Source: an uncultured delta proteobacterium (GTDB lineage Bacteria; Desulfobacterota; Desulfuromonadia; Desulfuromonadales; BM103). From it: 64,000 bases of DNA. Each line of letters begins with the position of its first letter. Within the stretch, counting starts at the first letter, position 1. The notes under the pieces are model-generated. The model searched no databases and had not been told where the DNA came from. It saw nothing but the letters and a program-made list of their open reading frames with translations. Below, one piece after another: positions 1 to 64,000 of the stretch. The stretch spans positions 96,001 to 160,000 of the forward strand of contig CAVQRZ010000025.1 in the NCBI GenBank assembly GCA_963715335.1, in the 5' to 3' direction. Both the position numbers and the translations under genes were made by a program.

Positions 1-1
1 T

Positions 2-376
2 GCTGAGACCAACAAAATTCTGGGGACTAAACAACCTATCCCTATCGATGGCATTTGCGTTCGGGTTGGCGCCATGCGTTGCCACAGCCAGGCTTTGACG
101 ATCCGTCTGAACAAGGATCTGCCGATTGCTGAGATCGAGCGCCTGATTGACAAAGATAACGAGTGGGTGAAGCTGATTCCGAACAACAAAAGCGATTCGT
201 TGAAAGGTTTGACCCCGACAGCCGTTTCCGGCACTCTTGCCATCCCGGTTGGCCGGGTGCGCAAGATGAAGCTGGGGCCACAATATATTTCTGCGTTTAC
301 CTGTGGTGATCAATTGCTTTGGGGGGCGGCGGAGCCGCTGCGGCGCATGCTGCGCATCCTCAGACAACAGGCGTGA
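2..376 (+). CDS. asd: Aspartate-semialdehyde dehydrogenase, C-terminal part (5'-truncated by window edge)
   Basis: Frame from nt 2 reads AETNKILG..IDGICVRVGAMRCHSQ..GDQLLWGAAEP, the proteobacterial-type Asd C-terminus. Confidence 0.95.
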   Translation, partial: AETNKILGTKQPIPIDGICVRVGAMRCHSQALTIRLNKDLPIAEIERLIDKDNEWVKLIPNNKSDSLKGLTPTAVSGTLAIPVGRVRKMKLGPQYISAFTCGDQLLWGAAEPLRRMLRILRQQA

Positions 377-430
377 GTGGCAATAACGCCGACGGCGCGC
401 GCACCAGATAATCTTGATGGTAGTATTTTC

Positions 431-460
431 GGGGGGCCGCACGGCCCCCCTTAGCTTTTT
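431..460 (+). terminator. Probable intrinsic terminator after asd
   Basis: GGGGGGCC-gcac-GGCCCCCC hairpin followed by ttagcttttt. Confidence 0.6.
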
Positions 461-471
461 GGGCCGAAGAT

Positions 472-1254
472 TTGATCGCAACGATTGCAAACGGTTTATA
501 TCAGCCAGGGCAAAGCCTGATCCACAGTCTCGATCCGCGGATCAAGGTCTTGTCATCCCTGACCCTGGTCGTGCTGACCTTTACGGCAAGCGACTGGATG
601 CAACTTGCGATTCTCGCTGTAGTGGCGTCAGCTGCTCTGCTGGTGATCTCTGCTCATGCCTGGCTGGTTCTGCGGACCTGCTCGATGTTGCGTTGGCTCT
701 TACTCTTTACCTTGTCGATGCATCTGCTTCTGTCACCCGGCCGCACCTTTTGGGGGACGAGTTGGCTGTCATTTGACGGGCTGTGCCTGGGCGGTTTTGT
801 CTGTGCCCAGATAGTGCTGGCGGCCATGATGACAACAATCCTGGCTATTACGACGACGATTGAAGATCTTTCCGCGGCCTTTGGCTGGTTCGTGCGACCG
901 CTATCCCGGCTGGGGTGCCGTACGGACGACTGGCAGAAGATCCTTCTGCTCGCACTCGGTTTTATTCCGGTTGTTCATGAAGAGATTTCTCTTTCCGGAA
1001 GAAGTGAAAATCCTTCTGCAGCAGAGCAAGGCCAGAATGGCAAACGGCGCTGGTCCGAATTCGGTTCGAAAATGCAGCTTTTCACCGAGAGAATGCTGGC
1101 CAGGGGCGACACGATGGCGCATGTGATCGCTGCAGGCGACAACTCTCGCTGTCTCCCCTCAGCACTGCCGTCCATAAGCCCCCTGTCTCTGCCTGATCGA
1201 TATTTTATCGCCGCCATGATGCTGATTATGGCCTGTCACTGGCTTGCAGGCTGA
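472..1254 (+). CDS. Energy-coupling factor transporter T component (EcfT/CbiQ family), divergent
   Basis: N-terminal GLYQPGQSLIHSLDPRIK motif, several TM segments, TTTIEDLSAA and LALGFIP segments typical of EcfT; TTG start uncertain. Confidence 0.8.
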   Translation: MIATIANGLYQPGQSLIHSLDPRIKVLSSLTLVVLTFTASDWMQLAILAVVASAALLVISAHAWLVLRTCSMLRWLLLFTLSMHLLLSPGRTFWGTSWLSFDGLCLGGFVCAQIVLAAMMTTILAITTTIEDLSAAFGWFVRPLSRLGCRTDDWQKILLLALGFIPVVHEEISLSGRSENPSAAEQGQNGKRRWSEFGSKMQLFTERMLARGDTMAHVIAAGDNSRCLPSALPSISPLSLPDRYFIAAMMLIMACHWLAG

Positions 1255-1257
1255 CCC

Positions 1258-1992
1258 GTGCGTACGATACTTCTGATCCTTGAATATGACGGGACCGCCT
1301 ATGCCGGCTGGCAGGTTCAGCCCAATGGTCTTGCTGTACAGGAAGTGGTTGAAAAAGCCCTGGCCAGGATACTCGGTCACGCGGTGCGGATCCACTCCTC
1401 AGGAAGAACCGACGCGGGGGTTCATGCACGGGGCATGGCGGCACATTTCCAGACCGATACCAATCTGCCTCTAAAGGCTTTCCGCGAAGGCGTCAACACC
1501 TTCCTCCCTCAGGATATAGCCGTCAGAGAAGTGCTTGAAATGCCGGCAGATTTTCATGCCCGATTCTCAGCCCGGGGGAAATGGTATCGCTATACGATTT
1601 ACCGGAACAAAATGCGTTCTCCGCTTGCCGCACGATCAGCCTGGCACCTGCGCGGCAATCTGGATCTTGACCTGATGCGTGCGGCAGCCGAATCGCTGGT
1701 CGGTGAGCATGATTTCGGGGCGTTCCGCTCTTCGAGCTGCGTGGCAGAGACGACGGTCCGGGAAATCTTCCGGGTTGATGTAACTGCCGACGACGATTTT
1801 ATCTATATTGATGTCAGAGGCTCCGGTTTCCTGAAAAACATGGTTCGTATGCTTGTCGGGACTCTCGTCGACGTTGGCCTTGGCCGGCGCCCGGTAGGGG
1901 ATGTGGCGACGCTGGTCGCCGGAAGCGGTGAAATGGCCTGCGGTCAGACGGCCCCGGCACACGGCTTGTGCCTTCAGGAAGTCTGGTATTAA
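1258..1992 (+). CDS. truA: tRNA pseudouridine(38-40) synthase
   Basis: EYDGTAYAGWQ, SGRTDAGVHA (catalytic Asp), FHARFSA, FLKNMVR, APAHGL. Confidence 0.97.
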   Translation: MRTILLILEYDGTAYAGWQVQPNGLAVQEVVEKALARILGHAVRIHSSGRTDAGVHARGMAAHFQTDTNLPLKAFREGVNTFLPQDIAVREVLEMPADFHARFSARGKWYRYTIYRNKMRSPLAARSAWHLRGNLDLDLMRAAAESLVGEHDFGAFRSSSCVAETTVREIFRVDVTADDDFIYIDVRGSGFLKNMVRMLVGTLVDVGLGRRPVGDVATLVAGSGEMACGQTAPAHGLCLQEVWY

Positions 1993-2046
1993 GCCAGACG
2001 CCGGAGCAGTGCCCGGATGATGGCTAGGTCAGGAAATATTTATATT

Positions 2047-2074
2047 CCCAGCCCCTGGCCTCCAGCCTCCAACT
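2047..2074. repeat. Tandem heptamer array (YCCAGCC-type)
   Basis: CCCAGCC CCTGGCC TCCAGCC TCCAACT. Confidence 0.6.
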
Positions 2075-2089
2075 GCTCCACGATTATCC

Positions 2090-3635
<1,546 letters not shown>

Positions 3636-3652
3636 AGGCAGCGGGCGGATTT

Positions 3653-3716
3653 TAGGGGCTTGGGGCTGGTAAGGGATTTCGACCTTCCAGCCTCCAACAC
3701 CCATTCTCCAGCCCCC
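3653..3716. repeat. Inverted heptamer-arm element between guaB and guaA
   Basis: Left arm taggggc ttggggc tggt; right arm TCCAGCC TCCAACA CCCATTC TCCAGCC; same unit as 2047-2074. Confidence 0.6.
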
Positions 3717-3723
3717 GATTTAT

Positions 3724-5280
3724 ATGGATATCCATTCTGAGAAGATCCTGATCCTTGATTTCGGGTCACAATATACCCAGTTGATTGCCCGTCGGGTGCG
3801 AGAAGCGCACGTCTACTGCGAATTGCATCCTTATGACATGAGCCTGGAAGAGATCAGGGGTTTCAATGCCACGGGGATCATCCTTTCCGGTGGGCCGAAG
3901 TCGGTTTATGATGTTGACGCCCCGACGATTGAAGAGGAGCTGTTCGAGCTTGACGTCCCCGTGCTGGGGATCTGCTACGGCATGCAGCTGATGTGCCACC
4001 ATTTCGGCGGCAAGGTTGTGCCGGCCGGCAAACGTGAGTATGGGCACGCAGACCTGCTGGCCAAAGGCGTTCCCGGGCCGCTCTTTGACAACTTTTTCGT
4101 TGATGGTCACAGTCCGGTCTGGATGAGCCACGGCGATCATGTCGAGATCGTACCCAAGGGCTTTGTGGAAATTGCCGAGACCGATAACGCACCGGTCTGC
4201 GCTATCCAGAATGTGGCGCGCAACCTGTACGGCGTCCAGTTCCACCCCGAAGTCAACCATACCCCCCGTGGGGAACTCCTGATTGACACATTCGTGCGCA
4301 GGATCTGCGGTTGTACCGGAAAGTGGACCCCTGGCCAGATTATCGAAGATGCGGTTGCCCGCATCCGGGAACAGGTTGGAGCGGAAGAAGTCATTCTCGG
4401 CCTCTCAGGCGGGGTCGATTCATCGGTGGCTGCAGCGTTGATCCATCGCGCCATCGGTGACCAGCTGACCTGCGTCTTCGTCGATAACGGCCTGTTGCGC
4501 CTCGGCGAAGGAGACCAGGTGATGGCCACCTTCGCCCAGAGCCTTGGCGTCAAAGTGCTCCGGGTTGATGCCGAAGCGCGTTTCCTGGAGAAGCTGGCAG
4601 GTGAAACCGACCCGGAAAACAAACGCAAGATCATCGGCAACCTGTTTGTTGATATCTTCGAGGAGGAATCGAAGCGTCTGGCCAATGCCAGGTGGCTCGC
4701 GCAGGGAACCATTTACCCCGATGTCATCGAATCAGCCGGAGCCAAAACCGGCAAGGCCCACAATATCAAGAGTCACCATAACGTTGGTGGCCTGCCCGAT
4801 TACATGACCCTCAAGCTGCTGGAGCCGTTGCGCGAACTGTTCAAGGACGAGGTGAGGGCGATCGGCGAGGAACTCGGCCTGCCGCACCGCATGGTCTGGC
4901 GCCACCCTTTCCCCGGGCCCGGTCTCGGTGTCCGTATCCTCGGCGAAATCAAACAGGAGTACTGCGACATCCTGCGTCAGGCCGATGCCATCTACATCGA
5001 TGAACTCTACCAGAGCGGCCACTACGACAAGATCAGCCAGGCGTTCGCGGTTTTTCTGCCGGTCAAGAGTGTTGGTGTCATGGGCGACGGGCGGACTTAC
5101 GAGTACGTGATTGCCCTGCGTGCAGTGGAAACCAAAGACTTCATGACCGCTGGCTGGTATCCTATGCCCTACGCTGACCTCGCCCGTATCAGCAACCGGA
5201 TTATCAATGAAGTGCGTGGGGTCAACCGTGTGACCTACGATATCTCGAGCAAGCCGCCGGCTACGATAGAGTGGGAATAA
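3724..5280 (+). CDS. guaA: GMP synthase (glutamine-hydrolysing)
   Basis: [50 protein letters not shown]. Confidence 0.98.
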
Positions 5281-5443
5281 ATTTATAGTCTGCGGTGAGT
5301 GGCTTACTGCGGGAAAAAGACCTGTCAGACGAGCGGGGCCGGATATCGCAAAATTATCCTCCGACGTTGATTGAAGTAGAGCCGGGGATAGCCATCTTCA
5401 GCTCTTTTTACCATGCTGAAATTATGTGTTTTGGAGCGCAATT

Positions 5444-6220
5444 GTGAAGGACCATTTGCCGGAGAAGTGGCGGGCGATTCTACGCTACAATAACCTGGAC
5501 AGTTTTGATCGCCTGTGGTCTCTGGAGGCAGAGTGGTTTGAGCCACCCAACCAGCGTCGCGGGGGCTGGAGTGGTGTCTCCCGTTGCGAACTGGAACTGC
5601 CTGAGGGGGGCAAAAGGAGCGTTTTCCTCAAACGTCAGGAAAATCATATCACCCGAACTTTTCTGCATCCTTTTGGCCTTTCGACTTTTGTTCGAGAGAT
5701 GCAAAACATTTTGACCTTCAAAATGGCTGGAGTCCCGGCACTGGAGCCGGTTTATTTTGCCGTTCGGAAAACCGAGGGAGATTTGCGTGCGATCCTCTGC
5801 ACAGAGGCCCTTGAAGAATATAAACCTTTGGAAAGCTTGGCAGAACGTTGGGTGGAAGAAGGTTGGCCTGATAAAACAACGCGACTGCGCCTGATGCAGG
5901 CCGTTGCAACTGTTATGACCCAGATGCACGATCATAGGATCCAGCATAATTGCTTCTACCCAAAACACATCTTTGTCCGTTTCGACAAAGAAGGCGTTAG
6001 CGTACGTATCATTGATCTGGAAAAAGCCAAGGTGCGATTACTCCGTCGTTTCGCGACTTTTCGGGATCTTTATACCCTGAACAGGCATTCTCAATGCTGG
6101 CGTCGTACTGAGCGACTCCGCTTCTTCCTGCTTTACCTTGGCCGCAAAAGCCTTGACCATGAAGCCAAGGCCCTCTGGAGGGGTATTGCAAAGCGTACCA
6201 AGGCAAAAGGGCGGGTCTAG
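5444..6220 (+). CDS. InaA/Kdo-WaaP family lipopolysaccharide kinase-like protein
   Basis: WFEPPNQRRGGWSGV, FLKRQENH, HNCFYPKHIFV, IIDLEK kinase-like motifs; GTG 5444 follows GGAG. Confidence 0.8.
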   Translation: MKDHLPEKWRAILRYNNLDSFDRLWSLEAEWFEPPNQRRGGWSGVSRCELELPEGGKRSVFLKRQENHITRTFLHPFGLSTFVREMQNILTFKMAGVPALEPVYFAVRKTEGDLRAILCTEALEEYKPLESLAERWVEEGWPDKTTRLRLMQAVATVMTQMHDHRIQHNCFYPKHIFVRFDKEGVSVRIIDLEKAKVRLLRRFATFRDLYTLNRHSQCWRRTERLRFFLLYLGRKSLDHEAKALWRGIAKRTKAKGRV

Positions 6221-6229
6221 AGAGCAGGG

Positions 6230-7237
6230 ATGACCAACAATATCAAACGCAAGCCAGGCAAACCAGCCAAGAAATATAGTCAGGCAGCGCGTCTGCACGA
6301 CGTGATCCGGATTCTCGAGGCACGTTACGGGGCGACGGTTGATGAGTTGGCCGATGAATGTGGTGTTACCCGGCGAACAGTCTATCGTGATCTGGATGCG
6401 ATCCGTGATGCAGGTTATCCACTGGTCTCCGATCCTGAAGCGGATGGCCGAACCCTTTACCGGTTTATGACCGGTTTCAAAAAAACTCCACCAATTACTT
6501 TTTCGCTTGATGAACTGATGACGCTTTACCTCTGCCGTGGCCAGCTCGGGTTTCTGAAGGGGACACCGTTCCAGGATGATCTCGACGCCATCTTTGGGCG
6601 CATTCATTCGAGCCTGCCGCCGCGCAGCGTGGCCCATCTTGAACGGATCGCCGAAACGGTATCACCCAAGTTTCAGGGAGAACGTGATTATGCCGCGAAG
6701 AAGGAGCTTTTGCAGGAACTGCGACGGGCGCTGCTCTACCAATACCGTCTTGACCTCTTTTACTCTCCCGCGCGCCGTGCCACTGAAACGTATCGCTTCG
6801 ACCCTTATACCTTGCTCTTTTACGACGGCGCACTCTACCTTGGCGGTTATGCGCACAACCGTGGGGCGCTACGGCTCTTTCTCGTAGACCGTATTGAACA
6901 GGTAACGGTCCTCGACGAACGTTTTGAAGTCCCGGAAGATTTTTCTGCCGGTGATCTGACCGGTTCTGCGTTTGGTTTGATCAATGACGATCAACAGACA
7001 ATCAAAGTACGATTCGGCAGTGAAATCGGTCATCTGATCCGCGAGCGGGTTTGGCACCCGAGCCAGAAGCTGGTTGAAGAGGAAGACGGGGCACTGACTT
7101 TGACCTTTGAAGCCAGTGGTGAGAAGGAAATCCTGGCTTGGCTCTATTCGTATCTGCCATATGTCGAGATTTTGGCGCCTGAAAGTTTACGGGCAGTGTT
7201 TTATCAAGGATTGCGAGACAGTTTACTCAAGCAATAA
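6230..7237 (+). CDS. WYL-domain transcriptional regulator (HTH-WYL-WCX; YafY/PafC-like)
   Basis: N-terminal HTH (VDELADECGVTRRTVYRDL), WYL core (FDPYTL..LYLGGY..RLFLVDRI), WCX tail (WHPSQ..EILAWL..VEILAPESLR). Confidence 0.92.
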   Translation: MTNNIKRKPGKPAKKYSQAARLHDVIRILEARYGATVDELADECGVTRRTVYRDLDAIRDAGYPLVSDPEADGRTLYRFMTGFKKTPPITFSLDELMTLYLCRGQLGFLKGTPFQDDLDAIFGRIHSSLPPRSVAHLERIAETVSPKFQGERDYAAKKELLQELRRALLYQYRLDLFYSPARRATETYRFDPYTLLFYDGALYLGGYAHNRGALRLFLVDRIEQVTVLDERFEVPEDFSAGDLTGSAFGLINDDQQTIKVRFGSEIGHLIRERVWHPSQKLVEEEDGALTLTFEASGEKEILAWLYSYLPYVEILAPESLRAVFYQGLRDSLLKQ

Positions 7238-7527
7238 AACCTCAACGGTGCATTTCACTCTCGGCAAAGTTTTTGATGAGCAGATCAAGGCGAATTCATT
7301 TTGATGGTTTTATGCTTTGGCTACTGACAAATCGCAATTGACCCTGCTTATACTCGGCAGAGCAATTGAGTCTCCCATTATCTCTGATACTGTTAAACAA
7401 TAACCGGAGGATGGACGAATGAACATCCTTCCGATCGGGCTTGTCGGCCCCTCAGTTTCAGGAACGGACTGAAGATAAGAAGGGGTTCTCTTTTGCCAAT
7501 ACAGAGGATGACCAGGAGTGTTTTGAT

Positions 7528-8406
7528 GTGCGTCGCCTGAAGATAACACACCTGACGGAATACCAATTTTTTAATACAGTCACACTGTTGCCGCATCGCC
7601 TCCTGCTTCGTCCCCGAGAGGGCCCGGAGGTACACATCGAATCTTCCTCGTTGACGATTTCCCCCGCCGGTCATAGGGTGAAGTGGCACCGCGATGCGCA
7701 GGACAATGCAGCGGCAGTGGTCGATTTTCAGGAGCCGACCCACTTTCTCTCCATTACCAGTGAAGTGGTCATCAAACACTACGTGGAAAACCCATTCGAT
7801 TTTCTCTTTGAAGACTACGCCGTTAACTATCCCTTCCACTATGCGCCGATGGATAGAGTGGATCTGATTCCCTTTTTGCAACCGGTCTATCCAGGTGACG
7901 AGGACGCCATCCGTAACTGGCTGGACCTGTTGGGCCTGGGGCAGCCGGTCATGCAGACTTATACGTTGCTCGATCAGATAAACAAAGCCATCGCCGGTCG
8001 ATTTATCTACTTTGCCCGTGAAGAGCAGGGAGTCCAAACCCCGGGACAGACACTGACCTGGGGGCAGGGGTCCTGCCGCGACTTTGCCACCCTTTTTGTC
8101 GAGGCCTGTCGCTACCTGGGCCTGGCAAGTCGCTTCATCAGTGGCTACGTTCACACTCCCGTGACAGAACATTGGTCAGCGACGACCCATGCCTGGGCCG
8201 AGGTGTACCTCCCGGGGGCCGGCTGGAAAGGATTCGACCCGACCAGCGGCGAGGTTGCCGGGCGTCGGCATATTCCCGTAGCCGTATCCCGTCATCCAGA
8301 GGCCGTCCCCCCGGTGGCTGGAAGCTTTATAGGTCCATCCGGATCCTCCCCAAAACTGATCGTCGATGTCCGCATCGTTGCTCTCACAGACGCTCCAGTG
8401 ACATAA
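7528..8406 (+). CDS. Transglutaminase-like family protein (N-terminal Bact_transglu_N-type domain + core)
   Basis: LKITHLTEY..PHRLLLRPR, GSCRDFA (catalytic Cys), RFISGY, HAWAEVYLPGAGWKGFDPT; GTG start after AGGAG. Confidence 0.9.
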   Translation: MRRLKITHLTEYQFFNTVTLLPHRLLLRPREGPEVHIESSSLTISPAGHRVKWHRDAQDNAAAVVDFQEPTHFLSITSEVVIKHYVENPFDFLFEDYAVNYPFHYAPMDRVDLIPFLQPVYPGDEDAIRNWLDLLGLGQPVMQTYTLLDQINKAIAGRFIYFAREEQGVQTPGQTLTWGQGSCRDFATLFVEACRYLGLASRFISGYVHTPVTEHWSATTHAWAEVYLPGAGWKGFDPTSGEVAGRRHIPVAVSRHPEAVPPVAGSFIGPSGSSPKLIVDVRIVALTDAPVT

Positions 8407-8482
8407 AATAGGCTGCGTCAACGACGAGTTGTTTAAGACCCTTGATCCATAGACAGGGACACTCTATCTTGACCTGACGAGA

Positions 8483-8515
8483 TGTGACATATTCTGTCTC
8501 AAGGCTTGATAAGAT
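8483..8515 (+). promoter_or_regulatory. Imperfect palindromic operator plus extended -10 upstream of the hypothetical gene
   Basis: TGTGACA-tattc-TGTCTCA (7-5-7, one mismatch), then TGaTAAGAT at 8507-8515. Confidence 0.5.
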
Positions 8516-8542
8516 GTAATCATAACCCTCAGGGAGGTAATT

Positions 8543-8911
8543 ATGATCTACATCGGAACCACAGAAGACAATGGCAGCGCGATCTATTTTGATATTCATT
8601 CTGCGGAACGACAGGGGCGCGGCATGCGATTCTCAGGCACTGTTGGCGATGGCTGTTATGAAGGAGAAGTTCTGGTTGAGGTCGGACGCAGTGAATCGGT
8701 GACCTTCGCCGATGCATGGCTTGGTGGTTCCGGATTCTCGGAATTTATCGATCGCTGCGGTACGGCAATGATTGAAGATGCCCTGCTGGAATCCGTTCGT
8801 GAGATGCCTTTCTTCTGTTCGCGGCGCAGTCTGCCACATGCTAACAGTGGCACTTATGATGCTGCACTGATTTCAGAACCATCACCATTATGGATGTCCG
8901 ATGTCTGTTGA
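8543..8911 (+). CDS. Hypothetical protein (122 aa)
   Basis: ATG preceded by strong GGAGGT RBS; fills the intergenic gap; no family recognised. Confidence 0.75.
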   Translation: MIYIGTTEDNGSAIYFDIHSAERQGRGMRFSGTVGDGCYEGEVLVEVGRSESVTFADAWLGGSGFSEFIDRCGTAMIEDALLESVREMPFFCSRRSLPHANSGTYDAALISEPSPLWMSDVC

Positions 8912-8972
8912 TTGATTCTATTTCCCGGTTGAGGTAAAAAGGGGCGATGTAATCTCTTTCGGGAAGGTATTT

Positions 8973-9554
8973 ATGCGTACCATCGTCCTTGCCTCAACCA
9001 GCCCCTATCGTCTGCAACTGATGCGTCAGCTTGAACTGAGTTTTCACGTTGCCGCGCCGCGTTACAAAGAACAGATGACTGCCAGCGTTTCAGCCGAGTT
9101 ACTGGTCAAGCACCAGGCCTTGCAGAAAGCGAAAAGCATTGCGGACAAATACGATGATGCCTTGATCATAGGTTCAGACCAGGTTTTCGTCGACGCCCGG
9201 CACCGTGTCCTGGGCAAACCGGGAACGCCGGAAAAAGCCGTTGAGCAGCTGATGGAAATGCAGGGTCGCAAACATACTTTCTATACCGGCCTGGCGATCC
9301 ACGACAGTGCCAGCGGTGACAGCGTCGCCGAATTCGAGACCTTCTCCGTAACGATGCGCGAATTGACCGAAAAGCAGGTCAGGCATTATGTGGAGAAAGA
9401 AAATCCGGTCGACTGTGCCGGTTCGTTCAAAATAGAGGGGCTTGGCATCGCGCTTATGGAAAAGATGGCCGGCAACGATTACACCAGCCTCATCGGCCTG
9501 CCACTGATCCTGCTGGTTAACATGTTGAGCCACTTCGACGTCGAGGTTTTATAA
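8973..9554 (+). CDS. Maf-family nucleotide pyrophosphatase (YceF-like signature)
   Basis: VLASTSPYR, IGSDQV, LGKPGT, CAGSFKIEGLG, LIGLPL; the Y/Q/E signature residues match the YceF (m7GTP) subfamily. Confidence 0.9.
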   Translation: MRTIVLASTSPYRLQLMRQLELSFHVAAPRYKEQMTASVSAELLVKHQALQKAKSIADKYDDALIIGSDQVFVDARHRVLGKPGTPEKAVEQLMEMQGRKHTFYTGLAIHDSASGDSVAEFETFSVTMRELTEKQVRHYVEKENPVDCAGSFKIEGLGIALMEKMAGNDYTSLIGLPLILLVNMLSHFDVEVL

Positions 9555-9713
9555 CCGTAAATGTTGAACGGGGTATCCGGGCCGGTATCCGGAATGTTTG
9601 CCTCTATAGCTTTTAGTGTTTCCATGCGGGGCGGATTTTCTGTATTCTCTAGCTGACATCTTAGCGTCGCTTACCGTTTTTTCTGTCACCACTCTTGTCG
9701 ATTTTGTCCCGTA

Positions 9714-9741
9714 TTCTGAATACTGAATACTGAATTCCAGC
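9714..9741. repeat. Tandem heptamer array upstream of dnaE
   Basis: TTCTGAA TACTGAA TACTGAA TTCCAGC. Confidence 0.6.
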
Positions 9742-9759
9742 TTTAGGCACTTTACATCC

Positions 9760-12700
9760 ATGCAACACGCCAACTTCGTTCATCTGCACGTGCACACCCA
9801 ATACAGCCTGCTCGATGGTGCCATCCGAGTCGGCGATCTTGTCGAACGGGCCAAAGAATACCGCATGCCGGCCATGGCGATTACCGATCACGGCAACATG
9901 TTTGGCGCCCTGGAGTTCTACACCAAGGCCCATGCCGCAGGCGTAAAGCCGATCATCGGCTGTGAAGTTTATGTTGCCCCTGCTTCAAGGCATGACAAAT
10001 CCGGGGCATCCTCCTCCGGAGACGCGTCCGGACATTTGGTCCTCCTCTGCAAGAACCGCACGGGGTATCGCAACCTCTGTCGGCTGGTTTCCACCGCTTA
10101 CCAGGATGGTTTCTATTACCGGCCACGTATCGACTGGGACCTCTTGAGCGAGAACAATGAGGGGCTGATCGCTCTGACCGCCTGTCTGGGAGGGGAAATT
10201 CCCAGCCTGATTTGCCGTGGGCGGATGGATCATGCCCGGCAGCGGGCAGAAGAAATGTCCCGGGTCTTCGACAATAGCCGGCTCTATCTCGAACTCCAGG
10301 AGAATTATCTGCCGGAGCAGGAGGTCGCCAATAAAGGTCTGATTGAAATCGGCAAAGAGCTAGGTTTGCCTCTGGTGGCCACTAATGACTGCCATTACCT
10401 GACCAGAGACGATGCCTTTGCCCACGAGGTTTTACTCTGCATCCAGACCGGCAAAACACTGGACGACCCAAACAGGATGCGATTTGCCAACGAGGAGTTC
10501 TACGTTAAGACTCCCGACGAGATGGGGGAGCTTTTCAAGGCACTTCCCGAGGCGATCAGTAATTCTGTCGAGATCGCCGAACGGTGTAACCTGGAGCTGG
10601 ATGTCAGCGGTAAAAATTATCATTTCCCGACGCTGGCGCTTGGGGAAGGGCAAACTCCGAGTCAGGCTCTCGAGCAGCAGTCGTTTGCAGGCCTTGAACA
10701 GCGGATCATCGAAATTCGCAAGGTGCGCACAGATTTCTCAACAGATGATCACGCCGCGTATAAAGCCCGCCTCGAACAGGAACTGGCAATCATCAACCAG
10801 ATGGGATTCCCTGACTACTTCCTGATCGTCGCAGATTTCATAAACTGGGCAAAGAACCAAGACATCCCGGTTGGCCCCGGGCGTGGTAGCGCTGCCGGCA
10901 GCCTGGTCGCATATGCCCTGAGAATTACTGACATCGATCCCAAACCCTACCATCTTCTTTTTGAACGTTTCCTGAACCCGGAACGTATCTCCATGCCGGA
11001 TATTGACGTCGATTTCTGTATCAACGGTCGTGAGGATGTCATCAATTACGTGCGGGACAAGTACGGCAAGGAAAATGTCGCCCAGATCATTACCTTCGGT
11101 TCGATGATGGCCCGCGCGGTGATCCGCGATGTAGGCCGCGGCATGGGAATGCCATATGGTGAGGTGGACACGATTGCCAAGCTGATCCCCAACCCGGCGG
11201 GCAAGAAAGTAACCCTCATGGATGCGCAGAAGCAGGAGCCGCGCCTGCGAGAACTGATCGAAAAAGATCCCAGAATCAAGAAACTGTTTAAAGTGGCCCT
11301 GTCGCTGGAGGGACTCACCCGCCACGCGTCGACCCACGCTGCGGGGGTCGTGGTTACCCCGGAGCCCCTGACCAATTACTTGCCGCTCTACGTTGATCCC
11401 AAATCACACGGCCAGGTCACCCAGTACGACATGGGGTACGTAGAGAAAATCGGTCTGGTCAAGTTCGATTTCCTCGGTTTGAAAACCCTGACGGTTATTG
11501 ACAAGACGGTCAAACTGATCAAGACGAAAACTCCAGAATTTGACCTCGGACTGATTCCCCAGGATGATGCAGAAACCTTCCAGTTGCTGAGCCGTGGTGA
11601 GACCACGGGTGTCTTCCAGCTCGAATCTTCAGGGATGAAGGAATACCTGATCAAGCTCAAGCCGTCCTGTTTCGAAGACCTGATCGCCATGGTCGCTCTC
11701 TACCGTCCGGGCCCGCTTGGCTCCGGGATGGTTGATTCATTTATCAAACGTAAGCACGGCGTCGAGGAGTTCAAGTACGATTTCCAGCAGTTGGAACCGA
11801 TCCTCAAGGACACCTACGGTGTTATTGTCTATCAGGAACAGGTCATGCAAATCGCCCAGGTCCTCGGTAACTACAGTCTGGGGGGTGCTGATTTGCTGCG
11901 CCGGGCAATGGGCAAGAAAAAGCCCGAGGAGATGGCCGAGCAAAAGCAGATTTTCCTTAGTGGCGCCAAAGAGAACAGGCTGGAGACGAAGAAAGCCGAA
12001 ACTGTTTTCGACCAGATGGAGAAATTCGCCGAGTACGGCTTCAATAAATCCCACTCCGCAGCTTACGCCTATATCGCCTACCAGACCGCTTACCTGAAGG
12101 CCCATTACCCGGTGGAATTCATGGCGGCATTGTTGACCGAGGATATGGAGAATACCGAAAAGGTCATCAAGAATATTAATGAAATCAGGAACATGGGGAT
12201 TGCCATCCTACCTCCTGATATCAATGCCTCACGCAGGAATTTCACTGTACATGAAAAAGATATCCGTTTTGGCCTCGGCGCAGTCAAGGGGGTCGGTGGT
12301 GCCGCCGTAGAAGCGATCGTTGAAGCGCGAGAAGCAGGGCCGTTCGGCTCTTTGCACGATTTCTGCGAGCGGGTCGATTTGCGCCGCGTCAACAAGCGGG
12401 TCGTCGAAGCGCTGGTCAAGTGCGGCGCCTTCGATTCGTTGCAGCACAAACGTGCCCAGTTCATGGCCGCCCTGGAAGAAGCTATGGAACACGGCCAGAA
12501 AATCCAGCGTGAGAAGGAGTCTGGCCAGGAGTCCCTGTTCGGTGCGGACCAGATCGTCACCCAGAGTGGACAGATGTACGGCCAGTTGCCGGATATTGAG
12601 GAATGGCCGGAAAATGTCCTGCTGTCAAATGAAAAGGAAGCGATCGGGTTTTACATTACCGGTCATCCACTGGCACGGCACAGTGATGCCATCAAGCGTT

Positions 12701-13242
12701 TCAGCACCTGTGACACAGCAGGGCTGACAGAGCGTGCCGATAAAGAGGAAGTCAGTGTCTGCGGAATCGTGACCGGGATCAAACTGCTCAATACCCGCAA
12801 GGGCGACCGCATGGCATTCGTGACTCTTGAAGATCTCAGCGGTTTTGTTGAAATGGTGGTTTTTCCCGAGACATACACTGAATCGGCTGAGCTTTTGAAC
12901 AGCGAGGAAGCTTTGCTGGTCAAGGGAACCGTGGACATCGGCGAGGATGCCTGCAAGATCCTGGTCAATGAAGTTCTCTCCCTCAAGGATGTGCAGGAAC
13001 GTCTGACCAGGATGATTCATTTCCGTCTAACGACTCCTGGTCTCGAGGAGCGGCAACTTTGCTCACTTAAGGATATTATGCTGCGCTACCATGGTGATTG
13101 CGAGGCCCTGATTCACCTCGTCGTGCCCAATCGCAGCGAAACCGTGATATCATTACCCGAGGACCTGCGCCTGCAGGCTAGTGATCAAATGATGGATGAC
13201 GTTGAGAAGTTGTTCGGTTATAATGTCGTCACTTTCGAATAG
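9760..13242 (+). CDS. dnaE: DNA polymerase III alpha subunit
   Basis: PHP HLHVHTQYSLLDG, GPGRGSAAGS, MPDIDVDF, KFDFLGL, YGFNKSHS, C-terminal OB fold; no intein-sized insertion. Confidence 0.98.
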   Translation: MQHANFVHLHVHTQYSLLDGAIRVGDLVERAKEYRMPAMAITDHGNMFGALEFYTKAHAAGVKPIIGCEVYVAPASRHDKSGASSSGDASGHLVLLCKNRTGYRNLCRLVSTAYQDGFYYRPRIDWDLLSENNEGLIALTACLGGEIPSLICRGRMDHARQRAEEMSRVFDNSRLYLELQENYLPEQEVANKGLIEIGKELGLPLVATNDCHYLTRDDAFAHEVLLCIQTGKTLDDPNRMRFANEEFYVKTPDEMGELFKALPEAISNSVEIAERCNLELDVSGKNYHFPTLALGEGQTPSQALEQQSFAGLEQRIIEIRKVRTDFSTDDHAAYKARLEQELAIINQMGFPDYFLIVADFINWAKNQDIPVGPGRGSAAGSLVAYALRITDIDPKPYHLLFERFLNPERISMPDIDVDFCINGREDVINYVRDKYGKENVAQIITFGSMMARAVIRDVGRGMGMPYGEVDTIAKLIPNPAGKKVTLMDAQKQEPRLRELIEKDPRIKKLFKVALSLEGLTRHASTHAAGVVVTPEPLTNYLPLYVDPKSHGQVTQYDMGYVEKIGLVKFDFLGLKTLTVIDKTVKLIKTKTPEFDLGLIPQDDAETFQLLSRGETTGVFQLESSGMKEYLIKLKPSCFEDLIAMVALYRPGPLGSGMVDSFIKRKHGVEEFKYDFQQLEPILKDTYGVIVYQEQVMQIAQVLGNYSLGGADLLRRAMGKKKPEEMAEQKQIFLSGAKENRLETKKAETVFDQMEKFAEYGFNKSHSAAYAYIAYQTAYLKAHYPVEFMAALLTEDMENTEKVIKNINEIRNMGIAILPPDINASRRNFTVHEKDIRFGLGAVKGVGGAAVEAIVEAREAGPFGSLHDFCERVDLRRVNKRVVEALVKCGAFDSLQHKRAQFMAALEEAMEHGQKIQREKESGQESLFGADQIVTQSGQMYGQLPDIEEWPENVLLSNEKEAIGFYITGHPLARHSDAIKRFSTCDTAGLTERADKEEVSVCGIVTGIKLLNTRKGDRMAFVTLEDLSGFVEMVVFPETYTESAELLNSEEALLVKGTVDIGEDACKILVNEVLSLKDVQERLTRMIHFRLTTPGLEERQLCSLKDIMLRYHGDCEALIHLVVPNRSETVISLPEDLRLQASDQMMDDVEKLFGYNVVTFE

Positions 13243-13289
13243 GGATGACCACTTTACCCGGTCGCCGATGAACTGACAGGAGCCTGCAC

Positions 13290-14243
13290 ATGCAGTTTTT
13301 TCTAGATTTTGAAAAACCTATCGTCGAACTCGAACAAAAGATCAAGGAGCTGCGGGACTACTCAACAGGCAAAGTCGACTTCTCCACAGATATCAAAAAA
13401 TTGGAGAAGAAAGCTGACAAGTTACGTGAGGAGATTTTCTCCAACCTGACCCGCTGGCAGCGGACTCAACTGGCCCGGCATCAGAACCGTCCATACACCC
13501 TTGATTACATCAAGCACATCTTTACCGACTGGTTTGAAGTGCATGGCGACCGCAACTACCGGGATGATCCGGCGCTGATCTGCGGTTTCGCTCGGCTGGA
13601 TGGCGAACCTTGCGTGGTCATAGGGCATCAGAAAGGACGTGATACCAAGGAAAAGGTCTACCGGAACTTCGGCATGCCCAACCCGGAAGGTTACCGCAAA
13701 GCGTTGCGGGTCATGCAGATGGCCGAACAGTTCGGGCTGCCGATCTTTACCTTCGTCGACACCCCCGGAGCCTTCCCGGGAATCGGAGCAGAGGAACGCG
13801 GCCAGGCCGAGGCGATTGCACGAAATCTGCGGGAGATGGCGGCCCTGGCCGTACCGATCATTGTCACGGTGACCGGTGAGGGCGGCTCGGGGGGGGCCTT
13901 GGCTATCGCTGTCGGCAACAAGGTCATCATGATGCAGTACTCGGTTTACGCGGTTATCTCTCCGGAGGGGTGTGCTGCGATCCTGTGGAGCGACGGGACC
14001 CGCGGTCCCGAAGCCGCCGAGGCTCTCAAGCTGACTGCCATGGACATCGATTCGCTGGGTATGATTATTGATGACATCATCCCCGAACCGGTTGGTGGTG
14101 CGCACAACAACCATGTCGCCGCTGCCGAGACGGTAAAGGCATGTCTCAAGAAGCATCTGGCTGAACTGAAGGAGCTTTCTGCCGAGGAATTGGTTGAGCA
14201 ACGTTACCAGAAATTCCGGGCCATGACTGTGGTGGAAGAGTAA
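13290..14243 (+). CDS. accA: Acetyl-CoA carboxylase carboxyltransferase alpha
   Basis: [41 protein letters not shown]. Confidence 0.97.
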
Positions 14244-14324
14244 CGCGAAGCGCGAGGCGATAACGGATCTCAATCAAAGGGACGACTCTATTACTGAGCC
14301 TGTCCCTTTTCATTTCTGAAGGCT

Positions 14325-15236
14325 ATGATCAATACGGGTCAAATCGATGTTGTCGGGCTGGGCCAATGTTCTCTGGATATCCTGGGCAAGGTTGGCAACT
14401 ATCCCGGGTTGGACCAGAAAGCCGAATTGTCTGCACTGCTTGTGCAGGGCGGCGGACCGGTCGCGACGGCCCTGGTCACACTGGCTCGATTGGGGGTCTC
14501 TGTGGCGATGGTCGGTGCTGTGGGTGACGACGATTTTGGCCAACAGATCCGCGACGGGTTAGTCGCTGAAGGTGTTGACTGTACTTTTTTAACTGAAGAG
14601 CCGGGGTGCTGCAGCCAGGTGGCATTCATTGCGGTCGACGACGACGGGCATCGCAATATATTCTGGCATCGGGGCAATGCGGTTCCGGACGCTGCCGGTT
14701 TATACGAAACCCTGCTCTCCAGAAAAGTCAAGGTGCTGCATTTAGACGGATTACAGCTGATGCCGGCAATCACAGCGGCAGAGACCGCCCGTAGCCTGAA
14801 TGTTGTGACGGTCCTCGATGCCGGGACCCTGCGCCCCGGCATGGAACGTCTCTTGACAGCGGTCGATCACCTGGTTGTGAGTGAAAAGTTTGCCCGTCAA
14901 ATGATTGGGCGTCACGATCCGGAAGAGGCCTTAAGGGTTCTGGCCGGGCACGGTGCTGCCGGAGTTACCGTAACCTGCGGCGAATCGGGTAGCGTGAGTA
15001 CGGATTCCACTGGTTCAGTTTTTTATCAGCAGGCGTTCAAAATGGATGCCGTCGATACGACCGGTTGCGGCGACGTATTTCATGGTGGTTATATCTATGG
15101 CCTTATGCAAGAGTGGCAACTGCCGCAGACGGTCCGTTTTGCTACGGCCTGTGCTGCCTTGAAGACCCGTGCGCTCGGCGGCCGGACGGCAATTCCGGAT
15201 TTGCCCGAGGTCGAGGCCTTTTTGCAAAGCCGCTGA
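14325..15236 (+). CDS. PfkB family carbohydrate kinase
   Basis: GGGPVATALVTLARLG, GAVGDDDFG, VDTTGCGDVFHGG signature. Confidence 0.92.
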   Translation: MINTGQIDVVGLGQCSLDILGKVGNYPGLDQKAELSALLVQGGGPVATALVTLARLGVSVAMVGAVGDDDFGQQIRDGLVAEGVDCTFLTEEPGCCSQVAFIAVDDDGHRNIFWHRGNAVPDAAGLYETLLSRKVKVLHLDGLQLMPAITAAETARSLNVVTVLDAGTLRPGMERLLTAVDHLVVSEKFARQMIGRHDPEEALRVLAGHGAAGVTVTCGESGSVSTDSTGSVFYQQAFKMDAVDTTGCGDVFHGGYIYGLMQEWQLPQTVRFATACAALKTRALGGRTAIPDLPEVEAFLQSR

Positions 15237-15302
15237 GCCTGATCAGCAACTCAAGGTGATTCTGTTGACTTGTCTCCCGGCTTCATTTATCAATGCTTGC
15301 AT

Positions 15303-16067
15303 ATGAAACCAGTAACCTATCCAATTCTGCTTGCCTTGATTCTTTTGTTGACCGCCTGCGGGGCACCGAAACCGACCTACCGTGTCGAAGTTTTCGATAC
15401 ACCATCACGACCGAATCTCCACCCGACTCAAAAGCCCTATGCAGTCAACGGACAGCATTACCAGCCGATTCCAGATGCTGCCGGTTTCAACGAGGAGGGG
15501 ATTGCAAGCTGGTATGGCAAAGATTTTCACGGTCGAAAAACCAGTAACGGTGAAACTTACGACATGTACGCGATGACGGCGGCGCATAAAACCCTGCCGA
15601 TGAATGTTTATCTTCAGGTAACCAACTTGAGTAATGGCCAAACAGCTGTTGTGCGTGTCAATGACCGCGGGCCTTTTGTCAGAAGCCGAATTATTGACCT
15701 GTCATACTCTGCCGCAAACCAGCTTGGGGTCGTTGGGCCCGGGACTGCGCCTGTACGCATCGAAGCCCTCGGTTACCAGGACTCGGCCAACACAGGGGAA
15801 GCCGCCAGCTATCGACAACCCGACAGCTATGATGTCGGACCATTCATGATCCAGATCGGGGCGTTTACGGTCAAGGACAATGCCTATCGCCTGAAGGAAA
15901 AGCTGAAAGAGCAGTATGGCGATTCCACAGTTGTTGAAGCCTGGGTGGACGGGCAGAAATTCTACCGGGTTCGTGTCGGCCTTTACGATAATATGGCACT
16001 TGCGGCGGAGGCTCTTCTGCATATCGAAGCCAATGGCTTCCCCAGCAGTTTTATCGTTGCCAGGTAA
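15303..16067 (+). CDS. rlpA: RlpA-family septal lytic transglycosylase lipoprotein with SPOR domain
   Basis: Lipobox LTAC, GIASWYG, TAAHKTLP, VRVNDRGPF, IIDLSY, C-terminal SPOR (IQIGAF..YRVRVG). Confidence 0.92.
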   Translation: MKPVTYPILLALILLLTACGAPKPTYRVEVFDTPSRPNLHPTQKPYAVNGQHYQPIPDAAGFNEEGIASWYGKDFHGRKTSNGETYDMYAMTAAHKTLPMNVYLQVTNLSNGQTAVVRVNDRGPFVRSRIIDLSYSAANQLGVVGPGTAPVRIEALGYQDSANTGEAASYRQPDSYDVGPFMIQIGAFTVKDNAYRLKEKLKEQYGDSTVVEAWVDGQKFYRVRVGLYDNMALAAEALLHIEANGFPSSFIVAR

Positions 16068-16123
16068 AGATCATCACTTAAACCTGCCTTTGCTCAGTGG
16101 CAGATCATTTCGGGTTATCAGTC

Positions 16124-16459
16124 ATGAATAAGAAAAAATCAGTTTTTCGTATATTTTTCAGCAGCCAGGGTAAAGGTTATGAAATCTATGCCCGCAAGGT
16201 CAACCAAAGCGATATCTACGGTTTTGTAGAAATTGAGGAGATCGTCTTCGGGGAAAAATCAGCTATTGTGCTCGACCCCAACGAAGAGGCCCTGAAAAAC
16301 GAGTTCGCCAGCGTCAAGCGTCTCATGATTCCGTACCATTCGATCAGCCGTATTGACGAAGTTGAAAAAGAGGGGCAGGCCAAGGTCATTGCCCTGGCGA
16401 CTCCTGCTTCTGGCGAATCCCCTGTGTTGCCGATCCCACCCGTTAATCGAAGGGGTTAA
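16124..16459 (+). CDS. DUF1820 family protein
   Basis: FRIFF..GKGYEIYA..GFVEIEEIVFGE..DPNEE.LKNEF..V.R..IP..RIDEV pattern. Confidence 0.75.
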   Translation: MNKKKSVFRIFFSSQGKGYEIYARKVNQSDIYGFVEIEEIVFGEKSAIVLDPNEEALKNEFASVKRLMIPYHSISRIDEVEKEGQAKVIALATPASGESPVLPIPPVNRRG

Positions 16460-16561
16460 CAGGTTTAACTTGGGGCCAGTGTCGATGTCTGCAAAAGCGC
16501 TGGCCTGGCGAATTGTGGCAGTTTTGCCGGCCAGGCTGTGATTTTTATCGAAGGTGCGGTA

Positions 16562-18025
16562 ATGGATATACCTTCAGAACAAAGAATCAAACAAATTCTC
16601 CTTTCTTCTCCCGCAATTATCTACACTTGTCGTGTCGATGGCGGTTGTGAGCTGACCTTTGTCAGCGAAAATATTTTACGTCATTTCGGTTATACTGCGG
16701 AGGAATGTCTCCACAACAGGAACTTCTGGCGCGAAATCATCCATCCTGATGATCATGCTCACGTTATAACTGGCCGTGAGAGGTTTTTTCCAACCGGTCA
16801 TGAATTTCGTGAATATCGTTTGCTCAAGAAAGATGGCAGCTACCTCTGGGTCCACGACGAGATGCGTCTGATCCGTGATGACAAGGGTGCCCCTGTCGAG
16901 ATAGTCGGATCCTGGCTTGACATCACCGATCGCAAGAGGGCCGAAGATGCTCTCCGCAGCAGCGAAAAAATATTCCGGGAATTTTTCCTGACCAACCCTG
17001 TCGCAACCATCATCACGAGCCTGGAAGGCCTGGTCCAAATGGTTAATCCTGCCTTTATTGAAGCCTCAGGATACCGCGCGGACGAGGTCGTCGGGCGTTC
17101 GTCTATGGAGCTCGGGTTCTGGCAGAATCCTGAAGATCGGGAACGTATGGTTTCGGCAGTCAGGCAGCACGGTTACATCGATAAAATGGAAGCTGATTTC
17201 TGCTGCAAGGGCGACAAGCATATGACTTGCCTTGTCTCGAGCAGGGCCGTCGAATATGCAGGAAATCTGAGAATCCTGAGCATTCTTATTGATGTCACTG
17301 AACAACGAGCAGCTGAAGCCGCCATGCAGAAGCTTGACAAGGCCAAAAGCGATTTCATCTCGACGGCGGCCCATGAACTACGGACGCCCCTGATTGCGAT
17401 TGTCGGGTATTGCGAACTCCTGGAAAATGCTGCATCGATGGGGTTCACCGATAACCAGAAAGAAAGTTACCTGTCAATTGTACAAAGTAACGCGGAGATT
17501 CTGAATCGACTCATCGATGATCTGCTCGACATCGGTCGTATTCAGATCGGACGCTCCATCGGGGTTTTGCCGAAAGAAAATAATCTGCGCGAAATCGTTG
17601 ACAAGGCCATTGCCTCATTCAGAGTGAAAACCGGTCGCCATGAAATTGTCCTTGAGTGCAGTTCTGGCTTGCCGCAGATAGTCTGGCTCGACGCTGGTCG
17701 TATCGCCCAGGTACTGCATAACCTTCTGGGCAACGCGATCAAATATTCGCCTGAAGGGGGCATCGTCAAGGTGCGGCTGTCGGGTGACACGGACAGGATT
17801 TCCGTGTCAATTGTCGACCGTGGAATCGGTATGACTGCTGAACAGGTTGGGCAGATGTTTGAACGTTTCTATCGAGTCGATCCCGATAGCCTTGCAACAA
17901 CAGGGCTGGGGTTGGGTATGAGTATCGTCAAGCAGATCATTGATGACCATGGCGGCGATATTTCCGTCTCCAGCCAGCCTGGTGAAGGGACAACCGTGAC
18001 ATTTGAACTACCGGTAAAAGCGTAA
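16562..18025 (+). CDS. Cytoplasmic PAS-PAS sensor histidine kinase
   Basis: Two PAS/PAC domains (IHPDD..EYRL..DGSYLWV), H-box AHELRTPL, NLLGNAIKY, DRGIG, GLGLG; no TM segment. Confidence 0.93.
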   Translation: MDIPSEQRIKQILLSSPAIIYTCRVDGGCELTFVSENILRHFGYTAEECLHNRNFWREIIHPDDHAHVITGRERFFPTGHEFREYRLLKKDGSYLWVHDEMRLIRDDKGAPVEIVGSWLDITDRKRAEDALRSSEKIFREFFLTNPVATIITSLEGLVQMVNPAFIEASGYRADEVVGRSSMELGFWQNPEDRERMVSAVRQHGYIDKMEADFCCKGDKHMTCLVSSRAVEYAGNLRILSILIDVTEQRAAEAAMQKLDKAKSDFISTAAHELRTPLIAIVGYCELLENAASMGFTDNQKESYLSIVQSNAEILNRLIDDLLDIGRIQIGRSIGVLPKENNLREIVDKAIASFRVKTGRHEIVLECSSGLPQIVWLDAGRIAQVLHNLLGNAIKYSPEGGIVKVRLSGDTDRISVSIVDRGIGMTAEQVGQMFERFYRVDPDSLATTGLGLGMSIVKQIIDDHGGDISVSSQPGEGTTVTFELPVKA

Positions 18026-18028
18026 AGG

Positions 18029-18826
18029 TTAACCCATGCCACGCTTTTTAAGCTCGTCCTGGACGAGCTTTTTTTGTGCCGGGTTGAGACGTTTCGAGAC
18101 GAGCAGGTTGCGCACATCAGGGCTGCGCATCTGGGGCAGAAAGAGTGTAAACCAGATTGAAGGTGTCCTGCGGTTTTTCAGAATGGCAAGTCTCAGGTTG
18201 GGGCGCAATCTCCACTTCGGGTGTCTGGCTATGCTCGATATCGTCTCCGCCGATGAATGCGCTCCGTTGATAAATTGCAGAATCGCCACCTCGCGCAGGC
18301 GCGGGCTGTCCAGGCAGATCTGCACAAGTCGCGCTTCTCCCCCCTTGAGGATTTCACCGACAACCGTAGCTGTTGCCCGACGCGCGATCGTCATCTTGTT
18401 GCCAAGTTCGGTGGTCGGCAGCCTCTGTAGAATGGCCCGCTCCGCGGCGAATTTCTGGTCCGGTGTGACACCGGGGATCATACAGAGATCGACAAGCTCA
18501 AAAAGATGCAGGTGTGACAGCAGGGCGAGTACGATCGAGCCCGGAGTGTTGGGGTTTTTGACCAGGGCGATTTTTAACCGGTGACTGCTCTTGGCGGCTT
18601 CGAGCTGGTAGATGACCTTGAGCAGATCTTCGTCAAGATCACGGCGTTTCAGCAGGGCGAGCAGGTGATCCTCGTTCAGATGGGGATTCTTTAGCGCCGT
18701 CCGGGCAATCTGCATGTCCGGGTCGAGCAGGACCTGGAATAACTCGTCGCCGGTTGCAGTAAGTGCCCTGTGCAGCCGTTTGCCGATTTCGGCCTCAATT
18801 CGTCTGGGTCGCGGTGTTTCAGCCAT
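18029..18826 (-). CDS. Hypothetical alpha-solenoid protein with LRV-like repeats
   Basis: Repeated helical units ARTALKNPHL, KIALVKNPNTP, RLAILKNRRTP; 30 nt downstream of tgt paralog on the same strand. Confidence 0.75.
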   Translation of the reverse strand: MAETPRPRRIEAEIGKRLHRALTATGDELFQVLLDPDMQIARTALKNPHLNEDHLLALLKRRDLDEDLLKVIYQLEAAKSSHRLKIALVKNPNTPGSIVLALLSHLHLFELVDLCMIPGVTPDQKFAAERAILQRLPTTELGNKMTIARRATATVVGEILKGGEARLVQICLDSPRLREVAILQFINGAHSSAETISSIARHPKWRLRPNLRLAILKNRRTPSIWFTLFLPQMRSPDVRNLLVSKRLNPAQKKLVQDELKKRGMG

Positions 18827-18856
18827 AAGTAATTATGCGGGCCGAGGAGCAGATCG

Positions 18857-19981
18857 TCAATGTCCGGGTTGACCGTCATCGCGTAAGTATTCGTCGAGGA
18901 ATGCGGCTTTGAAGCTGGTGAAGTCATTGCCTTCAATTGCAACGCGGGCCCCTGCGACCATATCGAGATAGAAGCGGACATTGTGAATTGCCGCGAGAGT
19001 CGCCGACAGGACTTCGTTGGCATTGAAGAGATGATGCAGATAGGCCCTGGTGAAGTTCGCACAGCAATAACAGGTGCATAACGGGTCAACCGGGAAAAAG
19101 TCGCGACGGTAACGCCGGTTGGTCAATCGGATTTTACCTCTCCGGGTAAAGAGGGTGGCACTGCGGGCATAACGGGTCGGAATGACACAGTCGAACATGT
19201 CCATGCCGCGCTCAATGCTTGCCATGATGTCCTCTGGCAGACCGACCCCCATCAGGTATCGTGGTTTGTCTTCCGGCAAGTAGGGCTCCGTGTGGTCGAC
19301 GACTTGCTTGAGCAGTTCCAGACCTTCACCGACACTGACTCCGCCAATTGCATAACCGGGGAAATCCATTGCCGTAAGTGCTCCGGCGCACTCGCGTCGC
19401 AAGTCGTCGTAAGTACTCCCCTGGACGATACCGAACAGTGCCTGGTCTTCTCGGTTATGAGCCTTTAGGCATTCTTCCGCCCAGCGCAGGGTCTTTTTAA
19501 TGGACTTGTTCGAATAATCATGTGACGCCGGGTAGGGGATGCATTCATCAAAAGCCATGATAATATCAGCCCCCAGGAGATTTTGTATCCGGGTTGCTTC
19601 TCGCGGGCCGATAAAGACCCGGTCGCCGTTGATCTCATGTTTGAAAAAGACCCCTGTGTCTGTGATCTCTTTCTTGGGCAGGGAAAAGACCTGGAAGCCC
19701 CCGCTGTCGGTCAGGATCGGCTTGGGCCAGTGCATGAACCGGTGCAGACCACCCGCCTTTTCCACCAAGCCCTCGCCGGGTCTCAAGTGCAGGTGGTAGG
19801 TGTTGGAGAGTATGATCTGGGCCCCTGCATCGTCAACCTGTGCCGGGGTCATTGCCTTGAGGGCACCATGAGTCCCGACCGGCATGAAAATCGGTGTCTC
19901 GATAACCCCGTGCGGGGTCGTGACACGACCACGTCGGGCACGGGTTTTCTGGTCTTTGGCGAGCAATTCAAATCGTAACAT
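18857..19981 (-). CDS. tgt: tRNA-guanine(34) transglycosylase, second paralog
   Basis: [48 protein letters not shown], Zn site CTCYCC..H. Confidence 0.95.
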   Translation of the reverse strand: MLRFELLAKDQKTRARRGRVTTPHGVIETPIFMPVGTHGALKAMTPAQVDDAGAQIILSNTYHLHLRPGEGLVEKAGGLHRFMHWPKPILTDSGGFQVFSLPKKEITDTGVFFKHEINGDRVFIGPREATRIQNLLGADIIMAFDECIPYPASHDYSNKSIKKTLRWAEECLKAHNREDQALFGIVQGSTYDDLRRECAGALTAMDFPGYAIGGVSVGEGLELLKQVVDHTEPYLPEDKPRYLMGVGLPEDIMASIERGMDMFDCVIPTRYARSATLFTRRGKIRLTNRRYRRDFFPVDPLCTCYCCANFTRAYLHHLFNANEVLSATLAAIHNVRFYLDMVAGARVAIEGNDFTSFKAAFLDEYLRDDGQPGH

Positions 19982-20085
19982 AATTTCGTAGGCTTTAGCT
20001 GTCGCAGACGTTGCAGATATGGTGTATACCTGTTGATAATATGGCGGACTCTATCAGAATTGATGAAGGACTACAACAACCTGAA

Positions 20086-21045
20086 ATGATCGCTGAAAAG
20101 AATTTACTCATACCGGATTGGCCCGCCGGATTGCAGGAAGTCGATATAGTCAAGGCCCGCTTTGCCCTGGATTTTCTCTCTCCTTGCACCGCTCAGCCCG
20201 CTGATTTTATAATGCTGTTCCGCACTCTGCGTAATGTCGGCAGGCAGATGCTTGACTCGACCGATCCCCTCGCAGTTAGGCAATGGGAAGACCTTTTCCA
20301 ACCTGCCCTGAGTGACGACCCAGTCGCCCGGCGCAAATTCCAGAAACCGGCACCGGCATTGGTGATGACCATGCCGGTCGTGCAGAAAACCTTTATCGAC
20401 ACCGGCGACCGGCTAGAATGTGAGGTGCTGTTTATCGGCGCCGGCGTACCGCTCATCCCCGTATTTTTGGGAAGCCTGATTCAACTGGGCAGTCTTGGGA
20501 TGGTTTTCGATCAGGGTCATTTTGAAGTCACGGCAGTTTACAGCACGCAGAATGGGCAGCCTGAATCTCCCGCCTGGCGGCAGGGTGATCCACTGGATTC
20601 TTTGACATGTACGGTCCAACCCCTGAGCTGGCTGGTCAATCAGGAACAGGTTCCCGATAGACTGACGATATCGTATGAGACCCCGGTTCGACTGATGGCC
20701 GCCGGCAGACCACTGAGGAAGCCGCACTTCAGGCAGGTGTTCCCGTTTATGCTGCGACGCGTGACCTCCATGCTGTTCGCTCACACGGGGATTGAAATTC
20801 TTGATGAACCATCCAGTTTGCTTGGAAGCGCCAGCAGGCTAGAAGAGTCGGCAACACGCCTGACCTGGACCGATTGGAGAGAGATTGCCGGTCAACAGGG
20901 ATTGGTAGTCGGCGGCTTCACGGGCGAAATGCTTCTCTCCGGCGAGGCCATAGAACAGATATACTGGGTTCTGGCGGTAGCATCGCTGTTCGGCATCGGC
21001 AAGAGTGCGACCTATGGCGCCGGTCGATTCAGACTTTGCCACTGA
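20086..21045 (+). CDS. Orphan Cas6-like RAMP protein (CRISPR-associated endoribonuclease fold), divergent
   Basis: C-terminal G-rich loop GIGKSATYGAG followed by a short beta strand, plus YETPVRL, F..MLRRV, WTDW, GGFTG motifs; start could be 20041. Confidence 0.75.
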   Translation: MIAEKNLLIPDWPAGLQEVDIVKARFALDFLSPCTAQPADFIMLFRTLRNVGRQMLDSTDPLAVRQWEDLFQPALSDDPVARRKFQKPAPALVMTMPVVQKTFIDTGDRLECEVLFIGAGVPLIPVFLGSLIQLGSLGMVFDQGHFEVTAVYSTQNGQPESPAWRQGDPLDSLTCTVQPLSWLVNQEQVPDRLTISYETPVRLMAAGRPLRKPHFRQVFPFMLRRVTSMLFAHTGIEILDEPSSLLGSASRLEESATRLTWTDWREIAGQQGLVVGGFTGEMLLSGEAIEQIYWVLAVASLFGIGKSATYGAGRFRLCH

Positions 21046-21109
21046 TTTGTTGCTGGGCTTCAAATGCCTGTTATAATTAAAAAAACGAGAGCTTTCCGGA
21101 GGTGATGTT

Positions 21110-21424
21110 ATGACGGATGCATGGGAAGAGCGGAAAAAGGCCTTGGAGAATAAATACTTTCATGACCTGGAAAAAGAACTGATCGAGAAGATCCGGCAGG
21201 AGACCCAGGAAAAGCTGATTCGTAAATATTGTCTTGGTCGTTGCCCGAAATGCGGCGACAAGATCGAGCCGATCAATTACAGGGGGGTTCCAATGGATAA
21301 ATGTGTCAACTGCGGAGGGGTCTGGATGGGGCCGAATGACTTCAGGATCTTTTCGGAGAAGGACCATCGTACCTGGTTTGAGCGGTGGTTCAAGGAAGAG
21401 GCGATCGACAAGGACGGCTCATGA
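21110..21424 (+). CDS. TFIIB-type zinc-ribbon protein with N-terminal charged helix
   Basis: CPKC..DKCVNCGGVW; GGAGGT RBS; TATAAT just upstream. Confidence 0.85.
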   Translation: MTDAWEERKKALENKYFHDLEKELIEKIRQETQEKLIRKYCLGRCPKCGDKIEPINYRGVPMDKCVNCGGVWMGPNDFRIFSEKDHRTWFERWFKEEAIDKDGS

Positions 21425-21440
21425 TACCGTGACCGCCCCT

Positions 21441-21992
21441 TTATCCTTCTCCAAAAACCTGGGCGCTGAAAACATAGATGTCAGCATCATCGGCTTTCCA
21501 GGCATCCGTCGGCAATCCCGCCTTGATACAGGTCTGTTTCAGAAAGGCTAGACGATCCCAGTTGTGTTCCAGGGCAACCTGGGGCAGAAGGACGCCCCGA
21601 TAGAAACCCTTTTCGATGTAAATGCCGTGTTTGCCGACTTCTATCTCCTCGATATCTTCAATCTTCTGTAGCGGCGTGAGCACTGAAATCTCGAGGGTGA
21701 AGTTGCTCAGATCGTTTTCCTTGAGAGGGTAAAAACGGGGATCTTTCGCCGCGGAGGCCTGGGCCATCTGGGCGACTTCCTTGAACAGCGGCAGTTCGGA
21801 CTGGAAATTACCAATGCAGCCGCGCAATTGTCCGTTCTGCTTGATCGTCACAAAGCAGCCGTTGCGCTGGTTCAGGGCTTTTTCTTCTCGTGGTTCAATG
21901 TACTCCTGGCCAGTTAGCACGCCTTGAATGATCGCCTGGCGGGCAATGGCTAGGAGGGCTTGCTGCTCGTGAGCGTTCAACTCTCGGTCCAC
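21441..21992 (-). CDS. amrA: AmmeMemoRadiSam system protein A (AMMECR1 domain)
   Basis: GCFVT, LRGCIG, DPRF, EISVLTP, GKHGI, GVLLPQVA, KAGL; GTG start after GGAGG. Confidence 0.92.
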   Translation of the reverse strand: MDRELNAHEQQALLAIARQAIIQGVLTGQEYIEPREEKALNQRNGCFVTIKQNGQLRGCIGNFQSELPLFKEVAQMAQASAAKDPRFYPLKENDLSNFTLEISVLTPLQKIEDIEEIEVGKHGIYIEKGFYRGVLLPQVALEHNWDRLAFLKQTCIKAGLPTDAWKADDADIYVFSAQVFGEG

Positions 21993-22207
21993 GCTGCCTC
22001 CAGATTTTTAAGGTGAGGATTTGCCCTCATGAAGAACGGGCCAATCATAGAGCCCTGAACCAATTTTTTCAAGGTAACAATTACCAGTCAGGAGATTAAT
22101 TTAAGCGATTAAATCTGCCGAACGCTTTTCAGCGAGAGAGTTTCGTCCCTGGAGAGTTCCGATCTGTAACGAATCCATGCGTTATCTTTTCGATGTGCCT
22201 TAACGTT

Positions 22208-23335
22208 TCAGGCCGGAGGCTGGTTCTTCTCATCTGTCTGTTTGTCGATAATGCAATAAATCCCTTCTCCTTTGAGCCCTGGGCGAAAGCAGCCGTTGCA
22301 GGATATGCAAGTGGCCGTGTGGCCGTCATCATCTTTCCAGATTCTGGGTAGGTCGGGCTCTCTGATCAGCGGCCGGGAGATGGCAAACAGGTCGGCATCG
22401 CCTTCCAGTAGGAGGGTCTGCATGACGCCACAGGAGCGCAGCCCGCCAACTACCATCACTGGAACCTGAACCACTTTTTTGATCGCTCGGGCCAGTTTGG
22501 CATTATAGGCTTCTTTCTCCGGCGCATTGATGTGTTGTCGAACCGGGCTCAGTGCGCCGGAGACAGCTGTTCCTGAACTGACCTCGATAGCATCAATGCC
22601 AAGTTCCTGAAGCCGGATGGCAATCTCCACACAGTCCTGAAGCTGCAGGCCGCCTTCAAGGTGGTCGGAAGCGGTCAGCTTGATGGTTAACGGATAGTCG
22701 CTGCCGACGGCAGATCTGACAGCGATCATGACCTCTTGCAGAAAAGTCATGCGCTTTTCCACACTGCCGCCGTAGGCATCCTGACGCTGATTGCACAGCG
22801 GGGAAAGGAATTGGTTGATCAGGTAGCCGTGGGCGCCGTGCAGTTGCACACCGTCAAAGCCCGCGTCCCTGGCACGGCGGGCGGCCTCACCGAATGCCGT
22901 CACGAGATCATTTATGTCGTCTGCGGTCATTTCCTGTGGGTCGTCCTGATACCCCTTGTAACCGGTTTTCGAAGGAACCAGCGGCTGTTTGCCGATGACC
23001 TTGCGGGTCGTCTGTCCGCCAGCATGCACCAGTTGACAGAAGATCGCGCCCCCTTCCTGGCGGACCGCTTCGGTCAGCCCCATGAGACCGGGCAGATAAG
23101 AGTCATGACATATGCCCATTTTGCCGGGCAACTGTTTGCCGTCTGCCCGCACATAACTGTATCCGGAGATCAGCAAACCGGTTTCACCCCTGGCCAGTTG
23201 CCGGTAATATTCGACCAGTTGCGGTGTCACGTTGCCATCATCGTCACACATGCCCTCCCACGTGGCGCTACGGACAATGCGGTTTTTCAGTGTGAGATGG
23301 CCGATCTGGATATTGTCAAACAGGGATTTCCCCAT
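22208..23335 (-). CDS. NADH:flavin oxidoreductase (Old Yellow Enzyme family)
   Basis: LKNRIVRSAT, QLVHAG, AGFDGVQLHGAHGYLINQFLSP, YGGSVEKR, SRPLIREP, CISCNGC. Confidence 0.93.
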   Translation of the reverse strand: MGKSLFDNIQIGHLTLKNRIVRSATWEGMCDDDGNVTPQLVEYYRQLARGETGLLISGYSYVRADGKQLPGKMGICHDSYLPGLMGLTEAVRQEGGAIFCQLVHAGGQTTRKVIGKQPLVPSKTGYKGYQDDPQEMTADDINDLVTAFGEAARRARDAGFDGVQLHGAHGYLINQFLSPLCNQRQDAYGGSVEKRMTFLQEVMIAVRSAVGSDYPLTIKLTASDHLEGGLQLQDCVEIAIRLQELGIDAIEVSSGTAVSGALSPVRQHINAPEKEAYNAKLARAIKKVVQVPVMVVGGLRSCGVMQTLLLEGDADLFAISRPLIREPDLPRIWKDDDGHTATCISCNGCFRPGLKGEGIYCIIDKQTDEKNQPPA

Positions 23336-23362
23336 GACGGTTCCTCCATCGAATGGCAGATT

Positions 23363-23406
23363 AAAAAGATACAGCGGCCCATAAATAACATGGACCGCTG
23401 TTTTTT
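23363..23406 (-). terminator. Probable terminator after typA
   Basis: ACAGCGGcCCAT..ATGGaCCGCTGT hairpin with A/T tracts on both sides. Confidence 0.6.
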
Positions 23407-23460
23407 ATCATGTCCTCAGGGGAGCCTGGCAAATTGTAGAACCTAGGTCCCGGCTTCCGG

Positions 23461-25272
23461 CTACTTGAGCTTCTTACCCTCTCTCTTACGGTCATTTTCG
23501 TCAAGCAGACGCTTGCGCAGGCGAATCGATTCGGGGGTGACTTCCACCAGTTCGTCATTGCCGATGAATTCGATGGCCTGCTCAAGAGTCAAATCACGTG
23601 GCGTGGTCAGGCGGATGGCTTCATCACTCCCGGAGGCGCGCACATTGGTCAACTTCTTCCCTTTGCATGCATTGACTACGAGATCGTTGTCTTTGGCGTG
23701 CTGGCCGATAATCATTCCCTCGTAGACGTTGATGCCGGGTCTGACGAAGAGCGTTCCGCGCTCCTGAAGGTTGAAAAGCGAGTAGGCGATTGTTTCACCT
23801 GCGTCTATCGCGATCAGGACGCCATTTTTACGTCCGGGAATAAGTCCTTTCCAAGGCTCATAACCATGGAAAGTGTGGTTCATAACGCCGGTGCCGCGAG
23901 TATCGGTGAGGAATTCACTGCGGAAACCGATCAATCCGCGTGCGGGGATGATGAACTCGAGGCGGTTGACACCTTCAAGCGCGTTCATGGCGACCATCTC
24001 CGCTTTACGGGCACCGAGTTTCTCAATCACCGTGCCCTGGTGTTCTTCGGGGACATCAACCACCAGATACTCCATCGGTTCGCACTGTTCGCCGTTGATC
24101 TCGCGACAGATGACTTCCGGCTTGGAGACTGCCAGTTCAAAACCTTCCCGTCGCATGTTCTCGATCAGGATCGACAGGTGCAGTTCACCACGTCCTGAAA
24201 CCCTGAATGTGTCGGTATTGGCGGTTTCCTCGACGCGCAGGGAGACATTGGTGCGCAGTTCCTTGAAAAGGCGATCGCGGATGTTGCGCGACGTGACATA
24301 TTTACCCTCCCGGCCGGCAAAGGGGGACGAGTTGACGATGAAGTTCATCGCCAGGGTCGGCTCGTCGATCGATATGTAGGGGAGTGATTTGGGGCGTTCG
24401 GCGCAAGCCAGGGTCTCGCCGATGCCGATGTTTTCAAAGCCTGCTACGGTGACGATATCACCTGCGCCTGCTTCAGTCAGTTCAATCTGTTTGAGCCCTT
24501 CGTAACCGAGCAGCTTGGTGATGCGTGATTTGGATATTTCACCACTTTTCATGATCCGGGCGGCGGTTGCGCCGGTTTTTATGCGACCGCTGAAAATCTT
24601 GCCGGTGGCGATACGGCCAAGGTAATCGTTATAGTCGATAGATGATACCAGCATCTGGAATGGTGCTTCCAGGTCGGCGACCGGAGGAGCAACCCGCTCA
24701 CGGATCATCTCGAAGAGCGGTTCGAGGTTATCCGATGCATCGCTCAGTTCGCGTTTGGCAATCCCCAGCTTGGCGCTGGTATAGACAATCGGAAAGTCAA
24801 GTTGTTCATCGTCGGCGTTGAGCTCGCAAAACAGGTCGAAGACCATGTCGACTACCTTCTCCGGACGTGCTCCGGGGCGGTCGATCTTGTTGATGACGAC
24901 GATCGGGCGGATGTCCAGATCAAGAGACTTTTTCAGTACGAAGCGGGTCTGCGGCATCGGACCATCGAAAGCATCCACCAGCAACAGGACCGAGTCGACC
25001 ATTTTGAGGACGCGTTCCACTTCACCGCCGAAATCGGCATGACCGGGGGTGTCGACAATATTGATTTTGATGCCGTTGTGGTGTATCGAGAGGTTCTTTG
25101 ACAAGATCGTGATGCCGCGTTCCTTCTCCAGATCGTTACTGTCCATCACCCGTTCGGTGATGATCTGGTTGTCGCGAAAGACTCCTGATTGCTTGAGCAT
25201 AGCATCAACCAGGGTGGTTTTGCCGTGGTCGACGTGGGCAATTATGGCAATGTTGCGCAGATGTTCACTCAT
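23461..25272 (-). CDS. typA: Translational GTPase TypA/BipA
   Basis: [56 protein letters not shown]. Confidence 0.98.
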
Positions 25273-25440
25273 GGTTTGTGGCTTTCTTTATAAATCCGGC
25301 AAGAGTTATTATAGTTCGGGCGGCACATGATAGTCACTTGTCGTGGAAATGCAAGCGGCTTTTTCTGCAGATGGCTTGTCTGATCTACGGCTATGGCCTA
25401 AGATAGACAACCAATAATATCGATCAGGCGGATTTAACCG

Positions 25441-26526
25441 ATGAGGAATCTTGTTTCTCGGAGTCTCTTGTGGCCAGTAATCATGTCGATTGCCCTGGCC
25501 TGCTTTGCCGGTTGTACCGGGATGGACCGGTACCTGCCGGCCGAGGCCCCGAAATTGACAGCTGAGCAGGAAATCCAGGTCGGGACGGCCGCAGGAGACC
25601 GGCTACTCCAACTGCTTGGTGGTCCGTACCACGACGAAGCTCTTGCCGAAGAGATTGAATCCCTGCTTACACCGGATGACGTGATTTCCGGTCGACTCGC
25701 TGTCTCTGTCGCAGACAAGAGCGCCGCGGCACTCTATATCCTGCCGGGTGGCCGGGTTGTTATGACCCGTGGCCTGTTGTCAGAGGTCCTTGACCTGGGA
25801 GGGTTGAAGGCCTTGCTGCAGCAGGTCGCCGCTCTCACCCGTACAGCCTCTTCCGTTCAGGCAACCCGCGATGCGAACCAGGCCACGATGGAAATCCTGT
25901 CGATCAAAGAGTCCGTATATGATCCCGAATCAGGTTCGATCAGGCTGGCGCGAATTCTTGCCGAGCGCCCATGCGAAGGGGGCTGCGTGAAAGATTTACT
26001 GTCCTCTCGAGTGAGCAGTTCTAAAGAGGTCACGGAACCGATCCGCTTGCTCAAGGAATTGCAGCCGGCATACGCGTTGTTGGCTGAGGCCCAGCGGTTT
26101 GAAAAAGCAGACAACTCCGCGCAGGCAATCATCTCCTATCTCAAAGCCGCAACCATGGCCCCTGAGGAGCCGCACATCCTGGGCTCTCTGGGGATGGCCT
26201 ATCTGCGTGCCGGTGAGTTGCAGACGGCCAGACTCAATTTGCAGAAGGCGGTCAAACTGCAGCCAGACTATTACAAGACTCGAATGGGGCTCGGTTACCT
26301 CTCCCTGCAGCAGGGCCAGGTAGGTAAGGCAAACGATGAACTGGCAGAGAGCGTCCGCCTGCTGCCGGTCACGGAAAACCTCTTTCTGCTCGCCGAGGCA
26401 CGCGAAAAAGGTGGCGACGCCGAAGGCAGTATGTCTTTGTACCGACTGATCGTTGAGAAGGATGCACAGAGCAAGCTGGGACGTACGGCAGCAAGCCGTC
26501 TGGCCCGGGTAAAGGGTGCGCAGTGA
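25441..26526 (+). CDS. Lipoprotein with degenerate M48/BepA-like N-domain and C-terminal TPRs
   Basis: Lipobox FAGC, EQEIQVG, LPGGRVVMTRGLL (M48-like) but no HExxH; TPR helices after about residue 210. Confidence 0.7.
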   Translation: MRNLVSRSLLWPVIMSIALACFAGCTGMDRYLPAEAPKLTAEQEIQVGTAAGDRLLQLLGGPYHDEALAEEIESLLTPDDVISGRLAVSVADKSAAALYILPGGRVVMTRGLLSEVLDLGGLKALLQQVAALTRTASSVQATRDANQATMEILSIKESVYDPESGSIRLARILAERPCEGGCVKDLLSSRVSSSKEVTEPIRLLKELQPAYALLAEAQRFEKADNSAQAIISYLKAATMAPEEPHILGSLGMAYLRAGELQTARLNLQKAVKLQPDYYKTRMGLGYLSLQQGQVGKANDELAESVRLLPVTENLFLLAEAREKGGDAEGSMSLYRLIVEKDAQSKLGRTAASRLARVKGAQ

Positions 26527-27038
26527 TTCAGGCCTCTATTCTGGAGGATGGTGAAACCATTCGCTGGGAGGCGCGGCCCGCACCGCGTTGTTATACCTTT
26601 CGGCACTGGCGGCATTCCGTTTTCGGCCTGATTTTCCTTGCGATCTGCAGCTACTGGCAGTTCTTGGGGATTTCTCTGGCGAAGACTTACGCTGTGAGTT
26701 GGCTGGCCTGGATACCGCTTCCCTTCGTTCTGATTGGGCTGTATTTTTTCGTTGGGCATCTGCTGCATGCCCGTCTTGAGTGGAACCGTGTTAATTACCT
26801 CATAACGGATCGGCGGGTGATTGCGCAACGTGGCCTGACGTCCCCTTGCACACAGTTCATCGTATTGTCAGAAATCACATATTTCCACCTGCATCGACAA
26901 GGTGAGCAACTCGGAACGCTGCGTGTCCACCAGGGCCGGGAGCAGTCCCTTATCCTGCACTGCATAGAATACCCGCATCTGGCAATGGATCTTCTGTCAG
27001 CAGCAATAGCAAGGAACGAAGCGCAAAAGGCAAAGTGA
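26523..27038 (+). CDS. Membrane protein with bacterial PH domain
   Basis: LEDGETIRWEARP, two TM segments, YLITDRRVIAQRG; overlaps the upstream stop (GTGA). Confidence 0.75.
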   Translation: MIQASILEDGETIRWEARPAPRCYTFRHWRHSVFGLIFLAICSYWQFLGISLAKTYAVSWLAWIPLPFVLIGLYFFVGHLLHARLEWNRVNYLITDRRVIAQRGLTSPCTQFIVLSEITYFHLHRQGEQLGTLRVHQGREQSLILHCIEYPHLAMDLLSAAIARNEAQKAK

Positions 27039-27136
27039 GCCTTATGTTAAATTTGGGCGGTTACGGCAATTCGGTTGCTTTCTTGCGGGTTTTTGATTAA
27101 TCTCTAGCCCCTTAATCTTGGCTGGGATATAACCCT

Positions 27137-28483
27137 ATGAATAATAAAGCTTTTTACCTGGAAACTTTTGGCTGCCAGATGAACGTCGTCGACTCGGAGC
27201 GGATTGTCGACCTGCTCGGCGGCATTGGTTACCAGCAGGTCGAACAGCCCGACCAGGCCGGCCTGATCCTGCTGAACACCTGTGCTGTTCGGGACAAGGC
27301 CGTGCGCAAAGCCTACGGTCATCTGGGGCGCTTCAAACCCCTTAAGGACCGCAATCCGGAACTCATCCTCGGCATGGGTGGCTGCATCGCCCAGCAGGAA
27401 GGCAAGCAGCTGCTCGAGGAGTTCCCTTACCTGGATCTGGTTTTCGGCACGCACAATGTTCACCGCCTGCCTGAAATGGTACAGAATGTTGCCGACCATC
27501 GCGTACGTTGTGAAGAGACCGAATTCCTCGACCGCGACACGCGGCTGCAGCTCTTCCCTTCACGTACCGGCCAGGATGCCTATACCCGTTTCGTCACGGT
27601 CATGCAGGGTTGTGACAACTTCTGCAGTTATTGTGTCGTGCCTTATGTCCGTGGCCGCGAGATCAGCCGCCCCAGCGGTGAAATCCTCGAAGAAATCCGC
27701 GATCTGGCATCGCAGGGTGTGCGCGAGGTGACCCTGATCGGCCAGAATGTCAATTCTTACGGCCTCAAAGACGAGCCCGAGCTTTCTTTCGCAGGTCTTC
27801 TCAAACAGGTCAATGAAATTTCTGGCATAGACCGGATTCGCTTCACTACCTCTCACCCGAAAGATCTGTCGGATGAGCTGGTCGATTGTTTCGGATCACT
27901 TGAGAAGCTCTGTAAACACCTGCATCTGCCGGTCCAGTGTGGATCCGATAATATCCTGCTGGCAATGAACCGTGGTTACACACGCGAACGCTACCTGGAG
28001 ATCGTCGACCGCCTGCGTCGGGTTTGCCCGGATATCCGTCTGACGACGGACGTCATCGTCGGTTTCCCGGGCGAGAACGACGAAGACTTCGATGAGACTA
28101 TGGCATTGCTTGAGGAAGTGCGTTACGCGGAAATTTATTCATTTATCTACTCGCCTCGAAAGGGCACGACTGCAGCAAATATGGATGATGAGACTCCCGC
28201 AGAGGTGAAACAGGCACGTTTCGATCGCATGCTCAGCGTCCAGCAGGAAATCAGCCGTCAGACCTGGGAAGCGGATATCGGCTCGGTGCTGGATGTCCTG
28301 GTCGAAGGTGAAAGCAGGATGGGAGAGGGGCAGATGTTTGGCCGCACCACCTGGAACAGAATTGTCAATTTTACCGGTCCGGGTGAACTGTCAGGTCGTA
28401 TCGTGCCGGTCAAGATCATCAGATCCTATCGCAACTCGCTGCTCGGTGAGTTGCCTGAAAACTGCGAGAGCGAAACATTATGA
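27137..28483 (+). CDS. miaB: tRNA-2-methylthio-N6-dimethylallyladenosine synthase
   Basis: TFGCQMN, NTCAVR, GCIAQ, CDNFCSYC radical SAM motif, RFTTSHP, C-terminal TRAM. Confidence 0.96.
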   Translation: MNNKAFYLETFGCQMNVVDSERIVDLLGGIGYQQVEQPDQAGLILLNTCAVRDKAVRKAYGHLGRFKPLKDRNPELILGMGGCIAQQEGKQLLEEFPYLDLVFGTHNVHRLPEMVQNVADHRVRCEETEFLDRDTRLQLFPSRTGQDAYTRFVTVMQGCDNFCSYCVVPYVRGREISRPSGEILEEIRDLASQGVREVTLIGQNVNSYGLKDEPELSFAGLLKQVNEISGIDRIRFTTSHPKDLSDELVDCFGSLEKLCKHLHLPVQCGSDNILLAMNRGYTRERYLEIVDRLRRVCPDIRLTTDVIVGFPGENDEDFDETMALLEEVRYAEIYSFIYSPRKGTTAANMDDETPAEVKQARFDRMLSVQQEISRQTWEADIGSVLDVLVEGESRMGEGQMFGRTTWNRIVNFTGPGELSGRIVPVKIIRSYRNSLLGELPENCESETL

Positions 28484-29547
28484 ATCAACAGGATTTTAGT
28501 TTTTTCAAGGAACTTGTCGAGGCTCCGAGTCCGTCCGGCTTCGAGCAGCCTGCCCAACGGGTCATTCGCAAGGCACTGGCCGATGTTGCTGATGATATCC
28601 GTACCGATGTAATGGGCAACGTGGTCGCGCACATTGAGGGACCTGAAGGCGCCCCGCGCCTAATGCTGGCGGGTCATTGCGATGAAATCGGCTTCATGAT
28701 CAAATATATAGACGACCAGGGGTATCTGTTCTTTGCGCCGATCGGCGGAGTTGATGCGCATCTCGTGCCGGGGCAGAGGGTGACGGTACACACAAAATCC
28801 GGCCCCGTTCTGGGCGTGGTAGGCAAACGTCCGATCCACCAGATCGAGCCGCAGGACCGTGACAAAGTGATGCCGTTCAAAAACCAGTTCATCGATGTCG
28901 GCTGCGTGGACAAGGAGATGGCCACAACCTTGGTGTCGATCGGTGACCCGGTGACTTTCAGCGTCGGTGTCGAACGTCTGCAGGGCACGCGCCTGACTTC
29001 GCGGGCTCTGGATGACAAGATGGGTGCGTTTATCGTCGCTCAGGTCCTGAGGGAAGTCCGTCGCCAGAACAATCTGGTGGTGGATCTCTACGGAGTGTCG
29101 ACGGTACAGGAGGAGGTTGGCTTGCGCGGCGGGGCGACCAGCGCCTACGGAGTGCAGCCCGATATCGGCATCGCCGTTGAGGTTGGTTTCGCCAGTGACT
29201 ATCCTGACGCAGATCACAAACACTCAGGAGAGATAAGCCTTGGCAAAGGTCCGATTATCGCCCGGGGGCCGAATATCAATCCCGCACTCTTCGACCTTCT
29301 GGTGTCGACTGCCAAGGCGGAAGCAATCCCTTACCAGGTGATCGGTATCCCGCGTGCCACCGGAACCGACGCCAACGTGATGCAGCTGGTCCATGGTGGT
29401 GTTGCAACCGCCCTGGTCAGCATCCCGCTACGCTATATGCATACGCCGGTTGAAGTCCTTGACTGGGCTGACCTTGAAGGTGCGGTCAAACTCCTGTCCA
29501 GCCTTTGCGGCAGGCTGACGGAGAAGAGTTCTTTTATCCCGGCCTGA
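28480..29547 (+). CDS. M42 family metallopeptidase
   Basis: SPSGFE, AGHCDEIG, RALDDKMG, TVQEEVGLRG, GTDA, RYMHTPVE. Confidence 0.93.
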   Translation: MNQQDFSFFKELVEAPSPSGFEQPAQRVIRKALADVADDIRTDVMGNVVAHIEGPEGAPRLMLAGHCDEIGFMIKYIDDQGYLFFAPIGGVDAHLVPGQRVTVHTKSGPVLGVVGKRPIHQIEPQDRDKVMPFKNQFIDVGCVDKEMATTLVSIGDPVTFSVGVERLQGTRLTSRALDDKMGAFIVAQVLREVRRQNNLVVDLYGVSTVQEEVGLRGGATSAYGVQPDIGIAVEVGFASDYPDADHKHSGEISLGKGPIIARGPNINPALFDLLVSTAKAEAIPYQVIGIPRATGTDANVMQLVHGGVATALVSIPLRYMHTPVEVLDWADLEGAVKLLSSLCGRLTEKSSFIPA

Positions 29548-29595
29548 GCGTTTCCCGGCCGTCGGAATAAAGTCTTGTGACGGTCGAAAAAACGC

Positions 29596-29624
29596 TTGAC
29601 AACACAAGGTGTTTTGAATACATT
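29596..29624 (+). promoter_or_regulatory. sigma70 promoter of rplM-rpsI
   Basis: TTGACA-17 nt-TACATT. Confidence 0.7.
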
Positions 29625-29677
29625 TCGTGTTTCTGTGAGCCCCGTAAACTTACAGATTCGATATAGAGAGGTCAGTA

Positions 29678-30106
29678 ATGAGCACTTCAGTTGCGAAAAA
29701 AGATGAACTCCAGAAGGACTGGTATGTCGTCGATCTGGAAGACAAGGTCCTAGGCCGGGCAGCTACCGAGATTGCCCGTGTCCTGCGCGGCAAACACAAG
29801 GCTATTTACACCCCGAGCGTTGATACCGGTGATTTCGTTATCGTCCTCAATGCCGAGAAGGTCTGTCTGACCGGTAACAAGCTGAGTCAGAAAAAGTACT
29901 ATCGTCACAGCGGTTTTACCGGCGGCTTGACGACAATTACTGCAGACAAGTTGCTTGAAAAGGCCCCTGAAGAACTGATCAGGAGAGCCGTCAAGGGGAT
30001 GTTGCCGAAGAACAAGCTCGGCCGTCAGATGTTCAGAAAACTTAAAGTCTATTGCGGTGCCGATCATCCGCATGAGGCACAGCAACCCAAAGAACTTCAG
30101 GTTTAA
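29678..30106 (+). CDS. rplM: 50S ribosomal protein L13
   Basis: [37 protein letters not shown]. Confidence 0.98.
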
Positions 30107-30129
30107 GGGAATTCAGGAGAAATTAGACG

Positions 30130-30522
30130 ATGGCCGAACCGAAATTTTACGCCACCGGCAGGAGAAAGACCTCTGTCGCCCGTGTCTGGATGAAGCCGGG
30201 AACAGGTGCAATTACTATTAACAAGCGGACGATGGATGAGTACTTCGGTCGCCCGACCTCCAAGATGGTTGTGCGCCAGCCGCTCGAACTGACCGACAAT
30301 GTCGGCAAGTTCGACATCGACGTCAACGTTTGCGGCGGGGGCCCTTCCGGTCAGGCCGGTGCGATCAAGCACGGTATCACCAAGGCCCTGCTCGATGTTG
30401 ACCCGAAGCTTCGTGCTGCGCTGAAAAAAGCCGGGTTCATTACCCGCGACAGTCGTATCAAGGAACGTAAGAAGTACGGTAAACGCGCTGCGCGCCGCAG
30501 CTTCCAGTTCTCCAAGCGTTAA
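30130..30522 (+). CDS. rpsI: 30S ribosomal protein S9
   Basis: [37 protein letters not shown]. Confidence 0.98.
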
Positions 30523-30561
30523 TGACTTGCGACCTTGCGGTCGCTATGATATTTGCTGGAT

Positions 30562-30590
30562 AGAGGGAAACCTGCGGGTTTCCCTCTTTT
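30562..30590 (+). terminator. Intrinsic terminator after rpsI
   Basis: AGAGGGAAACC-tgcg-GGTTTCCCTCT then ttt. Confidence 0.75.
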
Positions 30591-30611
30591 CGTTTATCAA
30601 GGAGATAAGCT

Positions 30612-31649
30612 ATGCATCGGATTGCTGTCGTTGGTGCAAGTGGATACACCGGGGCAGAGCTCTTGCGTCTGCTCGTCCAGCACCCGGAAACCGAGCTGGT
30701 ATGCGTAACCTCGCGTCAGCATGCGGGCCAACCTGTGGCTGAGATATTCCCCTCTCTGCAAAGGCTTCAGGATTTGACCTTCGAGGATCTCGACCCTGTA
30801 GGGCTGGCCAGTCGTGTTGACCTGGTCTTTACCGCCGTGCCTCATCAGACTGCCATGAGCATGATCCCGGAGTTGCTTGGTGGCGGCTGCCGGGTCGTCG
30901 ACCTGTCCGCCGATTTTCGTCTCAGGGATGTCTCTGTCTACGAAGCCTGGTATCAGGCGCACACGGCCCCCGATCTGCTGTCCGAGGCGGTTTACGGTCT
31001 GCCTGAGCTGTTTCGTGAACATCTCCCTGCAGCCAGGCTGGTCGCCAACCCCGGTTGTTATCCAACCAGTATCGCTCTGGCTTTGACGCCTTTGCTGGAG
31101 GAGAAGAAGGTCGACCTGGCGACGATTATTGTCGACAGCAAGTCCGGGACCAGCGGCGCCGGCCGTTCGGCAAAGCTGGATACGATCTTCTGCGAAGTCA
31201 ATGAAGGTTTCAAGGCATATGGACTGCCGCGGCACCGGCACACCCCTGAGATCGAGCAGACTCTCAGTATGGTCTCGGGTGAGGCTGTGACAATCAGTTT
31301 TACTCCGCACCTGCTGCCGGTCAACCGCGGCATCCTGAGTACTTGCTATGCCTCTCTTGCCGACTCCTCCAGCCTCGACCAATTGCACGAGCTCTATCTC
31401 CGCAGGTATGCCGCAGAAACCTTTGTCCGGGTTCTGCCGAAAGGGCATCTGCCGAATATCTCCCAGGTCACGGGCAGTAATTTCTGTGACATTGGCCTGG
31501 CGGTTGACGACCGTACCGGTCGAGTGATAGTGGTTTCAGTGATTGACAACCTGGTCAAGGGCGCCGCAGGGCAGGCGTTGCAGAACATGAACCTCATGCT
31601 TGGCCTGCCGGAGCAAACGGGCCTGATGATGGCTCCAAGTTTTCCTTAA
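30612..31649 (+). CDS. argC: N-acetyl-gamma-glutamyl-phosphate reductase
   Basis: [50 protein letters not shown]. Confidence 0.97.
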
Positions 31650-31664
31650 ACTGTAAATCATCCA

Positions 31665-31703
31665 ACAACAAAGGCCACCCGGTTACCGGGTGGCCTTTGT
31701 TGT
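31665..31703. terminator. Bidirectional terminator between argC and the HD-GYP gene
   Basis: Perfect 18-bp stem ACAACAAAGGCCACCCGG / CCGGGTGGCCTTTGTTGT. Confidence 0.8.
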
Positions 31704-31812
31704 CTCTCCTGTTTGCAACGTGTGGCTCGTGATTTGTCTTACCCCTGGCCCTGAACCACTCGGGCCAATGAGACTTCCAAGCGAACGTCTACGGCCTTCA
31801 TCAGCTTTTGCG

Positions 31813-33855
31813 CTAATCTGGAAGCGGGCCTTCATGACTCATTTCGACGAATGCCGCAGCCACTTCCGGATCGAATTGAGTGCCGGAATGATCCTGAATC
31901 TCCCGGATGGCAACCTCATCGGATAACGCTTTACGGTACGGTCGGTCAGATGTCATCGCATCGAAAGTATCACAGACAGCGAGAATCTTGCCTTCAATCC
32001 GCCATTCATCACCGCTTAAACCCTTGGGGTAGCCGTTGCCATCAAAACGTTCGTGGTGTTGCTCGATAATCTCGCGCACAGTGCCGAGAAACTGAATCGG
32101 CTCCAGTATGTGCACACCGATTGATGGATGCAACTTCAGGACGTTGATGTCCTCAGGGGTCAACTTCTCCTTCTTATGGAGCAAATTGACGTCAATGCCG
32201 ATCTTGCCGATGTCATGCAGAACCGCCGCCTGTTCGAGTTGCTTGAGCGCCTCGCCTTCGATGCCCAGCTTTTTCGCCAGGGCGAGACTCAACTTGGTAA
32301 CGCGTTCAGAATGACCTCTTGTATAAGCATCGTTTGCTTCAATCGCCGAGACAAGAGCCTGGACAGTGTTCAGGTAAGTGCTCTCCTGTTCTTCGTAGAG
32401 AATGGCGTTGCGGATTGCGATACTTGCCTGGGCGGCGATAGTTGTCAGGAGTTCCAGATCGGCAGGGCCGAATTCGCTGCCATCGATCGGGTTGGCAACA
32501 GTAATTGTGCCAATGACCTGGCCCTTGTCCGACAATGGCGCACATATCACTGATTCACGAATAAAACCGAGTCGGCTCATCTTACTGAATTGTCGGGCTT
32601 TGTTTACGTTCTCGATAAGCTTTGGCTGGTTGTGATTCATAACCCAGTAGGAGACTCCTCCCGATTTGAGGGGGATCTCCAGTGAGTGGTCCAAGTCTTT
32701 GGGCAGACCCTCTGATCCGCCGACAGTCAGGTTGCCGGTCTCCTGGTTTTTCATCAGGATATAACCAACCTGGGCGTGCAGTGTCTCCACGGTTTTCTGG
32801 CTGAGCAGGTTCAAAAGTTTGTCGGTGTCTATGGTAGCGTTGACAGCCAGACCCATTCTGTAAAGTGCCTGCAGGCGATCGACGGCCTGGGTGAGGCCGA
32901 CGTTTTTCTCTTCAAGCTCGCTGGCAAGATCGGCGATCTTGTAATTGGCTTCCTCAATTTCCTCGATGCGTTCTTCTAGGTTTATGTTGAGGTATTCAAT
33001 CTCCTTGAGGCGGTCCTCAAGGGTCAGGTTCATGGCATGCAACTCTTCACTGTGCGACACCTTTTCCTGATTAATGGCCATTAGCCGCTCGTTCTTGATC
33101 GTGGATTCCATCATCTCACGCAGTCGTTGAACCATGTAGTTGAACTTGGAGGAGAGCAGGGTCATCTCGTCGGAACTGCTGACGGTCGCTTGGGCCTTTT
33201 CAAATTGCCCTTGTTCAACATACTCCATGGCCGTGACAAACTTACGGATCGGCGCGTCGACATACACCAGAAGGAATGTCGTGATCACCAGAACCAGGAT
33301 GACCAGCATGACCCCCGATGCAATCATTGTCGCATTTCTGCCGCTAGCCTGCATGTCGGAAATCGCATCCAGCGAGACTTGCAGGTTCAGAATGCCGAGG
33401 ACCTGGAGGTTCTGGTCGTGGCAGGAAAAGCAGATTGGCTGGTTGTAGATGGGGACAACGGAATTGAAGTAATCTGCACCGTTATTGTTTGAAGATTTAA
33501 AGTTGAAATTGCCGGTGCGATATGCCATCAATTCGGAAGTCGTCACGAGTTCGCCGCGTTCGTGATTGCTACCCGACATCAGGATCCGACCGGATTCATC
33601 GAATATCTTGACATCCTTGATCGCAGGTTCAGAGTTGATTTTTGTCAGGATGTGTACGACGCGGTCGTTCTTGCCGTTGGCCATGTCCGTAATGATGCTT
33701 CTGTGGATCGTTTCGGCAAGCAAGCGGCCATGCTCGCTGGCAAGCCTGCTGAGCATGGCTTTCTGGGTCCTGAGGCTGTGCCAGGTCGTCAGGCCGATGG
33801 CCACGATCAGGATGATAGAACACAGCCCGATGAATTTAACCTTGAGTGAATTCAT
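31813..33855 (-). CDS. Membrane HD-GYP phosphodiesterase: periplasmic CxxCH sensor, HAMP, coiled coil, GAF, HD-GYP
   Basis: TM1, PICFSCH, TM2-HAMP, GAF (VICAPL..F..DLELL), YTRGHSERV, LHDIGK, HHERFDGNGYP, DAMTSDRPYR. Confidence 0.9.
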   Translation of the reverse strand: MNSLKVKFIGLCSIILIVAIGLTTWHSLRTQKAMLSRLASEHGRLLAETIHRSIITDMANGKNDRVVHILTKINSEPAIKDVKIFDESGRILMSGSNHERGELVTTSELMAYRTGNFNFKSSNNNGADYFNSVVPIYNQPICFSCHDQNLQVLGILNLQVSLDAISDMQASGRNATMIASGVMLVILVLVITTFLLVYVDAPIRKFVTAMEYVEQGQFEKAQATVSSSDEMTLLSSKFNYMVQRLREMMESTIKNERLMAINQEKVSHSEELHAMNLTLEDRLKEIEYLNINLEERIEEIEEANYKIADLASELEEKNVGLTQAVDRLQALYRMGLAVNATIDTDKLLNLLSQKTVETLHAQVGYILMKNQETGNLTVGGSEGLPKDLDHSLEIPLKSGGVSYWVMNHNQPKLIENVNKARQFSKMSRLGFIRESVICAPLSDKGQVIGTITVANPIDGSEFGPADLELLTTIAAQASIAIRNAILYEEQESTYLNTVQALVSAIEANDAYTRGHSERVTKLSLALAKKLGIEGEALKQLEQAAVLHDIGKIGIDVNLLHKKEKLTPEDINVLKLHPSIGVHILEPIQFLGTVREIIEQHHERFDGNGYPKGLSGDEWRIEGKILAVCDTFDAMTSDRPYRKALSDEVAIREIQDHSGTQFDPEVAAAFVEMSHEGPLPD

Positions 33856-34133
33856 AGTTTAATATCAGTTGTAATCGGCAATGCAATCCGCAAAAAACAC
33901 TAAATCTCCCGGGCACAGTCTTAAGGCTTTGTGATGTGAGTACTGTTCTTGCCGCCATGTTGCGACCGACAGGCCTGAGCTTGACACACATGCTGCTACT
34001 CTATAAAGTGGCCGCCTTGCGTAATCGCAAATTTGTTGCTGTTGACGCAGCTCTCTATTGATTTAAGCCGCTGTCCGAACATACGTCTATATGCAAAAAG
34101 CAAACCATCAAAGTCTTGTGTGTGGAATAACTT

Positions 34134-34325
34134 ATGCTCACTAAAACACTGGTTATAGTTTTGGGCGTTGTCCTGATTGTCGAGGGTCTCCCATGGTTCA
34201 TGTCACCACGAGGGACCAAGCGCATGTTGGGTGAACTCTTTCAGATGAATGACCGGACTTTGCGGTCTGTCGGGCTTGGCTTGATGCTCACCGGTCTGTT
34301 CCTTGTTTACCTTGCTAAACACTAG
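34134..34325 (+). CDS. DUF2065 family small membrane protein
   Basis: LGVVLIVEGLPWFMSP..K..LR..GL pattern, 63 aa. Confidence 0.8.
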   Translation: MLTKTLVIVLGVVLIVEGLPWFMSPRGTKRMLGELFQMNDRTLRSVGLGLMLTGLFLVYLAKH

Positions 34326-34368
34326 ATATATATTTGTTTATATTTTACATCAAGCGTAAAGATGCCCA

Positions 34369-35400
34369 ATGCAACTGAAGGATTTTGATTTTGAATTACC
34401 CCACGAGTTGATCGCACAACAGCCGCTCGACAGGCGCACTGCGTCGAGGTTGCTGTATTTGTCGCGCGGCTCTCAAACCGTTAGACATCACCAGTTCAAC
34501 GAGTTGCCTGCGATGCTGCGGGAAGGAGATCTGCTCGTCCGTAACGAAACCAGAGTGTTGCCGGCCCGTTTGCTGGGACGCAAACTAACCGGTGGGCTGG
34601 TGGAGGTTCTGCTGCTTCGTCAACTCGACTCTGAGCGGAATATCTGGCGTTGCATGACCAGGAGTTCCAGACCACTTAAGGTCGGCACTCTCCTTGATTT
34701 CCCGGCAAAGATTGGCGGCGAAGTTGTTGAAGTTATCGATGACGGACAGCGGTTGGTGCGTTTTTCCTCTCCTGGGCCGTTTCTCGAAGTGTTGGAACAG
34801 GTTGGTCACATGCCGCTCCCGCCGTATATCCGGCGTGATGACCAGCCCTTTGACAAAAATCGTTACCAGACGGTTTTTGCCAAAAATCCGGGAGCCGTAG
34901 CCGCACCGACAGCGGGTCTGCATTTCACCGAAGAGACCTTTGCGGAACTGGCAGAACGCAACATTGAGGTTTGTGGCGTCACATTGCACGTCGGGCCGGG
35001 AACCTTTCTGCCGGTGCGGACAGATAACCTGCAAGAGCATCACATGCATGCCGAAGCCTATGACATCCCGTTGGATGCTGCGGAACGGATCAACGCTGCG
35101 CGTGCAAAGGGTCGCCGTATCGTTGCCCTTGGCACGACAGTTACGCGTACGCTAGAACACGCGGTCGATGACGGTGGTCTGCTGCAGGCAGGGCAAGGTG
35201 AGACGGACCTTTTTATCAGGCCCGGACATCAATTCCGCATGGTGGATGCCCTGGTGACCAATTTCCATCTGCCCAAGTCGACCCTGTTGGTCCTGGTCTC
35301 TGCATTTGCCGGCAGGGACTTTGTCATCCGGGCGTACCGGGAGGCGATTGAACAGGGCTACCGTTTTTTCAGTTACGGTGACTGCATGTTGATTGAATAG
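34369..35400 (+). CDS. queA: S-adenosylmethionine:tRNA ribosyltransferase-isomerase
   Basis: DFDFELPHELIAQ, PLPPYI, RYQTVFA, AAPTAGLHF, TNFHLPKSTL, YRFFSYGD. Confidence 0.97.
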   Translation: MQLKDFDFELPHELIAQQPLDRRTASRLLYLSRGSQTVRHHQFNELPAMLREGDLLVRNETRVLPARLLGRKLTGGLVEVLLLRQLDSERNIWRCMTRSSRPLKVGTLLDFPAKIGGEVVEVIDDGQRLVRFSSPGPFLEVLEQVGHMPLPPYIRRDDQPFDKNRYQTVFAKNPGAVAAPTAGLHFTEETFAELAERNIEVCGVTLHVGPGTFLPVRTDNLQEHHMHAEAYDIPLDAAERINAARAKGRRIVALGTTVTRTLEHAVDDGGLLQAGQGETDLFIRPGHQFRMVDALVTNFHLPKSTLLVLVSAFAGRDFVIRAYREAIEQGYRFFSYGDCMLIE

Positions 35401-35402
35401 GA

Positions 35403-36666
<1,264 letters not shown>

Positions 36667-36713
36667 CAGATAACTAAAACTAATAAATATTAGTAACTTA
36701 AGGAGGAAAAAGT

Positions 36714-37037
36714 ATGTTTGCAACCAACGCTTACGCCATGTCCGGTGGCGCTGAACAACAGGCCGGAGGCGGCATGGAAGGGATCATCATGCTGGTGATC
36801 ATGTTCGCTATCTTCTATCTGCTCCTGATCCGTCCACAACAGAAACGCGCCAAGCAGCACAAACAGCTGGTGGAAAACCTGAAATCGGGCGACCAGGTGG
36901 TAACGGCCGGCGGTATTCACGGCAAGATCGTTGCCGTACAGGAAGATATTATCACCCTCGAGATTGCCAGCAATGTACGTATTAAAATCAACCGCCCCTC
37001 GATTGTCGGGACCAAAACCGACCAGCTGGAAGAATAG
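36714..37037 (+). CDS. yajC: Preprotein translocase subunit YajC
   Basis: FYLLLIRPQQKR, LKSGDQVVTAGGIHG; AAGGAGG RBS. Confidence 0.96.
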   Translation: MFATNAYAMSGGAEQQAGGGMEGIIMLVIMFAIFYLLLIRPQQKRAKQHKQLVENLKSGDQVVTAGGIHGKIVAVQEDIITLEIASNVRIKINRPSIVGTKTDQLEE

Positions 37038-37097
37038 CGGCGCATACAGATTTGGACGATCCGTCGATGCGGGTCGGTTGAAAGGAGATCCAACATA

Positions 37098-38696
37098 ATG
37101 TCCAACAGCTTAAAGATTCGGGCCGGCGTGGTACTGTGCTGCCTTGTCCTGGCCCTGGTCTCGCTCGGGCCGACACTCTTCGGTAGTAGTCTTCCGGACT
37201 GGTGGCGTAAGGCTTTTGACCCGATTCACCTTGGCCTTGACCTCCAAGGTGGTATGCACCTTGTGCTTGGTGTTGACGTTGACAAGGCCGTAGAAAGCCG
37301 CCTCGATACGATCGTAGACCAGACTGAGGAGCTGCTTCGCGAACAGGACGTGATTTTCAAACGCGTTGACCGCTCTTCCGGTGAACGCATTGTGGTCACC
37401 GTTTACGACGAAGAGGCGGGTGGTCAGGTTGATGCCTTCATGGATGAGACTTTCCCCAACCTGGAAGCGATGACGTTTACGTCTGACGGTGGCTATATCC
37501 AGAAAAACTATCGCCTGAGCGATAATGAGATCAATTCTGTTCAGGATTATGCGGTGCGCCAGGCGCTCGAAACATTGCGTAACCGCGTCGATCAGTTCGG
37601 TGTCAGCGAGCCGACCCTGCAGCGTCAGGCCGACAACCGTATCCTTATTCAATTGCCCGGAGTCAAGGACCCTCAAAGGGCCATTGATCTGCTTGGCAAG
37701 ACAGCCCGTCTCGAATTCAAAATGGTCATGGAAAACGCCAACCCGCAGGATGCCGTTGCAGGGAACTTGCCCCAGGGTGGACAGCTCATCTATGAGCGAC
37801 GGGTCGACCCGCGCACCGGGGCGACTTCCGAGACTCCGATCGTTGTTGAAACCAAGACCATACTCACCGGCGATCTTCTTTCCAATGCCCAGGTGCGCAT
37901 CGACACCCGTTTCAACGACCCTTACGTTGCGATCGATTTCAATTCGGTCGGTGCCAAGCGCTTCGACCAGATCACCGCGGCCAATGTCGGCAAACGCATG
38001 GCCATCGTTCTGGATGACACAGTCTATTCTGCGCCGGTGATTCGTGAGCGCATCTCCGGCGGCAGCGCCCAGATCAGCGGTAGTTTCACCGAACAGGAAG
38101 CGACTGACCTGGCCATCGTACTGCGGGCCGGTTCCCTGCCGGCGCCGGTCAATATCATGGAAAACCGCACGGTTGGTCCGTCTCTCGGTCAGGATTCGAT
38201 CAATCAGGGAATCATGTCGATTCTGATCGGCAGTTTCCTGGTCATTCTGGCGATGCTCGCCTATTACAAGTTATCAGGTCTGGTTGCCAACTTTGTGCTG
38301 ATCCTCAATATCGTTTTTATCATGGCCATACTCTCGATCTTTGGTGCAACCCTGACCTTGCCAGGCCTCGCCGGTATCGTCCTGACGGTCGGTATGGCCG
38401 TTGATGCCAACGTGCTGATCTTTGAGCGCATCCGTGAAGAAATACGTCTGGGAAGAACCGCCAGGGCAGCCCTGGAGGCTGGCTATGAAAAAGCCAAGCT
38501 GACGATCCTCGATGCCAACATCACCACCCTGATTGCCGCGCTGGTTCTCTTCCAGTTCGGCACCGGTCCGGTCAAAGGCTTTGCTGTGACCTTGTCAATT
38601 GGCATCATTTCTTCGCTCTTTACCGCAGTGGTCGTTTCGCGACTGATCTTCGACTTTTTCCTGTCGCGGAGCAAAACCAATCGTCTGAGTATCTAG
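37098..38696 (+). CDS. secD: Protein translocase subunit SecD
   Basis: LGLDLQGG, RNRVDQFGVSEP, LRAGSLPAP, GMAVDANVLIFERIREE, DANITT. Confidence 0.97.
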   Translation: MSNSLKIRAGVVLCCLVLALVSLGPTLFGSSLPDWWRKAFDPIHLGLDLQGGMHLVLGVDVDKAVESRLDTIVDQTEELLREQDVIFKRVDRSSGERIVVTVYDEEAGGQVDAFMDETFPNLEAMTFTSDGGYIQKNYRLSDNEINSVQDYAVRQALETLRNRVDQFGVSEPTLQRQADNRILIQLPGVKDPQRAIDLLGKTARLEFKMVMENANPQDAVAGNLPQGGQLIYERRVDPRTGATSETPIVVETKTILTGDLLSNAQVRIDTRFNDPYVAIDFNSVGAKRFDQITAANVGKRMAIVLDDTVYSAPVIRERISGGSAQISGSFTEQEATDLAIVLRAGSLPAPVNIMENRTVGPSLGQDSINQGIMSILIGSFLVILAMLAYYKLSGLVANFVLILNIVFIMAILSIFGATLTLPGLAGIVLTVGMAVDANVLIFERIREEIRLGRTARAALEAGYEKAKLTILDANITTLIAALVLFQFGTGPVKGFAVTLSIGIISSLFTAVVVSRLIFDFFLSRSKTNRLSI

Positions 38697-38708
38697 GAGC
38701 TTTCAAAA

Positions 38709-39641
38709 ATGCAGATTATCAAGCACGATATAAATATAGATTTTGTCGGCAAGCGCAAACTGGCCCTGATCGTGTCTGCGGTGGTGATATTCATCGGCCT
38801 GGCGTCATTGGTTGTCAACGGCGGGCCGAACTACGGTATCGATTTTGTCGGCGGCACCCTGGTTCAGGTCAAGTTTGCCGAGAATACCGATGCCGCCAGG
38901 ATCAAGGACGGTCTCGCCTCGCTTGATCTGGGCTCGGTTGTTGTCCAGCGCTTTGGCGACGATCCCAATGAGTTCCTGATCCGGGTTCAGCAGGGCGGCG
39001 AAGGCAAGGACCTTTCCGGCTTGATTTCGACAAGCCTCGAAGCAGTTTACGGCGCGGGGCAGGTCGATATCCGCCGGGTCGAGATGGTCGGTCCGCAGGT
39101 TGGTAAAGATCTTCGCCAGAAAGGCCTGCTGTCGATTTCCTATGCAATGATCGGTATCCTGGTCTACATCGCCTGGCGTTTTGAACTACGCTATGCAGTC
39201 GGAGCCATCATCGCCCTGTTGCATGACGTGCTGATCACTCTCGGGGCCTTCTCGATAACCGGGCGGGAAATCGACCTGCCGATTGTCGCAGCTTTCCTTG
39301 CGATCATCGGTTATTCGCTGAACGATACGATTATCGTTTACGATCGCATCCGCGAGAATTATGGTAAACACCAGAAGCTTGGCTTTGTCGAAGTCGTGAA
39401 CCGGTCGATCAACGAAACCCTGTCACGGACTATCCTGACTTCCGGGACGACCGTGCTGGTGGTTCTGGCTCTCTTCATCTTCGGTGGCGGTGTGATCCAT
39501 AATTTCGCATTCGCCATGCTGGTCGGCATCCTGGTCGGCACCTACTCATCTATTTTTGTTGCCAGCCCTTTACTGATCATCTGGCAGGATATGCGTTCCG
39601 GAGGGCAGAAGAAACCGAGTGCCGTAGAGGGGAGGGCGTAA
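38709..39641 (+). CDS. secF: Protein translocase subunit SecF
   Basis: GIDFVGG, VGPQVG, HDV, GYSLNDTIIVYDRIREN, GTYSSIFVA. Confidence 0.97.
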   Translation: MQIIKHDINIDFVGKRKLALIVSAVVIFIGLASLVVNGGPNYGIDFVGGTLVQVKFAENTDAARIKDGLASLDLGSVVVQRFGDDPNEFLIRVQQGGEGKDLSGLISTSLEAVYGAGQVDIRRVEMVGPQVGKDLRQKGLLSISYAMIGILVYIAWRFELRYAVGAIIALLHDVLITLGAFSITGREIDLPIVAAFLAIIGYSLNDTIIVYDRIRENYGKHQKLGFVEVVNRSINETLSRTILTSGTTVLVVLALFIFGGGVIHNFAFAMLVGILVGTYSSIFVASPLLIIWQDMRSGGQKKPSAVEGRA

Positions 39642-40220
39642 ATGAAAAAGGAAACCGTTCTGGTTGCCGTTGTGACGTTGGTGGCCGGTTTTGTCATCGG
39701 TTTGCTGGCGGGTGAAAAAACCTCCGGGCCAGGCATACAGGCGACTTCCGGTGTCCCGACCGGGCCGCCGCCGATGGTGAATTTGCAGCAGAAATTAGGC
39801 GAATTGAAAAATATCGTTGCCGCGGACCCGACCAATTTCCAGGCCTGGGTTGCACTTGGCAATGAGTATTTCGATAGCAACCAGTTCATGGACGCAATCG
39901 AGGCTTACGACAAGGCTCTGGCAATCCAGCCGAATTCTCCGGATGTGCTGACTGACCAGGGAGTCATGTTCAAACGCCTTGGCTGGTTCGACCGTGCCAT
40001 TCAGAATTTCAGCAAGGCGAATGAACTTGACCCTACCCACGCCACGAGTGTTTACAACCTGGGTGTCGTCTACCGTTATGACCTGCAGGATTTTGCCAAG
40101 GCACAGGTGGCATGGACACGCTTCCTTGAAATCAATCCAACCGGCCCTGGGTCCGACCGGGTGCGACAGGACCTCGAATCAATGCGGGCCCAAGTACCGG
40201 TTCAGCAACAACAGAAATAG
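39642..40220 (+). CDS. Membrane-anchored TPR protein
   Basis: N-terminal TM segment, TPRs (AWVALGNEYFD, VLTDQGVMF, SVYNLGVVY). Confidence 0.85.
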   Translation: MKKETVLVAVVTLVAGFVIGLLAGEKTSGPGIQATSGVPTGPPPMVNLQQKLGELKNIVAADPTNFQAWVALGNEYFDSNQFMDAIEAYDKALAIQPNSPDVLTDQGVMFKRLGWFDRAIQNFSKANELDPTHATSVYNLGVVYRYDLQDFAKAQVAWTRFLEINPTGPGSDRVRQDLESMRAQVPVQQQQK

Positions 40221-40232
40221 TCAGATACGTTC

Positions 40233-40263
40233 CGGGCCGGAGCTTGCTTCCGGCCCGTTTTTT
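40233..40263 (+). terminator. Intrinsic terminator ending the queA-secF-TPR operon
   Basis: CGGGCCGGA-gcttgct-TCCGGCCCG followed by tttttt. Confidence 0.8.
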
Positions 40264-40361
40264 ATCTGCAGGACAAATCTTTTTTTTGAAGGCAATGTGC
40301 GAAGACATGTTTGGCTTTCAGCTCTTATGTCTGCAGTCTCTTTCCCCTTTATTTTGTTACC

Positions 40362-40450
40362 CATGCCGTCAATATTGCGGCAGCAAAATACGAACTCTCC
40401 ATGGGCGTTGCCCTGGTGAGGGCGATTCTGCGCATCTGGCTGGTCTGTCT
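40362..40450 (+). repeat. 89-bp inverted, diverged copy of an internal segment of the FNT gene (partner 42522..42610)
   Basis: 79/89 nt identical to the reverse complement of 42522..42610; translates HAVNIAAAKYELSMGVALVRAILRIWLVCL vs FNT HAVNIAAAKCELSFGVALVRGILCNWLVCL. Confidence 0.9.
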
Positions 40451-42180
40451 TGAAGGCCATAATCAAGCGCCTGTGGGTACCCCGTCATGACTCTCCCGAC
40501 TATTCCCTAGCCGGCGACTACGCAGACCAGTTAGGTGTCTCCAGCCTGGTCGCTCGTCTTCTGATCGGCCGACAATTCTCGCTTGAGTCCGCCCGTCAGT
40601 TCCTTGCCGTGCGGCTTGCCGATTTGCCCGATCCTTTTCTGCTCCCGGATATGGCTCTCGCTGTTAATCGCCTCTATGCTGCAATTGAGAATCGAGAAAA
40701 GATCGCCATTCACGGTGATTATGATGTCGACGGCATCTCGGGAACGGTTCTGCTGACTGCTGTTTTCAAGGCTTTCGGGGCGGACGTTGAATACCATATC
40801 CCGCTGCGTTTGCGAGACGGCTACGGGCTCTCCGCGGAGGCAATAAAAGCGGCTGCAGCCAGGGACGTTAACGTCATCGTATCGGTTGACTGCGGCGTGT
40901 CGGCCCACGCAGAGGCTGATCTCGCCAGACAACATGGTATCGATCTGATCGTTACCGATCATCATCAGCCACCAGCGACCCTGCCACAGGCTGTTGCTGT
41001 GATTAACCCGCAAAGGCAGGACTCCAATTTCCCCTTCCGGCCATTGGCCGGGGTCGGTGTGGCATTTTTCCTGCTGATTGCCTTGCGCAAAACAATGCGC
41101 GAAGCCGGTTGGTTTAAAGCACACCCGGAGCCGGACCTGCGCGACTATCTCGATCTGGTGGCACTGGGGACGATTGCTGACCTTGTTCCTCTACAGGGAG
41201 TCAACCGAACGCTTGCCAGTCATGGCCTCAGGTTGATCGAAAACGGCCCTCGCATCGGTTTGCGAGCACTCAAGCAAGTGGCTTCGGTCAAGAATGTTTC
41301 CAGTGGGGTCGTCGGCTTCCAGTTGGCTCCTCGCCTGAACGCCGCTGGACGTATGGAAGATGCCGCTCTCGGTGTAGAGCTCTTGCTCGAAGAAGATCTG
41401 GTGCGTGCCATGAATACGGCACGTTACCTTGACCAGTGTAATCGTGCGCGCCAGGAACTGGAAAAGCAGACCTTGCGCGAAGCAGAGACGGCTGTTGCCA
41501 GGCTATCCGACCAGCATACCCACACGATCGTCCTCGGCGGCGAAGGTTGGCATCCGGGCGTAATCGGGATTGTCGCCAGCCGTCTCGTGGAACGTTATCA
41601 TCGGCCGACCGTTTTGGTGGCTCTTGACGGAGATGGCGGTAAAGGGTCGGCGAGGTCAATTCGCGGCTATCACCTGTACCAGGGGCTGCAATCATGTGCC
41701 GAACATCTCATGGCCTTTGGCGGACATGAAATGGCCGCAGGTCTGAGTCTTAGCAGGCAGGAGTTGCCGGCTTTTGCCTTAGCTCTGGAAGCCCATGCTC
41801 GTGGAAAACTAGGCGATGACGATCTGCTCCCCAAATTGCGCCACGACGGCACTGTGTTACTCGAAGAGATAGATCTCGATGCTCTTCGCCAAATGGAAAG
41901 TATGGCGCCGTTCGGCATGGAAAACCCGGAACCGCTGATGGTTGTCGAGGCTGTGCGTGCCATGCGGGTCCAGGAACTCGAGGGCGGACATTTGCGATTT
42001 ACGGTTTGCCAGGGTGCGTTCAGCCATCCGGCGATTGCCTTTGGCATGCAAGAGCGGCGGCAGGAGTTCCAGGGTGAGATTGATCTGCTGGTTGCGCCAC
42101 AGATCAATTATTACCAGGGGCGTGAGACAGTGCAGTTGCGGGTCAGGGACGTCAGGAAATCAGTCAAATGTGAAAAATGA
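40450..42180 (+). CDS. recJ: Single-stranded-DNA-specific exonuclease RecJ
   Basis: GDYDVDG, VDCG, TDHH, LAGVGVAF, GTIADLVPL, PRLNAAGR, GGHEMAAG; TTG start with no clear RBS. Confidence 0.96.
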   Translation: MKAIIKRLWVPRHDSPDYSLAGDYADQLGVSSLVARLLIGRQFSLESARQFLAVRLADLPDPFLLPDMALAVNRLYAAIENREKIAIHGDYDVDGISGTVLLTAVFKAFGADVEYHIPLRLRDGYGLSAEAIKAAAARDVNVIVSVDCGVSAHAEADLARQHGIDLIVTDHHQPPATLPQAVAVINPQRQDSNFPFRPLAGVGVAFFLLIALRKTMREAGWFKAHPEPDLRDYLDLVALGTIADLVPLQGVNRTLASHGLRLIENGPRIGLRALKQVASVKNVSSGVVGFQLAPRLNAAGRMEDAALGVELLLEEDLVRAMNTARYLDQCNRARQELEKQTLREAETAVARLSDQHTHTIVLGGEGWHPGVIGIVASRLVERYHRPTVLVALDGDGGKGSARSIRGYHLYQGLQSCAEHLMAFGGHEMAAGLSLSRQELPAFALALEAHARGKLGDDDLLPKLRHDGTVLLEEIDLDALRQMESMAPFGMENPEPLMVVEAVRAMRVQELEGGHLRFTVCQGAFSHPAIAFGMQERRQEFQGEIDLLVAPQINYYQGRETVQLRVRDVRKSVKCEK

Positions 42181-42241
42181 AATGTAAAAAGTAACGACAA
42201 AAGCAACATTCCTTTCACACTTCTCACCTTTCACCTTTCAC
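42163..42241. repeat. Inverted heptamer-arm hairpin (probable bidirectional terminator) between convergent recJ and FNT
   Basis: GTCAAAT GTGAAAA ATGAAAT GTAAAAA ... CTTTCAC TTCTCAC CTTTCAC CTTTCAC; the arms contain both stop codons. Confidence 0.65.
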
Positions 42242-43036
42242 ACCCTTCAAATAAGCAAACCAGTAGGCAAATCCGACGAAAAACGCCCCGCCGATAATGT
42301 TGCCGAGGGTGACCGGGATCAGGTTGCCGATAAAAAAGTTCGACCAGGTCAGGGCGGGGACCGTCAGTCCGAGTTCTGCCTTTAGCAGTAGCCCGCTGGG
42401 GATGAAATACATATTGGCAACGTTATGCTCAAAACCACTGGCGACAAAAGCCATGATCGGAGCGTAGCAGGCCAGCATCTTGCCAGGGATGTCACGCGCT
42501 GCGGTGGCCATGAAAACCGCCAGGCAGACCAGCCAGTTGCACAGAATCCCTCTGACCAGGGCAACGCCGAAGGACAGTTCGCATTTTGCTGCCGCAATAT
42601 TGACGGCATGCTCTGCGACACGACCGATTTGCCAGAGTTCCGACTCGACCATCAGCCAGGCCAGGAAGAGGGAGCCTACCAGGTTGCCGATGATCACGAT
42701 TGCCCAGTTCTCAGCGATCTTGTGCCAGGGAATCTGGCCATGCAGGGCCGTCTTGGTGAGCAGGCTGTTGCCGGTGAAGAGTTCCGCGCCGCAGATGACG
42801 ACCAGCATCAACCCAAGAGAAAAAACGCTGCCACCGAGCAGGCGCGATATGCCGACACCGACATGCTGTGCGGTGTCAGATGTGACCAAGGTGGCAAGCT
42901 CGGCGCCGAAGGCAATGTAGAAACCGGCCAAGAGACTCAAAACCCAGGTTCGGGACGCGGGTTGGGTCAGAACCCGGCGGCCGTTATCGGCAATCAGCTG
43001 GGTCGTCTCGATCGGTGTCAGAAAACGTTTTTCCAT
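42224..43036 (-). CDS. Formate/nitrite transporter (FNT) family channel
   Basis: AGFYIAFG, GAELFTGN, GNLVG, GILCNWLVC, FEHNVANMY, VTLGNIIGG. Confidence 0.95.
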   Translation of the reverse strand: MEKRFLTPIETTQLIADNGRRVLTQPASRTWVLSLLAGFYIAFGAELATLVTSDTAQHVGVGISRLLGGSVFSLGLMLVVICGAELFTGNSLLTKTALHGQIPWHKIAENWAIVIIGNLVGSLFLAWLMVESELWQIGRVAEHAVNIAAAKCELSFGVALVRGILCNWLVCLAVFMATAARDIPGKMLACYAPIMAFVASGFEHNVANMYFIPSGLLLKAELGLTVPALTWSNFFIGNLIPVTLGNIIGGAFFVGFAYWFAYLKGVKGER

Positions 43037-43097
43037 TGCGGGTTGAAACGCGTGGCGCGAAGCACAGAAAGCTGCTCCGGCCTGCGTCCTCCTTCAT

Positions 43098-44288
43098 CTA
43101 TGCGAGGCCGATGTCCTTTGCCAGCTTTTCCCACGCGGGCAGGCTGCGTTTGATAATCCCCATCTCAACGCAGTAAGCGATGCGGAAATAACCCGGGGCG
43201 CCGAACCCGGAGCCGGGGACAAGCAGAATGTTGTGTTGCTGTGCCCGTCGAACGAACGCAACATCGTCTTTAATCGGGGCCTTTGGGAAGAAATAGAAGC
43301 CGCCGCCCGGCTTGATCAACTCAAAGCCGAGGCCGGTCAGATGGTTGTAGAGGATGTCGCGTTTCTCCTGGTATTCGGTGACGTCAACACTCTCGCTTTG
43401 AAGCTTTGCGACCAGCCGTTGCATCAGGGCGGGTGCGTTGACAAAGCCAAGCACGCGGTTGCAGAAAACGGCACCTTCTATGAACAGGCCCGCGTCATCC
43501 ATGGATGGATTGGCGGCCAGGTAGCCGATGCGCTCTCCGGGAAGGGCCAGGTCTTTGGAATGTGACGTGACCAGAATGGAGTTGCGTATATATTTGAAAA
43601 CCGGGGGGACGCTGTTGCCGTCAAACGCCAACCGTGCGTAAGGTTCATCGGAGATCGTGTAGATGGTGCTGCCGAGCTCTTTTTGCTTTCGTTCGAGCAT
43701 CCGGCCCAGATCAGCCAGGGTGTCGGCGCTGTAAACCGCTCCGGTCGGATTGTTTGGCGAGTTGATGATGATGACGCGAGTGTTGTGCGTGATCGCAGCT
43801 TCAATGGCAGCGATGTCGGGCTGGAATGTCTCAGGATCAGTCCAGACCTCTTTCGTAACCCCTCCATGATTATCTGCGTAGAATTTATATTCGACAAAAA
43901 ACGGCGTCAGGACAATAACTTCTTCACCAGGATTGAGGACCGTTTTTAATGTAACATTTAAGGCCCCGCCGGCACCGCAGGTCATGACAATGTGTTTTGC
44001 GCTGATTGGTATGCCGGATGTTTCTTCGAGATGTTTGGCTACCGATGCGCGTGTCTCCTCATAGCCCGCATTGTTCATGTACCTGTGCATCCCAAGGTCC
44101 GGATGTTCCGCCAGCAGGCGTAATTCGCGCTGAAACGCCGCCGGTGGTTCTACGGAAGGGTTCCCCAGGGTGAAATCATAGACGTTTTCAGCTCCGCATT
44201 CGGCAATTAACGCTGCACCTTCTTCAAACATGCGACGAATCCAGGATGAATGTTCTATCGCACGCTGAACCTTGAGTGAAATTGACAT
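43098..44288 (-). CDS. PLP-dependent aminotransferase class I/II (aspartate aminotransferase-like)
   Basis: SSWIRRMFEEG, INSPNNPTG, SDEPY, SHSKDLALPGERIG (PLP Lys); ATG 44288 after GAGGAG. Confidence 0.93.
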   Translation of the reverse strand: MSISLKVQRAIEHSSWIRRMFEEGAALIAECGAENVYDFTLGNPSVEPPAAFQRELRLLAEHPDLGMHRYMNNAGYEETRASVAKHLEETSGIPISAKHIVMTCGAGGALNVTLKTVLNPGEEVIVLTPFFVEYKFYADNHGGVTKEVWTDPETFQPDIAAIEAAITHNTRVIIINSPNNPTGAVYSADTLADLGRMLERKQKELGSTIYTISDEPYARLAFDGNSVPPVFKYIRNSILVTSHSKDLALPGERIGYLAANPSMDDAGLFIEGAVFCNRVLGFVNAPALMQRLVAKLQSESVDVTEYQEKRDILYNHLTGLGFELIKPGGGFYFFPKAPIKDDVAFVRRAQQHNILLVPGSGFGAPGYFRIAYCVEMGIIKRSLPAWEKLAKDIGLA

Positions 44289-44557
44289 GGCCTGCTCCTC
44301 TATCTCGAACCTAACTGAATTGAAAAGTTGCGCTGTGAGTGTAACTGCGGCGCAGTCGTCGGTCAATGAAATCCGGCAAAATCATCGTGACCGGTTGCCC
44401 GTGCAAAGCTCTTACGAAGATCTCAGGATTCTGTAAGTCATAAATGAGCGAGTTGCCTGATCTTTCAGGGGGTTCGCAATGTCTTAAGGGTCAGGCCTTT
44501 GACTTGCTTTTTCACCGCTCATGGGATAGATTCACTAATTCTGAAAGGACGAATTCC

Positions 44558-45631
44558 GTGGACGAAAAGAAACTTCGGCAATTACGACAACAGATCGATT
44601 CGCTGGATGACCAGGTTCTGGACCTGCTCAATCGCCGGGCCGAAGTCGTCGTCGAGGTCGGCAAGGCCAAGGATGACTCTCAAGGCGTCTACTACGTGCC
44701 GAGCCGGGAAAAGGCGATTTTCGAAAGACTGATTAAAAGGAACGCCGGGCCCTTTCCGGACGAAGGTGTACGTCGGGTTTTCCGCGAGATTATCTCTGCA
44801 TCGCTCTCGCTCGAGCAGCCTCTCAAGGTTGCTTTCCTCGGCCCTCAGGCTACCTATACCCATGTCGCTGCGATGCGCCAGTTTGGCCTTTCCGCGCAAC
44901 TGGTGCCGTTGAAGAGTATCTCGTCGATTTTCGACGAAGTCAGCCGCGGACGTGCCAGCTACGGGGTTGTCCCGGTGGAAAACTCCAACGAGGGTGTCGT
45001 CTCCCACACGCTCGATATGTTCATGTCCTCGGAACTCAAGGTCATTGCTGAAATCCTGTTACCTATATCCCATGACCTGTTGAATCTTTCCGGAGAGATC
45101 AACGATGTCCGCAAGGTGATCTCCCATCCCCAGGCCATTGGACAGTGTCGTGACTGGCTGGAGGAGAACCTGCCTGATATCCCGCTGGTCGATGCGTCGA
45201 GCACCGCGAACGCTGCACAGCAGGCTGCAGAAGATGCCAGTGTGGCCGCGATCGCCAGCGAATCGGCTGCGTCGCTTTATGGTCTGCGGGTGGTTAAAAA
45301 TAAAATCGAGGACAACCCGAACAATTTTACCCGTTTCCTGGTGATAGGTAGCGAGATGCAGGGCCCGAGCGGTAACGACAAGACATCAATCATGTTCAGT
45401 GTCAAGGACAAGGCGGGCGTCCTTTACCATATGCTGGAGCCTTTCAGCAAACGTGATATCAATCTGGCAAAGATAGAGAGCCGTCCCACGAAGGGCAAGG
45501 CATGGGAGTATATCTTCTTTCTCGACATGCTAGGGCATGTCGAAGATCAGAAGATTGCCGGAGCGCTTGAAGAACTGAAGGCCCATTGCCAGTTCCTTAA
45601 GGTGCTTGGTTCATATCCGAAGGCTAAATAA
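44558..45631 (+). CDS. pheA: Chorismate mutase / prephenate dehydratase (P-protein)
   Basis: LRQQIDSLD..LLNRRA, FLGPQAT, VPVENSNEG, SHPQAIGQC, NFTRFLVIG, IESRP; GTG start after AAGGA. Confidence 0.96.
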   Translation: MDEKKLRQLRQQIDSLDDQVLDLLNRRAEVVVEVGKAKDDSQGVYYVPSREKAIFERLIKRNAGPFPDEGVRRVFREIISASLSLEQPLKVAFLGPQATYTHVAAMRQFGLSAQLVPLKSISSIFDEVSRGRASYGVVPVENSNEGVVSHTLDMFMSSELKVIAEILLPISHDLLNLSGEINDVRKVISHPQAIGQCRDWLEENLPDIPLVDASSTANAAQQAAEDASVAAIASESAASLYGLRVVKNKIEDNPNNFTRFLVIGSEMQGPSGNDKTSIMFSVKDKAGVLYHMLEPFSKRDINLAKIESRPTKGKAWEYIFFLDMLGHVEDQKIAGALEELKAHCQFLKVLGSYPKAK

Positions 45632-45663
45632 CGAGGCGCGAGGCACGTGGCGCGTGGCGAGAA
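45631..45663. repeat. Tandem GCGCGWG-type heptamer array after pheA
   Basis: acgag GCGCGAG GCACGTG GCGCGTG GCGAGAA. Confidence 0.7.
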
Positions 45664-45679
45664 AAACAATTTAGAGACA

Positions 45680-46546
45680 ATGGCTGATTTTTATATCGAC
45701 AGGTTGGCGGTGGTCGGGGTCGGACTGATCGGCGGCTCTTTGGCTCTGGCCCTGAAAAAGGCCGGGGCGGTTGGCCACGTGGTTGGTATCGGCCGTGCCT
45801 TGCCAAATCTGGAGACAGCTCTGAAACTGGGCGTCGTGGACAGTTATACCCAGGATCTCGCCAAGGGCGTCGCTGATGCCGACGTGATTTTTCTGGCAAC
45901 ACCGGTACAGGCGCTTGGCGCAGCAGCGAAGCAAGCCATGCCGCACCTCAAGGCCGGCGCGATCATCACCGATGGAGGCAGCGTCAAGCAGGCTGTAATC
46001 GACGCTATCGAGCCGTACCTGCGAGACGATGTTCACTTTGTCCCGGGCCATCCGATTGCCGGTACCGAAAACAGCGGGGCCGAAGCGGCCTTTGCCACAC
46101 TCTATTGCGATCGTCGCTGCATTCTGACGCCGACCGTAAAGACCAAGGCCGAAGCTCTGGACCGTATCCAGCGCATGTGGCAACTGGTCGGCAGCCGGGT
46201 GGTCGTCATGGATGTTGAGAAACATGACCGGGTGCTCGCGGCGATCAGCCACTTGCCGCACATGGTTGCCTATGCTCTGGTGAATGCTGTCGGTTCCTAT
46301 GACCGTTACAACGAGAATATCCTTGAATATTCAGCGGGGGGGTTTCGTGATTTTACCCGTATTGCCTCATCGGATCCTACGATGTGGCGCGATATCGCCA
46401 TGACCAACCGCGAGGCATTGATCGAAATGATGGAACAGTTCGAGACTTTCTTTGCCGAACTGAAAGAAGATGTTGCGATCGGCTCCGGGGAGAGGCTCTT
46501 CGAGTTCTTCCGGCGCTCCAAAGAAAGTCGGGACGAAATCCTCTAG
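45680..46546 (+). CDS. tyrA: Prephenate/arogenate dehydrogenase
   Basis: GVGLIGGS, DGGSVK, GHPIAGTE, HDRVLAAISHLPH, GFRDFTRIASS. Confidence 0.94.
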   Translation: MADFYIDRLAVVGVGLIGGSLALALKKAGAVGHVVGIGRALPNLETALKLGVVDSYTQDLAKGVADADVIFLATPVQALGAAAKQAMPHLKAGAIITDGGSVKQAVIDAIEPYLRDDVHFVPGHPIAGTENSGAEAAFATLYCDRRCILTPTVKTKAEALDRIQRMWQLVGSRVVVMDVEKHDRVLAAISHLPHMVAYALVNAVGSYDRYNENILEYSAGGFRDFTRIASSDPTMWRDIAMTNREALIEMMEQFETFFAELKEDVAIGSGERLFEFFRRSKESRDEIL

Positions 46547-46609
46547 AATAGGGTGCGCTGGACTGAGCAAGAGAACGCGGATAGCTTAATAATCAAAAGA
46601 ACAACACTA

Positions 46610-47917
46610 ATGAGCGAAAAAACCTTTCAGAAAAGAATCGTATCTCCGGCAAAAGTCTTGCGGGGAGAGATATCCGTTCCGGGTGACAAATCGATTTCGC
46701 ACCGCTCGATCATGCTTGGATCGCTGGCGGAAGGCACGACCCGTGTCAGCGGTTTCCTCATGGGCGAAGACAACCTGTCTACCTGGAAAGCATTCGAGGC
46801 CATGGGCGTGGCGATTAGTCAGACCGGTGCCGATGCGCTCGAAATAACAGGTGTCGGGATCGACGGACTTGCAGAGCCTGGAAACGTGATCGATTGCGGT
46901 AATTCAGGAACGACAATGCGCCTGATGTCAGGGTTGCTCGCCGGACAGAACTTTTTCTCAGTCCTCACAGGTGACAAGTACCTCCGAAAAAGGCCAATGA
47001 AGAGAGTCGTCACGCCACTGACTGCCATGGGCGCCCGGATCTGGGGTCGTGATGGCGGTGAGAGGGCGCCACTGGCTATCCGGGGAGGTTCCCTCACACC
47101 GCTCAACTATGCATCGCCAGTCTCCAGTGCACAGGTGAAGTCTGCAATCCTTCTGGCCGGCCTGTCAGTGGAGGGAGAAACAACGGTGACGGAGCCACAC
47201 TTGTCGCGTGATCACAGCGAGCGCATGCTGACATGTTTCGGGGCCGATGTCCGGCCGTTCGAGGGAGGCGTCACTTTGCTTGGCAGGCCTCGACTGGCTG
47301 CGCAGCAGATCACGGTTCCCGGAGACATTTCATCAGCAGCCTTTTTCATGGTTGCCGGGCTAATTACACCCGGTGCCGAGCTTCTGATCCGCAATGTTGG
47401 TATCAACCCGACCCGTAGCGGAGTGATTGATATCCTGACGGCCATGGGTGGGCGACTCGAATTGCACGATATCAGGGAGCAGTCGGGAGAACCGGTTGCC
47501 GATGTCCTGGTTCGCTATAGCCAACTCAAAGCAATAGATATCCATGGTGACATGGTCCCTCGCGCCATAGATGAATTCCCGGTAATCAGTGTCGCCGCTG
47601 CCCTGGCAGAGGGAACGACCACCATCCGCGAAGCCGAAGAGCTGCGCGTTAAGGAAACCGACCGCATCGCCGCCATGGTCAGCGAGTTGACGAAGATTGG
47701 CGGACAGGTTGAAGCACGCCCCGATGGGATGGTGATCAACGGGGTTGAGCGTTTTGACGGTGCGACCGTTTCTTCACACGGGGATCACCGTATTGCCATG
47801 AGCATGGCCGTGGCCGCTCTTTCCGCTGTCGGTGGGGTAACGATCGAGGATACGGGCTGCACGGAGACTTCGTTCCCCGGTTTCTGGGAACTGATTGAAA
47901 AGATTCGTGGCGCGTAG
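46610..47917 (+). CDS. aroA: 3-phosphoshikimate 1-carboxyvinyltransferase (class II)
   Basis: PGDKSISHR, GNSGTTMRL, SAQVKSA, PGDISSAAF, ELRVKETDRI, DHRIAM. Confidence 0.97.
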   Translation: MSEKTFQKRIVSPAKVLRGEISVPGDKSISHRSIMLGSLAEGTTRVSGFLMGEDNLSTWKAFEAMGVAISQTGADALEITGVGIDGLAEPGNVIDCGNSGTTMRLMSGLLAGQNFFSVLTGDKYLRKRPMKRVVTPLTAMGARIWGRDGGERAPLAIRGGSLTPLNYASPVSSAQVKSAILLAGLSVEGETTVTEPHLSRDHSERMLTCFGADVRPFEGGVTLLGRPRLAAQQITVPGDISSAAFFMVAGLITPGAELLIRNVGINPTRSGVIDILTAMGGRLELHDIREQSGEPVADVLVRYSQLKAIDIHGDMVPRAIDEFPVISVAAALAEGTTTIREAEELRVKETDRIAAMVSELTKIGGQVEARPDGMVINGVERFDGATVSSHGDHRIAMSMAVAALSAVGGVTIEDTGCTETSFPGFWELIEKIRGA

Positions 47918-48055
47918 CGCGTGGCGTGACAACCAAAATGCTAAAACTACGAGAGGAACAATTTCCAAGAATGTTTTTGACATACAAACAACTGAATTCA
48001 TGCACTGATAAATATTCGTTTTTCCTCGCGCCACGCGCCACGTGCCACGCGCCAC
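47904..48055. repeat. Inverted heptamer-arm element with AT-rich core between aroA and cmk
   Basis: Left ttcgtg GCGCGTA GCGCGTG GCGTGAC; right CTCGCGC CACGCGC CACGTGC CACGCGC CAC; about 95 nt AT-rich spacer. Confidence 0.75.
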
Positions 48056-48065
48056 TTTTTCAACC

Positions 48066-48761
48066 ATGAAAAAATTCATCATCGCCATAGACGGTCCTTC
48101 CGGAGTCGGTAAAAGCACCCTCAGCAAGCTGCTTGCCCGGGAACTCGGTTATCTCAACCTGGACACAGGAGCGATGTACCGGGCGGTTGCTCTGGCGGCG
48201 TCCCGTGGCGGAATCGACGCCAATGACCACGCTGCCCTGCAAAAACTCTGCAAAGACATTTTTATAAAATTTGCCCGTAAGGGTAATGATGAGGTTGTCC
48301 TGTTGAACGGCGAAGATGTCTCCAGAGCAATCCGTACCCCGGAAATCAGCCTTCTGACCGCAGCCGTTGCGGCCTGCCCGGAGGTACGCAAGGCGATGGT
48401 TGAACGACAGAGAGAACTTGGCAACGCGGGCGGAGTGGTTCTCGAGGGGCGTGATATCGGGACTGTGGTTTTCCCTCAGGCGGACGTGAAATTTTTTCTT
48501 AAGGCTTCCTCGGAAGTGCGCGGACAGAGGAGGTTTTTAGAGCTTCAGTCACAGGGCGCAGAGGTTGGCCTGGCACGGACTATTGCCGATGTTAAAGCAC
48601 GCGACAATGCCGATATTAACCGTTTGACTTCACCGCTGAAGCAGGCTGATGATGCTGTACTGATCGATACCACAGAGCTCGATATCCCCCAGGTCCTCGA
48701 ACATATGCTCACGGTCATTCATGAAACCTGCAACCCAGGTCAAGCTGGCCAGCCCGGTTGA
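48066..48761 (+). CDS. cmk: Cytidylate kinase
   Basis: IAIDGPSGVGKST, DTGAMYRA, EGRDIGTVVFP. Confidence 0.97.
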   Translation: MKKFIIAIDGPSGVGKSTLSKLLARELGYLNLDTGAMYRAVALAASRGGIDANDHAALQKLCKDIFIKFARKGNDEVVLLNGEDVSRAIRTPEISLLTAAVAACPEVRKAMVERQRELGNAGGVVLEGRDIGTVVFPQADVKFFLKASSEVRGQRRFLELQSQGAEVGLARTIADVKARDNADINRLTSPLKQADDAVLIDTTELDIPQVLEHMLTVIHETCNPGQAGQPG

Positions 48762-48764
48762 TCC

Positions 48765-49604
48765 ATGGAAATTATTCTCGCCAAAAGCGCCGGCTTCTGC
48801 TTCGGCGTAAGACGTGCCACCCAAATGGCTTTCGAAGCTGCTGCTGAACATGAGCATATCTGCTCTCTCGGGCCGGTGATTCATTCACCACAGGTTGTCA
48901 AGGGCTTGGCTGAACAGGGAGTCAGGGTTGTTGCCAATGTTGAGGATATCCCCCCCGGTTCGGTGATTATCCGTTCCCATGGCGTGACTGCCGAAGAGAT
49001 GGACAAGATCCAGAAAAACAACCTGACAATTGTCGATGCCACCTGTCCGTTTGTCAAAAAAGCCCAGGAGTACGCATCCCGGCTCAGTGAAGAGGGGTAC
49101 ACCGTCGTCATTGTCGGTGAGCTTGAACATCCTGAAGTGCAGGGGATTGTTTCCTATTCGGACGGTGCCGTCGTGCATGTTGTAGCCGATGCCAAACAAG
49201 CTGAATCCCTGCCGCGAATGAAGAAGGTCGGGATCGTCGCACAGACTACGCAGCTTTATGAAAACCTTAAGGATATTATGGATGTTTGTCTGGCAAAAAG
49301 CCAGGAACTGAGGGTTTTCAATACTATCTGTGACGCAACATCGGTTCGCCAGAACGAAGCGAGAGAGATTGCCCGGGCCGTAGACCTGATGTTCGTAATC
49401 GGTGGTCAGGCCAGTGCCAACACATCACGCTTGGCAAGCATCTGCAGGGAAATCCAGCCGCAGACCTGGCATGTCGAAACTGCTGAAGAAATCAGCCCTG
49501 ACTATTTTGAGGATATCCGGAAGGTCGGCGTGACTGCCGGCGCATCAACACCGCGCTGGTTGATTGATGAAGTTATTGCAAGGATTGCTGAACTGGGAAA
49601 ATAA
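48765..49604 (+). CDS. ispH: 4-hydroxy-3-methylbut-2-enyl diphosphate reductase
   Basis: AGFCFGV, IRSHG, DATCPFV, HPEV, NTICDAT..RQ, TAGASTP. Confidence 0.96.
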   Translation: MEIILAKSAGFCFGVRRATQMAFEAAAEHEHICSLGPVIHSPQVVKGLAEQGVRVVANVEDIPPGSVIIRSHGVTAEEMDKIQKNNLTIVDATCPFVKKAQEYASRLSEEGYTVVIVGELEHPEVQGIVSYSDGAVVHVVADAKQAESLPRMKKVGIVAQTTQLYENLKDIMDVCLAKSQELRVFNTICDATSVRQNEAREIARAVDLMFVIGGQASANTSRLASICREIQPQTWHVETAEEISPDYFEDIRKVGVTAGASTPRWLIDEVIARIAELGK

Positions 49605-49608
49605 TAGT

Positions 49609-49637
49609 TTGAGTTTTCCCGGGACCTATGCTATCTT
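49609..49637 (+). promoter_or_regulatory. Putative internal sigma70 promoter for rpsA
   Basis: TTGAGT-17 nt-TATCTT with extended TG. Confidence 0.55.
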
Positions 49638-49705
49638 CGCCGACCAATGGCCTGAGAGCCATACCACCGTTTTTACGGTGGAAATTGCTAGGGGGTAACT
49701 GGTTA

Positions 49706-51421
49706 ATGGTGGAAAGTAACGACACAACCAACAACGAAACAGAAGAAATGGAAATGGAGCAGGACTTCGAGTCACTGTTCGAAAGCAGCATGCAGGAATT
49801 GCATGTTGGCGATGTAGTCCGCGGAACAATTGTACAGGTCAATGATGACAACGTAGTTGTCGATGTTGGGTACAAGTCGGAAGGGGTCATCCCCCTTGTC
49901 GAGTTCAAGGATGAAGCAGGCAAAATCGACGTAAACGTCGGTGACGAAATCGATGTCCTTTTCGAACGCCGTGAGAATGAAAGCGGTTTAATCGGACTCT
50001 CTAAGGAAAAAGCAGATCGCCAGAAGATCTGGGGTTCTCTGGAAGAGGGCGCCGTTGTTGAAGGCAAGATTGTTGGCCGTATCAAGGGTGGCTTGACTGT
50101 CGATATCGGCATCAACGCGTTTCTGCCCGGGTCGCAGGTTGATCTACGCCCGGTTCGCAACCTTGAGAAGCTACTGGGTGCGACCTTCAAGTTCAAGATT
50201 ATCAAGCTGAACAAGCGGCGGGGTAATATTGTGCTTTCCCGTCGTGTGCTCCTCGAAGAGCAACGCGAGACCATGCGTTCCGACACCTTGGAAACCCTTG
50301 CTGAAGAGCAGGTCATCGAGGGTATTGTCAAGAACCTGACCGATTATGGTTCATTCATCGACCTCGGCGGCATTGATGGCCTTTTGCATATCACGGATAT
50401 GTCCTGGGGCCGGGTCAACCACCCCTCCGATGTGCTCACCGTTGGTGAAAAGATCAAGGTCAAGATTCTCAAGTACGATCGCGAACGCGAGCGTGTCTCT
50501 CTCGGCTTGAAGCAGATTACTCCCGATCCATGGCTGGAAGTGGAAACCATCTACCCGGTCGACACCAAGGTCCAGGGCAAGGTGGTCAGCCTGACGGACT
50601 ACGGCGCATTCGTCGAACTGCAAGATGGCGTTGAAGGCCTGATACACGTCTCCGAGATGAGTTGGACCAAACGCATCAAACATCCCAACAAACTCCTGAC
50701 CGTAGGCGATGAGGTAGAAACCGTCGTCCTGGCACTGGATACCCCTAACCGGCGCATTTCGCTCGGCCTCAAGCAGATTGAACCGAATCCATGGGAAGTG
50801 ATCGGCGAGAAATTCCCGCTCGGCACGATTATCGAAGGTCAGGTCAAGAATATAACCGATTTCGGTGTTTTCGTCGGTGTTGATGAAGGCATTGACGGCC
50901 TGGTACATATTTCTGATCTGTCTTGGACGAAACGCGTCAAACACCCGTCTGAAATCTTTAAAAAAGGTGACACCGTCAAGGCTGTTGTTCTGAATATCGA
51001 TCGTGAAAACGAACGGTTCTCTCTTGGCCTCAAGCAGCTTTCTCCCGATCCATGGGAGTCGATTCCCGTGAAGTATGCACCAGGGACCATCGTATCGGGC
51101 AAGGCGACTTCGGTCACGGATTTCGGCGTATTTCTGGAGATCGAAGAGGGGATTGAGGGCTTAATCCATGTCTCCGAACTGAGCCAGGAGAAGGTCGAGA
51201 GCCCGAAAGATATAGTCAAAGTCGGCGATGCACTTGAAGCTGCTGTACTGAACGTTGACACTATGGACCGCAAGATCGCGCTGTCGATCAAACAGCTGAC
51301 GCAACACAAGGAAAAAGCCGAGGTCCAGGCATTCCTCGGTGCCCAGAAAAAGGCTACATCCAACCTGGGGGCCCTGCTTCAGGGTGCAATGGACCGCAAC
51401 GGCGAAGAATCATCAGACTAG
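49706..51421 (+). CDS. rpsA: 30S ribosomal protein S1
   Basis: Six S1 domains (VDVGYKSEG, FLPGSQVD, DGLLHITDMSW, EGLIHVSEMSW, DGLVHISDLSW, EGLIHVSELS). Confidence 0.98.
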   Translation: MVESNDTTNNETEEMEMEQDFESLFESSMQELHVGDVVRGTIVQVNDDNVVVDVGYKSEGVIPLVEFKDEAGKIDVNVGDEIDVLFERRENESGLIGLSKEKADRQKIWGSLEEGAVVEGKIVGRIKGGLTVDIGINAFLPGSQVDLRPVRNLEKLLGATFKFKIIKLNKRRGNIVLSRRVLLEEQRETMRSDTLETLAEEQVIEGIVKNLTDYGSFIDLGGIDGLLHITDMSWGRVNHPSDVLTVGEKIKVKILKYDRERERVSLGLKQITPDPWLEVETIYPVDTKVQGKVVSLTDYGAFVELQDGVEGLIHVSEMSWTKRIKHPNKLLTVGDEVETVVLALDTPNRRISLGLKQIEPNPWEVIGEKFPLGTIIEGQVKNITDFGVFVGVDEGIDGLVHISDLSWTKRVKHPSEIFKKGDTVKAVVLNIDRENERFSLGLKQLSPDPWESIPVKYAPGTIVSGKATSVTDFGVFLEIEEGIEGLIHVSELSQEKVESPKDIVKVGDALEAAVLNVDTMDRKIALSIKQLTQHKEKAEVQAFLGAQKKATSNLGALLQGAMDRNGEESSD

Positions 51422-51438
51422 ATCCGCCCACAACTGTG

Positions 51439-51473
51439 GCGCGTCCCCGTTTTAGCGGGGGCGCGCTTTTTTT
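51439..51473 (+). terminator. Intrinsic terminator after rpsA
   Basis: GCGCGTCCCCG..CGGGGGCGCGC followed by T7. Confidence 0.8.
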
Positions 51474-51482
51474 CGGGAAACC

Positions 51483-52373
51483 ATGAAGAAACGACCGTTT
51501 CTGCTGGCTTCTGCCCTATTGGCCGGGTGTTTTGTGTTCTTTTTGGCCCTGGCTGTTACCGTTGCAAGTTTCATGGGGCAGCCAACCAACCTTGTCATTG
51601 GCGACAAGGTCGGGATTGTTGAGATTTATGGAGTTATAGATGACTCCAAGCAGCTCATCGAACAACTTCACGATTTCCGCGATAATGACAGCATAAAGGC
51701 TCTGGTTCTGCGCGTTGATTCTCCCGGTGGCGGAGTCGGTCCGTCGCAGGAGATTTATGACGAGGTTTTAGCCCTGGACAAACTGAAACCTGTTGTTGTC
51801 TCGATGGGCTCGGTTGCCGCTTCGGGCGGCTATTACGTCGCTGCGGCGGCCCGAGAGATCGTTGCCAATCCTGGGACGATTACCGGCAGCATCGGCGTCA
51901 TCATGGAGTTTGCCAATTTCCAGCAATTACTCGAAAAGATCGGCCTGAGCAGCGATGTTGTCAAGAGCGGTCCTTATAAGGACATCGGTTCGCCAACCCG
52001 TGAAATGTCAGCCGCGGAACGGGCAATCCTGCAGGATCTGATCGACGATGTGCACAGCCAGTTTGTCAGTTCGGTTGCTGAAGGCAGAGCGCTGGATGAA
52101 CAGGCTGTCAGGTTAATTGCTGACGGGCGAATTTTTTCCGGGCGCAAGGCAATGGAACTCGGCCTGGTCGACAGGATGGGCAACCTGCAGGTAGCTATTA
52201 ATCGTGCCGCTGAACTGGCTGGCCTCGATGCCGATCCGAAGGTTGTTTATCCCCCGGGCAAAAAGCCCAGTTTTATTGACCTGTTCATAGAGGAAACATT
52301 GAACCGGCTGCATTACGCCGTGCAGAAGCAGCGGTCGGTCGGTTTGCAATATCTTTGGCCAGGATTTGATTAG
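51483..52373 (+). CDS. sppA: Signal peptide peptidase SppA (short form)
   Basis: RVDSPGG, KPVVVSMG.VAASGGYY, TGSIGV, DGRIFSG. Confidence 0.94.
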   Translation: MKKRPFLLASALLAGCFVFFLALAVTVASFMGQPTNLVIGDKVGIVEIYGVIDDSKQLIEQLHDFRDNDSIKALVLRVDSPGGGVGPSQEIYDEVLALDKLKPVVVSMGSVAASGGYYVAAAAREIVANPGTITGSIGVIMEFANFQQLLEKIGLSSDVVKSGPYKDIGSPTREMSAAERAILQDLIDDVHSQFVSSVAEGRALDEQAVRLIADGRIFSGRKAMELGLVDRMGNLQVAINRAAELAGLDADPKVVYPPGKKPSFIDLFIEETLNRLHYAVQKQRSVGLQYLWPGFD

Positions 52374-52383
52374 GAGGTCTGCC

Positions 52384-52665
52384 ATGACTAAGAGTGAGTT
52401 GATTGAACAACTGACAGTGGACAATGATGTTCTCAACAAGCGGGAAGCCGAACTGATCGTCAATTCCATATTTGACAGCATCGGCCAGGCTCTTGTTGGA
52501 GGGGACCGGGTCGAGATACGTGGTTTTGGCTCTTTCACCGTGCGCGAGCGTGGTGCCCGAGAGGCACGCAACCCGAAAAGTGGTGATATTGTCAAGATTA
52601 CTGCGAAAAAGACGCCATTTTTCAAAACCGGTAAAGAATTGCGCGAACGCGTCAATGTGGACTGA
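52384..52665 (+). CDS. ihfB: Integration host factor beta subunit
   Basis: MTKSELI, RVEIRGFGSF, ARNPKSG, PFFKTGKELRERV; follows rpsA-sppA. Confidence 0.93.
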   Translation: MTKSELIEQLTVDNDVLNKREAELIVNSIFDSIGQALVGGDRVEIRGFGSFTVRERGAREARNPKSGDIVKITAKKTPFFKTGKELRERVNVD

Positions 52666-52703
52666 TTTGCTGAGTTCTTGAATTTTGTTGTCGGCGTAAA
52701 ACA

Positions 52704-52741
52704 AGCGAGGCCCCGTTCATAAAACGGGGCCTCGCTATTTT
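52704..52741. terminator. Bidirectional terminator between ihfB and the 6S-like RNA
   Basis: 14-bp perfect stem AGCGAGGCCCCGTT / AACGGGGCCTCGCT. Confidence 0.8.
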
Positions 52742-52745
52742 CAAG

Positions 52746-52925
52746 CAACCTCCGGAATACCGAAGCATACTCCCTAGAGAGGACCTGTGAATCTTCATAT
52801 TACCCGGGATGGGTGTTTCAGGCTTCCCACTCGTGGGTGGGCTTGCTCACCACAGCCCGACTCCAGGCAAGAAATCGTTCAGTTGGTCAGCACAATCAGG
52901 AATAAGTCGCGCATTCCAGAGGTTG
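52746..52925 (-). ncRNA. ssrS: Probable 6S RNA (180 nt)
   Basis: The minus strand folds as one long rod: closing stem CAACCUCUGGAAUGC/GUAUUCCGGAGGUUG, UAUUCCU/UAGGGAGUA, central bubble, UGAA/UUCA, UUGCCUGGA/UCCCGGGUAA, and GGGAAGCCUGAA..CACCCA motifs. Confidence 0.75.
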
Positions 52926-52953
52926 TCAAAGATCTTGGTGGCATCTGACTCAC

Positions 52954-52981
52954 ATGCTAGCATAGCTTATCCCCCTGTCAA
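52954..52981 (-). promoter_or_regulatory. Putative sigma70 promoter of the 6S-like RNA
   Basis: Minus strand TTGACA-16 nt-TAGCAT with extended TG. Confidence 0.55.
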
Positions 52982-53040
52982 CAGTGCCCGTGAGGTTTTT
53001 TTAGAATTCATTCATGATGGGTCTGCTCCGGTAGAATGAA

Positions 53041-53982
53041 ATGAAACAGTCGAACAAAACGATTCAATCCGGTGTTTACCGTTTTACGGTGACGGATGAG
53101 TATTCCGGACTCCGTCTCGACCAGTATCTTAATGAGGCCGGTGCAGATTTTTCAAGGACCCTCGCGCGCCAGGTTATCGACATTGGCGGCGTTCACCTGT
53201 CTGGCAGACGTGTGCGTCGCTGCAGCGAGGCGGTCAGTGCCGGCGACAAAATTGAAGTATATATTGACACTCTGCCCCTGGATCCAATCCCGCTCAATCA
53301 TGAAAGAGTCATCTACCGCGACCAGTACCTGATAGTTCTGGACAAGCCTGCAGGTATGCCAACCCAGCCGACCCCGGCTCGCTACAAAGGCACCGTTTAT
53401 TCGGAGTTGCAGAAGTTGCTCGGTGATCCGCAGCGCAGGGGGCAGCGCCCGAGCATCGGCATGGTTCAGCGCCTCGATCAGGACACTTCTGGAGTAATGG
53501 TCTTTTCGATTCACCCCAGGGCACACAAGAAGATGACGGAACAGTTCCGTGGTCACCAGATCGACAAGACCTACTGGGCGTTGATCGATGGGGTGCCGGA
53601 TGCAGCGGAAGGGAAATTCTGTTCTCAACTGGCCAGACGTCGCTCTACCAACCTGATGGTGTCCGTGGCAAAGGGTGGCAAGCCGTCGGAAACCCGCTAC
53701 CGTCTGCTTAAGTCGATGAATGGCGTCAGCATGGTGGAAGTCGATCTCATAACCGGGCGTTCGCACCAGATCCGGGTACATTTCTCCGAAGCGGGCTTGC
53801 CGTTACTGGGTGACCCGGCATATGGAGGACCGAAGCGCGTTGCTGAACTTGTCATTCCCCGCCAGATGCTGCATGCCAGGGCGTTGGCCTTCCTACACCC
53901 GGTAACCGGTGAAAAAAGGCTTTTCACCGCGCCACTGCCAGAGGATTTCTCATCCGTTCTGCAATCTCTTGATGTTGCTTGA
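53041..53982 (+). CDS. RluA/RluD-family pseudouridine synthase with S4 domain
   Basis: GLRLDQYL, DKPAG, VQRLDQDTSG (catalytic Asp), TGRSHQIRVH, GDPAYG, QMLHA. Confidence 0.93.
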   Translation: MKQSNKTIQSGVYRFTVTDEYSGLRLDQYLNEAGADFSRTLARQVIDIGGVHLSGRRVRRCSEAVSAGDKIEVYIDTLPLDPIPLNHERVIYRDQYLIVLDKPAGMPTQPTPARYKGTVYSELQKLLGDPQRRGQRPSIGMVQRLDQDTSGVMVFSIHPRAHKKMTEQFRGHQIDKTYWALIDGVPDAAEGKFCSQLARRRSTNLMVSVAKGGKPSETRYRLLKSMNGVSMVEVDLITGRSHQIRVHFSEAGLPLLGDPAYGGPKRVAELVIPRQMLHARALAFLHPVTGEKRLFTAPLPEDFSSVLQSLDVA

Positions 53983-54017
53983 ACGGCTACCAAGGATAAG
54001 GTATTGTATCGCCCGTC

Positions 54018-54803
54018 ATGATGACTTCTCCGCACATTGATCCGGTTATCTTTCAAATAGGCCCCCTGGCCGTACGTTGGTACGGGTTGATGTACCTGCT
54101 TGGTTTTGCCGCGTCGTACACGCTGATTCGACACCTTGCGCGGCTGCGCAACCTGGCCCTGGACAAAGAGGGTGTCTCGGATCTATTGTTTTACGGGGTC
54201 CTCGGTGTCGTATTCGGCGGTCGTCTTGGATATGTCCTCTTCTACAACCCGGCGCAATATCTGTCCCGTCCTCAGGATATCTTTGCCATATGGCAAGGGG
54301 GAATGAGTTTCCACGGCGGATTGCTGGGCGTCGTGGTCGCGTCGCTGATATTTTGTCGACGCAGAAGACTGCCGGTCCTGCTGACCGGGGACATCCTGGT
54401 TGCTTCTGCGCCTATCGGCCTCGGCCTCGGGCGTTTGGGCAATTTTATTAATGGCGAATTGTGGGGGCGGGTGACAGATCACCCATGGGGGATGGTTTTC
54501 CCTGGCGGGGGCGCATTGCCGCGCCACCCCAGCCAGCTGTACGAAGCTTTTTTCGAAGGGCTAGTCCTGTTTATCATCCTCTATGTGCTGCACCGACGCA
54601 AGGCCGCTGCCGGGATACCATTCTTCAGCTTTTTTATCGGTTACGGGTTGTTTCGGTTCTTGATTGAATTCGTTCGGCAACCGGATACACACCTCGGTTT
54701 TCTCTGGGGCGGGGCGACGATGGGCCAGCTGCTTTCGCTGCCGATGATCCTATTCGGGCTGATCGGCTGTGTCTACATCTCTCGCCGGAGACACCACTCA
54801 TGA
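54018..54803 (+). CDS. lgt: Prolipoprotein diacylglyceryl transferase
   Basis: VRWYGLMY, GGRLGYVLFY, GGMSFHGG, GRLGNFINGELWGR, RHPSQLYEA. Confidence 0.97.
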   Translation: MMTSPHIDPVIFQIGPLAVRWYGLMYLLGFAASYTLIRHLARLRNLALDKEGVSDLLFYGVLGVVFGGRLGYVLFYNPAQYLSRPQDIFAIWQGGMSFHGGLLGVVVASLIFCRRRRLPVLLTGDILVASAPIGLGLGRLGNFINGELWGRVTDHPWGMVFPGGGALPRHPSQLYEAFFEGLVLFIILYVLHRRKAAAGIPFFSFFIGYGLFRFLIEFVRQPDTHLGFLWGGATMGQLLSLPMILFGLIGCVYISRRRHHS

Positions 54804-55423
54804 ATGGGGTTCAGGGGATCGTTTTCGATTGTGACGGTGTCCTTTTCGAAAGTCGTAAAGCCAACCTGGCGTATTACAACACCGTCCTGGCACATTTCGA
54901 CGAGCCTCCGGTGAACGAATCCGATCGTGCGAAGGCACATCTCTGCCACACTGCAGCCAGCACAAGTGTCCTTTTGCACCTGTTGGGTGAGCAACGTGCA
55001 ACACAGGCCTTGTCCGTAGCTGCGGAGCTCGATTATCGACAGTTCATACCCTACATGGAACCTGAGCCGGGTGTGCGCGAGGCGCTCGCAAAACTGTCCG
55101 GATCTTATCCTCTGGCGATCGCAACGAACCGAGGGGACAGCATGCTCGTCATCCTTGAACATTTTGGCTTGAGCAGTTACTTCTCTGCGGTTGTCACCAG
55201 TCGTGACGTTACTCACCCAAAGCCCGCACCAGATATGCTTTACGAGGCTGCAAAAAGGCTGCAACTAGTGCCAAGCGAGCTGCTGTTTGTGGGTGATTCC
55301 GAGTTGGATCAGGCTGCAGCGAAATCCGCCGGGATGCCTTTCGCTGTCTATCGCCAAGACCTTCTGGCCGACCTGCGGCTGGAACATCATGCAGAATTGG
55401 TGACACTGTTTGCCAGTGCATGA
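54800..55423 (+). CDS. HAD-family hydrolase
   Basis: FDCDGVL, ATNR, KPAPD, FVGDSELD. Confidence 0.92.
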   Translation: MNGVQGIVFDCDGVLFESRKANLAYYNTVLAHFDEPPVNESDRAKAHLCHTAASTSVLLHLLGEQRATQALSVAAELDYRQFIPYMEPEPGVREALAKLSGSYPLAIATNRGDSMLVILEHFGLSSYFSAVVTSRDVTHPKPAPDMLYEAAKRLQLVPSELLFVGDSELDQAAAKSAGMPFAVYRQDLLADLRLEHHAELVTLFASA

Positions 55424-55463
55424 AGAAATGTCCGGAAGCGCGGGCATGCACACCTGATTTGAA

Positions 55464-55503
55464 AACAGAAAGGACGCCCTGACAGCAGGACGTCCTTTCT
55501 GTT
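55464..55503. terminator. Bidirectional terminator
   Basis: AACAGAAAGGACGcCCTG / CAGGaCGTCCTTTCTGTT between convergent genes. Confidence 0.8.
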
Positions 55504-55526
55504 AATAAATGCTCAATGGGCTCGAT

Positions 55527-55946
55527 TTAGAGGGCCTTTCGCATCTCGAGCACATTGCCGTTGTCGGTCGGCAGATAGGTGATCTCGTCCATGATCGTAT
55601 GCATGAGATAAATGCCGCGGCCGTGATCGTCGAGCGGCTTGCCTGGCTCAACGTATTGCTTGATATCAAAGCCCTGCCCGAAATCGAAGACCTTGATGAA
55701 CAGGTTTTTTTTAAAGATACTGATTTCTATGTGCACTTCTTTGGCCGGGTCGCCTTCATTGGCATGCAGAATCGCATTGGCCATTGCTTCGGTCAGCACC
55801 AGGTTCAGGTCGTAGGCAAGTTTTTCCCGGTCGCCACCGTAGTTGCGGAGTGTGTGTGCAATGTTTTCGCCGATATGACCGATCAGGCAGAGGTAGCGTG
55901 TCTGGTTGGGTACTTTTATATCGACTGCAATCCGGTCAGTTGTCAT
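55527..55946 (-). CDS. RsbW/SpoIIAB-like anti-sigma factor Ser kinase
   Basis: LTEAMANAILHAN, VFDFGQGFD, GRGIYLM..MDEI (HATPase_c_2-type). Confidence 0.9.
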   Translation of the reverse strand: MTTDRIAVDIKVPNQTRYLCLIGHIGENIAHTLRNYGGDREKLAYDLNLVLTEAMANAILHANEGDPAKEVHIEISIFKKNLFIKVFDFGQGFDIKQYVEPGKPLDDHGRGIYLMHTIMDEITYLPTDNGNVLEMRKAL

Positions 55947-55991
55947 GACAATAAACTCGAATGCTGTTTGAGGTTTGCTCCGCCTGCCAGG

Positions 55992-56333
55992 CTACTGCTG
56001 AAAGCTGGCCAGCGCTTCAACGGAGTCCGTATAGATCTCAAAGACCCGGTGCAGACGGGTCAGTTCAAACATTGATTTGACCTGCAGTTGTAGTCCGGCG
56101 AGCTTCAGGTTACCATTTCGGGAACTGGCATTTTTAAATCCTGAGACCAGTGCCCCGAGTCCTGACGAATCAACAAAACGCACCGCCTGAAGATCGACGA
56201 CCAGGTTGTGTTTTCCTTCTTCAAAGAGCTTGAGCATTTGGTTTTTCAACTCTCCGCTGTTATGCGCATCCAGTCGCTCCTCTTCAACCAACAGCAAAAC
56301 CGCTGCCCCTTTGTCCTCGATCTGCAAATTCAT
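55992..56333 (-). CDS. RsbV/SpoIIAA-like STAS anti-anti-sigma factor
   Basis: RLDA, VVDLQAVRFVDSSGLGAL (phospho-Ser site), FELTRL. Confidence 0.92.
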   Translation of the reverse strand: MNLQIEDKGAAVLLLVEEERLDAHNSGELKNQMLKLFEEGKHNLVVDLQAVRFVDSSGLGALVSGFKNASSRNGNLKLAGLQLQVKSMFELTRLHRVFEIYTDSVEALASFQQ

Positions 56334-56438
56334 CTTGATATGCTCCTTAAATTATTGTGACGATCCTGAAACCGTAGCTTATGCCGTATATAGTACCATA
56401 ATGCAACTTTGATTCAGAACATTCTCTTGTTGTGGGAT

Positions 56439-59400
56439 TCATTCAGCCTGCAGCACAATCATCGATACATCATCAGTGAAATTCTGGTGACCGGTAAAGC
56501 ATCTTACCTGGTCAACGACATAATTGATCAGTTCCTGTGGTTGCAAATGGTGGTTCTCCCTGAGAATTCCGATCAGGCGCTCCTCACCGAAGAGTTCATT
56601 CTCAGCGTTTTCCGCTTCGATCAGACCGTCGGTGTACAGAATCATCACGTCGCCACTTGCCAACTTGTACGAGTCCCTTTCAAAAGGGAATTCTTTGATG
56701 ACGCCTATAATCAATCCCTCGGGGTCGAGCCTGAGACATTGGCCCTTCGCGGCCTGCCATAGCAGGGTAGGAGAATGGCCGGCGCTTGCGTATTCGATGA
56801 TCCGCGTATCAGGTCGATACTGCAGATAGAAAAGCGTGATAAAGAGCTCGGCTTTGGTCAGATCTTCATACAGGAACTGGTTCAGTTCACTAAGCAGGTC
56901 TTCGGGATGGCCGAACTGCCCGCTACGGGATCGAATCATGGTGCGTGCTTCTGACATAATCAGGGCAGCGCCAACGTTATGTCCGGAGACATCGGCGATC
57001 ACCAGGTCGAGGCGACCATCATCATGGGAGAGGTAATCATAATAATCACCCCCGACCTCTTTGGCCGGGATGCAGATTCCGCCCAGCCTGATGCCGGAGA
57101 CCTCGGGTATCCTGGTTGGCAACAGGCTGAGTTGGATGTTCTTGGCAATTTCGAGTTCCCGTTGCTGCTCTCTGGCGGCAATCAGATGAGCGGTCTGCTC
57201 AGCATTTCTAAAGGCGACGCCGACCTGTCCGGCCAGGCTCGAGAAGAGTTCGAGGAACTCCTTGGTAAATATACCTTTTGCCGTCCTGGAGAAAGCGGAG
57301 ATGACACCGATCGGCTGTCCTTCGACGCTGATCGGCGCATGGGCAAAAGAAAGAATCTTCTCGCGGTGGATGATTGCTGCAGTTTGCGGTTTGGTGGTGA
57401 AATCAGTGTCATTGACCACACAGACGGTATTGGTCAGGAAGGCTTCGCCGATAAAGGTGTCCGTGGTCAAGTCCCGTTCCGACTCACCGAAATGTTCTGA
57501 AGTCATGCCGCTCTGGCTGCGGACCGTCAAGGTTTGTCGGTCTTCGTCAAGGATGCGGATGACGCAGAGATCAAACTTGAACTGGTCCGTGAAGATTTTG
57601 AGTATATCATCGAGTATCGACTGCAGGTCATTGCCGCTTGCCACAAACCGGGCTGCGTCATAAAGGACGCTGAGTTGCTCGCGACTGGCCGTGCGGCTGA
57701 TATTGATCGAGCCGAACAGGTCGAAGACGTCTTCCATGTGACTGCCGCGTGCAGAAAGGTAGTTTTCGACGATGATGCGTGCCGGAGCTGCGCCGACCGA
57801 GCCAGCCAAGGTCAGTTCCGTGAAACGTTTCAGTTTGGGCAGCTCGTATTCGGACAGGCTGCCTTTCTCATCGATATCGCGGTTTCCGAGGTAATCGCTG
57901 ATAGCTGTGTGGGCAGGTTTCTCGCCGATGAACTTGGCCATCAAATCGACGAATTCAATAATCGAAGGGGCTCGGGTGATCCGGGTTTTCGCGCTGACGA
58001 CCGGCATGGGGCGATAAACGTCGACAAATTTACGCACCTGTTCCCGTTCCCCTTCTTGTGGAGCAGTAAGGAGGGAAATGGCCAGGTAGCTGCCGAGGTT
58101 GAAAAACATGGTCCAGAAGAGCGAGTGGGTCCAGATGTCGAAGCCGCTCAGGCCAAACAGCTCGGTCGGTTTAAGGAAACCCAGCCCCAAGAGCCCGTGG
58201 TTGACAATTTCCGGGCCGATCCATCCGGACTCGACGAATGACGGTATCAGCAAAGTATAAAACCAGACGACGAAGCCGAGAATCAGACCGGTTGTGGCTC
58301 CCCGTTGGGTCGCCTGTCGCCAGTACAATCCGCCGATAACGGCCGGTGCAAACTGGGTTGCGGCGACAAAAGAGATCAGGCCGATATTGACCAGGGCTGC
58401 CGATTCACCGAGGAACCTGTAGTAGATATAGCCGAGTAAGATGACAACGATAATCCCGATCCGCTTGAGATTGATCAATAGCGGAGACAGGCTCTGGGCC
58501 TTGGAGTGGAATCTCAGAATGACTGGTATGACCAGGTGGTTGAGGATCATCGTTGACAGCGCCACGGACGAAACCATAACCATCCCTGCCGAGGCAGAAA
58601 ACCCGCCGATAAAAACCAGCATTGCCAGCCATGGCTGGCCGTACTGCAAGGGCAGGGTCAGGACAAAAAAGTCAGCATTGTGGGTGTCGCCATTGCCGAG
58701 CAACAAGCCACCCAGGGCGATCGGAATGACAAACAGGTTGAGGACAAACATGTAAGCAGGAAAGCGCCACATGGCACTGCGGATGTGTTCCTCACGACAA
58801 TTCTCAATAACCATGATGTGAAATTGACGAGGAAGGAACATGACAGCCATCATTGAAATAACGGTCATCGACAGCCAATGTGCGTAGGAGTTCGTTTCTG
58901 TGCCGAGTCGTAGCAGGTGCCCACGTTCCGGAAAACGTAGCAGGAAATCATGAAATATTTCAGAAAACCCGTCAAACAGACCGTATGTCACAAAGATCCC
59001 CGCTGCGACAAAAGCAACAATCTTGACCAGGGACTCAAGTGCGATTGCCGCAACCAGCCCTTCATGACGCTCCGACGTGTCGAGATGCCTTGCGCCGAAA
59101 AGTACACCGAATAGCCCCAGGATCAAGGCCACGGCGAGTGCAGAATCGAAGTGCAAGTCGAGCTTCGGCAGGAAATGCATGGTGTTGCTGGTGTTAAGGG
59201 GGTAGACAAGCAGGTCGAAGCTGCGGGCAACGGCCTTTAGCTGCAGGGCAATGTACGGCATGATGCCGAGGACCGCAAAGATTGTGACGATCGCTCCGAG
59301 CATGGATGATTTGCCGTAACGGCTGGAAATGAAGTCGGCTATGCTGGTGACGTTCTGTTCCTTGCTGATACGGACGATTTTGCGCAGCAGGAACCACCAT

Positions 59401-59645
59401 GAAAAGGCGATCAGGGTCGGGCCGAGATAGATCGTAAGAAAGTCGATGCCGGTCGTCGCGGCCCTGCCGACGCTGCCGTAGAAAGTCCAGGAAGTACAAT
59501 AGACAGCCAGGGATAAAGAATAGACGGATGGGTTGTCGATCAGGCTCCGGCCGCGTTTGCGCTGCCGATCAGCATAGTAGGCAACGCCGAAAAGGATGCC
59601 GAAGTAAATCAGTGAAACCAGGGCGACAATCTTGAGCGAAATCAT
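56439..59645 (-). CDS. SLC5 (sodium:solute symporter)-STAC-GAF-SpoIIE/PP2C phosphatase fusion
   Basis: CbrA/CrbS-type symporter motifs YSLSLAVYCTSWTFYGSVG and LPRQFH; STAC-like helices (AKFIGE..A, LAGSVGAAPAR); GAF; VGGDYYD, IADVSGH, YTDGLIE, DD. Confidence 0.9.
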   Translation of the reverse strand: MISLKIVALVSLIYFGILFGVAYYADRQRKRGRSLIDNPSVYSLSLAVYCTSWTFYGSVGRAATTGIDFLTIYLGPTLIAFSWWFLLRKIVRISKEQNVTSIADFISSRYGKSSMLGAIVTIFAVLGIMPYIALQLKAVARSFDLLVYPLNTSNTMHFLPKLDLHFDSALAVALILGLFGVLFGARHLDTSERHEGLVAAIALESLVKIVAFVAAGIFVTYGLFDGFSEIFHDFLLRFPERGHLLRLGTETNSYAHWLSMTVISMMAVMFLPRQFHIMVIENCREEHIRSAMWRFPAYMFVLNLFVIPIALGGLLLGNGDTHNADFFVLTLPLQYGQPWLAMLVFIGGFSASAGMVMVSSVALSTMILNHLVIPVILRFHSKAQSLSPLLINLKRIGIIVVILLGYIYYRFLGESAALVNIGLISFVAATQFAPAVIGGLYWRQATQRGATTGLILGFVVWFYTLLIPSFVESGWIGPEIVNHGLLGLGFLKPTELFGLSGFDIWTHSLFWTMFFNLGSYLAISLLTAPQEGEREQVRKFVDVYRPMPVVSAKTRITRAPSIIEFVDLMAKFIGEKPAHTAISDYLGNRDIDEKGSLSEYELPKLKRFTELTLAGSVGAAPARIIVENYLSARGSHMEDVFDLFGSINISRTASREQLSVLYDAARFVASGNDLQSILDDILKIFTDQFKFDLCVIRILDEDRQTLTVRSQSGMTSEHFGESERDLTTDTFIGEAFLTNTVCVVNDTDFTTKPQTAAIIHREKILSFAHAPISVEGQPIGVISAFSRTAKGIFTKEFLELFSSLAGQVGVAFRNAEQTAHLIAAREQQRELEIAKNIQLSLLPTRIPEVSGIRLGGICIPAKEVGGDYYDYLSHDDGRLDLVIADVSGHNVGAALIMSEARTMIRSRSGQFGHPEDLLSELNQFLYEDLTKAELFITLFYLQYRPDTRIIEYASAGHSPTLLWQAAKGQCLRLDPEGLIIGVIKEFPFERDSYKLASGDVMILYTDGLIEAENAENELFGEERLIGILRENHHLQPQELINYVVDQVRCFTGHQNFTDDVSMIVLQAE

Positions 59646-59908
59646 TCCTGTCCCCCGCGCTTGTTGTTGTGCACATCCTGGTCGGTGAACTCCTGGTCTG
59701 GGTTGCGGCCCATGTAGATTGAAAAAAGATAAATGACGAAGATTGAAACTGGCCAGCCGATGAAGAAATAAAGGATAACCAGCGGAACACCAAAAATCAG
59801 AATAGTCTTGTTGAAGATATGCATGAACGGGTAGTTCAGCATGACCACGCCGAGTACGAACCAGATAACCCAGGCATCTTTCAGTGGCAGTTTGCGTTCG
59901 ATTCTCAT
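59642..59908 (-). CDS. Small two-TM membrane protein translationally coupled to the SLC5 fusion (CbrX-like)
   Basis: ATGA overlap; two hydrophobic segments (LNYPF..IFN, GVPLVILYFFIGW). Confidence 0.8.
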   Translation of the reverse strand: MRIERKLPLKDAWVIWFVLGVVMLNYPFMHIFNKTILIFGVPLVILYFFIGWPVSIFVIYLFSIYMGRNPDQEFTDQDVHNNKRGGQE

Positions 59909-59955
59909 GATGACTGCTCCCGGTTGTTCATGGCTCTGCGAAAGAGTGACGGGGC

Positions 59956-59984
59956 ATTATAATCAACCGGGTTTGATATGTCGA
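59956..59984 (-). promoter_or_regulatory. sigma70 promoter of the partner-switching operon
   Basis: Minus strand TCGACA-17 nt-TATAAT. Confidence 0.7.
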
Positions 59985-60246
59985 TCTCGATGAGAGGATC
60001 GAGTTGTGGCTTGTGAAGTGGGTCCATGGCAGTTCTATGATCACAGGGGAAGAGGCAGACAGCAGCGTTCCGGATTCGAATCAGGTTGTCCCGCGACCTT
60101 ACCAGTTCCTTTTTAACGAATTTCACTAAAGATTATCAGAAGATATATACATGTAAAGCTGTTGTATCGAGCCGTTGCCCGATTGACCGACCATAGCGTC
60201 TGTGCTACTTTCAGTTTTCATCTTTCTCTTACTCCATGGATCCTGT

Positions 60247-61968
60247 ATGACCCTGTCCTGTCTCAGCAGACTGACCCTTTTGCTAGCGGTTTTTTCAAGT
60301 GGTTGCATCACGTCCGGTGTTAACGTCCCTACCGACATGACCGCTTCATCCGTAGTTCCTTATGTGTCACGCCTGAACGAACCCCAGTCCAATGCCTATT
60401 ATCATTATATGAGAGCGAGGATGCTGTTGGCCGAGGGCGACCGTGACAGGTCTGCCGCAGCATATCAGGCTGCTATCGATTATGCTCCGAACGATGGAAC
60501 AATGCGTTTTGAACTTGCAGAACTCTACTTTGATATGGGGCAACCTGAAAAAGCTGTCCGTATGCTGGAAGATCTCCTGTTCCGCGACCCTGATTCGGTC
60601 AGGGCGAACATGGCCCTGGGCAATGCATATTTCGCTAATCGCCAGCCGGGCAAGGCGATCCCTTATTTCCGCCGTGTTATGGAGTTGGAGCCAGACAATG
60701 GCCAGGTCCATCTACATCTTGCCATCGCCCTGGTGAGGATTGGTGAGGTCGACCAGGCTGCGGACCAGCTAAAAGAGCTTTTGCGCCTTAACCCCGAGTC
60801 CAGTCTCGCCCGTCTGGCCATGGCCAGGCTTTATCGGGAAACCGGCCTCAACCATCGTGCCGTTGCAGAATATCGCAGTTTAATAGACCAAAATCCAGAT
60901 CTTGACCAGGCCTCCCTGGAATTGGGCCTGCTCTATGAAGAGTTGGAAGAGTGGCAGAATGCTCTGGATGTTTTTACCGGGGTACTCGAACAACGTCCCT
61001 TGGATTTCACTCTGCGGCATCACCTGGCCCGCGTTTATATCGGTATGCAGCGCTATGACGATGCTTTGGAAGAGTTGAATATCATTGTCGAGCTTAAGCC
61101 GGACGATTTCGAAGCTCGGCGCAAGATCGGTCTGATTTATCTCGAGCAGCAACGCTGGTCGGATGCAATTCCTGTTTTCAAGGAAATCCTGGATCTGAAC
61201 CCGCATCTGGAACCAGTGCGCTATTACCTTGGCAGCGCCTACGAAAAGCTTTCGGAATGGGATCTGGCGCTGGAGGCGTTCGAGGGAATCGACAAGGATT
61301 CGGCGCTGTACGATGATGCCCTGTCCCATATTGGTTTTATTTACCTGGAGAATGATCGACTGGACGAAGCGATCACGCTGCTCGAAGCGAGAAAGGCTAC
61401 GGGGAGTCCAAGGCCCCAGATTTTTCACTACCTGTCAGCACTGTACATGGCCAACGACCAGAACGATAAGGCCGCCTCGGTTATAGAGGAAGGTGTGCAG
61501 CGTAATCCGAATAATTCCGAGTTGCTCTATCAAAAGGGGCTGATTCTCGAACGTTCCGGGCGTCATGAGGAAGCAAGTCAGACGATGAAGGACGTGCTTG
61601 CACTTGAAGATGAACACGCCGAAGCACTGAACTTCCTCGCCTACGCGTTTGCCGTGGAAAATCGCAACCTCGACGAAGCACTGGAATACGCAGAGCGTGC
61701 CATCAGCCTGGATCGGGCCCCCCATATTCTTGATACGCTTGGATGGGTGTATTACCGACTGGGTCGTTTTCAGGAAGCGCTCGAAGTTATCGAGGAAGCC
61801 AGCCGGCAGTTGAACGGAGATGCGGTTGTTCTTGAACACCTGGGTGAAATCAATCTCGCATTGGGAAACCGGGCCGAGGCGCGCGCCGCTTTCGAGAAGG
61901 CTCTCCAGTTGCAGCCTGGCAACCATGATCTGCGCGACAGGCTTGAAAACCTTTTCGGCCATCCGTGA
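60247..61968 (+). CDS. TPR-repeat lipoprotein
   Basis: Signal peptide ending FSSGC, many TPRs, C-terminal ALNFLAY..ILDTLGWVYY..EHLGEI typical of the TPR protein encoded upstream of lolB; start uncertain. Confidence 0.88.
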   Translation: MTLSCLSRLTLLLAVFSSGCITSGVNVPTDMTASSVVPYVSRLNEPQSNAYYHYMRARMLLAEGDRDRSAAAYQAAIDYAPNDGTMRFELAELYFDMGQPEKAVRMLEDLLFRDPDSVRANMALGNAYFANRQPGKAIPYFRRVMELEPDNGQVHLHLAIALVRIGEVDQAADQLKELLRLNPESSLARLAMARLYRETGLNHRAVAEYRSLIDQNPDLDQASLELGLLYEELEEWQNALDVFTGVLEQRPLDFTLRHHLARVYIGMQRYDDALEELNIIVELKPDDFEARRKIGLIYLEQQRWSDAIPVFKEILDLNPHLEPVRYYLGSAYEKLSEWDLALEAFEGIDKDSALYDDALSHIGFIYLENDRLDEAITLLEARKATGSPRPQIFHYLSALYMANDQNDKAASVIEEGVQRNPNNSELLYQKGLILERSGRHEEASQTMKDVLALEDEHAEALNFLAYAFAVENRNLDEALEYAERAISLDRAPHILDTLGWVYYRLGRFQEALEVIEEASRQLNGDAVVLEHLGEINLALGNRAEARAAFEKALQLQPGNHDLRDRLENLFGHP

Positions 61969-61978
61969 GGGCCGTATC

Positions 61979-62752
61979 TTGGGCCGTTTCCCTGTCATAA
62001 TCATTCTCTTCGTCCTGCTCTTATCGGCCTGTGCACCGGTCCGGCCAAATCTTGGTGAGCCGGTCAGCCAGGGTTTTGCTGACGGCCTGATGCAGGACTG
62101 GGCAGCAAATTCCGCCCTGATTTCGTCGGTGCAGGGACTGGCCACGGTCAAGGTGAAGGCTCCGATGACGTCGATCAACAATGTCCATGTCGTGATCGCC
62201 GAAAAGCCTGACAGGCTGCGTGCCGAGGCTCTGAGCCCTTTTGGCACACCTCTGGTGTCGCTCACCGCAGCCGACGGCCAGCTTGGCGTCCTGCTAGCGG
62301 CACAAAACCTCTATTATACGGGGTCTGCAACACCAGAAAACCTTGAGCAATTCGTCCACATTCCGTTGGATGTGCCTGACCTGGTCGGCCTGCTGTTGTA
62401 CCAACCGCCTCTGATTGATGCCTGGAAGGAAGAGGCATTCGATCTCAAGGATGGCGGCTGGCTGCTGCTGCGTTACGGGACCTTGCAGCGCCAGGAGTTG
62501 GTTTTCAATCAGATGCGGCGACTTGTCGAAGTGTCTTATTTCAAGAGTAACGATTTGCTGGTCAAGGCCGAGTATGCAAAATTCAGAGAGCAGGGCACAC
62601 TTTTTCCCGCTCTGCTGGTCCTCGATCTTCCCGAAAAGTATGCTACGGTCAGCCTGGAGTTCTCAGACGTAGAGACAAACGGCCGGCTGCGCTCCGGCGT
62701 CTTTGATGTAAAACCGCCGGTCGGGGCGAAGGTGGTTTATCTGCCTGAATGA
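61979..62752 (+). CDS. LolB-like / DUF4292-like outer-membrane lipoprotein
   Basis: TTG start after GAGG, lipobox LLSAC, KPDRLRAEALSPFG motif; position after the TPR gene. Confidence 0.7.
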   Translation: MGRFPVIIILFVLLLSACAPVRPNLGEPVSQGFADGLMQDWAANSALISSVQGLATVKVKAPMTSINNVHVVIAEKPDRLRAEALSPFGTPLVSLTAADGQLGVLLAAQNLYYTGSATPENLEQFVHIPLDVPDLVGLLLYQPPLIDAWKEEAFDLKDGGWLLLRYGTLQRQELVFNQMRRLVEVSYFKSNDLLVKAEYAKFREQGTLFPALLVLDLPEKYATVSLEFSDVETNGRLRSGVFDVKPPVGAKVVYLPE

Positions 62753-62813
62753 AAACCGGGCGGGAAATGACCACGTTGCTGGTTGACCTACGGTGCGCTT
62801 CCCAAAGGAGAAA

Positions 62814-64000
62814 ATGGTGAGATATCTTTTGTTTTTCCTGTTGTCGGTACTCGTTGGCTGTGAACAACAACAGGCCGTTGTTCCCGCGGAAGGGGACGCC
62901 GCAAAGCCGGTGCATGGAGATACTTTTATCGAGGCGTCGATCGGCGAGCCGAACAATCTGCTGCCGGTGCTTTCATCGGATTCGGCATCAAGCGATATCA
63001 ATCGTCTGGTCTACAATGGCCTGATTCGCTACGACAAGGACCTTCAACTCGAAGGAGAGCTGGCCGAGTCCTGGGAAATCTCCGAGGACAATCTGACCTT
63101 CACTTTCCATCTTCGCAAGGATGTGACCTGGCATGACGGGAGCCCGTTCACCAGCGCAGATGTGCTCTTTACCTACCAGATGTATATCAACCCGAATGTG
63201 CCGACCTCATATGCAGAGGATTTTCTGCAAGTTGCCAAGGCCGAAGCTCCTGATCCCTACACCTTTCGGGTCACCTACGAAAAGCCCTATGCGCCGGCTC
63301 TTGAGAGTTGGGGAACGTCGATACATCCCAAGCATCTTCTTGAAGGGCAAGATGTCACCAAGAGCCCTTTATCGCGAAGCCCTGTCGGGACCGGGCCATA
63401 CAAGTTTGTCAAGTGGGTTGCCGGTGAGAAGATTGAGCTGCTTGCCAATCCTGATTACTTTGAAGCACAGCCCTATATTCACCGGGTAGTCTACAGGGTC
63501 ATTCCTGACACCTCGACTCAATTTCTCGAACTTCAAGCAGGTGGGCTGGACCTTATGGGTCTTACGCCGATCCAGTACAAGACGCAAACCGATTCCCCGG
63601 CGTTTACCCGCAGCTTCAACAAATACCGCTATCTGTCTTTCAGTTACACCTATCTCGGGTATAACTTGATCAAGCCTCTCTTTCAGGACATTCGTGTGCG
63701 CCAGGCCATTTCCTATGCGATTGACAAACAGGAAATTATCGATGGGGTCCTGCTTGGGCTTGGCCACATCGCAACCGGCCCCTACAAACCGGATACCTGG
63801 GTGTACAATGCAGACGTCAAACGCTACGCATACAACCCCGAGATGGCCCGCACCTTGCTCGCAGCGGCGGGCTGGAACGACAGTGATGGTGACGGTGTCC
63901 TGGATAAGAATGGTGAACCGTTGGCTTTTACGATTGTCACCAACCAGGGTAACGATCTGCGTTCCAAAACTGCGGAAATTATCCAGCGCCGGCTGAAGGA
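62814..64000 (+). CDS. ABC transporter peptide-binding lipoprotein (family 5), 3'-truncated by window edge
   Basis: AAGGAG RBS; MVRYLLFFLLSVLVGC lipobox; GELAESWEIS, FHLRKDVTWHDGSPFTSADV, PVGTGPYKF, RVRQAISYAIDK; absent from the ORF track because it has no stop in the window. Confidence 0.93.
   Translation, partial: MVRYLLFFLLSVLVGCEQQQAVVPAEGDAAKPVHGDTFIEASIGEPNNLLPVLSSDSASSDINRLVYNGLIRYDKDLQLEGELAESWEISEDNLTFTFHLRKDVTWHDGSPFTSADVLFTYQMYINPNVPTSYAEDFLQVAKAEAPDPYTFRVTYEKPYAPALESWGTSIHPKHLLEGQDVTKSPLSRSPVGTGPYKFVKWVAGEKIELLANPDYFEAQPYIHRVVYRVIPDTSTQFLELQAGGLDLMGLTPIQYKTQTDSPAFTRSFNKYRYLSFSYTYLGYNLIKPLFQDIRVRQAISYAIDKQEIIDGVLLGLGHIATGPYKPDTWVYNADVKRYAYNPEMARTLLAAAGWNDSDGDGVLDKNGEPLAFTIVTNQGNDLRSKTAEIIQRRLK

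Follow-up and report, generated by a model that had tools for sequence, protein, structure and literature searches.

cas genes are normally patchy in distribution and mobile. The AF1859-type Cas6, which we take to be COG5551, is itself patchy (100 of 291 genomes of the phylum outside the class Desulfuromonadia), and adjoins cas10/Csm1, NE0113, Card1 or RAMP genes. Solved Cas6 structures include TtCas6A and TtCas6B (4c8y, 4c9d), the Streptococcus thermophilus protein (6fjw), the Cas6 domain of Cas6-RT-Cas1 (6dd5, 7kft) and an archaeal Cas6 (3zfv). These enzymes process pre-crRNA. PMC3902920 defines the Cas6 G-loop motif, and describes the active-site pocket, the contact between G-loop and RNA, and active Cas6 proteins that lack histidine.

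Some cas genes live without arrays or adaptation modules. Examples are an array-less I-E derivative in Streptomyces and haloarchaeal derivatives (PMC8730458), and solo-Cas4. The Cas6-like gene analysed here, cas6L, resembles these cases; they, however, concern different proteins or modules of several genes, and their predicted role is in defence. The literature searched yielded no account of a solitary Cas6 that has become a core gene across a whole class. cas6L is present in about 93% of the Desulfuromonadia, the class that includes Geobacter, often in genomes without cas1. This is a clear recruitment of a CRISPR part to routine cell function.

Fold and ancestry

cas6L lies in a window (the whole stretch of DNA analysed) of 64 kb, drawn from a genome, G000, that is 100% complete in 43 contigs. 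In profile searches its product matches PF10040 (CRISPR_Cas6) at 43.5 bits, above the cut-off of 25 (E 5e-11), as well as the PADLOC Cas6 model (E 1e-41); the NCBIfam Cas6 models gave no match. The AF2 model (pLDDT 88) comprises two RRM/ferredoxin domains, the duplicated fold of Cas6, and a C-terminal G-loop. Foldseek retrieved 6dd5 (E 8e-14) and 4c9d (E 2e-11), and 6fjw aligns with a structural Z of 17.7 (VIA; rmsd 3.3, 229 residues). All of the solved structures listed above are among the best matches, across residues 17-319, but are only 13-18% identical to cas6L, and no residue-level correspondence with their catalytic positions could be established. Profile and structure searches thus agree with the Cas6 identity proposed in an earlier, sequence-only reading of this DNA. 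Every motif named there is present: the G-loop, G303-IGKSATYGAG313, which fits GhGxxxxxGhG with K or R; T199-P200-x-R202-L203 (TPxRL); R224-R225; W261-x-D263-W264 (WxDW); and G276-G277-x-x-G280 (GGFxG).

Sequence comparison indicates that cas6L derives from the AF1859-type Cas6 of type III systems. HHalign matches the cas6L family to type III Cas6 over its full length (probability 100, E 2.5e-48). Homologs of cas6L carry the AF1859-type domain labels (PF10040 plus PF27225, AF_1859_N), and the two share both RRMs, the G-loop, and the TPxR, RR and WxDW motifs. By contrast, the subfamily hallmarks YKGS..RG.FG, the Cys4 cluster, the RYSxRQ hairpin and a histidine before the G-loop are all absent from the window's protein and from its order, Desulfuromonadales; in the other order of the class the Cys4 cluster is partly kept (54-82%). 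The sequence-only reading had described the cysteines and the histidine as common in such proteins and missing here, and it was right on both counts: among the closest CRISPR relatives (76 sequences) they are conserved at 92-99% and 93%, respectively. CRISPR-associated Cas6 enzymes have a catalytic His, Lys or Tyr in helix alpha1 or the alpha1-beta2 loop. cas6L has lost the PHPF histidine too (67% in CRISPR types). No conserved histidine stands there, but Q86 and K87 are conserved; there is no close solved structure. Finally, the AF1859-type protein is basic (median pI 9.19), whereas cas6L has medians of 7.63 and 6.12, a drop that makes strong binding to RNA less likely.

Other residues have been held. 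The G-loop lysine K306 is kept at 91-100% across three groups (the two orders and the CRISPR-linked proteins); in the two orders it stands at 91% and 100%, with R224 and R225 at 100%. Conservation also points to a motif gained by cas6L, DP..RR.QKP (D78-P79...Q86-K87-P88), in which D78 (95% and 92% in the two orders), Q86 (94% and 100%) and P88 (95% and 100%) are nearly fixed. It falls in the alpha1-beta2 segment, where, by analogy with TtCas6, Cas6 active sites would lie. At the alpha1 position that is arginine in 75% of Desulfuromonadales orthologs, the window's protein has F45, a point against the RNA reading preferred below.

Distribution and selection

cas6L is a class-wide, vertically inherited, CRISPR-independent gene. 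Matches were found in 234 of 251 genomes of the class; the sole match in one of these (G202) is a CRISPR cas6, leaving up to 233. The ortholog is mostly single-copy, and was kept after moves to unrelated sites. FastTree and a quick IQ-TREE run (LG+G4, 53 of 178 rows), neither outgroup-rooted, yield the same three clean groups: Desulfuromonadales (SH 100 in the IQ-TREE run), the other order (SH 99), and the CRISPR-linked proteins (SH 99). A search of contigs with a single cas6L protein yielded only two loci. Annotation pipelines name the homologs 'CRISPR precrRNA processing Cas6', a label that can mislead defence surveys.

Could cas6L be a standing, trans-acting crRNA maturase for arrays acquired from time to time? 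Its Cas6 ancestry is genuine, and active His-free enzymes exist (PMC3902920). Yet the window holds no array or other cas gene, as the sequence-only reading had noted, and the same is true of G000 as a whole: no cas1, cas2, cas10 or RAMP gene was found, and a scan for three copies of a 12-mer revealed no CRISPR array. (A weak Cas3_HD match was set aside as a 377-aa HD protein, read as YhaM-like.) No arrays flank the ortholog loci, in loci up to L102. Nor is the gene confined to genomes with matching arrays, the pattern that would have counted against domestication: 58 of 61 relatives have a cas6L match, versus 13 of 61 with cas1. Where a genome of the class does have a type III locus, a separate canonical cas6 accompanies cas10 there (L096, L097, L197), and the motifs most conserved in CRISPR-linked proteins are those that cas6L has lost. 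Seven repeats from type III-type loci matched G000 at chance level only (best E 0.058), and solo CRISPR-like repeats were rejected as cas6L targets on the same grounds. A maturase role is highly improbable.

Still harder to credit is a decaying, functionless remnant hitch-hiking in a conserved neighbourhood. cas6L does evolve faster than its neighbours, and matches are split in four genomes (G004, G015, G026, G050). In a relative, orthologous transcripts are plainly sense (run X24, depth 81-123 versus about 1 antisense; run X21, 13-20 versus 0-4), but their level is only about 1-2% of sdhCAB. GSU1179, the cas6L match in G. sulfurreducens, is dispensable: insertions at 12 sites carried no fitness cost on fumarate or an electrode (log2 -0.29 and -0.13; PMC5585712 Table S2). 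Against decay, however, dN/dS is 0.115-0.287 in all 17 of 17 pairs, reading frames remain full-length across about 25% identity, and the gene has outlasted relocation. In G015 and G050 tgt2 is split as well, suggesting assembly errors in those two. Purifying selection thus largely refutes the remnant reading. What the sequence-only reading called a domesticated, CRISPR-independent Cas6 has accordingly held up: the gene is class-wide, vertical, under purifying selection, and transcribed in a relative.

The locus and the second tgt

Table 1. Features around cas6L (positions in the window)
Feature	Position	Strand	Details
Helical-repeat-like protein	18029..18826	-	Downstream of tgt2; PF01816 (LRV) E 0.054, sub-threshold
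tgt2 (second tRNA-guanine transglycosylase)	18857..19981	-	TIGR00430, 504 bits, cut-off 307
Intergenic region tgt2/cas6L	19982..20085	.	104 nt, divergent
cas6L (Cas6-like gene)	20086..21045	+	319 aa from ATG; 344 aa from upstream TTG
TFIIB-type Zn-ribbon protein	21110..21424	+	PF13453 E 6.5e-11
amrA (AmmeMemoRadiSam protein A)	21441..21992	-	TIGR04335, 192 bits

The neighbours reported from the sequence alone are in place (Table 1), including a divergent second tgt at about 100 nt. tgt2 is 49% identical to the canonical tgt of the window, which sits between queA-like and yajC/secD/secF-like genes (34369-39641; neighbour names read from translations). Like other bacterial Tgt proteins of TIGR00430, Tgt2 retains the conserved aspartate, Zn-site and pocket columns: D92, D145, D264 and C302/C304/C307/H333 are invariant in six aligned Tgts, presumably as catalytic aspartates and Zn ligands, roles carried over from Zymomonas Tgt. 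It differs from the canonical enzyme in lying outside the queA-tgt-yajC-secDF operon, and in having a YARSA segment in place of NARNG. tgt2 is nearly class-specific: it is present in 247 of 251 class genomes (E<=1e-150) and, at an identity of at least 66%, in one of 291 phylum genomes outside the class. Among the papers listed by a literature search, none mentions a second tgt for this group.

The sequence-only reading proposed that the two possibly work together on a non-canonical substrate, which cas6L would, on such a model, present to Tgt2 or trim for it. Both are nearly class-specific and, from an ancestral separation of about 4 kb, they repeatedly became adjacent, an arrangement found in 44 of 58 Desulfuromonadales loci. 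In the other order none of 35 loci shows adjacency, and the tree (40 labelled rows) requires at least six changes of state. The ancestral order was tgt2<-->sdhCAB-cas6L-ftsH, with cas6L between the sdhCAB terminator and ftsH. The head-to-head pair arose because sdhCAB moved away, and the 104-nt region is the junction that was left; deletion of an intervening operon makes neighbours of two genes that need not be functionally linked. Several lineages keep tgt2 with sdhCAB but have cas6L at another site. Moreover, tgt2 survives in all 14 well-supported losses of cas6L and in both Pelobacter species, and is far more tightly constrained (dN/dS 0.02-0.11). A predicted complex of the two proteins (score 0.00, mark 0.32) carries no weight either way. 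The tgt2-cas6L link is weak, and a joint module improbable.

In the junction no stable RNA fold was seen (z +1.58; 193 of 200 shuffles as good), no Shine-Dalgarno sequence was seen before the cas6L ATG, and Rfam gave no matches in the 64-kb window. A promoter-like TTGTAG-17-TAGAGT for tgt2 (20076-20048, minus strand), read by eye and seen in upstream regions of the family, was not called by the promoter scan.

The gene after tgt2, described earlier as an LRV-like repeat protein, is there, but the LRV label reaches only sub-threshold significance. It occurs in most order-level loci, travels with tgt2 in Desulfuromonadales, and shares 60% identity with a homolog found in a different family. The Zn-ribbon gene follows cas6L in 52 of 58 Desulfuromonadales loci, and is probably transcribed from a separate promoter, read by eye at 21050-21077 (TTGCTG-16-TATAAT); obligate pairing was rejected, with the Zn-ribbon in 108 of 251 class genomes against 233 for cas6L. 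amrA is a convergent, incidental neighbour, adjoining cas6L solely within the family to which the window belongs (none of 20 order-level loci, L033-L052).

Function and respiration

The losses of cas6L give a metabolic hint. An SfrA ortholog is absent from all 14 well-supported losses and CbcL from 13 of the 14, but among the 43 bearers tested SfrA is likewise absent from 11, and CbcL from 10; the comparison covers 60 hand-picked genomes and only about four independent losses, with the SfrA threshold set after scores were seen. The link to respiration is nested, not strict. Co-loss with sdhCAB was rejected: family f5 has cas6L in none of 10 genomes but sdhB in nine, and family f2 has cas6L in all three but this sdhB type in none. 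Since cas6L is retained in genomes that yielded no sdhB of this type, sdhCAB cannot be its sole target. Searches beside cas6L turned up no conserved RNA element, save a generic terminator in sdhB-linked loci.

Has the Cas6 fold left RNA altogether, to act as a protein scaffold in, for example, FtsH substrate delivery or respiratory-complex assembly? Both the drop in basic charge and the missing RYSxRQ hairpin would fit, as would the new invariant hydrophobic residues of the Desulfuromonadales proteins, P220-F221 and W264. ftsH lies directly downstream in 17 of 35 loci of the other order, including some detached from sdh and tgt2. But it is not beside cas6L in the window or in the other 18 of those loci, and it remains where cas6L was deleted (G040, G202). 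In Desulfuromonadales the G-loop lysine is conserved, as are three arginines (91-100%), and no fused forms were found among 7999 longer candidates, a weak argument. An adaptor role is unlikely, though less so than the alternatives weighed above.

The reading preferred here, to which we give an even chance, is that cas6L is a domesticated Cas6, not essential, whose substrate in respiring cells is host RNA. On this account an AF1859-type gene of type III CRISPR origin became fixed in the chromosome of the class ancestor, with the sdhCAB terminator on one side and ftsH on the other, and has descended vertically without CRISPR since. Sequence conservation shows that the protein kept the G-loop lysine and R202, R224 and R225; lost the basic hairpin motif and pre-G-loop histidine; and gained DP..RR.QKP. 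The product may be a low-abundance post-transcriptional factor that binds, and perhaps cuts, structured host RNA. It may matter mainly to cells respiring by acetate oxidation, and could then have been lost in lineages already without SfrA. If cas6L does act on RNA, bacteria that reduce metals and produce current would have a further, post-transcriptional level of control over their metabolism.

A more specific version is tentative: a type III Cas6 domesticated once, in the class ancestor, whose active-site loop was rebuilt (DP..RR.QKP) and which now serves the host as an endoribonuclease or as a regulator that binds RNA. It would recognise one particular hairpin, carried by a small RNA or by an mRNA of respiration or central metabolism. 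If true, metal-reducing bacteria would have made a Cas protein into a metabolic regulator that is passed on vertically, and a Cas6 would have acquired a new, non-CRISPR RNA specificity. No main-text mention of GSU1179 or Gmet_2394 was found in the openly available papers searched. Because GSU1179 is dispensable in a tractable model, deletion and CLIP should be straightforward.

Two observations concern the sdh operon. Peaks of read beginnings and ends near the sdhB terminator, possibly library artefacts at hairpins, were left out as evidence of processing. A conserved WR[G/A/P]PP leader peptide precedes sdhC, in 29 of 36 cas6L bearers and none of three f5 genomes; an obligate link to cas6L was rejected, as G104 and G149 keep the peptide without the gene.

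Fold, family and genomic context

Three lines of evidence (fold, G-loop and profile) place cas6L in the Cas6 protein family. All of the motifs named in the sequence-only reading occur in its open reading frame, and the protein matched Cas6 families in both the profile and the structure searches which that reading had proposed. PF10040 scores 43.5 bits (Pfam cut-off, 25). An AlphaFold model built on 25 aligned sequences (pLDDT 88) retrieves 6dd5 (E 8e-14) and 4c9d (E 2e-11) with Foldseek, and comparison with 48,161 chains gives 6fjw (Z 17.7, rmsd 3.3, 229 aligned); the top structural matches are Cas6 without exception. The family bears the N-terminal domain label AF_1859_N, and its profile aligns with type III Cas6 over the full length (probability 100, E 2.5e-48).

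Coordinates of the features discussed
Feature	Position	Strand	Remarks
cas6L	20086-21045	+	319 aa; PF10040 CRISPR_Cas6 above cut-off
tgt2	18857-19981	-	104 nt from cas6L, divergent; second tgt, 49% identical to tgt at about 35530-36612
Zn-ribbon gene	21110-21424		N-terminal 35 residues: weak IATP match, E 0.041
Leader ORF	contig C5, about 35534 (minus strand; outside window)		sole such RBS-led ORF in the window's genome

Judged by context, cas6L is not a CRISPR-associated Cas6. The claim that the window holds no array or other cas gene now extends to all contigs of the genome (3.3 Mb, 43 contigs, 100% complete, 6.9% contamination): Cas1, RAMP, Cas10, and Cas2 had no match there, while positive controls did match, and a 12-mer scan found no array. 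The only Cas3_HD match is weak and comes from an HD protein of another kind. This absence is strong, not absolute, because contig ends can lose arrays. Class members with type III systems have their own canonical cas6, and maturation of crRNA in trans by cas6L seems very improbable. At three such type III loci (L096, L097, L197) the canonical cas6 adjoins cas10; two include a Card1-type CARF nuclease.

Distribution and ancestry

The cas6L protein matches 58 of 61 related genomes; Cas1 matches 13 of the same 61. Across the class its profile has a match, almost always single, in 234 of 251 genomes, and a second profile, made from sequences of the other order of the class and run on 80 chosen genomes, confirmed weak matches and absences alike. 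Because the only match in G202 is a CRISPR cas6, orthologs number at most 233 of 251, an upper bound whose matches were checked in part rather than individually throughout. Eighteen genomes lack the gene. Three of these (G027, G177, G196) also lack tgt2, and their absences are probably assembly gaps; another, G207, is in 340 contigs. The well-supported losses number 14 and fall into about four lineages: ten genomes of family f5, G104 with G149, G189, and G202. Split matches occur in four genomes (G004, G015, G026, G050; at L016, L020, L028, and contig C18 of G050); since tgt2 is also split in G015 and G050, those two are probably assembly errors.

Elsewhere in the phylum, the profile matches 100 of 291 genomes; the best 25 of these 100 are all of canonical type, and many of them adjoin cas10/Csm1, NE0113 or RAMP genes. 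Trees resolve three groups (the window's order, the other order, and CRISPR-linked sequences), with SH supports of 100/98/99 (178 rows) and 100/99/99 (53 rows), both without an outgroup. As the CRISPR type is spread widely and the cas6L type narrowly, we infer a direction from CRISPR to housekeeping. That cas6L is a remnant is hardly credible: all 17 pairs compared have a dN/dS of 0.115-0.287 (0.019-0.110 for tgt2).

A putatively rebuilt active site

Nor is cas6L, judged by its motifs, an AF1859-type enzyme. CRISPR-type proteins (n=76) do conserve the Cys cluster (four Cys, 92-99%) and the pre-G-loop His (93%), which the earlier reading had described as frequent in the subfamily and found missing here; they likewise conserve R-x-S-x-R-Q (92-98%). 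All are gone from the window's order (n=74); the other order (n=28) partly retains the Cys cluster. Both orders retain R224, R225, and K306, and share near-invariant novelties in the helix 1-strand 2 segment: D78, P79, Q86, K/R87, and P88. In TtCas6A/B, as described in PMC3902920, the active site comprises helix 1, the alpha1-beta2 loop, and the G-loop; that account also includes active Cas6s that have no His. With the new residues in this segment, and some Cas6s active without a His, the putative active site seems to have been re-specialised and not just eroded. Median pI falls from 9.19 in the CRISPR type to 7.63 and 6.12 in the two cas6L orders, which counts against RNA binding; a role as a protein adaptor is accordingly worth entertaining, though doubtful.

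Synteny and tgt2

The second tgt is divergent from cas6L at close to the proposed distance. In the window's order (58 loci, enriched for the window's own family), divergent tgt2 lies upstream of cas6L in 44, sdhB in 11, and another gene or a contig edge in 3. Direct adjacency thus prevails there but is absent from the other order, where none of 35 loci has tgt2 upstream (sdhB in 20, another gene in 14, one contig edge); ftsH lies immediately downstream in 17 of 35. The arrangement tgt2<- ->sdhC-sdhA-sdhB-cas6L-(Zn)-ftsH is shared by both orders and makes the simplest ancestral state. A tgt2+cas6L tree (40 labelled rows) needs six switches between intervening sdh and direct adjacency. In the window's genome, sdhCAB is on contig C5.

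In favour of a link, tgt2 and cas6L are each almost confined to the class and repeatedly come to adjoin. However, 247 of 251 class genomes have tgt2, and the 14 with well-supported cas6L losses are all among them, so Tgt2 has no need of cas6L. Together with the uneven adjacency, this speaks against the proposed joint module, and partnership with Tgt2 is unlikely. Several lineages have cas6L elsewhere and tgt2 still with sdhCAB; in G040 and G202, which lack cas6L, tgt2 adjoins ftsH.

Copies of tgt2 are 66-95% identical, with conserved columns intact; one outside the class (G357, L138) has glycosyltransferase-like neighbours. In part of family f29 (L092, L100, L101), cas6L has moved directly 3' of a fused fdhD-mobA. 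Genus g73 (L099, L102, L191) has a divergent sdhA/sdhB type in the ancestral slot adjoining tgt2, which suggests replacement of the operon in place. The Zn-ribbon gene, missing from family f5, appears to be transcribed from a promoter of its own; its protein's N-terminus presumably resembles the IF1/zeta ATP-synthase inhibitor helices.

Expression, phenotype and possible function

Raw RNA reads (four runs, two studies) were mapped on locus L083. In run X24 the cas6L ortholog has strand-specific coverage of 81-123, sdhCAB about 3000-6000, and tgt2 130-418; run X21 gives 13-20 versus 1200-2300 for sdhCAB. Coverage falls sharply at the sdhB terminator, so the cas6L transcript is minor, from read-through or its own promoter. 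By eye, sdhB-cas6L spacers (L085, L086, L090, L095, L105) have extended -10-like sequences right before the terminator hairpin; a cas6L transcript initiated within the hairpin could therefore evade the terminator. No Shine-Dalgarno precedes the cas6L ATG (window 20072-20088), and members of the window's own family have a TACAA(T/C) hexamer 8 nt upstream of it; both features would fit a leaderless mRNA.

The 'hypothetical' GSU1179 of G. sulfurreducens (305 aa, between frdB and ftsH-1) matches a cas6L ortholog in position and length. Table S2 of PMC5585712 makes it non-essential by Tn-seq: insertions at 12 sites leave fitness unaffected both with fumarate (log2 -0.29) and with an electrode (log2 -0.13). 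The adjacent tgt-1 is likewise non-essential. Its presence pattern as tabulated in PMC2669807, GsGmGu----Da, prompted a survey of SfrA and CbcL in 60 hand-picked genomes. SfrA orthologs (full length, E<=1e-190, a threshold chosen once scores were known) are absent from 14 of 14 well-supported losses and 11 of 43 bearers; CbcL is absent from 13 of 14 and 10 of 43. These counts exclude three doubtful losses (G177, G196, G207), which have both proteins. The pattern is suggestive of cas6L loss nested within lineages without SfrA-type respiration, and only suggestive because it rests on about four loss events and non-independent kin.

Our preferred reading, evenly balanced between right and wrong, is that cas6L would be a low-abundance RNA-binding or RNA-cutting factor, its active-site loop rebuilt, acting on a host RNA of importance to respiring cells. 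Searches for the target found no Rfam match in the window and no repeat-like site elsewhere in the genome; the sole conserved hairpin beside cas6L is a generic terminator. CRISPR exaptation reviews (PMC8730458, PMC3150331) describe array-less modules, whereas cas6L is a lone, class-wide gene; the portions consulted include no such Cas6, and no description of a gene of this type was found in the open-access literature.

A leader peptide upstream of sdhC

Independent of cas6L, 29 of 39 sdhC/frdC leaders (in L038-L190) contain a short ORF, led by a start codon, that encodes W-R-[G/A/P]-P-P close to its beginning and lies 92-165 nt upstream of sdhC/frdC (0 of 7800 shuffles). Variation at third codon positions shows that conservation acts on the peptide. 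Known arrest motifs include RAPP/RGPP (PMC12992588, whose main text has no mention of succinate, fumarate or Geobacter). The ORF resembles a ribosome-arrest leader peptide of the RAPP/RGPP kind that would control succinate dehydrogenase/fumarate reductase; a literature search found no published description. The sdhC leaders also contain the HgtR operator sequence reported in PMC2817479.
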